37,112 nt of DNA from a virus (taxonomy: Duplodnaviria; Caudoviricetes): positions 1 to 37,112 of the IMG/VR virus record IMGVR_UViG_3300025296_002997; one strand, 5' to 3'. Positions 1-37,112 of this stretch are shown here, piece after piece; position 1 is the stretch's first letter; each line of letters starts with the position of its first letter. Below the pieces are notes generated by a model. It worked only from the letters and a program-made list of their open reading frames with translations. It searched no databases and had not been told where the DNA came from. The position numbers were made by a program, and so were the translations under genes.

Positions 1-1167
1 CTAAAGGTCTAGCTGCTTCTCGATGAGCGCTGGGATGTCCGGGCCGTCGCTGCGTATCCACTTACCATAGCGGCGCTGAATCATGGTGATCGTGGCGTGG
101 CCAACGTGATTGGAGATCCAGTGCAGTGGCACCACACCCAAGGAAAGCAGCTGGCTGATGAACGTGTGCCGACACTGGTTAGGGCCACGGTAGCGAACGC
201 CAGCGCGTTTAAGGTGGGTTTTCCAGAAGCGCTCACGAATGGCGTTCTCGTAGAAAGGCTCGTTGTTACGGGAATTTAAAAACACCAGGCGTAGCTTCTC
301 TTTTCGCACCGTCCGGTTATCCCGGTCGACCACCTCGTAAACACGCGGCTCCAGTTTGCCGGTGATGGCATACTGCGCCTGCAGCGCCTCCCGGGCAGGT
401 TTGAGCAGATGATGCACCCGGGTAGAGCGCTTGGTTTTCGTCACCTTGAAACGCCCCCGCACGACCGCCCGCCGATAGCGAATAATCCCCTTATCCACAT
501 CCAGTATGTCTTCCCAGGCAAGCGCCTGCGCCTCTGAAATGCGTGGCCCATCGAATAGGGCGAACTTGATCAGGTTCAACTCCTGCTCGCGTGTAGTTGG
601 CGTGTCCAGGATCAGCTTGATCTCGCTGCGCGTGAAAGGGTCGGGATCTTCATCATCCGGCAAGCGAATGGTGATGCCGCTGGTGGGGTCGAACGACTTC
701 TTATTGCGCGTGGCATAAAGCCGAAAGGTTTGCCGCATGATGCTGACGATCTCTTTGATCGTCTTGTTGGCCAGCGTGGCCGAGAGCTCCTTTTGAATCC
801 ACGACTGCAGCTCGATGTGGTCGATCGCATCCGCCTGCGCCTCGCCCCACTTCGGCCTGACGTGGGTTTCAGCCTTGGAAAGCACACCCCGGTAGCTGGA
901 GTACGCTAGCTCGTTTTTCTTGATGGCCAGCCAAAGATCCAGGTAGTGGCCGAAACGGTTCTCAGCCAGGCGTCTGGATTCAGGAAAGTGGCGAGCGTAG
1001 TCGAACGTGCCGGCCTCGATCTCGTAGTTGATGATGGTCGCCAAGCGCTTTGCATGTTCGATGTTTTTCTCAGTCGCTGCACCAGGCAGCGGCTCGCGGC
1101 ACAGCTCCCCCTCCCAGCGGAAATAGATGCGCACGGCGTTGCCGCGAACTTCAACCCCATCAGCCAT
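1..1167 (-). CDS. int: Tyrosine recombinase/phage integrase with N-terminal arm-binding domain
   Basis: GPRISEA (catalytic R), NQCRHTF (HxxR-like), VGH and RRYGKW (catalytic Y); N-terminal IRIYFRW..FDYARHFP arm-binding-type segment. Confidence 0.95.
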   Translation of the reverse strand: MADGVEVRGNAVRIYFRWEGELCREPLPGAATEKNIEHAKRLATIINYEIEAGTFDYARHFPESRRLAENRFGHYLDLWLAIKKNELAYSSYRGVLSKAETHVRPKWGEAQADAIDHIELQSWIQKELSATLANKTIKEIVSIMRQTFRLYATRNKKSFDPTSGITIRLPDDEDPDPFTRSEIKLILDTPTTREQELNLIKFALFDGPRISEAQALAWEDILDVDKGIIRYRRAVVRGRFKVTKTKRSTRVHHLLKPAREALQAQYAITGKLEPRVYEVVDRDNRTVRKEKLRLVFLNSRNNEPFYENAIRERFWKTHLKRAGVRYRGPNQCRHTFISQLLSLGVVPLHWISNHVGHATITMIQRRYGKWIRSDGPDIPALIEKQLDL

Positions 1168-1185
1168 GAAGCCCCCTTTGTTAAA

Positions 1186-1201
1186 CTGTAAATATAAACA
1201 G
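1186..1201 (-). promoter_or_regulatory. LexA (SOS) box upstream of integrase
   Basis: CTGT-AAATATAA-ACAG matches CTGT-N8-ACAG with an AT-rich spacer; 18 nt upstream of int ATG; overlaps a minus-strand TACACT -10-like hexamer (1205..1200). Confidence 0.85.
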
Positions 1202-1264
1202 TGTATTTCAGTTTGAAAGGGAGCGAAACGCCTTGCTTTCTTATACCGTTATTTTAGTCGATTG

Positions 1265-1290
1265 AATAAACCGCCGCGTAATGCGGCGGG
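1265..1290 (-). terminator. Probable intrinsic terminator between early operon and int
   Basis: Minus strand CCGCCGC-ATTAC-GCGGCGG followed by TTTATT. Confidence 0.6.
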
Positions 1291-1305
1291 AGAGGGAGGT
1301 GGCTA

Positions 1306-1527
1306 CTAGTCCATATTTTCGTTGATATCGTATTTGCGGATGAGTTCTCGGCACCGAGATAGCTCTTCTCTTAGGTGAGTTATCTCACGTATCAAGCTAG
1401 CCTCAGTTTGGGTTGGAGCCTGATTTCTCAAAGCGTTAAAGCTGGCGGATAAGCGGGCATGTTCCTCCTTAGTTAAAGGGCCTCGTAATGATTTTGCTAA
1501 GATCTGATCAATCGGATTGTTGCTCAT
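1306..1527 (-). CDS. Hypothetical protein (73 aa, helical/coiled-coil)
   Basis: ORF overlapping the upstream stop by ATGA; last gene of the early operon. Confidence 0.55.
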   Translation of the reverse strand: MSNNPIDQILAKSLRGPLTKEEHARLSASFNALRNQAPTQTEASLIREITHLREELSRCRELIRKYDINENMD

Positions 1528-1817
1528 AACTCACTTTTTAATTTTAAGCGCCATTGTTGGTACCGCTTACGAATAGCATAAAACATGCTTGCCGCACGAT
1601 GGTCATGATCCAACTCCACCCGGCTCTGGATCTGGCACGCAGCACAAAGCCAGTCGCGGGCGTCTTCGGTGTTGTGGGTGCCGTCGGGCAGCTGGCTCTC
1701 GGTCATGCCGTGCTTGGCGCGTCGGCGGCGGTCAAGGTAGAGCTGAAACTGCGCGTCCTGGCACAGCATGGCGGCTTGCCGGGCCAGCTTGCCGCCCTTG
1801 GGGCCGTTAGCGGCCAT
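1524..1817 (-). CDS. Hypothetical phage early protein (MAANGPKGG...)
   Basis: Start moved to ATG 1817, preceded by GAGGGGG; operonic overlap with neighbours; LC..C.I.SR.ELD segment. Confidence 0.7.
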   Translation of the reverse strand: MAANGPKGGKLARQAAMLCQDAQFQLYLDRRRRAKHGMTESQLPDGTHNTEDARDWLCAACQIQSRVELDHDHRAASMFYAIRKRYQQWRLKLKSEL

Positions 1818-2022
1818 GGCGCCCCCTCTGTTCGCGGATGCTTTGGCACTCGATGCACGTGGCCACCCAGGGCAGGGCATCGCGGCGGGCTTGGGGGATC
1901 TCGTGGCCGCAGTCTTCGCACTCTGGGTCTGGGTTGGGAATGCGCAGTGAAAGGCGGCTGCTGAGGGCGGCTTGCATGCGGCGCTCCATCAGATCGGCGG
2001 CGATATCGGCGTTGTCGGCCAT
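1807..2022 (-). CDS. TraR/DksA C4-type zinc-finger protein
   Basis: MAD.AD.A..; CEDCGHEIPQARR..P...TCIECQ. Confidence 0.9.
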   Translation of the reverse strand: MADNADIAADLMERRMQAALSSRLSLRIPNPDPECEDCGHEIPQARRDALPWVATCIECQSIREQRGRHGR

Positions 2023-2024
2023 GG

Positions 2025-2438
2025 TTACTGCTCCTTCTGTTGCTCGATGGCGGCAAAGCGCTGCATTACTTGCTCACCGTTGTTCAGGTAGGTGTGGGGC
2101 TCATCGAAGGCGTAGATACTCCATTCGATCAGCGTGAGCGCCGCTGCCTGCAAGTCGCGGTCAATCACTCGCAGGCGCGTGGGATCGAGTGGCCAAGCGG
2201 TGCCGTTGTAAACAGAGAGCAGTACACGGCGGCAGTGGTGGCTTTGGCCGGAATCTCCATCGGCGACCTGCACAAGCCGCTGCAGGGCGTCTGGCCCTTG
2301 CTCATCGAGGCGGGTGCTCGTTTTATTGGCCTCTTCTTCGGCGGCGATCATGGCCTCCAGCGCTTCACGGTTGCGTTCGCGCAGGCGCTGGGTCACCAGG
2401 GGCATACTTGATTGAGTGGTCATCACAGGCTCCTTCAT
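2025..2438 (-). CDS. Hypothetical phage protein
   Basis: ATG 2438 overlaps the primase stop (ATGA); ALQRLVQVA.GDSGQS...R.LLS.YNG segment. Confidence 0.7.
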   Translation of the reverse strand: MKEPVMTTQSSMPLVTQRLRERNREALEAMIAAEEEANKTSTRLDEQGPDALQRLVQVADGDSGQSHHCRRVLLSVYNGTAWPLDPTRLRVIDRDLQAAALTLIEWSIYAFDEPHTYLNNGEQVMQRFAAIEQQKEQ

Positions 2439-5101
2439 GCTTGAAACACCCAGCACTTCACGCTGCCGCCGTTGAGGCGGACGCGGGAGTTCACGGTGCG
2501 GTTGGAATCGATAAACTTGCGGGTCTTGCTGGTCTTCAAATAGCGCTTCAGCTCGCGCAGTTCGGGGGTGCGCAGCTTGTACTCGGCGCAGGTGCGCTCG
2601 AAGTCTTTGAGGTTCACGGCGATGTGCTCGCTGCCCTTGCCGTAGTGGTTCAGCTGAGGCTCATCGCGCAGGCCTTCGATGTAGTCGAAGGCTTCCCAAA
2701 ATTCGGCCACCATCGGGTGGTCGGCGTTGATGGATTGCTGCCGCTCGCGGGCCATCTGCTCCACCATGCCATTGGCCATATCGATGGTTTGCTGGTCGAA
2801 CAGCCCCAAGCCCTCCGGCCCCAGGCACTCCACCAACGCCATCAGCTGGCCGTGGCACTTGGCGATGCGCAGCACCTTGATATCCGGGTCGTCGGCCAAG
2901 CGGTCGGCGTAGTGGCGGGCGCGCTGGGTGATGGTGGCCAGCAGCGCGGCTTCCCGCTGGGCCACGGCCAGGGCGAATTGGCTCACGTGCTCTAGCTCGG
3001 TACGCTCCAGCGCCTCGGCCAGCGCTTTGGTGGTTTTGTTCTGGCCTTCCCGGGTGAAATGCAGGTGGCAGATACGGGTCTGAATGGCTTCGCCCGCCTG
3101 CACCGGGGCGTTCTGGCTAATCACGATGCTGCCGCGAAAGGGCGGCTCGTAGGTGTCGTTGCCTGAGTTCTTCACGCCACGGGCGCGGATCGAGCGGCCG
3201 TTAAAGGCGGTTTTCAGCTCATCCCAATCGAACTGCTTCTGCTTGGCACCGCCTTCCTGCTCGCGGTCGGATTCGATCAGCACCACCGGCAGGTTGCTCA
3301 CCTGGGCAAAGTTACGGCTGCGGGCGGGCATGGTGGCCTTGCTGGGGTCGAAGCCTTCATAGTCGCGCCGGCCGCACAGCTTCCAGAGGAACTCGATCAG
3401 CGTGGACTTACCCGCGCCCGCTTCGCCCACAATCTCCAAAAACGGGAAGCTGCCCATTTCGGCACGGATCTGCTCGGCCAGCAGGCTGCCCATCCAGTAC
3501 GCCAATGCCACCACGCCCCGGGAGCCAAACGCGCCCAAGAGCTGCTGTGTCCACTCGGTGCTGAACGCTTTACGGTCAGGGTTGATGTGCAGCGCTACGG
3601 ATTGGCTCAGGGTTTTCAACTGGCGGCGGGGGCCAAGCTCGAAAAAGTCCTCGCTGTTGATCGGCACCACCTTGCCACCGGCCACGGCAAGATCGCCGAA
3701 CACATAGGCGCCGTGCTCCTTGCTGTAGCCGATGAAGTCGATGGTCTCGACGGTTTTGATGTTGCCGATCTGGTCCTGCAGCAGGCTATCGAGCTGCTGG
3801 CTGGTACCTGTCCACACCGCGCCAGGCGCAATGCCCAGCAGGCGCTTTTTGTACTCAGAGGCAGAGGCCAACTGGCCGCCGCTGAAGGTGTTCTTGATCG
3901 GCGGGCGACCGTCGGGAAACTCCACGCGGTAGTAGTACCAGCTCTCATCGGTCACCGCGTTGGCCTGGTAATACAGCGCTGTGGGGAAACAGGTGCAGAT
4001 GCGCTTCACGCTGCCGGACTGCTCCAGCGCCGCATCGCGCAGGGCGGGGTCGATCTGCCGCTGGTCTTCGCCATCCAGCCCATCGGCGCGCAGGGCGCGG
4101 TCGAAGGCGTCCATGTCCAGCTTCCACCACCACAGCTGGCGTTTGAACTCGAACCAGAACTCCCGCTGTTCACGGCGCTTGTACATCAACAGCGCCTTCG
4201 CCATGGCCGTGGGGGCCAACAGCAGGTCGCCGTGGTAGCGGTAGGTTTCCTGGTGTTTCTCGGTTAGCTCGCCGCGCTGGTGGGCGTCGTTCCAGTCGTG
4301 GCCACCGTGGGGGATCTGCGCCGCGTGGCACTCCCAGCCTGCGGCCCGGGCGCGCTTCACATGCTTATGGGTGGCGTTATGGCCAGCGCGGTTGTTATCC
4401 AGCGCCCATACCAACGTAGGGCGGCTGGTGCCTGCCTTATGCGCCGCCTCGGAAAGGGCGTTCAACGCCTCGTCGGGGTAGTTGGCGCAGCTCATGGCGG
4501 AAACCGCCGCAATGCCGTGGTGGTAAAGGGCGATCGCATCGAAGATGCCTTCTACAATCCACACTTCCTCAGCCGCTACTAAGTCAGCGGCGGTGAGTGC
4601 AGGCGGGCACCACCACTGGCCTTTGTAGCGGCCAACGAAATTGGCCTTCTGCTTGCCGAAGCGCTCCGGGTTATCCAGCAGGCGCTCCCAGTAAGCGCCG
4701 CCGGGAAGCTGAAAGCGCACGGTGGCGGTGCCGCCTATCTCCGGCTTCCAGTAGCTCTCCTGGGTGTACCAGCCCTGAAGGCGGGAAAGCTCGAAGCCCC
4801 GGCCATCGCGCAGGTAGCCATCGGCCACCGGCGTGGTGGAAGTCGGTTTCTCGTTGGCTTTCGGGCTGTAGCGCTCGCTCCAGGATCGGAACAGATCCGG
4901 GAACAGCGCTTTGATGTGGATTTGCGCGCCACAGTTGTTTTCCCGCCCGCATTTCAGCATCCACGGCGCGTCGGTGTTGATGTACGCCTCGCGCTTACCG
5001 CACTCCGGGCAGCGCACCCGTTGCAGGTAGGGGCCGCGCTCAATCGCCTCAAAATCGCTGATTAAGCGCGTAACAATGTCCTGGCGCAGCGATGAATTCA
5101 C
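2435..5101 (-). CDS. Replication protein: Zn-finger + TOPRIM primase + P-loop helicase (P4 alpha-like domain order)
   Basis: CPECG..C....C, IVEGIFDAIA, ALDN, DWND, Walker A GEAGAGKS; GTG start at 5101 after AAGGAGG. Confidence 0.88.
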   Translation of the reverse strand: MNSSLRQDIVTRLISDFEAIERGPYLQRVRCPECGKREAYINTDAPWMLKCGRENNCGAQIHIKALFPDLFRSWSERYSPKANEKPTSTTPVADGYLRDGRGFELSRLQGWYTQESYWKPEIGGTATVRFQLPGGAYWERLLDNPERFGKQKANFVGRYKGQWWCPPALTAADLVAAEEVWIVEGIFDAIALYHHGIAAVSAMSCANYPDEALNALSEAAHKAGTSRPTLVWALDNNRAGHNATHKHVKRARAAGWECHAAQIPHGGHDWNDAHQRGELTEKHQETYRYHGDLLLAPTAMAKALLMYKRREQREFWFEFKRQLWWWKLDMDAFDRALRADGLDGEDQRQIDPALRDAALEQSGSVKRICTCFPTALYYQANAVTDESWYYYRVEFPDGRPPIKNTFSGGQLASASEYKKRLLGIAPGAVWTGTSQQLDSLLQDQIGNIKTVETIDFIGYSKEHGAYVFGDLAVAGGKVVPINSEDFFELGPRRQLKTLSQSVALHINPDRKAFSTEWTQQLLGAFGSRGVVALAYWMGSLLAEQIRAEMGSFPFLEIVGEAGAGKSTLIEFLWKLCGRRDYEGFDPSKATMPARSRNFAQVSNLPVVLIESDREQEGGAKQKQFDWDELKTAFNGRSIRARGVKNSGNDTYEPPFRGSIVISQNAPVQAGEAIQTRICHLHFTREGQNKTTKALAEALERTELEHVSQFALAVAQREAALLATITQRARHYADRLADDPDIKVLRIAKCHGQLMALVECLGPEGLGLFDQQTIDMANGMVEQMARERQQSINADHPMVAEFWEAFDYIEGLRDEPQLNHYGKGSEHIAVNLKDFERTCAEYKLRTPELRELKRYLKTSKTRKFIDSNRTVNSRVRLNGGSVKCWVFQA

Positions 5102-5262
5102 GCTCGCCTCCTTATTTAACAAATGGATGGGGCTGGGCTTGGGGCTAGATCACGGCACCGGCGGGGCCGTGGGTGCCCCCTTTCGGCCGGGCATAACACA
5201 CAGGCCGAAAGGGGCGTGGTGGCCGTGGGGGCCTTGGGTGATGGGCTGCTCTCTGCATTGTC

Positions 5263-5547
5263 TTAACCCTCATAACGTTCGTCGTTGGCGGCTGGGCGGG
5301 TAATGTCTAATTGCATCTGCTGGATCAGGCGAGGCGCGAACGGCAGATCCACCCGGGCGTTGGGGATATCGCTGGGGGTTAAAGTGTGCAGCACCTGAAA
5401 CCCCGCCTTGCCTCGAAAGCCGCACGCCACGTTGCGGCACTCCACTACCCCTTCGCGGTACACCGGCGTTAGCCCCTGGCTGTTGCGTACCCGCATGTTG
5501 TGGCCGCAATGGGGGCAGGGCATACGGTGCTTGGAAGCGGTCGACAT
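5263..5547 (-). CDS. ogr: Ogr/Delta-like zinc-finger late transcription activator
   Basis: CPHCG...R.S.......E...ECRNVACG; start 5547 overlaps the upstream TGA. Confidence 0.85.
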   Translation of the reverse strand: MSTASKHRMPCPHCGHNMRVRNSQGLTPVYREGVVECRNVACGFRGKAGFQVLHTLTPSDIPNARVDLPFAPRLIQQMQLDITRPAANDERYEG

Positions 5548-5747
5548 CAATGGTTTCTCCCTACCGGATAAAGGGCGCGGCCGCGGCCGGTGAGCCCTTG
5601 GGTGCCTTTGCGTAGCCGTCGCCGCAGTAGCCATTCGGCGGCGTCGTCCAGGCTGGTTAAATCCTGCTGTTCACATACCTGCTGCAGCGCGGCCTCTAGC
5701 TGGTCGTTCAGCGGAAGGCGTTCGCCGCGTGCCGGTTGGTCAGCCAT
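5547..5747 (-). CDS. Hypothetical phage protein (66 aa)
   Basis: Operonic ORF with GAGGT RBS, coupled to ogr. Confidence 0.65.
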   Translation of the reverse strand: MADQPARGERLPLNDQLEAALQQVCEQQDLTSLDDAAEWLLRRRLRKGTQGLTGRGRALYPVGRNH

Positions 5748-5785
5748 ACCTCAATGCTCCTTGAGGGCCTCAAAAAGCCCTGCCT

Positions 5786-5989
5786 TTACGACGCCTGCTG
5801 GGGCACAGTGCTAAGTGAGAGATCCGCAACGCCCAGCGTCTCTAGGGCTTCTTTCAGCACCAGTTGGCGCAGCAGCGATGCCCGCTCGATGCCGGTGTAA
5901 TCCACCAGCGCATCGATCAGTCGGGCCTCGTACTGATCCAGATTGAGAGCGGCGTAGCGGGTGCGCACACGTTTGGGGTCCTGGTACAT
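5786..5989 (-). CDS. Small phage DNA-binding-like protein (MYQDPKRVR...)
   Basis: AAGGA RBS; strand-helix-helix pattern like an RHH protein. Confidence 0.65.
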   Translation of the reverse strand: MYQDPKRVRTRYAALNLDQYEARLIDALVDYTGIERASLLRQLVLKEALETLGVADLSLSTVPQQAS

Positions 5990-6014
5990 GGCAAACATCC
6001 TTATGCAGGCAGGG

Positions 6015-6221
6015 TCATTCGGCATTCAGCGTGTCTTGGTCGTACTCGGCGATGCCGCGCAGCATGAGCATCCGCGCCGTGGCGGAGAGGGTGCGCATTT
6101 CCAGCTCGGCGATGCGCTTGAGTTCCTCCCGTTCGTCTTCGGTCACGTGGGCCATGATTGGGCAGTTGCAGCCCTTAGGGGCATAAATTGGCTTTGGGGC
6201 AATAGCGTTGGGCGTGGTCAT
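6015..6221 (-). CDS. Small RHH-like regulator (possible Cro/Cox analogue)
   Basis: IMAHVTEDEREELKRIAELEMRTLSATARMLMLRGI strand-helix-helix pattern; early-operon position. Confidence 0.6.
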   Translation of the reverse strand: MTTPNAIAPKPIYAPKGCNCPIMAHVTEDEREELKRIAELEMRTLSATARMLMLRGIAEYDQDTLNAE

Positions 6222-6276
6222 GGGTTAGGCTTCCCGAACGATGTGTTAGAGAGTGAAAGACTTAATCCGCAGCGCA

Positions 6277-6603
6277 TTAGCGCTCGTACAAGCGCACCAG
6301 CTTGCGCTGCAGGAAGTGCTCATCCATGTGGGTGCGCAGTTCGCACAAGGCGTCTTCCACCTGCTCAAACGGCGCGTTTTGGGCCAGCATCGTGGCAGCG
6401 AGCTGGCTCACCGCCTGGGCGGTGGTGCGCTCTTCCAGCGCTTCGAGATCGGCCAGTGGGTTGGGCTTCTCCGTGCCCTGGCGCAGCGCCGTTTCAATGG
6501 TGCGGCGGGTACGTGGCGAACAGCGGTCCAGGTTCACTTCCACCCCGCGAAACAGCACGGTGGGGGAAGGCGGCAAGATGATCGTGGCAATAATGGTGAC
6601 CAT
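6277..6603 (-). CDS. Hypothetical protein, first gene of the leftward early operon
   Basis: AAAGGAA RBS before ATG 6603; divergent from the repressor. Confidence 0.6.
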   Translation of the reverse strand: MVTIIATIILPPSPTVLFRGVEVNLDRCSPRTRRTIETALRQGTEKPNPLADLEALEERTTAQAVSQLAATMLAQNAPFEQVEDALCELRTHMDEHFLQRKLVRLYER

Positions 6604-6652
6604 GGCAGTGGTTCCTTTTGCATGTGTATCGAAGTGAAAGACATAAACAGAA

Positions 6653-6671
6653 TGGTACCGAATGGTTTCCA
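6653..6671. promoter_or_regulatory. Putative repressor operator in the divergent switch region
   Basis: TGGTACCGAATGGTTTCCA; 18/19-identical inverted copy at 6882-6900. Confidence 0.55.
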
Positions 6672-6693
6672 TGTCAAGAGTTGTGAGGTCTAA

Positions 6694-7359
6694 ATGGTTT
6701 CATTGGGTGAAAGGCTACGCGAGGAAAGGGAGCGGCTGGGGATGTCACAAACCCAGTTTGGTGACCTTGCCCAAGTAACTAAGAAGACGCAGATGCTCTA
6801 TGAAGGGGACCAAAGAAGCCCAAAAGCCGACTATCTGACGGCAATTGCTTCTCAGGGAGTAGACGTTCAATACGTGCTCACTGGAAACCGTTCGGTACCA
6901 GAGTCCCAGCCTTTAGGCTTGCCGGTAACCGAACCTGGGCCAGAGCTTTCGCCGGTGCTGATGTACGACATTGAAGCGGCAGCGGGCGCTGGCCGAAGCT
7001 TTGAGGGCGAGCCGGTAAAAACCACACTGTACTTTTCCAGCTCAGAGCTAGCGGAGCAGGGACTCGACCCTGCGCAAGTGGTGGGCGTTAAGGTGCGAGG
7101 CGACTCAATGCTTGGGACGCTAGACGATGGCGACTGGGTATTGGTAGATCGCAGCAACCGCGATCCGAAGCAGGAAGGTGTGTTTCTACTGCTAGTAAGT
7201 GGTGAGCGGAGAATTAAACGAGTACAGCGCCTGGCGGGCGGGGCGCTGTATTTGATCAGTGACAATGACCACTATCAGCCTGAGATGATCAAACCGCAGG
7301 ATATGCACGATGTGGAGATTCTGGGGCGGTGTGAGATTCGGATTGGGCGGGTGGTGTGA
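6694..7359 (+). CDS. CI-like repressor, XRE HTH + S24 autopeptidase
   Basis: LGERLREERERLGMSQ HTH; AAG cleavage site; GDSM catalytic Ser; IKRV catalytic Lys. Confidence 0.92.
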   Translation: MVSLGERLREERERLGMSQTQFGDLAQVTKKTQMLYEGDQRSPKADYLTAIASQGVDVQYVLTGNRSVPESQPLGLPVTEPGPELSPVLMYDIEAAAGAGRSFEGEPVKTTLYFSSSELAEQGLDPAQVVGVKVRGDSMLGTLDDGDWVLVDRSNRDPKQEGVFLLLVSGERRIKRVQRLAGGALYLISDNDHYQPEMIKPQDMHDVEILGRCEIRIGRVV

Positions 7360-7534
7360 GTGTAAAACCATAAATAAGAAATCCTGGTTTTGTGCTTTTA
7401 GGCTAATTAATGAAGTTTTTAGTTGGGCTTTAAAAGCTCTTTATTTTTTGGTAGTGGTGGTTGTAGATTTGTAGTTAATTTTTTCTATCGATTTTGAGTT
7501 TTTGATTAAATAAAATGGGTCGGAGTTTTTTCTG

Positions 7535-8644
7535 ATGAGTGAAAAGAGCGAAATCAAAATGATAGATGTAGAAATGCTACATCTTGATTTTAAAAATCCC
7601 AGGCTTCCCTCGAATCTGACAAGGACTGAAAGAGCTATATTAAAGTATATAGCGAGCACAACAAGTCTTGAGGATCTGATGGAGGCCATAGCAAAGAATG
7701 GCTTTTTTCCAGGTGAGCCTTTAGTGGCTGTTGAGGAGGATGGGAAACTAATTGTAGTTGAGGGTAATAGGCGTTTATCAGCTGTTAAGCTATTGAATGA
7801 TCCAGAACAAATAGAGAATCCAGGACGGCTGATACGTTCTATTTCAGATGCTGCAGAAAAGATATCAGAGCTGCCAGTTGTCGTGAAAAGCTCTCGTGCC
7901 GAAGTTCTGCCATATTTAGGTTTCAGGCATATCACTGGTGTGAAACAATGGGAGCCATTATCAAAAGCTAGATATATGAGGGAGCTTTTTACTCTAACCT
8001 CCCCTGAAGATGAACCAAGTGAAAGGTACAAACAAGTTGCTCGTATGATCGGCTCGCGTAGCAATCATATCAAGCGTAGCTTGGATGCTTTGGCAGTTTA
8101 TGAAAATATTGAAAGAGAAGATTTTTATGATATACCAGGGCTTGACGAAGAAAGTATAAAATTTGCAGTTCTATCGACAGCTTTAGCAGATGAAAGAATA
8201 GCTGCTTTTGTTGGGACTCAGAAGAAAGAAGGTAATGGTGAGTCTAATCATACACATCCTATAATTGATCCTAAATCTTTGTCTTCAACAAGTATCAAGG
8301 ATTTAACTAATTGGTTGTATAGGAAAAACGAAAGTGGAGTTACTAGAGTAGGTGAGTCCAGGAATTTAAAACGTTTAGGGTCTGTTCTTGAATCAGAGAA
8401 AGCTAAAAAAGCATTCATGAGTGGTAGTTCTTTAGAGTATGCCTTCCGGCTCTCGAAAGGATCTGAAGAAGAGTTTATGGAATATCTTTATACTGCTCAG
8501 GCTGCGCTGGCTCAAGCTGCAAGTCTAGTTGCTAATATAGACTTTTCTGAACAGGCATTAGAAGTTTCAAAAGAAATAAGAAGTAGTGTTAGCTTGATAG
8601 GGAAAACTCTGTCTTCAAAAAGAGTAGATGATGATGACTTTTGA
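7535..8644 (+). CDS. ParB/Srx-like N-terminal domain protein with following HTH
   Basis: L.LD.KNPR, EPLVAV....IVVEGNRRLSAVKLL (GxRR NTP motif), YKQVARMIGSRSNHIKRSL HTH-like; AT-rich. Confidence 0.85.
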   Translation: MSEKSEIKMIDVEMLHLDFKNPRLPSNLTRTERAILKYIASTTSLEDLMEAIAKNGFFPGEPLVAVEEDGKLIVVEGNRRLSAVKLLNDPEQIENPGRLIRSISDAAEKISELPVVVKSSRAEVLPYLGFRHITGVKQWEPLSKARYMRELFTLTSPEDEPSERYKQVARMIGSRSNHIKRSLDALAVYENIEREDFYDIPGLDEESIKFAVLSTALADERIAAFVGTQKKEGNGESNHTHPIIDPKSLSSTSIKDLTNWLYRKNESGVTRVGESRNLKRLGSVLESEKAKKAFMSGSSLEYAFRLSKGSEEEFMEYLYTAQAALAQAASLVANIDFSEQALEVSKEIRSSVSLIGKTLSSKRVDDDDF

Positions 8645-9626
8645 TATAGGTGTCTTACATCCGACTACCCCCCATCTTTTTGCAGACTTGATTGAGTTCC
8701 TTGCTGTGTTCGATGCAGGTGGTAAAGGGGAGCTACATAAAAATGATGTCATCAATATAGTGAATGGTGTTCCTCTATCTGATGATGAAGTGGATGATGA
8801 GCAAGATTTTCAAGATTTAGATACTGTTTCTGATGCTGGAAAAAATGATATCAAAGAAAGCAGAGTTGAGGATGTTTGGACTCACTTAGAGTATAGGCAG
8901 TCTGTATTAGGTGAGAGCTACCCATTCAAAATAGAAGGTGATTTAATAATACTTAATTCAGATTGGCAGGATCCAAGACATAAGGTTTATCGGTTTTTGC
9001 TTGCCACATCTCGATTACGTTCGTTTAGAGAAGGTGTAAGAAATAAGTGGTCGAGAGCATTTGCAGAAGTTTCAGCATTTGCAATGAGATCCTTATTGCC
9101 GAATCATGCAGTAGTTAAAGTTTTTGATGCTAACTCTGAAGATCGCAAAAATTTTTATGGTAGTGACTGTAGAGAAGCACTTGTTAAGTTAGGGAAGCAA
9201 TTATGTGTTTATAAAGTACATGAAGACGAGATTATGAAAAGGAGTTCTTCTGGGGATGGGGGAATTGACTTAGTGGGTGTTCTTTCTTTTGATGATCAAG
9301 CTCATGGCTCACATATTGTTTTTGGTCAGTGTGGCGCACAGGAGAAAAATTGGCCCGATAAGAGGCTTGAGGCACACCCTTTACGTTTAAACGCTTATTT
9401 TCATATTGTTCATGATGTAATCACTACAATGTTCACTCCAGTTTTGTTTCGCTCATCAACGGGGGAGTGGGAGAAAAATATTAGCGTTACAGGGGTAGTT
9501 GTTCTAGACCGTATTCGAATTCTGAATCTAATAGAAAAGGGCAACGCCTTTGAGGACATTGCTCAGCAGGCCTATTTTCAAGCTTTCGAACATGAGTTTG
9601 GGAATTACTCAATTCCTCTTCGTTAA
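8628..9626 (+). CDS. Hypothetical protein with a PD-(D/E)XK restriction-endonuclease-like C-terminal motif
   Basis: AFAEVS...SGDGGIDLVG.......IVFGQC resembles the Mrr-like (E)..GDGGID..Q core; overlaps the ParB-like gene by 17 nt. Confidence 0.65.
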   Translation: MMMTFDIGVLHPTTPHLFADLIEFLAVFDAGGKGELHKNDVINIVNGVPLSDDEVDDEQDFQDLDTVSDAGKNDIKESRVEDVWTHLEYRQSVLGESYPFKIEGDLIILNSDWQDPRHKVYRFLLATSRLRSFREGVRNKWSRAFAEVSAFAMRSLLPNHAVVKVFDANSEDRKNFYGSDCREALVKLGKQLCVYKVHEDEIMKRSSSGDGGIDLVGVLSFDDQAHGSHIVFGQCGAQEKNWPDKRLEAHPLRLNAYFHIVHDVITTMFTPVLFRSSTGEWEKNISVTGVVVLDRIRILNLIEKGNAFEDIAQQAYFQAFEHEFGNYSIPLR

Positions 9627-10568
9627 TCAAAACCATATGTTAGGCAATGCACGTGCTACTGCCTCAAAAAGGGGCGGTGGCACCGCATTACCTACTACTT
9701 TGTAGCGCATGCTCATGCTGCCCGACTTATGTTCTGGAAACGCAAGATCTTCAAAACCTTGTAGCTTGGCTGCCTCGCGATAGCTAAAACGGCGTGCAGG
9801 TCCATCGTGTGTAAAACGCCACACGTTGTGCTCAAGCTTCTCCAATGGTGGGCTCATCGGGTGCAGTGGCATGTGGCGCGGGTTGGCGACAATCGTTTTC
9901 GATTGTTCATTCCAGCCGTTCCGGCGGTTTCTGGAGAGGTAGTACCAGTGAAAATCGAGATCGTAAAACTCACCTTCCGGCCACTCAGGCATACCGCCAA
10001 TGGCGTCTTCTATGGTGGCTTTAGCTGGCCCGCCTAAGATGCCATGGGTCGGCTGGGGGAACTCATACTCAATCCCAAAGTCGTCACGAATCCCGACGAT
10101 AAAAATTCTCTTTCGCTCCTGGGCAACGCCAAAATCTGCTGAATTAAGCACTTGGAATGAAACGTTATAGCCAGCCTCAGTGAACACACGGAGCTGATCC
10201 TGTAGCAGGTGGGCGTAATTTTTACGCACCATGCCAGAGACATTTTCAACGATGAACGCTTTTGGCTTGATCTGGTTCAGGGCACGGGCAAATTCGAGAT
10301 AAAGGGTGTTGATTTGGCGACCAGCATCACGCACGCCGCCTTGGCTAAACCCTTGGCATGGGTAGCAGCCCACTAGTAACTCAGCATCAGGGAAATGTTC
10401 TATTCCACTTATGCTTCCAAGGCGGTAGTCAGTCTCTGGATGGTTGTGCTCATAAACTGCCTGCGCATACGCCAACACATCGTTGGCCATCAGCACATCA
10501 AAGCCAGCATTGATGATGCCAGCGTCGGAGCCCCCGCAACCTGAGAAAAGTGACACTGCTGTTGGCAT
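9627..10568 (-). CDS. DNA (cytosine-5)-methyltransferase
   Basis: Motif I LFSGCGG, IV YPCQGFS, VI ENV, VIII QERKRIF, IX RRFSYREAAKLQGF, X YKVVGNAVPP. Confidence 0.95.
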   Translation of the reverse strand: MPTAVSLFSGCGGSDAGIINAGFDVLMANDVLAYAQAVYEHNHPETDYRLGSISGIEHFPDAELLVGCYPCQGFSQGGVRDAGRQINTLYLEFARALNQIKPKAFIVENVSGMVRKNYAHLLQDQLRVFTEAGYNVSFQVLNSADFGVAQERKRIFIVGIRDDFGIEYEFPQPTHGILGGPAKATIEDAIGGMPEWPEGEFYDLDFHWYYLSRNRRNGWNEQSKTIVANPRHMPLHPMSPPLEKLEHNVWRFTHDGPARRFSYREAAKLQGFEDLAFPEHKSGSMSMRYKVVGNAVPPPLFEAVARALPNIWF

Positions 10569-10664
10569 GACGTTTTCCTAAACCTTAGCTCCCTCACGGG
10601 ATGGTGATATTCGAGAGGGTGGGATTCTAACGCCCCCTGGTGACGTTGGCACACCCCCGGTGCG

Positions 10665-10704
10665 TTATTTCTTTATTTCGTTATTTCGTCATAGCGTTAT
10701 TTCA
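10665..10704. repeat. 8-bp-period direct repeats (TTATTTCN)
   Basis: TTATTTC at 10665, 10673, 10681 and 10697, with a degenerate unit at 10689. Confidence 0.7.
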
Positions 10705-10711
10705 CGCCATT

Positions 10712-11015
10712 TTAGTGCCTCAATGATGACGTGGCCAGCGCTCTTTTTGCCGCCCCCTCATCCGTATACGCCTTCATCAGCTCATCCCAATGCGTCGTAT
10801 AGCGCGGGCTACGGTTCGCGCAGCGTAGGTGCCAGGGGGCGCACATGATGGGCGGGCGTGCCCATTTTCACGCCCAGGGCTTTGAGCTCGTTGGAGCGGG
10901 CGACGATGCAGCCGTCGTTATTCGACATGATGCCCACCGCCCGGCGGTTCAGCTTGGGATTGAACACGCGCTCGCAGCTCACGTAGAAGTTGTTGCAGTC
11001 CACTAACCCGATCAT
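10712..11015 (-). pseudogene. umuC: umuC (Y-family Pol V subunit) with large internal deletion and frameshift
   Basis: N-terminus LVDCNNFYVSCERVF..SNNDGC..ARS joined near 10840 to an out-of-frame C-terminus WHLRCANRSPRYTTHWDEL (stop 10714..10712). Confidence 0.88.
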
Positions 11016-11041
11016 GTCGCCTCCTTAACCCTTGTTAAATG

Positions 11042-11057
11042 CTGTTCGTTTATACAG
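11042..11057 (-). promoter_or_regulatory. LexA (SOS) box of the umuC remnant
   Basis: CTGT-TCGTTTAT-ACAG; minus-strand TTGCCT-N17-TAATAC promoter adjoins it. Confidence 0.8.
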
Positions 11058-11131
11058 TATTAGGCATTAGGGAGGCGACAGGCAAACGCTAATATACGTC
11101 GCTGAATATGGAGCTAGCACAGGGCAACAGC

Positions 11132-11482
11132 ATGCGAGTGACCTACTTGGGGCCTGCCGTGGTGGGGGTGGAGCACCCGGCGGTAGCGGAGATGGACCGG
11201 CGAAAATTTCCGCCGACCTGTTTTCTGGTGGAGATCAGCGAAGAGGCGCACCCCGGTGGGCCATGGATGGAAGGCGACGTACTGGTGGTGGACGAAGCGC
11301 GCTCGTATGGCCACGCGGATCTGGTAGTGGCGGAGGTAGAGGGCGAGTACCGATTGTTCAAAACCCAGCGCGTCGGCAGCCGCTGCCGCCTGTTGCCGCC
11401 CACGGGTGGGGAAGGGTGCTTCATCACCGCGAAGCAGTTTCGTGGGGTGGTGGTCAGGCAGGCGCGGTGTTGGGCGTTGTAG
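11132..11482 (+). CDS. UmuD/S24-peptidase-like protein with degenerate active site
   Basis: PPTCFLVEI....EGDVLVVDE....HADLVVAEVEGEY..FK...RGVV matches the UmuD fold pattern but has no GxSM serine; start may be 11108. Confidence 0.65.
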   Translation: MRVTYLGPAVVGVEHPAVAEMDRRKFPPTCFLVEISEEAHPGGPWMEGDVLVVDEARSYGHADLVVAEVEGEYRLFKTQRVGSRCRLLPPTGGEGCFITAKQFRGVVVRQARCWAL

Positions 11483-11620
11483 GTGGATTAAATTTTTAAG
11501 ATAAGATCTTCCTTTACGGTATCGCTTTTGATATCTTGATTTTGGTATCGAAAATGATACCGATAGGGCTGCGGGTTTGTCCCGCAATAATTATTCACTG
11601 TTTCAACGTGGAGAAAATAA

Positions 11621-12106
11621 ATGCCATTGCTCATCCGTCCATCCGGTGATTTGGAAGAAAAGCTCGACCATTTTTCAAAGAAAATGGGCCAGTCCAAAAA
11701 TTCAATAGTCTCAGAAGCTCTAAGTGACTATTTCGCAAAGCACTCTGCCTCTCAGGTTCTTCTGGAACAAGAGGTCAAAGAGAGCGCATTTGATCGTATG
11801 CTTCAAGCGAGGGAGCAAGATCCTAAGCGCTATCAGGAAGCGACAGAGGTGTTAGATTGGATTCAGCGCCGCCTATTATGGACTGCGACTGAAAATCCAT
11901 CTGGTAAGATAAGAGAAGCGTTATACGGGATCAATGAAGTAGAAAGCTTCATATATCAAGAAGGTAGTGATGACTCGCTGCTACTTGTGGTTAACCATCT
12001 TTCTAATCCACCTCCGCGAGGTACGGCTCGTTACCTGCGCTATTTGATCCCATTTCAAGATTGGAAGAATAATATGAGAATCGTTTCTCATGAGCCCAAT
12101 TATTGA
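11621..12106 (+). CDS. CopG/RHH-like N-terminal domain protein, unknown C-terminus
   Basis: LLIRPSGDLEEKLDHFSKKMGQSKNSIVSEALSDYF; GGAGA RBS; AT-rich. Confidence 0.7.
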   Translation: MPLLIRPSGDLEEKLDHFSKKMGQSKNSIVSEALSDYFAKHSASQVLLEQEVKESAFDRMLQAREQDPKRYQEATEVLDWIQRRLLWTATENPSGKIREALYGINEVESFIYQEGSDDSLLLVVNHLSNPPPRGTARYLRYLIPFQDWKNNMRIVSHEPNY

Positions 12107-12139
12107 AAATAATCTGATTTTAAGATTTTTTATGGAAAG

Positions 12140-13129
12140 CTAGAGAGTGATTATTTCTAGCTTTATACGGGTGTTAAACCCCCCATCATTCAGCGAGTGC
12201 GTGACCTCGCTCACCAGCCAGGCCGTGGCGTCGATCTGAGGCTTGAAGCCCGCGAGCGTGAGCGGAGTTTCGGGCAGTAGGTCGGCGCGACCCAATGCCA
12301 ACGTTAGCTCAAATTCTGCCAGGCCTCGTTGGATGCGCTGCCATTCGGCGCGGGCGGCGGCTAGGGCGTCGTCTTCGGTGGCGAAGGTGGGGCGTAGCTG
12401 TTTGGCGTTCTCTTCCGTGCCTGCCAGAACGGTGTGGCGCTCTGCGCCTCGTGTGTCGTTCCAGTAGGCTTTCACACCGCTGTAGGCGTCGCGGTCGGTC
12501 ACGCTGTAACGGTGCTGGTCGCCGTCGCGGCGGGTGAGGGTGATGGCGGGCATGGCGCGGCCGCTGGCCGTTAGCCCTTGGCCGGCCACGGTGAACAGCA
12601 TGCGCCCGGCTTTGATGGCGGCGATCGCATCGTAACGCTCGCCCAGGCGGGTGAGAAAATTCAGGTCGGATTCGTCGGTCTGGTCGATATGGCCAATGCG
12701 GATGCCGTTGAGCGCGGCGGCCACCACTGGCTCCAGGCGGTTGCGGCCTGCGATGGTGGTGACGATCTCGCCCAGCGTGACATCGTGCCAGCCCTGGGTG
12801 CGCTTGCCGGGCAGTTGGCCGCGCATATCCGCCGAGCGGGCGCGGATGGTGAGCTGGTCCGGCGTGCCCGTGTGCTGCACTTCATCCACCGTAAAGCGGC
12901 CCTTATCCACCAGCCCTTCCTCTTGCCAGCCAAAGGCCACCTGCAGCTCTGCCCCGCGAGGGGGAATGGCGAGCTGGCCGTCGTGGTCGGCCAGGGTAAT
13001 GTCCAGCTGGTCGGCTTCCAGCCCGCGCTGCTCGCGCAGGGTGAGGCTGATCAGGCGGCCGTTGATGCGCGGGGTGATGTCGGTGCCATCCAGCGTGATG
13101 CGATAGCTGGGCTTGGGGTAAGCGTTCAT
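12140..13129 (-). CDS. gpD: P2 gpD-like late control/baseplate hub protein
   Basis: RLISLTL...RGLEADQL.I.L.D; QTDESDLNFLTRL; synteny. Confidence 0.92.
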   Translation of the reverse strand: MNAYPKPSYRITLDGTDITPRINGRLISLTLREQRGLEADQLDITLADHDGQLAIPPRGAELQVAFGWQEEGLVDKGRFTVDEVQHTGTPDQLTIRARSADMRGQLPGKRTQGWHDVTLGEIVTTIAGRNRLEPVVAAALNGIRIGHIDQTDESDLNFLTRLGERYDAIAAIKAGRMLFTVAGQGLTASGRAMPAITLTRRDGDQHRYSVTDRDAYSGVKAYWNDTRGAERHTVLAGTEENAKQLRPTFATEDDALAAARAEWQRIQRGLAEFELTLALGRADLLPETPLTLAGFKPQIDATAWLVSEVTHSLNDGGFNTRIKLEIITL

Positions 13130-13569
13130 ACATAGCCTCCTGCTAAACGCGCCACGGCGGGCAGTGCTAGGCGGCCAATCAGGTCGGTGCGCTCATCATC
13201 GACGTGTTCTAGCGTGAGGTTGAACTCGATTTTCTCTGCCGCGCCGTCGCGGAAAAAGTGCGAGCTGGTCTCTTCCACGCGGGTCACCACCCAAAGGCCG
13301 TACTGGCGGCCGGTGCCTTCGACCAGCGGCCAGGCGTTGCCCTGGTCGGCCATCTCGCGGATCTCATCCAGGCTAAAGCGGCCGCCGGTGAATGTGGGCA
13401 GCAGGGTGCCGCTTAAAGTGATGGTATCCGCGCCTGGGCCTGCGAACTGGTAAGCGGGCCGCTGCCCCACGCGGGATTGGCTGGGGTGCCGCCATTCGGT
13501 GATGCGCTTTAATTCCTGATAGGGCACGCTACGGGTCTCAAATACGAACATGCCAAGGGCCATTAACAT
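13126..13569 (-). CDS. gpU: P2 gpU-like tail protein
   Basis: MLMALGMFVF...VPYQ....WRHPSQSRVG.RPAYQF.GPG. Confidence 0.9.
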   Translation of the reverse strand: MLMALGMFVFETRSVPYQELKRITEWRHPSQSRVGQRPAYQFAGPGADTITLSGTLLPTFTGGRFSLDEIREMADQGNAWPLVEGTGRQYGLWVVTRVEETSSHFFRDGAAEKIEFNLTLEHVDDERTDLIGRLALPAVARLAGGYV

Positions 13570-14203
13570 GATGTTTAGTCTCCTGATTAAGTTGAATGAC
13601 AAGATCAATAGCAGAGTTCGAGTGCTTTCAGAGAAAGCTAAGTTGAAAAGGAGCAGCAAGAAGGAAGATGGCCATGGTATTTTTGCAGCTAAGTTAATAG
13701 TGGTTTTCTTATCACAGTATCTTATATCAATATTTATATTGGCTATGTATTTTGCAGCGCTTAACCAGGGAGACGGTTTGAGTGATGCAGCTGTTTATTC
13801 AGCACTTAAAAGTGTTGGTGCTAAAGATTTTCTATACGTGGCTATAGGTGTTGCTGCGATTTCATTAGTAGATGGTGTCAATAAAGTGGCTTTGGCTCTG
13901 TTAATCATGTATGCAGGCGTCCTAATCGTTTTGATGCAGATTGTCATGTGGATTCCAGAAGACCTTGAATTCTCGGCGCAACACTCAGTTATACAAAGGA
14001 CGATTTCTGTCTCACTCCTCACGATTTTTGTATGCATGTTCTGGATACCGGTGAATGCAGTCATTGTGTTGGTTTCACGTATAGCTAATCTAGGTCACGC
14101 ATCGAAGAACGAATCCGCGCAGCTTTCTCACGCTCCCTCCGATCTAGCTCACGACCTACGATACTCGCGATCTCGTGCGCGTCGCTCCCGGGCGCAGCGT
14201 TAA
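13568..14203 (+). CDS. Putative multi-pass (about 4 TM) membrane protein moron, antisense to the tail operon
   Basis: AT-rich insert between tape measure and gpU; only the + frame is long and carries several hydrophobic segments; start uncertain. Confidence 0.55.
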   Translation: MMFSLLIKLNDKINSRVRVLSEKAKLKRSSKKEDGHGIFAAKLIVVFLSQYLISIFILAMYFAALNQGDGLSDAAVYSALKSVGAKDFLYVAIGVAAISLVDGVNKVALALLIMYAGVLIVLMQIVMWIPEDLEFSAQHSVIQRTISVSLLTIFVCMFWIPVNAVIVLVSRIANLGHASKNESAQLSHAPSDLAHDLRYSRSRARRSRAQR

Positions 14204-16658
14204 TCGTGATGTGGTAGTGGTTACTCGAGTTATCGACGTGCTGTACCGATGCCTGGCTGCTGAGCGGCGGCCGGTTATCGAACTGGATGGGGGCCTGCTG
14301 CTCGATGCTGGGCATCGCCACGGCGGGCAGGGCGGCTGCCCCGATTGCCAGCCCGGCACCGGCACGGGTGACGCGCCGGGCGATCTCTTGAATGCGCCTG
14401 GCGGGTTCGTCCCGCTGGGAGTCCAATCCTTTATTAAGGCCATCCACCGTGTAGCCGCCTAGCTGGGTGAACACGCGGGAGGGGCTGTTGATATCCAGCA
14501 CGTCGGCAAACCAGCTACGCACGTTGCCTGCCATGCCCACCACGCGGTCGCGTAGGTCGGCCAGCTTGCCGGTTAGCCCGCTCATCAGGCCATCCACAAT
14601 GGCGCTGCCCAGCGAGCGGAATTGCTCGGGGATCTCGACGCCCAGCGCGGAAAGCGCGGTGGTAATGCCCCGGTACAACAGCCCTAACGGCGACCAGTTC
14701 ATGAGCAGCTGCGCGACTGCCCCTAGCCCATCACCGAACGCGGTTTTCACCTGTTGCCATAGGCCTTGGAAGAAGGCTTTGATGGGTTCCCAGTAGCGGT
14801 AGATGAGATACGCCGCAGCGGCAATGGCGGCCACCGCTGCGCCAATGGGGTTGGCGACGGCCAGCATACCCACGGCGCGAATCACCCCGCCTAACCAAGT
14901 AAGCGCTTTACCCACCATTAGCGCCTGCGGGCCGAGCATCGCCATGCCAAAGCGCACCATAGCGAAGGGGCCGAGGATGGAGGCGAGCATTAGCGTAAGG
15001 GCGCCGCCCGCTGCCACCAGCACCGCCACCAGGGCGGCGGCTTTGGCGAGGGTGCCTGCCAGTTTGGGGTTTTCGTTGATCCAGCGGCCGATGCCGCGAG
15101 TAATGGCGGTGACGTTCTGAATCAGACCGCGCAGCGCGCCGTTATTGGTCTCGGTAATTGAGATGCCCACTTCATCCCAGGCCGATTTGAGCGATTTGAG
15201 GTCGCCGCCGATGTTGTCGGCCATGGTTTTGGCCACCCGGGCGTTTTCGCCAGCGGCGTTGGAGAGGATCTCGACAAACGCTTCGATGCCTTCGCTGCCC
15301 TGCTGGGCGATTAGTTCTGCCATGCCTGCGCCGGGTTCTTCGCCGAAGATGTCTTTTAAGTAGGCGGCGCGGTCGGCGTTGCCCATCGCTTCGGTGGCTC
15401 TCGCTACGTCGGTGAGGATGCGGGGGATATCGCGCAGGTTGCCTTCGGCGTCTTTGGCGTTCACGCCGAGGTCGGCCAGCGCCCCGGCGGCGGCTCCGGT
15501 GGGCGCGGCCAAGCGGGTGACCATGGCGCGCAGCGTGGTGCCTGCCTGGCTGCCTTGAATACCCACGTTGCCCAGCAGCCCGGCCATGGCGGCGGATTGC
15601 TCCAGCGACATATTCATCGCCCGCGCTTGCGGGGCTACGTACTTCATCGACTCGCCCAGCATCTCTAAATCGACGTTGGCCCGCGTGGTGGTGGCGGTGA
15701 GCACATCGCCCACGCGGCCCATTTCGGCGGGGTCTAACCCAAAGCCGGAGAGGATGTTGGAGGAGATATCCGCCGTGCGGGCGAGATCCGTTTGGTTGGC
15801 CAGTGCCAGGTTGAGCATATCCGGCATGGCCGCTTGAATGGCGGCGGGGTCGAAACCGGCCATGGCCAAGTAGCCTTGGGCATCGGCGGATTGCCCGGCG
15901 CTAAACGCGGTGGTAGCCCCTAGCTCCCGCGCTTGCTGGCGAAGCGCTGCCAGGCGTTCGTCGTTTTCCTCCAGGCGGGTGAGTGCCTGCACCCGCGACA
16001 TGGATTCCCCGTATTCAACACCGGGGGCCAGTAGCCGCGCCCCGGCGTACAGCGCCGCACCGCCGCTGGCCACCATGCCCGCGCCGGTACCGGCCATGCT
16101 GCTGCGCAGGCTCATGGCGCGGTCGTATCGGCCACGCGCCTGTGCGGCGTTGCGCTGCTGTTCGGCCAGCCGTTTTAGCCGCTGCCGCTGCTCTTCCACG
16201 GCGGTATTGGCCTGCTGGATCTCGCTGGAAAGCCGGCGTTGATCGCGGGAGAGGTGGGCGGTGCTGACGCCGTTTTCGTTTAGGGTGCTGCGCAGCCGCT
16301 GAAGCTGCTGGCGTTCTTCATCCACCCGCTGGCTGAGCCTGCGCGCTTGGGTAATGGCCTTTTGACGTTCGGCGCGCAGGGCGGCGGTGTCGCCCTGGTG
16401 GGTGTGCATTTGCTGCGAGAGGCGGCGAATGCGCTCTTGCTGTTCCCGCAGGGCGGTGGCGGTTTCCGTGGATTGCCGGGTGAGGGTACGAAAGGAGCTG
16501 ACGTTCTTCTGCGTGGCCTGCAGCTGCTTTAAGCGGTCGCGGTTTTCACGCATGGCCTGAGACGCGGCCTGGCTGGCACGGTCGATGGCCCGCAGCGGGC
16601 GGGTAGCCCTATCCACGGCGTTTAAAATGACCTGCAGCTTGAGGTTGTTACCGGCCAC
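14085..16658 (-). CDS. gpT: Tail tape measure protein (TP901-type core)
   Basis: LQVILNAVDRATRPL; ARELGATTAFSA..A.A..YLAMAG; GIQGSQAGTTLR. Confidence 0.93.
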   Translation of the reverse strand: MAGNNLKLQVILNAVDRATRPLRAIDRASQAASQAMRENRDRLKQLQATQKNVSSFRTLTRQSTETATALREQQERIRRLSQQMHTHQGDTAALRAERQKAITQARRLSQRVDEERQQLQRLRSTLNENGVSTAHLSRDQRRLSSEIQQANTAVEEQRQRLKRLAEQQRNAAQARGRYDRAMSLRSSMAGTGAGMVASGGAALYAGARLLAPGVEYGESMSRVQALTRLEENDERLAALRQQARELGATTAFSAGQSADAQGYLAMAGFDPAAIQAAMPDMLNLALANQTDLARTADISSNILSGFGLDPAEMGRVGDVLTATTTRANVDLEMLGESMKYVAPQARAMNMSLEQSAAMAGLLGNVGIQGSQAGTTLRAMVTRLAAPTGAAAGALADLGVNAKDAEGNLRDIPRILTDVARATEAMGNADRAAYLKDIFGEEPGAGMAELIAQQGSEGIEAFVEILSNAAGENARVAKTMADNIGGDLKSLKSAWDEVGISITETNNGALRGLIQNVTAITRGIGRWINENPKLAGTLAKAAALVAVLVAAGGALTLMLASILGPFAMVRFGMAMLGPQALMVGKALTWLGGVIRAVGMLAVANPIGAAVAAIAAAAYLIYRYWEPIKAFFQGLWQQVKTAFGDGLGAVAQLLMNWSPLGLLYRGITTALSALGVEIPEQFRSLGSAIVDGLMSGLTGKLADLRDRVVGMAGNVRSWFADVLDINSPSRVFTQLGGYTVDGLNKGLDSQRDEPARRIQEIARRVTRAGAGLAIGAAALPAVAMPSIEQQAPIQFDNRPPLSSQASVQHVDNSSNHYHITINAAPGSDAHEIASIVGRELDRREREKAARIRSSMRDLD

Positions 16659-16845
16659 GCTGGCTCCTGGTGTCAGTGGTGGTGCTGCGTTTGCGCGCTC
16701 GTTCTCGCCAGGCCATGAGTTCGCGCAGGGTGAAGGCGGCGCAGTCTTGCGGGGTCCAGTGGAAGACGATGGCGAGATCCGCCATCGCGTCTTCTACCTG
16801 GTTGGGAAGGTTTATTCGCTCTCGCCCTTGGCCCGCTTCGTCAGC
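16648..16845 (-). CDS. gpE': gpE' extension read by -1 frameshift from gpE
   Basis: The -1 frame is open from the slippery site to TAA 16650..16648 and encodes MADLAIVFHWTPQDC...ELMAWRERARKRS. Confidence 0.85.
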   Translation of the reverse strand, partial: ADEAGQGRERINLPNQVEDAMADLAIVFHWTPQDCAAFTLRELMAWRERARKRSTTTDTRSQRGR

Positions 16846-17120
16846 AAAAAACCGGCGATTTCACCGCCGCATTGAACGAGATCCGCCGGGTCCATTTGGC
16901 GTACCTCGGTGGCGGTGAGCGAGGGGTTGGAGAGGCGCGGGATCAGGGTGATCAGCGCGTCGGTTTGCATCTGCAGCACATCGGCCAGCGAGACGCCGCG
17001 CAGCTCGCCAGAGGTAGGTTTGCGCAGGCGTAGCTCGGTGATCTCGGTCTCGCCCCGGGTGAGCGGGGTATCCAGGGTGATAGTCGCAGCGATGGCTTGG
17101 GTGGTGGCAGCTTTGGTCAT
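16812..17120 (-). CDS. gpE: Tail assembly chaperone gpE
   Basis: ITLDTPL.RG..EIT...LRKP..GELRG.SL. Confidence 0.9.
   Translation of the reverse strand: MTKAATTQAIAATITLDTPLTRGETEITELRLRKPTSGELRGVSLADVLQMQTDALITLIPRLSNPSLTATEVRQMDPADLVQCGGEIAGFLLTKRAKGESE
16845..16851 (-). other. -1 ribosomal frameshift slippery site TTTTTTG
   Basis: Same T6G sequence and position as P2 E/E'. Confidence 0.85.
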
Positions 17121-17161
17121 GGTGGTGTTCCTAGTGTTGGGTTAAGGGGAAAAGGGGCGGG

Positions 17162-17674
17162 TTAAATACCCAGGCGCTGACGGCGGCCTGCCAAACGGTC
17201 GACGCCGTTGACCTTGAACACGCCGTTCACCAGGTCGATCTCGATTTTCTCGGTGCCGTCGATGTTGAGCTTGTAGTAGCTGAGCGTGCTGGTGACCTGG
17301 TGCTCGGTGTTCTCGCCGGTTTGGGCATCGCCCATATCGATCTCGGTGTGGCGGCCGCGCATGACCACCTCGACCGAGGAGGCGTCGTCGATGTCGTCGC
17401 GCTCGTAGCTGCCGGTCATGCGCAGCATGTCGGCGTCGATGCGGGCAGTGCCGAAGTTGTCGAACAGACTTTCTACCAGCCCGCCTACCGTCCATTGCAC
17501 GGTGAGCAGGCCGTCTTGGCCCATATCGATACCCACTGCGCCATCCATGCCGCCGCCGCGCCACTCTTCGATCTTGCGGGTGAGGGTGGGCAAGGTGATC
17601 GACTGGACGATGCCCTGCCAGCTTTCGCCGTTGCTGAACAGGTTGAGGTCTTTGAGCTTTTTGGGGAGTGCCAT
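17162..17674 (-). CDS. gpFII: Major tail tube protein
   Basis: MALPKKLK.LNLF..G; TLPTLTRK.EEWRGGGMDG. Confidence 0.93.
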   Translation of the reverse strand: MALPKKLKDLNLFSNGESWQGIVQSITLPTLTRKIEEWRGGGMDGAVGIDMGQDGLLTVQWTVGGLVESLFDNFGTARIDADMLRMTGSYERDDIDDASSVEVVMRGRHTEIDMGDAQTGENTEHQVTSTLSYYKLNIDGTEKIEIDLVNGVFKVNGVDRLAGRRQRLGI

Positions 17675-17695
17675 GGGGGTCTCTCGCTAATCCAA

Positions 17696-18880
17696 TCAGG
17701 CGGTGGCCGCGACGCGCTCGGCGAAGTCGGCCAGGTAGGAGTCGGTGATGCGCTGCTGGAAACCGAGGTCTTCCAGTGGCGGTACCGGCGTGTAGTCGTA
17801 GTCGATGCGCAGCTTGCCGCCCTTGAGGGAGGTTTGGGTGTTGAGCTCTTCGTTCAGCCAGGCGCTGCCATCGACAATCAGCCCCAGGGTTTTCAGCTCG
17901 CGGAACTTGGCGTTCAGGCCTTCGATGATGTCTCGCGCTAATGAGGCGTGCAGGGGCAAATCCACCGCCCACAGGTGCGCTTCGGCCACGGTGTCGGCGA
18001 GGATCTGAGCGGTACGGGTGTAGTTCTCGAAGGGGAAGAGGCTTTGCGGCCCGGCGCAGGTGCGCGAGCCCCAGAAGCGGTAGCCGCTCTGGTTGACCAG
18101 GGTGGTGACATCGGCGGCATTGAGTAGGCCTGCATCGGTATTGGGCGATTGCAGATCCCAGAACACATCTTTACTGATGCCGGTGACGCCATTGACCACC
18201 ACGTTACTCAGGGTTTTATGCCAGCCCACGGTTTGATCCAGCTTGGCGCGCAGGCCCAGGGCGATAGCCACGGGGCTGATATCCACCGTGTCGGCGTCGT
18301 CGGTATCAAACGCTTGCCACTGGGGCCAGATCACCATCAACTCCCGAGCACCAAACTGATCGCGGTAGACGGTGACTTCGGTAATGGTTTCGCAGCCGTG
18401 GGCGTACACATAGCCAAAGGCGCGCAACTGCTCCAGAACCGAGATCATGGCGGTGGCCACCGGCTGGGTATCCAGGTAAGGCACGCCGATAATGCGCGGC
18501 GTTACGCCCAGCTTCTGCTTAGCCGTCAGCAGCGCCTGCAGGCCGGTGCGCTGGCCTAGCTCGGTGGTGGTGCCGATGATATTGGCGGTGGTCTCATCGG
18601 CGTCGATGCCTTCTGCCACCCGCACAACGACGATGATCGGCTTGGCCTGCTGGCTGATGGCGGTGAGGGTGTCTTTTAGCGTGCCCTGGGTGCCCGCTTT
18701 GCCAATGGCGGTATCAACATTGGTGACCAGGGCGGGCTGGTTAAGGGGAAAGGTGGTTTCATCGGCATCCGGCGCGGTGCACACCACGCCAATAACGGCA
18801 GTGGAGACCGTGCGGATGGTACGCGTGCCGTCGTTGACTTCAGCAACGCGCACGCCGTGGTGGTATTGATCGAGTGCCAT
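17696..18880 (-). CDS. gpFI: Tail sheath protein
   Basis: YHHGVRV.EVNDGTRTI; GWHKTLSN; GYRFWGSRT. Confidence 0.95.
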   Translation of the reverse strand: MALDQYHHGVRVAEVNDGTRTIRTVSTAVIGVVCTAPDADETTFPLNQPALVTNVDTAIGKAGTQGTLKDTLTAISQQAKPIIVVVRVAEGIDADETTANIIGTTTELGQRTGLQALLTAKQKLGVTPRIIGVPYLDTQPVATAMISVLEQLRAFGYVYAHGCETITEVTVYRDQFGARELMVIWPQWQAFDTDDADTVDISPVAIALGLRAKLDQTVGWHKTLSNVVVNGVTGISKDVFWDLQSPNTDAGLLNAADVTTLVNQSGYRFWGSRTCAGPQSLFPFENYTRTAQILADTVAEAHLWAVDLPLHASLARDIIEGLNAKFRELKTLGLIVDGSAWLNEELNTQTSLKGGKLRIDYDYTPVPPLEDLGFQQRITDSYLADFAERVAATA

Positions 18881-18977
18881 GGTGGCTCCTGCGCAGGTTC
18901 ACTTGTCGGATAAAGAGAAGTTGTGAATTCACGCAGGTATCGTGCGGGGGCTTGGGAGAGGGTGGTAGCGGTGGTGG

Positions 18978-18999
18978 GTGTGAGTGGGGCGGTTTACAC
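18978..18999 (-). promoter_or_regulatory. Putative Ogr-type activator site of the F late promoter
   Basis: GTGTGAGTGGGGCGGTTTACAC (TGT-N14-ACA); 21/22 identical to the site upstream of V. Confidence 0.7.
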
Positions 19000-19048
19000 C
19001 TTGGGGTGTGGTAAGGTGCTATAAAGTGACTGTTAAGGGAATGTTGGG

Positions 19049-19861
19049 ATGAGGAATTGGCTGGTTGGTGTGTGGGTAGGTGTTATTGCCAGTATTTTTG
19101 TAGGGGCTTATGTCTTAGTTTTCGGCAGTAGGCCTACGTCGACTAACCCTGAAGATTGGGCGCATTTTGCGACTTATTTATCAGGTACTGTTGGTGTAAC
19201 AGCGGTACTAGGAACTCTATATGCTGTTGTACGTACTCTGGGACAGCAGCAGGCTTTGATAGATAGCCAGGATGAGTTGTTGAAGAATCAAGTTGAACAA
19301 TTAAGTGCTTTAAAAGATAAAAATAAAGAAGATGCTAAGGTCAGAAAAGTTGACCTTGCTCACAAGTATGCGATTGAAATATTTCCTATCATGCTGAAAG
19401 ATGCCTTGACTGATATGGAAAGAAGTATTTTGTTTGAAGCAGATGGTGTGTACCAAAATGCCATGGATAATCTAAGGTCAGATAATTTTTATCCTGAAAA
19501 TTTTAAGGTGGGTGATTTTTTTAAAGGTGGAGCGGTAATTTTGTTAGAACTGGCTGAAGAAAGAGATGATGACACTGAGCTTTTAGTCAAAAGAATTATG
19601 GGTCAACCTTTATATTTGATTAATTTTTCTGCTATGCAGATTAGTGTGGATAAAGATTTGTTTTACTATTTTGAGTCAGTGATGAGTGATTACTGGCGAG
19701 TTTTAGAATGTTGCGCTGCCTACTATCAAGGTTTAGATGAAAATCCATCTGACATTGATGCTTTTGGGCTTTTAAGGTTAAAAAGAAAACCTAGGTCTTT
19801 AGAGTTGCATGCAAAAAATTGGTATGAGCTTGGACGCCTTTACAGAAATAAAAAATGTTAG
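19049..19861 (+). CDS. Membrane-anchored moron protein (2 TM + coiled coil + soluble domain)
   Basis: AT-rich and opposite to the late genes; DWAHFATYLSGTVG between TMs; Q-rich coil; extended -10 TGCTATAAA at 19017-19025. Confidence 0.8.
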   Translation: MRNWLVGVWVGVIASIFVGAYVLVFGSRPTSTNPEDWAHFATYLSGTVGVTAVLGTLYAVVRTLGQQQALIDSQDELLKNQVEQLSALKDKNKEDAKVRKVDLAHKYAIEIFPIMLKDALTDMERSILFEADGVYQNAMDNLRSDNFYPENFKVGDFFKGGAVILLELAEERDDDTELLVKRIMGQPLYLINFSAMQISVDKDLFYYFESVMSDYWRVLECCAAYYQGLDENPSDIDAFGLLRLKRKPRSLELHAKNWYELGRLYRNKKC

Positions 19862-20092
19862 CGATCTGAAGATAATTAAATTAGTGTAGTTTGCACAGAA
19901 AATGCAAAGGCAGTTCTTCGATATAGTGATTTTATAATTTGGAGTTCAAAGTGAAAAATTGCTTTCGCATGAGTGCTTTGGAAGTAAAAGTCTGTTCAAA
20001 AAAGATAGTTTTATGAATAGTGTTGGGGTTTAGGAAAGGGTGGCATAATAGGTGTGCATAAAGGCCCGCCATACAGCGGGACTTGGTAGTCG

Positions 20093-20167
20093 CTACGGAA
20101 TGAATGGGAATTTGCCATAAAGAAACGTTAGGTAAAAAGTAGTGGTAATGATTATCCAGGCAAGCAT
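20093..20167 (-). CDS. 24-aa hydrophobic peptide MLAWIIITTTFYLTFLYGKFPFIP (candidate type I toxin)
   Basis: AAGGAG 7 nt before ATG; downstream hairpin at about 20061-20084; below the ORF-track size cutoff. Confidence 0.5.
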   Translation of the reverse strand: MLAWIIITTTFYLTFLYGKFPFIP

Positions 20168-20266
20168 AGAAAGACTCCTTTTTAATGGGGGGAGCCTAGA
20201 TTTTTACATGACGATTCCCAAGCGGCCCGACGTCTACGATGCCCTTTAAGGACTACTCGGTGACAC

Positions 20267-20983
20267 TCACCAAAATAATTGCTCAATTCCTTCCCTATCT
20301 TCAGCCTCCAACGCCGCATCCAGCCGATCCTTCAACTGCCAATTTTTCTGATAGATCTTCTCAATATGCCCCAGTGCTGCGAGCGTTAGTGCATCTATCT
20401 CAGTAGCGGTTAACTCGCGGTTTACGTTTTGCAAACCTCGAAACGTTAGCAATACCTCTGGCTGACCAGCTGCAATAAGACGTTGCGCCTGGGCCTGCAA
20501 GCTGAGCAGATTAATCTGATCTTGCGGGCGGGTTTGAACCACATCATTTTCGCCGTTGAAGTCATACTCCAGGCCAGCGGCGAAGGCGGCATCGCGGGCG
20601 GCATCCAGCTCACGGCGTTTGCGAGCAGCGAGTTGTTCCAATGATTCCGGTGGCGGGTCGACTAGTACCGGGTGGCCATCCTCATCGGCTTGTATCCGTT
20701 TGCCCTTGCTGAGGCCATCTAACAGTTGTTGGTAGTGCTCGGCGGTGATCTCTACCGCTTCGGCAGGAATTTTCGTTTCGGGGTTGGGCACCTCAATCAT
20801 TGGCGGGGCTACGGTATCGTCACGCACTTCGATCGTTGGCGCCTTATCGGGCTCGCCTTGCCAAGTTGGATCGGGAATTTGGATCAATGGCCATTCAAAG
20901 TCGGGATCGATAATCTGTTTGATGCGGGCGCCGTGGTATTGGCATTCGTAAAAACCGCCGTCCGCTGCGTTCCAGTAGTGCAT
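20267..20983 (-). CDS. Tail fibre assembly/chaperone-like protein
   Basis: Directly downstream of the fibre; IPAEAVEIT..Y..LL.G...GK.I.AD..G.PVL.DPP motif. Confidence 0.75.
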   Translation of the reverse strand: MHYWNAADGGFYECQYHGARIKQIIDPDFEWPLIQIPDPTWQGEPDKAPTIEVRDDTVAPPMIEVPNPETKIPAEAVEITAEHYQQLLDGLSKGKRIQADEDGHPVLVDPPPESLEQLAARKRRELDAARDAAFAAGLEYDFNGENDVVQTRPQDQINLLSLQAQAQRLIAAGQPEVLLTFRGLQNVNRELTATEIDALTLAALGHIEKIYQKNWQLKDRLDAALEAEDREGIEQLFW

Positions 20984-20992
20984 GCTCCCTCC

Positions 20993-22537
20993 TTAATAGC
21001 CGATGGCAAACCAGTACAAGCGGCCACTGGCGATGACCGTATCGAATTCCTTTACCACCGCCATGAAGCCCGAGTTGGTGAAATTACGCTGAGTGACCGA
21101 AACGCTGGCCTGCCCTGAGTTGATGACGGGGGCCGCAAAAAGCGCTTGGTTGGGAAAAGTCGTGTTGAACGTGACGGGAACCGTTCTTTCATCGGCGAAG
21201 TCGCCATAGTCGACGTAGCCGTACTGAAACAGAAATCCGTTAGGGAGTCGTTGCACGCCATTCAGCGTACCGGTTCTTGTGAAGTCGCTCGGCCGCACAT
21301 AGCGCCCATCATGGTCACCGCTACGGCAGTGGTCGTTCATGGCTTTTGCCTGGAGCAGCGAAGCGGTTGAGGAACTGCTGCGGGATGACGTCGTGCTGTT
21401 GGGGATATTGCTTAGCCCCACGTCGTTTTTGTGCAGCGATAATGCTGCCTTCACCTGCGCCGGTGTCGAAGGGCGCATAAAGTCGCCACCAATCGTCTGA
21501 GTGGTATAGATAGCGGCGATATTACTGTTGGTAGATGAGTAACTACTGCGGAAAAGCCGAGCCCAAACATCACCCTGACTATCGCGACGCATCGGCGTGT
21601 TCGGGGTGTCAGCATCGGTAAAATACTCTCTAGTGTAATACCGGCCGTCATGATCGTTGCTCTGGCGGTGGTCATTCATGGCCTTGGCCTGGAGCACGAT
21701 CGAGGTGCTGGATGATGACCGGCTGGCCGTAGTGCCCATGGTGGCCGATGCGCCTAGCCCCAGATTGCTGCGCGCCTGGGAAGGGCTGGTTAGGTCGCTC
21801 AAGTTGTTGCTGCGTTGCGGGTAGCGGTGGTCGTGATCTCCGCTTGTGCGGTGGTCATTCATGGCCGCCGCCTGCAGCAGCAAGGTGGTGCTACTGGAAG
21901 TGCGCAGGGCGGTGTTGCCTAGCGTTGCCGATGACCCCAGTCCAAGATTGACCCGCGCCGTTGCCAGGTTGGTGAGATCCGCCAGGTTGTCGGATTTGCC
22001 GAGTCGGGTATTGGCGTTGTCGTTGGCCAGCTTCACGGCGCGAGGTGTGGCGGCCAGGTTTTGAGCGATACTGTCGGTGGCGTTGCTAAGGCGAACCACG
22101 CCTGGCGTGGTGGTGCTGGCCGGTGGGTTGCTGAAGCTGATATCGCCAAACGTCAGCGATGCCGCTGGCAGGTCGGCCAGAATGATATCGACGGTGAGCA
22201 GTAGCGTGGTAGGCCCCGACTTCTCGATGATCGGTGCCTCCTGGCTGTAGACCGCGAACAGTGTGCCGTACTCGCTGATCAGGCCAAAACCGTGCACCGT
22301 GTAGGCGTCGGTGCCTCCATCCTTAGCGGTCACGCTGATTGTATCGTCTGCGACTACCTCCCCCGCGATACTCGCAAACCGCTTAATCTCATCCGGCAAC
22401 GCGGTCTGCGTTTTGCTGGGCGTGAATGCGGTCTCGGTAAACGCGATATGGGTGATCTCGACCGGGCCGGTACCGGTGTTGTCGGCGTTGATCAGTTCTG
22501 CACGCCCAGCGTCGGTTATGGTGATTTTGAGCGCCAT
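20993..22537 (-). CDS. Tail fibre protein
   Basis: MALKITITDAGRA baseplate-binding N-terminus; AS.TT.G.V.LS; three internal repeats; C-terminal LPNG...QYG...YWFAIGY. Confidence 0.88.
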   Translation of the reverse strand: MALKITITDAGRAELINADNTGTGPVEITHIAFTETAFTPSKTQTALPDEIKRFASIAGEVVADDTISVTAKDGGTDAYTVHGFGLISEYGTLFAVYSQEAPIIEKSGPTTLLLTVDIILADLPAASLTFGDISFSNPPASTTTPGVVRLSNATDSIAQNLAATPRAVKLANDNANTRLGKSDNLADLTNLATARVNLGLGSSATLGNTALRTSSSTTLLLQAAAMNDHRTSGDHDHRYPQRSNNLSDLTSPSQARSNLGLGASATMGTTASRSSSSTSIVLQAKAMNDHRQSNDHDGRYYTREYFTDADTPNTPMRRDSQGDVWARLFRSSYSSTNSNIAAIYTTQTIGGDFMRPSTPAQVKAALSLHKNDVGLSNIPNSTTSSRSSSSTASLLQAKAMNDHCRSGDHDGRYVRPSDFTRTGTLNGVQRLPNGFLFQYGYVDYGDFADERTVPVTFNTTFPNQALFAAPVINSGQASVSVTQRNFTNSGFMAVVKEFDTVIASGRLYWFAIGY

Positions 22538-22538
22538 G

Positions 22539-23072
22539 CTACTCCTCGGTTTGAATGCGTCGGTAGATCGTTGGGCGAGCGGCGGCATAGGTGCCGATGC
22601 CGCCTTCGGCCGCAATGCCTGCGACCAGGTTGAAGTGGCTGCGCACGGGCTTAACGCGCATCACTTCCTGCACGATGTCCTCCTGCAGTTCGGCGGCGTA
22701 GTTGTCGGCGCGCACCGTCAGCACCAGTTCAAACGTGTGGGGCGTGCCCCTGGGGTGGGTCTGCCACCACTCGCGGATGGCCACGCCCGCACCAAAAGAC
22801 TCGACCACGCGGCGGACGGATTGCACCGTGCCCCGGCGGCGGTGGATCTCGATCGCCTGGCGGATGCGCTGGCGTTTGATCTGCTCGGACCAGTAGGGCT
22901 TCCATGCCGCCACACCTAGCGACCAGGCCAGCCAGGGCAATAGCTCGGCGGGGCAGGTGTCTGGGTTCCAGAGATCACGCAGCGGCGTGGGAACCTGGGA
23001 AACACGAGCAGTGGTCTCGGCGGTGCTGCGTTCCAGTGGGGTGGCATTGGGGGGCAGCAGACTATTACTCAT
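22539..23072 (-). CDS. gpI: Tail protein I (baseplate)
   Basis: LLPPNATPLER; LWNPDTCP.ELLPWLAW. Confidence 0.92.
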   Translation of the reverse strand: MSNSLLPPNATPLERSTAETTARVSQVPTPLRDLWNPDTCPAELLPWLAWSLGVAAWKPYWSEQIKRQRIRQAIEIHRRRGTVQSVRRVVESFGAGVAIREWWQTHPRGTPHTFELVLTVRADNYAAELQEDIVQEVMRVKPVRSHFNLVAGIAAEGGIGTYAAARPTIYRRIQTEE

Positions 23073-23955
23073 CAATGCCCCCATCGGTCAGATTAATGTG
23101 GGTGCAGTAGGCCGCTTGCTGACGATTGACCGTGATGGTGGCCACCGGGCCGGTCATTTCCACGCGCTGAACGCCGGGCCGGTGCAGGGCGGCATACAGG
23201 CCAGAAAGGGTGATGTCTTTCCCCAGGCGGTGCTGTTCGTTGGCGTAGCGCTGGGCCATTTCACGAGCTTCGGCCAGCACGACCTGGCTATCGGGGCCGG
23301 GGTAGAAGTAGAGCGTGGCGGCGATGGTGTAGGAGAGGATCTCGGCGCTCTGTACGGTGACGAAGTCAGTCAGCGGCCGTACATCCTCCGCGCTGACGGC
23401 GTTATCAACGGTGGTGAGCAGTTCGTTGCTGGCGGTGCCATCGGCTTCCCTGGCCAGTACCGTAACCACGACTTCACCAGGGCCTGGGCTGGTGGCACTG
23501 GCATCCAGTACCTCACCGGTGGCGGAAAGGGCGTGGTAGATATAGGCACCTTCTGGGCCTGCGGTGGAAAGCCCCTGCAGCGAGAGCAGGATGCGACGAC
23601 GAAAGTCGGCATCCGTTTCATACACCGGCGGGATCAGCGGTATGGCCGCAGGGTCGCCGGGTGAGATTTGCAGGCGTGGAACATTGAACAGGGCGCCGAG
23701 GTTGTCGAGATCCTCCTTGGCGGCATAGGCCAGCATCACCGCACGGGCAGCTTCATTGACCCGCTGACGAACGAGCAGCTCCCGGTAGGCAGCAACCTCC
23801 AGAATTTTATAGATGGGGTCGGATTCGGCCGGTACGTCAAACGCTGGGTAGCGTTCCTGAAGGTCGGCCAGCAGCTCGGCAAGAATGGCCTCGTAGTCGA
23901 TGGCTTCGACGACGGTAGGCACCGGTAGCTGTGAAAGGTCGATAGCGACGCTCAT
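23065..23955 (-). CDS. gpJ: Baseplate assembly protein J
   Basis: IDLSQLP.P; RQRVNEAARAVMLAYA; STAGPEGAY. Confidence 0.93.
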   Translation of the reverse strand: MSVAIDLSQLPVPTVVEAIDYEAILAELLADLQERYPAFDVPAESDPIYKILEVAAYRELLVRQRVNEAARAVMLAYAAKEDLDNLGALFNVPRLQISPGDPAAIPLIPPVYETDADFRRRILLSLQGLSTAGPEGAYIYHALSATGEVLDASATSPGPGEVVVTVLAREADGTASNELLTTVDNAVSAEDVRPLTDFVTVQSAEILSYTIAATLYFYPGPDSQVVLAEAREMAQRYANEQHRLGKDITLSGLYAALHRPGVQRVEMTGPVATITVNRQQAAYCTHINLTDGGIDE

Positions 23956-24293
23956 GGGGTGGGCACCTCTACGCGAATGCGCTCGCCGTTATCCACGCGC
24001 TGAGCGGTGATGATCAGATCGAACCGGCCTGGGCGCTGGGTGGAAACCTGCCGGGTGACTTGCTGCACGCGAATGCGCGGTTCCCACTTCATTAGGGCCA
24101 CCACCGTGGCGGCATAAGCGCGCAGGGCGGTGGGGCCGTTTAAGGGCTGGTCGATCAGTTCTGGCAGCAGCGAGCCGTACTCCCGGCGCATGACGCGGGA
24201 GCCGATGGGGGTAGTGAGAATGTCCGCCACCGATTGCTGGATGTGGGCCAGCGAATCCAACTGGCGGCCGGTGTGTGCGTTCATGCCTGCCAT
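23952..24293 (-). CDS. gpW: Baseplate wedge protein W (gp25-like)
   Basis: HIQQSVADILTTPIGSRVMRREYGS; WEPRI. Confidence 0.93.
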   Translation of the reverse strand: MAGMNAHTGRQLDSLAHIQQSVADILTTPIGSRVMRREYGSLLPELIDQPLNGPTALRAYAATVVALMKWEPRIRVQQVTRQVSTQRPGRFDLIITAQRVDNGERIRVEVPTP

Positions 24294-24844
24294 TAGATTG
24301 GCCCTTGGGTGTTGGCGGGGCCGGGCTGGATGCCGCTATGGGCGTGGTCGTGCCCCACGTTTTTGCCGTTGTGAGTCAGGCCGCCGCCTTGCTGCTGGTA
24401 GCCGCCTTTCCGGTTGAGCTCGCCGGTGTGCTGGATGTTGCCTTGCCAGGTGGTGCCGCCGGGGGCGCTGATTTCGATAGCACCGGGCAGGCGAATGCGC
24501 AGCACACTGTTAGCGTGGTCGTACTCAAATAGCCCTTCATCGGGGAAGATTCTGCGCCACAGCGTGGCGACCTCCGCCGGGGCGGGGTGCGCGTTTGAGC
24601 ACAGCCCGCACAGCACCACCCCGGCGGCGGGGTCGCCGCCGGGGGAGAAGATGATCACTTGCTCGCCTTGGGTGGGCGGGTCCCAATCTCGCGTGGTGCC
24701 TGCGCGGCTTTCCAGCCAGGGCAGCCAGTCGGTTAAAAGCTCGCCGGTTTTGACGCGCACGCGGGCAGCGCGGTAGTCCACCTCGGCGATGGTGCCGAGG
24801 CGGATCAGGTTGTGCAGCAGGCGGAGGAGTTCGGGAATGTTCAT
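24293..24844 (-). CDS. gpV: Baseplate spike protein V
   Basis: NLIRLGTI; TDWLPW...RAG; C-terminal HAHSG. Confidence 0.93.
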   Translation of the reverse strand: MNIPELLRLLHNLIRLGTIAEVDYRAARVRVKTGELLTDWLPWLESRAGTTRDWDPPTQGEQVIIFSPGGDPAAGVVLCGLCSNAHPAPAEVATLWRRIFPDEGLFEYDHANSVLRIRLPGAIEISAPGGTTWQGNIQHTGELNRKGGYQQQGGGLTHNGKNVGHDHAHSGIQPGPANTQGPI

Positions 24845-24890
24845 AGCCGCTATCCTGCGGCGGCGTTTGGCGAAGGCGAAGCGGCGGCGG

Positions 24891-24912
24891 GTGTGAATGG
24901 GGCGGTTTACAC
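24891..24912 (-). promoter_or_regulatory. Putative Ogr-type activator site of the V late promoter
   Basis: GTGTGAATGGGGCGGTTTACAC; -10-like CAGGAT 7 nt before the V ATG. Confidence 0.7.
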
Positions 24913-24920
24913 CGAGCCGC

Positions 24921-25379
24921 CTAACTAGTGCTGAGGTGCTTCAGCACGGAATCCATGATGTGCTCTTGATCCAGCGCGGTGAAACCGAGCAGCTCCCGTT
25001 GGGCGTACTCCACGCGGGGGCCGTCGCGGGTGACGCGGTCTTTCAGGCCGCGCTGGTGGGTAGCGGCGATGCGGGCGACGCTGCCGAAGAAGCCCACCAC
25101 GGCGGTGTCGCCTTGGGCGGTGGCCTTGAGCCATTTGGCGGTGGAGAGTTTGCTGAACATGGCGCGCCGTTTGATGCTGCCTTGCTGGGCGCGCAGGCGC
25201 TGTTCCTTACGCGGGGCGTAGGGCGTGCCGTCCGGGTTGGTTTGGGCGCGGATGCGTTCGCGCTGGCGGCGGCGGAGATCCCGCGCCACGTTGCGGGCCA
25301 GGGCGCGTCGCTGTTGGTCGTCCAGCTTGGCGAGCAGCGGGCCGACCCACTCCTCTAGTGCTTCCATATTATCCGGCAT
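24921..25379 (-). CDS. gpS: Virion morphogenesis/tail completion protein S
   Basis: RI.AQ.NPDGTPYAPRK; RIA..HQ.GL; RELLG. Confidence 0.92.
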   Translation of the reverse strand: MPDNMEALEEWVGPLLAKLDDQQRRALARNVARDLRRRQRERIRAQTNPDGTPYAPRKEQRLRAQQGSIKRRAMFSKLSTAKWLKATAQGDTAVVGFFGSVARIAATHQRGLKDRVTRDGPRVEYAQRELLGFTALDQEHIMDSVLKHLSTS

Positions 25380-25863
25380 GCGGGCCGTCCCATTCGGCTA
25401 CCAGGGTGTACTCCGCCTGGGCCGCGCTGTCGCGGATCAATAGCTGCCAGCGGGTATCCGGGCAGCCGGTTGAATCAAACCGGGGCAGGGCGCGGTCGAC
25501 CTTAATGTGCCCGGTCGCGCATTCCACCTTGGCGAGCACCCGTTCGCTGAGCGTTACCCGCAAGGCCACATCCACCGATTGGTGGCTGAGAATCTCGGCT
25601 TCGAAGCGGATGGCTTCAGCGGGGTCGGCGTCGGGCTGGTATTCGGCCAGCCACTGCAGCAGCGGCACGATGATGGTGTCTAGGTTCGCGCTGAAGTCGG
25701 TGAGCACGAGCTGGGCGGTGAACTGGTATTCGTGGGTGAGGTTGGGGCCACGGCGAAAGGCGATGCTGCCTTCTTCCACGAAGGTGAGAAGCCGTTCGGG
25801 GTCTTTCGCCAGGGCGGGTACCGCGTTAATCAGGTGAGCGCGTAGCAGGTGGAGCTTCTGCAT
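25369..25863 (-). CDS. gpR: Tail completion protein R
   Basis: MQKL..LR..L..AVP.L..DPERL..FVEEG; L.WL...QPD. Confidence 0.9.
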   Translation of the reverse strand: MQKLHLLRAHLINAVPALAKDPERLLTFVEEGSIAFRRGPNLTHEYQFTAQLVLTDFSANLDTIIVPLLQWLAEYQPDADPAEAIRFEAEILSHQSVDVALRVTLSERVLAKVECATGHIKVDRALPRFDSTGCPDTRWQLLIRDSAAQAEYTLVAEWDGPHAG

Positions 25864-26110
25864 GGTTGGCCTCTTGGCAGGCGATGACGGCATCGACCTC
25901 GGCGGCGCACTGTGCCCAGGCGGCTTCGGTGCGTTCTAGCTGCAGGTCGAGTTCGCCGTTGGTTTCGGGATTACTCGCGGGGAGCGTGCAGGGGCTGGGG
26001 GTCGCGCACTGATTGATGATAAGCGTCGGCACCGGTGACGGCGGGGCGGCGGCGCATCCGGATAACAGCATCAGGCAGGCGAGCGTTCGCCCAAGCGCGA
26101 AGTTCTGCAT
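25826..26110 (-). CDS. lysC: Outer-membrane spanin lipoprotein (Rz1-like)
   Basis: Lipobox LLSGC; Pro-rich; WAQCAAEVD; overlaps lysB. Confidence 0.85.
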   Translation of the reverse strand: MQNFALGRTLACLMLLSGCAAAPPSPVPTLIINQCATPSPCTLPASNPETNGELDLQLERTEAAWAQCAAEVDAVIACQEANHAEAPPATRSPD

Positions 26111-26393
26111 TTTCACGGTGTAGCTCCTCAATGGTGGCCAGGCGGTTGGCCGCTGTGCGGGTGAGTGTGGCCTGCTGCTGAGCGAGGGCGCGGCGCTGGC
26201 TCTCTAGGCGCATGGCGTTTTCCCAGAGCGCATCAATGACCACTTTGCTTTCTGCTTCCCGCTGCTGCGATTGGGCGAGCTGCTGCTCGACAAGATCTGC
26301 ACGGGCTTCGGCGGCGTGGGTGCGTTGCCACAGCGCCCAGGTGACCAGCAGCACAAGCACCAGGATGGCGAGGGCGGCGAGTAGGCGGGTCAT
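25971..26393 (-). CDS. lysB: Inner-membrane spanin (Rz-like)
   Basis: N-terminal TM, coiled coil, EN.ELR.WA...LPD.V.R. Confidence 0.88.
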   Translation of the reverse strand: MTRLLAALAILVLVLLVTWALWQRTHAAEARADLVEQQLAQSQQREAESKVVIDALWENAMRLESQRRALAQQQATLTRTAANRLATIEELHRENAELRAWANARLPDAVIRMRRRPAVTGADAYHQSVRDPQPLHAPRE

Positions 26394-26875
26394 GGGGTGG
26401 TCTCCTGTGCTAAGCCTGCCAAGCAGATCTCTTTCTCAGTGGCGCGGCGGCTAACCAGCCCGTTGAGCCGTTTTCCCCCGGCGTAGACCCAGCGGCTTAG
26501 CTCGTGGCAGGCACCGCGCAGGTCGCCTTGGTTGAGCTTGCGCAGCAGGGTGGAGCGGGCGAAGTTGCCAGCCCCGACGTTGTAAACGAACGAGGCCAGC
26601 GCGGCGCGGGTGGGTTCCGGTAGCTCGACCTTGGCGCGGCGATCCACCACCGCGAAGGCCTCGCCGAGATCCTGCTGCAGCAGAGCGGTGCATTCGACTT
26701 GGCTAAGGGTTTGCCCCAGGCGGGCGGTTGCCGTGTGGCCGTAGCAGATGGTGGGAATGCCCACTGGGTCGCGGTAGGCGGTGGGCTCGTACCCCTCATA
26801 AAACGACACCACGGCGGTGGCGATACTGATGGCCCCGGCGGCCAGGCTGACGCCGAGCTTGGTTTTAAGACCCAC
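26390..26875 (-). CDS. GH24 lysozyme, probable SAR endolysin
   Basis: EG....AYRDPVGIPTICYGHT catalytic E-D-T; Gly/Ala-rich N-terminal anchor; GTG start at 26875. Confidence 0.92.
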   Translation of the reverse strand: MGLKTKLGVSLAAGAISIATAVVSFYEGYEPTAYRDPVGIPTICYGHTATARLGQTLSQVECTALLQQDLGEAFAVVDRRAKVELPEPTRAALASFVYNVGAGNFARSTLLRKLNQGDLRGACHELSRWVYAGGKRLNGLVSRRATEKEICLAGLAQETTP

Positions 26876-27068
26876 GGCGGTTCTCCCAATAGTCACGTAA
26901 GCGGGTGAGGTAGCGGGGAATCAGCAGCCCGATTTGTAGCGCCAGGTAGAGCAGCGTTAGCACCGTGACCCAATCGGCGGGTGTCATACCGCCCACGTGT
27001 AGCAGCGAGACGATGGCCGGGGGCGCGGCTTTGGCGCTTTCGGTGGTGATTTCAAAGTGGTGGCTCAT
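26865..27068 (-). CDS. Holin
   Basis: 67 aa, hydrophobic segments and basic C-terminus, directly upstream of the endolysin. Confidence 0.75.
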   Translation of the reverse strand: MSHHFEITTESAKAAPPAIVSLLHVGGMTPADWVTVLTLLYLALQIGLLIPRYLTRLRDYWENRRGS

Positions 27069-27091
27069 TCGGGCCTCGGCGGTTTAGAACG

Positions 27092-27316
27092 TTAATCCCA
27101 CAGGTTCACCGTGGGGGCGCGTTGGGTGGCCTGGGGAATGGCAGGCAGGTTGACCGGCGTGCCGTGGGGCAGGAGCGGCCCCTGTTCTGCTAGCCCGGGG
27201 TTAGCGGCTAACACCTGCTCGGTGACGCCACGGGTGGTGCCGTAAACGCGGTAGCAAATGGCATCCAGGGTGTCGTGCTGCTGGGCGCGCACGGTGGTGG
27301 ATTGAGCGAGGGTCAT
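27092..27316 (-). CDS. gpX: Tail protein X (LysM-like)
   Basis: Q.DTLDAICYR.YG.T.GVTEQVL.ANPGLAE.GP.LP.G; TVNLWD. Confidence 0.92.
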   Translation of the reverse strand: MTLAQSTTVRAQQHDTLDAICYRVYGTTRGVTEQVLAANPGLAEQGPLLPHGTPVNLPAIPQATQRAPTVNLWD

Positions 27317-27798
27317 ATCAGCTCGACCGTGCTGTGTGGCCGCCCTTCGATCTCGCTGATCGCCCAGGCTGCATCACGGCGGTAGCCATCGGCGGGGGCT
27401 TGGAGCTGTTCACCGCGCTCTCGGGCGCTGTTAGTGGCGTCATAATCGGCGTAGTGCTCCAGCAGGCTGGCGTGGGCGGTGGAGTACACGGCGCGCAGGT
27501 AGAGCACGTTGAACACTTCCGGCGACTGCCACACGGGAATGGGCAGCGAGGCCATGGTGGGGTAACCCGCTTCGACCTTGGCCTGCTGCCAGTGGCGCAG
27601 CACGCGATTGACCGTGATCATGGCGGCCTTCAGGGCGCTTTCGATGCGCGGCGGGGTGATGGTGCTGTCCAGCCGGTGGGTGGCACGAAAGTCGCTGGGC
27701 TGGATGTCTGGCCAGAAGCCGTTGTTTTCGAGCAGGCTGTCCAGCGGCTGCTCGGTGGTGTTGCTTTTGGGTGTGCCAGCCGAGATAAAGCTGCTCAT
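27313..27798 (-). CDS. gpL: Head completion/stabilisation protein L
   Basis: NNGFWPDI; YLRAVY; WAIS.I.G....TVELI; AGGAGG RBS. Confidence 0.9.
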   Translation of the reverse strand: MSSFISAGTPKSNTTEQPLDSLLENNGFWPDIQPSDFRATHRLDSTITPPRIESALKAAMITVNRVLRHWQQAKVEAGYPTMASLPIPVWQSPEVFNVLYLRAVYSTAHASLLEHYADYDATNSARERGEQLQAPADGYRRDAAWAISEIEGRPHSTVELI

Positions 27799-27945
27799 CG
27801 TGCCTCCTGGTAGCGGGTAAACGTTTTTCGCGCGGGGTCGGGCGCGATGAATCAAAAAGGGGGTGGGCGGCGTTCGAGCGTGGGCGTTAAAACGTCTGGC
27901 TCTTACGTCGCGCCCCCTGACGTCGGCGGTCGACTCGGTTGGCCG

Positions 27946-28626
27946 CTAGCCCGTGGGCGTAGCGGCAGCGTTCTGTTTGCGTTCACGTTCCAGGCGTTCG
28001 AGGTCTTTCTTCACGCCAATGCGGTCGTTGAGCGCGAGGGCACGTTCCAGGTGGTGCTGGGCGTCGTCTAGCTGGCCGGTGGCTCGGCAGGCGTAGCCCA
28101 GCGCTTTGTGCAGCTTGGCGCGGATCTGATCGTGCATATCCGCATCCCGGGTGAGCGCTTCCACATCGACTAAGTGAATAAGCAGGGCGGTGGTGTCTGC
28201 GCCTTCTTCATCCAGCTGCTTCAGCGCCTGATCGGCGACTTCTTCAGCGATGATGGCGGCGGTGCCGCGCTCGAATTGATCCGGCGGGGTGAGGCCGTGC
28301 TTGGTGGCGTACTTAGCGATGGCAATGGCCCCGGCGAGGTCACCGGCATCAATACGCCAGAGCATCACCCGCATCAGCACGTCGTCTTGCGCACCCTGAC
28401 CGGCTTCCAGCACGCCGGACACGTACTCGGCGTATTTGGGCAGGATCTCGCGCTTGATCTCGGCTTTGCGCTCCATGGATTGGGTGGATTTGAGCAGGCG
28501 ATAGTCTTCAAACAGCGCGGCTTGCATCAGCTCATACGCTTCGCCTTGCATGGGGGCTTCTCCCGCGTCAGCGGCGGCGAGGGCCGCGCTGACGCGTTCA
28601 AAGTGGCGGCGGGCTGGGCTGGTCAT
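27946..28626 (-). CDS. gpM: Terminase endonuclease (small) subunit M
   Basis: MTSPARRH; GAQDDVLM..M.WRIDAGD; GVKKDLERLER. Confidence 0.93.
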   Translation of the reverse strand: MTSPARRHFERVSAALAAADAGEAPMQGEAYELMQAALFEDYRLLKSTQSMERKAEIKREILPKYAEYVSGVLEAGQGAQDDVLMRVMLWRIDAGDLAGAIAIAKYATKHGLTPPDQFERGTAAIIAEEVADQALKQLDEEGADTTALLIHLVDVEALTRDADMHDQIRAKLHKALGYACRATGQLDDAQHHLERALALNDRIGVKKDLERLERERKQNAAATPTG

Positions 28627-28635
28627 CGTGTCTCC

Positions 28636-29694
28636 TTAACCGTTCACTGCTGCTGGGGACATCTCGATGTTTTCCACCAGGCAGCCCGCGCCGAAGTCTT
28701 CCACCACGTAGGCGTCGTTGGAGGACTCGTAGTTCTCAATGCGGTTGCGCTTGGGGTTTTCGGTGACGAAGCGGCGGCGGGCGCCGTTCTGCCAGTAGAC
28801 CGAGAGGTTATCCAGGGTGGTGACCATCAGCGCGTTATCGGGGAAGAAGGGCACATCCATGCCTTGCAGCCCGCCGATGCGCTTCTGGCTGATCACTAGG
28901 TCGGCGGCCAACTGCTCGCTGGGCGGTAGCTGGTTGAGCAGCGGGAAGTACTTATCTGACATCAGGTTGCGGCCGAGGATGACCACTAGACCGGGCAGGC
29001 GGCGGAACCAGGGGTCAATCAGGCTGTTGACCATGTCTTGCACTAGCGCGTCGAGGGTGGCGTAGTCACCGACGATGCCCGTTTTTTTGCCCTCTGCGTC
29101 TTCTGTGGCCGTGTGGTCGATTAGGATCTTGCCGCTGGTTTTGCCGTCCTTCATTACTCGCTGGGGAGCCTGGGTGCGGTAGTGCTGCAGCCAGCCGATG
29201 TTGACGTCTTCCAAGTACGGGTTGGCGACCGGGTCGGTTTGCGCGGCGGCGGAGGTGCCGTTGAAGCCGATCATCATGCGGTCCAGCGCCTGCTGGCGAA
29301 CGATGACATCGCGCACCATGGCCTGGAAGTTGGGGAACTTGGCCCAGGCATCCAGCTTGGCGTACCCCAGGTGGGTGTCGAATTCGGTCATTCGGCACTC
29401 GTAGCCTTGGGCATCCAGCGTGGTGAGGTCGCGGGTTTTGCGGTCCTGGTTGGCGACGTTGGTACGGGCGGCGATGGGGCCGGTAACGCCGAGGGCGAGC
29501 TTTTCACCTTTCAGCTCATCGACGCCGACCATGTTGATGCGCGAGAGGAAGTCGCTGGATTCCTGAATGCGCTTTTCCAGCCGCTGCTGAATGGTCGGGT
29601 CGACGGCAAATTTCTGGGTGGCGTCTGGGACGCCGTTGAGCTTCGCCACCTGGGCGGCGAAGTTGTTGAAGTGCTTGCGGGTATCGTTGCGCAT
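28636..29694 (-). CDS. gpN: Major capsid protein N
   Basis: F.V.P..QQRLE..IQESS.FL; LD.WAKF; ALDR.MIGFNG; DVNIGWLQ. Confidence 0.95.
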   Translation of the reverse strand: MRNDTRKHFNNFAAQVAKLNGVPDATQKFAVDPTIQQRLEKRIQESSDFLSRINMVGVDELKGEKLALGVTGPIAARTNVANQDRKTRDLTTLDAQGYECRMTEFDTHLGYAKLDAWAKFPNFQAMVRDVIVRQQALDRMMIGFNGTSAAAQTDPVANPYLEDVNIGWLQHYRTQAPQRVMKDGKTSGKILIDHTATEDAEGKKTGIVGDYATLDALVQDMVNSLIDPWFRRLPGLVVILGRNLMSDKYFPLLNQLPPSEQLAADLVISQKRIGGLQGMDVPFFPDNALMVTTLDNLSVYWQNGARRRFVTENPKRNRIENYESSNDAYVVEDFGAGCLVENIEMSPAAVNG

Positions 29695-29703
29695 GGGCGT
29701 CTC

Positions 29704-30516
29704 TTAGCAGTCGGTTTCGATGTCGGTGTCGCCGCCGGTGGCGGGCGTTCGGGCCGGGCGGTTGGGGGTGCTGTCGAGCTGGGTGTAGAGCGCGTCGAAC
29801 TCTTTTTTCAGGGTCTCGTGGGCGCTTTTGAGCTCATTGAAGGCGGCTTGCGTGGGGCGATTTTTCAGGGCGTCGTTCAGCGCCTGGTGTTTTTCCACGA
29901 ACAGGCCCAGGGTCTCTTCCAGCTCGCTGCGGAAGGCCTCAAAACCGGCGGCGCTTTTGGCGTCCTGCTTTTTGAACAGCGCTTTGACCCGCTCGGCCAG
30001 CGTGGGGCCTTGCTCTTGAGGTTCATCACTAAACGAAAGATCGGTTTCCAGCGCTTCGGAAAAGAGGTTCTCCGGGCGCTGTTTACGGGCGGCCAGCGGG
30101 GAGTTTTTGCCCTCAGAAGCGCTGAACTTAAGCATGGAGGTGCCGAGGGAGGCGGGGGAGTCGGTGACTGCCAGCCCGACCAGGTAGGCTTCACCGGTGT
30201 CGGCAAAGTCGAGGTCGATCTCCATGGAGGTGTAAACCTTCTGGCGTTTTTCGACCATGGCCTTGAGTTCGTCGGTGGGGTCGATCTCGGCATAGAGGCC
30301 GAGCTTGCCGTCGTCGCCTTCCTCGGTTTTGAGCGCGGTCACGTCGCCGTAGGCTTTGAAGGGGCCTTCCGGCAGCAGGCCTTTGATGTGTTCCATATTG
30401 ACCCGGCAGCCGTACTTGGCGGGGTCGAAGTTGGCGGCCATTTGGGTGAGCCATTCGGCGCTGATGGTGCGGCCATCGGTGGTTGCGCCTTCTTGTGCGA
30501 TACGGTGCCAGGGCAT
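29704..30516 (-). CDS. gpO: Capsid scaffolding protein/protease O
   Basis: RIA.EGATTDGRTI; YLVGLAVTDSPASLGT; start at 30516. Confidence 0.93.
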   Translation of the reverse strand: MPWHRIAQEGATTDGRTISAEWLTQMAANFDPAKYGCRVNMEHIKGLLPEGPFKAYGDVTALKTEEGDDGKLGLYAEIDPTDELKAMVEKRQKVYTSMEIDLDFADTGEAYLVGLAVTDSPASLGTSMLKFSASEGKNSPLAARKQRPENLFSEALETDLSFSDEPQEQGPTLAERVKALFKKQDAKSAAGFEAFRSELEETLGLFVEKHQALNDALKNRPTQAAFNELKSAHETLKKEFDALYTQLDSTPNRPARTPATGGDTDIETDC

Positions 30517-30596
30517 GGTCGGGCCTCGGTGAGTGGGTGGGCGTTTGGCTGCGGTCAGGTTCCCCGCAGTGGGGCCTTGGCTCAATGAGGGCTGGG

Positions 30597-30616
30597 TGTA
30601 AGTGGTGTTACTTACA
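30597..30616. promoter_or_regulatory. Putative Ogr-type site shared by the divergent O and P late promoters
   Basis: TGTAAGT-GGTGTT-ACTTACA palindrome (TGT-N14-ACA); TACGCT -10 at 30651-30656 for P. Confidence 0.65.
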
Positions 30617-30662
30617 TCGGGCGGGGCAATCGTGACTGTGCCTGCGCGGGTACGCTGGCGGC

Positions 30663-32441
30663 ATGACAGCCCAAGCCCCAATCGACGACGACCAGCACCG
30701 ACTTTCCGCCCGCCATCTCTATTGGATGGGGTGGCGGATTGCGCGCATTGCCGAGTTCCTGGATTTGCCACGGGCCACCGTGGATTCGTGGAAGAAGCGC
30801 GACGCCTGGGACGAGGCCACGCCGACCCAGCGAGTAGAGGGGGCGCTGGAAGCACGCCTGGTGCAGCTGATTTGGAAGGAGCAGAAAGAGGGCAAGGATT
30901 TTAAGGAGATCGACCTGCTGGGCCGCCAGATTGAGCGGCTAGCCCGTGTGCATAAGTACCAGGGCAGTGGGAAGGAAGCTGACCTAAATCCCAACATCGA
31001 GCGCCGCAACGAGGGGCCGAAGAAGAAGCCCGCCCGTAACGATGTGGGCGATGAAGGGGTGATTCAGATTGTCGAGGCGTTCGAGGCCTCGCTGTTCGAT
31101 TACCAGCGGGGCTGGTACCGGGCGGGGCAGCATGAGCGCATTCGTAACCTGCTCAAAAGCCGCCAGATCGGCGCGACCTGGTACTTCGCCCGTGAGGCGA
31201 TTGCCGATGCCATGGAGACCGGCAAAAACAAGATCTTCATGAGTGCGAGTAAGGCCCAGGCGCACATCTTCCGCCACTACATTGTGCAGTTCGTGAAGGA
31301 AGTGACCGGGGTGGAGCTTAAGGGCGACCCGATCATTCTCGCCAACGGTGCGGAGCTGCACTTTCTGGGCACTAACGCTAAAACCGCCCAGGGCTACCAC
31401 GGCGATACCTACCTGGATGAATACTTCTGGATTCATGGCTTCGAGACGTTCCGCAAGGTGACGTCGGGCATGGCCATGCACAAGAAGTGGAAACAGACCT
31501 ACTTCAGCACGCCTTCTTCGGTGGCCCATGAGGCTTACCCGTTCTGGACCGGCGACCGGTTCAACAAACGCCAGAAAAAAGCCGACCGGGTGAAGATCGA
31601 TGTGAGCCACGCGGCGCTGAAAAACGGGGCGCGGGGGCCGGATGGCCAGTGGCGGCAGATCGTGACCATTGAGGATGCGATTGCCGGGGGCTGTGACCTG
31701 TTCGACATCGACCAGTTGCGCCTGGAGTACAGCGACGATGAGTTTGCGAACCTGCTGATGTGCGAGTTCGTGGACGATACGCAGAGCGCTTTCCCGCTGG
31801 CGATGATGCAGCGCTGCATGGTGGATAGCTGGGATGCCTGGCGGGATCTGAAACCCTTCGCGCCACGGCCGTATGGCGAGCATCCGGTATGGATTGGTTA
31901 CGACCCGGCGGGGGATGGTGAGGATGGCGATGGGGCAGGGTTGGTGGTGGTCGCGCCGCCGAAAACCGCTGAGAGCAAGCACCGCATTCTTGAACGCCAT
32001 CGCCTCAAAGGGCGCGACTATGAAGCCCAGGCGGAATTTATCCGCAGCGTGACCCGCCGCTATAACGTGACCTTTATCGGCATTGATACCTCGGGCCTGG
32101 GTGAAGCCGTGGCCCAGCTGGTGGCGAAGTTCTTTCCCACCGTCACCCGGTACCGCTATACCCCGGAAATGAAGTCGCGCCTGGTGATGCAGGCGCAGCA
32201 GATCATCAACAAGGGGCGGCTTGAATTCGATGCTGGCTGGGTGGATCTCGCCCAGTCGTTCATGGCGATCCGCCGGGAGCTGACCGCCTCCGGCCGCCAG
32301 ATGACCTACACCGCAGGGCGCAATCACCAGACCGGCCACGCTGACTTGGCTTGGGCGACCATGCACGCCTTACACAATGAGCCTCTTGATGGCCCCGCCG
32401 ACCATGGCACGGGCCGTTCCCTAATGGAGATGTACGGATGA
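30663..32441 (+). CDS. gpP: Terminase ATPase (large) subunit P
   Basis: N-terminal HTH; KSRQIGAT Walker A; YLDEYFW Walker B; GYDPA; GHADLAWA. Confidence 0.95.
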   Translation: MTAQAPIDDDQHRLSARHLYWMGWRIARIAEFLDLPRATVDSWKKRDAWDEATPTQRVEGALEARLVQLIWKEQKEGKDFKEIDLLGRQIERLARVHKYQGSGKEADLNPNIERRNEGPKKKPARNDVGDEGVIQIVEAFEASLFDYQRGWYRAGQHERIRNLLKSRQIGATWYFAREAIADAMETGKNKIFMSASKAQAHIFRHYIVQFVKEVTGVELKGDPIILANGAELHFLGTNAKTAQGYHGDTYLDEYFWIHGFETFRKVTSGMAMHKKWKQTYFSTPSSVAHEAYPFWTGDRFNKRQKKADRVKIDVSHAALKNGARGPDGQWRQIVTIEDAIAGGCDLFDIDQLRLEYSDDEFANLLMCEFVDDTQSAFPLAMMQRCMVDSWDAWRDLKPFAPRPYGEHPVWIGYDPAGDGEDGDGAGLVVVAPPKTAESKHRILERHRLKGRDYEAQAEFIRSVTRRYNVTFIGIDTSGLGEAVAQLVAKFFPTVTRYRYTPEMKSRLVMQAQQIINKGRLEFDAGWVDLAQSFMAIRRELTASGRQMTYTAGRNHQTGHADLAWATMHALHNEPLDGPADHGTGRSLMEMYG

Positions 32442-33508
32442 GCGACGCGGCAGCAAAGCCACGGGTGCGCGTGCCCGCTTACGTGACAGACACCGACACC
32501 ACCGCCGCGCCTGCCAAAGCGGAGGCGTTTAGCTTCGGTGAGCCGACGCCGGTGATCGATGGGTACGATTTTTTTTATACCGGCTGCTGGATGCTGGGCA
32601 ACGAGTGGTACGAGCCGCCGGTGGATTTCCCCGCACTGGCCCAGACCTACCGCGCCACGGCGCACCACGGCTCGGCCATCCAAGTGAAGCGCAATATTCT
32701 GGTGCGTTCGTTCATTCCTCACCCGCTGTTGAGCCGCCAGGCCTTCAGCGCGCTGGCCACCGATTACCTGGTGTTTGGCAACTGCTACCTGGAGCGGATC
32801 TTCGGCCGTTTGGGCAGGCTGCTGGCCTTGAAGCCCGCGCGGGCGAAGTACGTTCGCCGTGGAGCGGATCTCAAACGTTACTTCTGGGTGCCCAACTGGT
32901 CGGAGCGCAGCGAGTTTGACGAGGGCAGCATCATCCACCTGTTAGAGCCGGATATTAACCAGGAGGTGTACGGCGTGCCGGACTACCTGGGCGCGCTGCA
33001 GTCGATCTTCCTCAACGAGAACGCCACGCTGTTCCGGCGCAAGTACTACCTGAATGGCTCCCACGCGGGGTTCGTGATGTACGTTTCTGACGCCGCCCAC
33101 AACCAGGAGGACATCGACGCCATGCGCACCGCGCTGAAGGAGTCTAAAGGCGTGGGCAACTTCCGCAACCTGTTCCTGTACAGCCCCAACGGCAAGAAAG
33201 ACGGCATCCAGATCATCCCGATCTCTGAGGTGGCCGCGAAGGACGACTTCGCCGCGATCAAGAACATCACCCGCGATGACCAGCTCGCTGGCCACCGCAT
33301 CCCCCCGCAGCTGATGGGCATTATCCCCAACAACACTGGTGGCTTCGGCGACGTGGAGAAAGCCGCCAAGGTGTTTGTCACCAACGAGCTGGAGCCGGTG
33401 CAGGCGGTGTTCAGTGAGATCAACGATGTGCTGGGGGAGGAGGTGATTCGGTTTAAGGAGTATTCGTTGGCTTCTGCTAGTGAGCCACCCGCTGACCCTA
33501 TTCGTTAA
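32438..33508 (+). CDS. gpQ: Portal protein Q (PBSX family)
   Basis: WYEPP; DINQEVYG.PDY; LNE.ATLFRRKYY.NGSHAG; GGFGDVEKA. Confidence 0.95.
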   Translation: MSDAAAKPRVRVPAYVTDTDTTAAPAKAEAFSFGEPTPVIDGYDFFYTGCWMLGNEWYEPPVDFPALAQTYRATAHHGSAIQVKRNILVRSFIPHPLLSRQAFSALATDYLVFGNCYLERIFGRLGRLLALKPARAKYVRRGADLKRYFWVPNWSERSEFDEGSIIHLLEPDINQEVYGVPDYLGALQSIFLNENATLFRRKYYLNGSHAGFVMYVSDAAHNQEDIDAMRTALKESKGVGNFRNLFLYSPNGKKDGIQIIPISEVAAKDDFAAIKNITRDDQLAGHRIPPQLMGIIPNNTGGFGDVEKAAKVFVTNELEPVQAVFSEINDVLGEEVIRFKEYSLASASEPPADPIR

Positions 33509-33521
33509 GACACATCCAACC

Positions 33522-33549
33522 AAAACGCCGCCCGATTGGGCGGCGTTTG
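33522..33549. terminator. Bidirectional intrinsic terminator
   Basis: AAACGCCGCCC-GATT-GGGCGGCGTTT between the convergent Q and antA-like genes. Confidence 0.8.
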
Positions 33550-33551
33550 CG

Positions 33552-34313
33552 TTAGGTGGAAGCAATCTGTGGCGGCGCCGGGGGCAGGTGGGTGGCGTTC
33601 CATACGTCTAATGGTTCAGTGGGCAGGCCAATCGCATCATTCACCTGCCGTAGGGCGCAGTGCAGGTTGAATCGTTCCCGTGGGTCTTCGTTCCTGGCAA
33701 GCTCCCGCGCTAGGGTGCGGCTTTGTTCCTGCAAAATGAGCAGGTAGCGGAACTTCGGCGTGTCCTTGATGCGTTTCCGCACCTGTTCCAGTGGCTGCAC
33801 CTCCGTCGCCTGCTGCTTTAACAGCGCCACGGCTTGGCGTTCACGATGGATAAAGTAGCGCCGCACCTTGCGGCCCATGGCATTGTTTTCGATCATCGCC
33901 AGTTCTTTGGCCATTCCAATCGTCAGGTGGTAGTCGATAGATCGGCGGTCACCACCGCGCCCAGATTTTTGATTCCCCAAATCGGGGGAATCAAAAGTGG
34001 CGGCTGTTTGATTACTCAAATTTGAGGAATCAAACTCCTCATCCTGACTTTCTCCCAAATTTGGGGAAAAGTCGCTTTTTTCATAAGTGTTTGATTCCAG
34101 GGCTCGCCAATTTTGGTGAGTAGCTTTATGACCTTTGCCAGCCATCATCTCAACAGTGATGTAGTCCTCGCCCTCTATAAATCCATACTGCGCAATTCGA
34201 TTGCGAAACCAAGTCGAGAAGTCGCGCCCCACTTCCAAAAACTCATGTAGGTCACGGGCGTTGCACAGCAGCGCTTCCTCCGATTGAAACACCGGAATCA
34301 TCATATCGTTCAT
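33552..34313 (-). CDS. AntA/AntB-family antirepressor
   Basis: NARDLHEFLEVGRDFSTWF..RI.QYGF.EG.DY ... DYHLT..MAKELAM.E....GRKVRRYFI; AAGGAG RBS. Confidence 0.88.
   Translation of the reverse strand: MNDMMIPVFQSEEALLCNARDLHEFLEVGRDFSTWFRNRIAQYGFIEGEDYITVEMMAGKGHKATHQNWRALESNTYEKSDFSPNLGESQDEEFDSSNLSNQTAATFDSPDLGNQKSGRGGDRRSIDYHLTIGMAKELAMIENNAMGRKVRRYFIHRERQAVALLKQQATEVQPLEQVRKRIKDTPKFRYLLILQEQSRTLARELARNEDPRERFNLHCALRQVNDAIGLPTEPLDVWNATHLPPAPPQIAST
33967..34120. repeat. Array of four related palindromes inside the antA-like gene
   Basis: 33967-33996, 34006-34035, 34046-34073, 34103-34120; the first three centres are 39 bp apart. Confidence 0.8.
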
Positions 34314-34338
34314 GGGTTTCTCCTTTGCTAACAATCGA

Positions 34339-35097
34339 TTAGTGGACTTGCTGCTGTAGGCGCTCAAGATAGCGGCCCGCAATCGCGGCACCGTCTACCA
34401 TGTGGCTGTACATCGCTTTGCCTGCCGGGGAACCTAGCTGGCTAAGCGCCTCGTAAAGATGGTACTGGCGGTCAAGCTGCCGCAGCGCCTGCATATGGTG
34501 GCACAGGGCATACAGGTTGGTGCAGTCGCTGCTGTCCAGCGGGCTGGCGGTGGGTATGGCGGGAAGTGGGGCACAGGCGGCAATGAAATTGCAGGCGTTG
34601 TTTAACTCATCGGCTGGGATCAGTTCGGCCCTGGGCACGTTGAAGCGTGTGTGTACCAATCCCCATAGCTGGGAACGCGCTTGGCGCTGTTGGGCGCTCG
34701 GCAAACGTTTGAGCTTTTTGCCAATCAATTCATGCAGGATATGCAGGCCATCGGTACCGATAGTGGTCGAAGAAATATCGTAGTAGCCATACTTGCGGAT
34801 AGCGGGCAGCACCTCGGCGGTCACCCACTTCTTGAACCGACGTGCTTCGGTTTTACGGCTGCGTAGTATCAGGGAATACAGACCAGACTCATTGATTAGT
34901 ATGGGTTTTCTACCCGAACCCGAATACTGTTCGTGTTTACGTTTCTCGTCGTCGTCCAACCCGATCAGCGCTTTGTTGGTGTCACGCAGATCCAACGCAG
35001 CGCATACATCCATGGCAAAAAACCACGGCTGTTCGTCAATCAACAGCGTGCGGACTTCTTGGGTATCGAATTGGAAAGGAATGATATGAGCAGCCAT
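34339..35097 (-). CDS. Bro-N domain antirepressor-like protein
   Basis: PFQF....VR......PWF.A.DVC.AL; INESGLYSLILRSRK.EA.RFKKWVT.EVLP.IRK.G.Y; GGAGG RBS. Confidence 0.9.
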   Translation of the reverse strand: MAAHIIPFQFDTQEVRTLLIDEQPWFFAMDVCAALDLRDTNKALIGLDDDEKRKHEQYSGSGRKPILINESGLYSLILRSRKTEARRFKKWVTAEVLPAIRKYGYYDISSTTIGTDGLHILHELIGKKLKRLPSAQQRQARSQLWGLVHTRFNVPRAELIPADELNNACNFIAACAPLPAIPTASPLDSSDCTNLYALCHHMQALRQLDRQYHLYEALSQLGSPAGKAMYSHMVDGAAIAGRYLERLQQQVH

Positions 35098-35150
35098 GGG
35101 ATGGCCTCCGTATAAGTTTAAGTATGCAGACATCCAGTTAGTAGCTGGAA

Positions 35151-35231
35151 GCCGGGTCTCAACTAGAGCCTTATACGAAGCTCCGGGCCTATTCCCGCGA
35201 TGCGGTATTGTATTACGCCTCTCGACCCGGC
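35151..35231 (-). ncRNA. c4/CI-like antisense RNA (about 80 nt)
   Basis: Closing stem GCCGGGTC/GACCCGGC; internal CGUAUAAG..CUAG complementary to an upstream (35306-35319) and a downstream (35109-35118) target in the same transcript. Confidence 0.65.
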
Positions 35232-35327
35232 CATAAACCTGTGTATGGCAGGAAGCGCCGTCTTTCAGGCACAAAGAACCGCAAAGCTGTCGGGTGCGGA
35301 TACCGCGTATAAGTTCTAGTACCCACG

Positions 35328-35356
35328 ACTCTAGCGGCACCGCCCCCGGCTGTCAA
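35328..35356 (-). promoter_or_regulatory. Sigma70 promoter of the c4-bro-antA operon
   Basis: TTGACA-N17-TAGAGT. Confidence 0.75.
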
Positions 35357-35384
35357 TCAAGCCGCCCGCACCCCCTGGCGCGCC

Positions 35385-35403
35385 GTCGACTCCCCGCCCC
35401 GCC
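35385..35403 (-). other. Putative cos site (19-nt cohesive end)
   Basis: GGCGGGGCGGGGAGTCGAC resembles P2 cos GGCGAGGCGGGGAAAGCAC; lies beyond the portal gene. Confidence 0.7.
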
Positions 35404-35571
35404 TGCGCGCTAAACCTGTGTGTTTTTATGCACCCATGCACATGCCGCTAAACCGCGCCGTTACTGGGGCCTGCGGCCATATTCTGTACGCCCATTTTCA
35501 TGCGGAATCATGCGAATTTCTTCGAACAGAGGATGGTGTGATTTTACAGAGGGAGTAGGGCATAGAAGCAA

Positions 35572-35877
35572 GGGGGTATCGGAAAAAGGTAACCTGAGTG
35601 ATCTGCCTATTTTTTCTTCATAAGTCACTGAATTTATGTTGATTGTCGATTACCCCAAAAAGGTAATAAAAGGTGATGTAAAAGGTAATTTTTGAGTAAC
35701 TTATTGATAGTAAATGATTTTTATAGATGAACAATTCACCTTTATAAAAGGTAATGTGGTTACCTATCGATCACCTTTTTATTACCTTTTGAACGTCTGT
35801 TTTAATTCATTTATTTTCAGAAGGTTAGGTCTTTTTCGTGAGGTTGATTACCTTTATTACCTTTTTCCGAGACCCCC
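35572..35877. repeat. AT-rich region with AAAGGT(A/G)A iterons; putative replication origin
   Basis: 5 forward and 5 reverse octamers; 21-bp terminal inverted repeat (20/21); IHF-like TAACTTATTGATA at 35697-35709. Confidence 0.65.
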
Positions 35878-36038
35878 AAACATTCCCGCCAACCCTGCAC
35901 ATGTGACGTGCGCACGCACGTGATAATGACGTTGCTGCCAAAAGCTCGGGAACAAACTGGGAATGCCTTGGTGCTGTCAGTCGCGATAGGTCATAATAGA
36001 ATCAGTCAGTTAGGCAGTAGAAGGGAGGTCAGTGTGGT

Positions 36039-36061
36039 TTCGAATCCCTCCCTCTCCGCCA
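36039..36061 (+). other. attR: duplicated tRNA 3' end (probably tRNA-Ser)
   Basis: TTCGAATCCCTCCCTCTCCGCCA = T-loop to CCA with no 5' half; IHF-like AATCAGTCAGTTA at 36000-36012. Confidence 0.85.
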
Positions 36062-36069
36062 CAGAATTT

Positions 36070-36103
36070 AAAAAAGCCCGCTGAGCAATCAGCGGGCTTT
36101 TTT
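36070..36103 (+). terminator. Intrinsic terminator (original tRNA terminator)
   Basis: AAAAAAGCCCGCTGA-GCAA-TCAGCGGGCTTTTTT. Confidence 0.9.
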
Positions 36104-36239
36104 GTGTCCGAGATTTTCGCGAATAAACAAACAGCGCTCATGCCTTAGCGTGCAGAATGCCTCCTCCACCGACACAAGAGTTGCCCTGACAACCCACGAT
36201 CCGTCTATACTCGAGAAAAGTCACCCGACTAGGCTGCCC

Positions 36240-37112
36240 ATGTCCGTTGATTTGCAGGCGCTTTATCCTAAGCTGATTCATTTGATGCTCGACGCTGTGT
36301 TCGTCGTGGATGCGGATCATAAGATTCTTTTTGTCAGCGATGCCTGCGAATCGCTGCTGGGTTACCGTGCCGATGAGCTGGTAGGCACGCTAATTACTCA
36401 CTATATGCACCCGGAAGATTTGGCTATAACCAAAGCCTCCATTAGGCGGGTGATGAATGGGCAGCCCCATCTCGATTTTCGTAACCGCTACCTACATAAG
36501 AACGGCAGCGTGGTGCATGTGCTTTGGTCGGCCCGTTGGTCGGATGAAGAGCAGGTGAGAATTGGCGTTGCTCGAGATGTAACCGCTCAGGTGCAAGCGG
36601 AAGACGACCTGCGCTTTCTTGCACATCACGATCCGCTCACCAAACTGACCAATCGTTCATTGTTTTACGGTCGTTTGGAGGCAGCGTTAAGTACGGCAAA
36701 GCGCTATCAAAACCGTTTTGCGCTGCTGTTTTTAGATGTAAACGACTTCAAACGAATTAACGATGTGCATGGCCACGCGGTGGGAGATGCGGTGCTTTGC
36801 GAGGTAGCTCGCCGTTTGAGTGGCTGCGTGCGTGAGACTGATACGGTGGCACGTATGGGGGGCGATGAATTTACGGTGATATTAACCGACGTTCACTCTA
36901 AAGAGGCCGCCATCGAAAAAGCTGCCCAAATACTGGAGGTGCTCTCTGAACCGCTCGCGGCAGAGGTAGGAGGGGCGGATATGCGGGATATCGGCATGCC
37001 GTCTTGCAGTGTGGGTGTGGCCACCTACCCAGAAGACGGCAAAGATGCTGATACGCTACTGAATTATGCAGACGTGAAAATGTACCGAATGAAAAGGCGT
37101 CGTTCGCGTTAG
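36240..37112 (+). CDS. Host PAS-domain diguanylate cyclase
   Basis: PAS (LLGY..DEL.G..HPED); HDPLT.L.NR; RETD I-site; intact GGDEF; start may be further upstream. Confidence 0.92.
   Translation: MSVDLQALYPKLIHLMLDAVFVVDADHKILFVSDACESLLGYRADELVGTLITHYMHPEDLAITKASIRRVMNGQPHLDFRNRYLHKNGSVVHVLWSARWSDEEQVRIGVARDVTAQVQAEDDLRFLAHHDPLTKLTNRSLFYGRLEAALSTAKRYQNRFALLFLDVNDFKRINDVHGHAVGDAVLCEVARRLSGCVRETDTVARMGGDEFTVILTDVHSKEAAIEKAAQILEVLSEPLAAEVGGADMRDIGMPSCSVGVATYPEDGKDADTLLNYADVKMYRMKRRRSR

What the first reader, a model, noticed from the sequence alone, without database searches (positions are those of the whole stretch)
7535..10568. Candidate undescribed defence system: ParB-like NTPase/HTH + PD-(D/E)XK-like protein + convergent 5mC methyltransferase
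Seen: right after the repressor sits an AT-rich, overlapping gene pair. The first is 369 aa with the ParB GNRR motif and an HTH. The second is 332 aa with SGDGGIDLVG...GQC. An intact C5-MTase runs head-on into them; the two stop codons abut (9626/9627) with no spacer or terminator. There is no ParA, so this is not a partition locus. Known: P2-like prophages carry anti-phage cargo; ParB folds are NTP-gated DNA clamps; GDGGID..Q is a restriction-endonuclease-like core. The MTase recognition region (YYLSRNRR..W...SKTIVANPRHMPLHP) resembles the M.HaeIII/M.BsuRI type but with different residues, so its target cannot be predicted. Inference: an RM-like system whose restriction arm is a two-subunit, nucleotide-dependent clamp plus nuclease, with self marked by 5mC. 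The nuclease has QCG in place of QxK, so it may need its partner or use a variant active site. I cannot match it to a named system but cannot exclude a prior description.
Basis: partly seen in the sequence, partly recalled or inferred. Interest (0 to 1): 0.85.

Follow-up and report, generated by a model that had tools for sequence, protein, structure and literature searches.

The report
ParB-nuclease-methylase phage defence cassette
This prophage carries three tightly packed genes (a ParB-fold protein, a protein predicted to be a DNA-cutting enzyme, and a cytosine methylase) that likely form an unnamed, untested restriction-modification-like defence, and a near-identical sister phage keeps the methylase but has swapped in a very different version of the other two genes.

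Summary
A (7535-8644+) has a ParB/Srx fold with invariant NPR/GNRR motifs and an HTH. B (8628-9626+) models as a PD-(D/E)XK fold behind a probable winged helix; D214/Q234 are invariant and K245 likely replaces the QxK lysine. M (9627-10568-) is an intact M.HaeIII-like C5-methylase. The slot behind the repressor is a defence hotspot: sister phages hold Lamassu, Pycsar or type II RM there. Among 72 non-redundant B homologues, 70 have A upstream, and 60 of 66 with enough flank lie beside a methylase or Dnd genes; 5 have none. A sister prophage keeps M (98.7%) but swaps A-B (34%/27%) right up to M's end, as do two E. coli P2 types. Best reading: an RM-like system with an exchangeable, NTP-gated two-subunit restriction arm. 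Nothing is tested; the target is unpredictable; a mark-activated (SspE-like) mode is the main rival. No named system matches; PD-lambda-5 is closest. The trio is listed unnamed in Rousset 2022 Table S5A, and this scan already found it in E. coli prophages and beside dnd operons.

The parts
7535..8644 (+). Gene A, 369 aa: ParB/Srx NTP-binding fold (about residues 5-136), HTH (about 140-195), helical middle, two long C-terminal helices (310-361). Predicted nucleotide switch and DNA binder.
   Evidence: Model pLDDT 89; Foldseek KorB E 4e-6, Noc, ParB; VIA PadC Z 9.5, rmsd 2.4, 96 aligned; KorB Z 9.4; TIGR00180 E 3.6e-5, below cut-off; PD-Lambda-5_A residues 7-151 only, PDC-M38A 42-336; D18, N21, R23, E61, E76-G-N-R-R80, H132, W139 present in every aligned row that covers them, of 63
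8628..9626 (+). Gene B, 332 aa: probable N-terminal winged helix plus PD-(D/E)XK (Mrr/MspJI-like) domain; D210, D214, Q234, W242, K245. Predicted endonuclease.
   Evidence: Model pLDDT 89; Foldseek MspJI E 3e-4; VIA MspJI Z 6.4, rmsd 4.1, 141 aligned, top ten rows all restriction/nicking enzymes; no Pfam or NCBIfam family; PHROG 3984 of unknown function; conservation in 137 rows
9627..10568 (-). Gene M, 313 aa: C5-cytosine methyltransferase with an M.HaeIII-type recognition region; target unknown. Predicted self mark.
   Evidence: PF00145 E 5e-63; DruM2 profile E 1e-107; M.HaeIII 1dct E 7e-49 over residues 4-308; recognition region conserved in 31 loci
7356..9632 (.). Exchangeable segment: AT-rich leader plus A and B. 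In sister prophage L124 it is replaced by a distant A-B clade while both flanks stay about 95% identical.
   Evidence: blastn window vs L124: 95.0% up to 7355, 95.8% from 9633, no match between; A 34%, B 27%, M 98.7% amino-acid identity
6694..7359 (+). CI-like repressor (HTH + S24); left boundary of the cargo slot (context)
10624..10652 (-). Sigma70-like site 56 nt upstream of the methylase start; consensus match only, count not above shuffles

Best explanation
The three genes likely form a restriction-modification-like anti-phage system in which the methylase is predicted to mark the host's and the prophage's own DNA, while the ParB-fold protein likely acts as a nucleotide-gated DNA switch that would license its partner, a predicted endonuclease, to cut unmarked incoming DNA. 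Shown: the folds as models, the intact motifs, the fixed A-B coupling, the link to marking genes, the hotspot position and the exchange of A-B at a fixed methylase. Inferred: A binds an NTP (type unpredictable), dimerises through its C-terminal helices, engages DNA at unmarked sites and recruits or activates B; B cuts with D214, Q234 and a relocated K245; methylation blocks this. The A-B operon behaves as an exchangeable effector module: phages keep the mark and swap the cutter, probably by recombination in the conserved flanks and possibly to escape phage inhibitors. Rough odds by step: A-B is a defence effector 0.85; M is its functional partner 0.7; unmarked DNA is cut and the mark blocks cutting 0.55; a true sliding clamp 0.35.
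For: Folds. Active site: D214, Q234, W242 in 137 of 137 rows, K245 in 132; the 5 rows without K245 all have K236, the canonical QxK position (those rows are probably one clade, so the Fisher p of 6e-8 overstates it). Coupling: A upstream in 70 of 72 non-redundant B loci, the other 2 have under 140 nt of flank; A and B distances correlate (Mantel r 0.88, 31 loci). Marking genes next door in 60 of 66 loci with enough flank: 42 same C5 subfamily, 8 other C5, 3 N4/N6, 3 Dam-type, 4 Dnd (labels set by hand). Same layout in Wphi, vB_EcoM-12474III and vB_PaeM-D14A and in 140 of 5426 complete E. coli genomes, there at the P2 old/tin hotspot. Slot here: 11 of 17 scanned sister loci carry PADLOC hits at E<=1e-8. 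Breaks seen in E. coli fall in B (IS5, a split gene); M was one piece in all 60 of 140 rows listed and gave 140 places for 140 records. The trio stays whole in prophages whose portal and gpA are broken. RNA-library contigs of three studies cover the E. coli-type cassette and stop near its flanks (weak hint).
Against: No experiment. Five loci (L004, L009, L010, L011, L072) plus L005 beside a type I system keep all A and B motifs with no cognate marking gene nearby, and five such draft genomes hold no same-subfamily methylase elsewhere (best 40% identity; incomplete assemblies; two hold HaeIII-like methylases). M tracks A and B only loosely (Mantel r 0.25 and 0.39): near-identical methylases serve A-B pairs of 21-34% identity whose HTH helices differ, which asks very different proteins to read one site. 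The motif-I glutamate found in 74% of distant homologues is A146 here. Structure scores for B are middling (Z under 8, TM about 0.3). No target could be derived. The E. coli genomes look largely clonal, so the breakage pattern is only suggestive.
Confidence: 0.55

Rival explanations
1. Mark-activated defence of the SspE/DndI kind: A senses the self mark, NTP turnover then licenses B to nick or cut invading DNA. Without a mark the pair is idle rather than lethal.
For: SspE couples mark recognition to GTP hydrolysis and nuclease licensing (PMC13251355 abstract) and shares the ParB fold (6jiv, Z 3.8). Explains lone A-B loci with intact motifs and the pairing with Dnd genes (L086 dndB-A-B-dndC-D-E; L095; L074; L020).
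Against: No GmrSD/DUF262 or HNH match. Breaks seen in E. coli hit B and not M, which fits a protective mark slightly better.
Confidence: 0.22
2. Type IV-like restriction: A-B attacks foreign modified DNA (for example hmC phages); the methylase is a neighbour that shields the prophage from host enzymes and serves as a recombination arm.
For: Closest folds for B are modification-dependent MspJI, AspBHI and Mrr. Loose M linkage and clean swapping at the M stop. Recalled, not seen in any call: 1960s reports that an E. coli W prophage restricts lambda and T2/T4; W has several prophages, so the link to Wphi's cassette is open.
Against: The same methylase subfamily stays with A-B across distant B clades and in two gene orders, and unrelated marking systems are next door in most other loci; no SRA/PUA reader domain was found in A or B.
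Confidence: 0.12
3. Abortive infection or guard: A senses a change in nucleotide pools or loss of the host mark during infection and triggers B to degrade host DNA.
For: PD-lambda-5, with a related ParB domain, was read as a compact RM+Abi system (PMC9519451 passage); ParB-family proteins have been proposed as nucleotide sensors or effectors (PMC10853773 passage).
Against: Nothing here points to a phage trigger; the constant marking partner is more simply explained by direct self/non-self discrimination.
Confidence: 0.08
4. Not defence: a partition or regulatory ParB with an inactive partner.
For: A resembles ParB, KorB and Noc.
Against: No ParA motif in the window or 93 loci; invariant nuclease-type residues in B; hotspot context.
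Confidence: 0.03

Closest known systems
PD-lambda-5 (Vassallo et al. 2022, PMC9519451; passages seen)
   Same: Related ParB-like N-terminal domain (A 7-151, E 5e-23), a methyltransferase partner, prophage cargo, read by its authors as compact RM+Abi. Some distant A-B loci use a PD-lambda-5_B-like Dam-type methylase (L096, L098).
   Different: Only about 145 residues match profiles of 430-590 positions; here the methylase is C5, and the effector is a separate PD-(D/E)XK protein with no PD-lambda-5 match. L099 carries A-B and a complete PD-lambda-5 side by side.
Unnamed P2-hotspot arrangement in Rousset et al. 2022, Table S5A (PMC9122126; supplements searched); Wphi orf98-orf96-mth
   Same: Homologous trio: accessions of the Wphi and O145 cassettes are listed there as 'hypothetical' and 'DNA_methylase'.
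   Different: Listed only; I saw no name, mechanism or test (those accessions occur only in file 6, which was cut when stored). Here the cassette lies behind the repressor, as in vB_PaeM-D14A, not next to cos.
SspE, DndI and GmrSD (ParB/DUF262 NTPase fused to HNH nuclease)
   Same: ParB-fold NTPase coupled to a nuclease; SspE and DndI work with a self mark (PMC11662687 listing only).
   Different: Single chain with HNH there; two chains with a PD-(D/E)XK fold here; no GmrSD_N match.
Type II RM with an NTPase helper (LlaJI, BsuMI, NgoAVII/CglI; recalled) and McrBC
   Same: C5-methylase plus a multi-subunit, nucleotide-dependent restriction arm.
   Different: Their NTPases are AAA+ or helicase motors (recalled); A has a ParB/Srx fold and no P-loop match.
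Druantia type II DruM and M.HaeIII
   Same: Methylase family.
   Different: No DruE/F/G match for A or B; recognition residues differ from M.HaeIII (VANPRH versus QASGRQ).

Membership tests
PD-lambda-5 | PD-lambda-5_A matched over its length | tested here: not met
   Residues 7-151 of 369 against profiles of 428-592 positions
PD-lambda-5 | PD-lambda-5_B (Dam/D12-type) methyltransferase as partner | tested here: not met
   M is a C5 enzyme; PD-lambda-5_B is not among the 25 best of its 63 PADLOC hits
Druantia type II | DruM with DruE, DruF, DruG | tested here: not met
   Only M matches a Druantia profile among the 7 window proteins scanned
GmrSD/SspE/DndI | DUF262 NTPase fused to an HNH nuclease in one chain | tested here: not met
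   No GmrSD_N/C match at E 0.1; B models as PD-(D/E)XK; separate genes in all loci seen; no longer fused form found (weak)
ParABS partition | ParA next to ParB | tested here: not met
   No KGGxGK[ST] in the window or 93 loci
ParB/Srx superfamily (gene A) | ParB/Srx fold with GxxR box | tested here: met
ParB/Srx superfamily (gene A) | NTP binding and hydrolysis; clamp closure on DNA | not testable with these tools
   Nucleotide preference cannot be predicted from sequence, and 17 of 28 purified ParB-fold proteins bound none (bioRxiv 2025.10.10.680097 passages)
PD-(D/E)XK nuclease superfamily (gene B) | Core fold | tested here: met
   Foldseek E 3e-4 to MspJI; top ten VIA rows are restriction or nicking enzymes, Z 5.2-6.4, middling
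PD-(D/E)XK nuclease superfamily (gene B) | Canonical E...D...(D/E/Q)xK catalytic set | tested here: inconclusive
   D214 and Q234 invariant; Lys at 245 instead of 236 with complementary distribution; motif-I position is Ala here; distances in the model could not be measured
Type II restriction-modification | Separate methylase and nuclease genes linked in one locus | tested here: met
Type II restriction-modification | Nuclease cuts the unmethylated cognate site and is blocked by the methylase | not testable with these tools
   Site-depletion test gave nothing specific
C5-cytosine methyltransferase (gene M) | PF00145 above cut-off with catalytic PC, ENV and recognition region | tested here: met

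The most novel reading that the evidence does not exclude
A-B is a plug-in restriction engine of a new type: a ParB-type nucleotide clamp that switches on a separate PD-(D/E)XK nuclease, can be wired to 5mC, N4/N6 methyl or phosphorothioate marks, and is swapped between prophages at a fixed methylase as an arms-race move. It would be the first restriction enzyme driven by a ParB-style NTP switch acting on a separate nuclease subunit.
Probability: 0.3. Interest if true: 0.85.

Novelty: new variant of a known kind. Interest (0 to 1): 0.62.

Why it matters
The B family is large (1,718 clusters at 50% identity with E<=0.001) and has no Pfam, NCBIfam or PADLOC model, so a common defence module is invisible to current tools; E. 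coli W is even described as restriction-minus (PMC3032704 passage) although it carries the trio. If A is a true NTP switch it extends ParB clamp chemistry from segregation and gene control to restriction. The natural pair window/L124 (same methylase, effectors of about 30% identity) gives a ready test of how self-recognition and the cutter are coupled, and of whether effector swapping is a way round phage inhibitors.

Tried and rejected
Target prediction by site depletion: in 34 cassettes (103,860 nt) GGNCC/GGWCC looked depleted (0.61/0.51 of codon-shuffled expectation), but flanking genes (0.57/0.43) and A-B genes without this methylase (0.68/0.62) show the same, and GGCC is 0.90: rejected. 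A-B complex prediction: no answer (score 0.13, mark 0.32), counted neither way. Fused longer forms of B: none among 7,996 candidates of 640-2000 aa (weak). PDB sequence searches: no relative for B, weak ParB hit for A. Single-sequence viral scan found nothing. Promoter and terminator scans and repeats showed nothing specific at the junction. Tree of 72 B proteins: only the quick tree finished, with long branches; used only to say that partner types are clustered and the common C5 partner occurs in several clades. O145 methylome paper reports adenine marks only (PMC3893438 passages). Papers checked without a description of this system: PMC12373910, PMC12839542, PMC10853773 (passages; its supplement was too large to read and may list ParB-REase neighbours of Dnd), Payne 2024 bioRxiv (passages; PDC-M38 not in the text, supplements closed, so PDC-M38's composition is unknown to me), DefensePredictor bioRxiv (no 'ParB' in the text), Rousset bioRxiv section 7. 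Searches gave no paper naming it, judged from listings; most subscription papers and REBASE were not searchable. Maindola 2014 and a P2 review were not held. The 1960s strain W papers were not retrieved. Uncovered flanks in RNA contigs do not prove silence.
Full report
Setting. The window is a P2-like prophage: integrase, primase, CI-like repressor, gpD, gpU, tape measure, sheath, terminase and portal. The closest named homologues of A and B are from Halomonas. The finding lies between the repressor (6694-7359) and gpD (12140-13129).

Observation. The three ORFs, the overlap, the abutting stops and the quoted motifs are as stated. A and B are 39% GC, M 52%, the window 58%. No ParA-type motif is present in the window or in 93 homologous loci.

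Gene A. Pfam gives nothing at E 0.1; TIGR00180 matches residues 40-88 below its cut-off. The model (pLDDT 89) matches KorB, Noc and ParB (Foldseek E 4e-6 to 1e-5) and PadC (Z 9.5, rmsd 2.4, 96 aligned) and KorB (Z 9.4), with an HTH at about 140-195. The nucleotide-site residues are invariant across all partner types. Which nucleotide, if any, it binds cannot be predicted (bioRxiv 2025.10.10.680097, passages). Clamp behaviour is an inference from the ParB family.

Gene B. No Pfam or NCBIfam family; PADLOC only E 0.03. The family is large: 1,718 representatives at E<=0.001. The model (pLDDT 89) matches MspJI (Foldseek E 3e-4); the ten best VIA rows are restriction or nicking enzymes (Z 5.2-6.4, middling) and the N-terminal 8-135 matches winged helices weakly (Z 3.6-4.3). 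The Atlas's nearest named structures are Mrr_cat proteins, under its naming bar. In 137 rows (query plus 136 of the 146 new hits, those of 280 aa or more) D214, Q234 and W242 are invariant and K245 is in 132; 7 rows have the canonical QCK, and all 5 rows lacking K245 are among them. So QCG is best read as a variant site with a relocated lysine; the 7 rows are probably related, and the geometry was not measured. Against: the motif-I Glu of most distant members is Ala here.

Gene M. A full C5-methylase, closest to the DruM2 profile and to M.HaeIII among solved structures, sharing SRNR but differing in the second recognition loop. The region is conserved in 31 loci. A depletion test failed its controls, so the target stays unknown.

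Co-occurrence. Of 91 B proteins of 250 aa or more, 72 remain at 90% identity. A is directly upstream in 70; the other 2 end within 140 nt. Setting aside 6 with short flanks, 60 of 66 lie beside marking genes: 42 same C5 subfamily (one partial; L018 labelled from a second copy in its genome, L100), 8 other C5, 3 N4/N6, 3 Dam-type (one may belong to an adjacent PD-lambda-5; L057's may belong to another RM), 4 Dnd; 1 is beside type I RM and 5 have none. The sample is biased towards the near clade. The lone loci keep all motifs and five draft genomes checked have no close methylase elsewhere: evidence against strict dependence on M.

Hotspot. Of 37 sister loci found through gpD, 22 reach the repressor; the slot is 1.1-7.4 kb and its cargo varies. 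I scanned 45 ORFs from 17 of these loci: 11 loci have PADLOC hits at E<=1e-8, including Lamassu, Pycsar, two type II RM, PD-T7-4, RexA, PDC-M53 and PDC-M11A. In E. coli the trio sits at the old/tin hotspot.

Module exchange. Sister prophage L124 is 95% identical to the window up to 7355 and again from 9633; between, it holds an A-B of the other main clade (34% and 27%) with intact motifs, while M is 98.7% identical. Wphi and the O145/12474 type show the same: M 98%, A 32%, B 21%, with the break at M's stop. A and B co-vary (Mantel r 0.88) far more than either does with M (0.25, 0.39). Either both clades read the same mark, or A-B is less tied to M than in classical RM; this is the key open point.

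Selection hints. 140 of 5,426 complete E. coli genomes carry one of the two types (104 and 36). Breaks seen are in B; the one split in the A query is an IS2 upstream of the annotated start; M showed none in 60 of 140 listed rows. These genomes look clonal and joined pieces can hide insertions. In RNA libraries of three studies, contigs cover the E. coli-type cassette and end near its flanks (X10 3868-8796, X12 4011-8339, X14 4309-8545 on L033), while a fourth is patchy throughout; the runs were chosen for holding this stretch, so this is a weak hint of expression in lysogens.

Mechanism. Most likely: M marks self; A is a nucleotide-gated DNA binder that licenses B to cut unmarked DNA (0.55). 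Rivals: mark-activated, as in SspE (PMC13251355, abstract) (0.22); type IV-like (0.12); abortive guard (0.08); non-defence (0.03). The complex prediction gave no answer and is not used.

Prior art. PD-lambda-5 shares only the ParB domain and the idea of a methylase partner. Rousset 2022 Table S5A lists the homologous E. coli arrangements without a name; I saw no test, but the file was cut and I did not see the table of cloned systems. Ten full-text searches listed no paper describing it; closed supplements and REBASE could hold more. Earlier notes of this scan describe the same trio in E. coli P2 prophages and the A-B pair beside dnd operons; these are unchecked AI notes and not independent support. 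What this window adds is a second hotspot, behind the repressor, and a direct sister-phage swap at a fixed methylase.

Verdict. Real, widespread, unnamed and untested: a new variant of restriction-modification-like defence with an unusual effector architecture. Interest 0.62.

Noticed in passing
window 6694-12140 and L119-L155: The repressor-to-gpD slot is a defence hotspot in this Halomonas-type P2-like group; several cargo sets have no PADLOC match (for example L144 9943-12429, L134 13475-15173, L151 12224-15456, L130 10655-11638).
   Followed up: partly
window 10809-11482: umuC fragment (68 aa) and umuD-like gene, divergent, with a LexA-box-like CTGT-N8-ACAG at 11042-11057 (motif recalled). 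umuC is full length (429-462 aa) in L132, L134, L135, L145, L149, L150, L151, so cargo insertion removed its 3' part here.
   Followed up: partly
window 6653-6671 and 6882-6900: 19-bp inverted pair, 95% complementary, one upstream of and one inside the repressor gene; possible operators.
   Followed up: no
window 10663-10703: Four to five copies of an 8-bp unit between the methylase start and the umuC fragment.
   Followed up: no
window 11621-12106: 161-aa gene with an N-terminal ribbon-helix-helix-like part (Arc/RelB-like, weak) and an unknown C-terminus; second cargo next to gpD.
   Followed up: no
window 19049-19861 and 13550-14203: Two more plus-strand cargo-like ORFs (270 aa in a 37% GC patch; 217 aa) among tail genes, with no confident family.
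   Followed up: no
L086 822-7584; L095 918-8004; L074 173-7227: A-B inside or beside Dnd/Pbe phosphorothioate operons (dndB-A-B-dndC-dndD-dndE; dndC-dndD-HerA-like-A-B).
   Followed up: partly
L121 11318-14137: At the same slot: an N4/N6 methylase, a DpdB-like ParB-fold gene and an unknown 294-aa gene; a parallel methylase plus ParB-fold cassette.
   Followed up: no
L010, L011, L072: A clade of lone A-B pairs between housekeeping genes in methanotroph-type genomes; two of the genomes carry a HaeIII-like methylase elsewhere.
   Followed up: partly
L116, L117, L118: In many E. coli genomes the trio persists in a decayed P2 remnant with truncated portal and gpA.
   Followed up: partly
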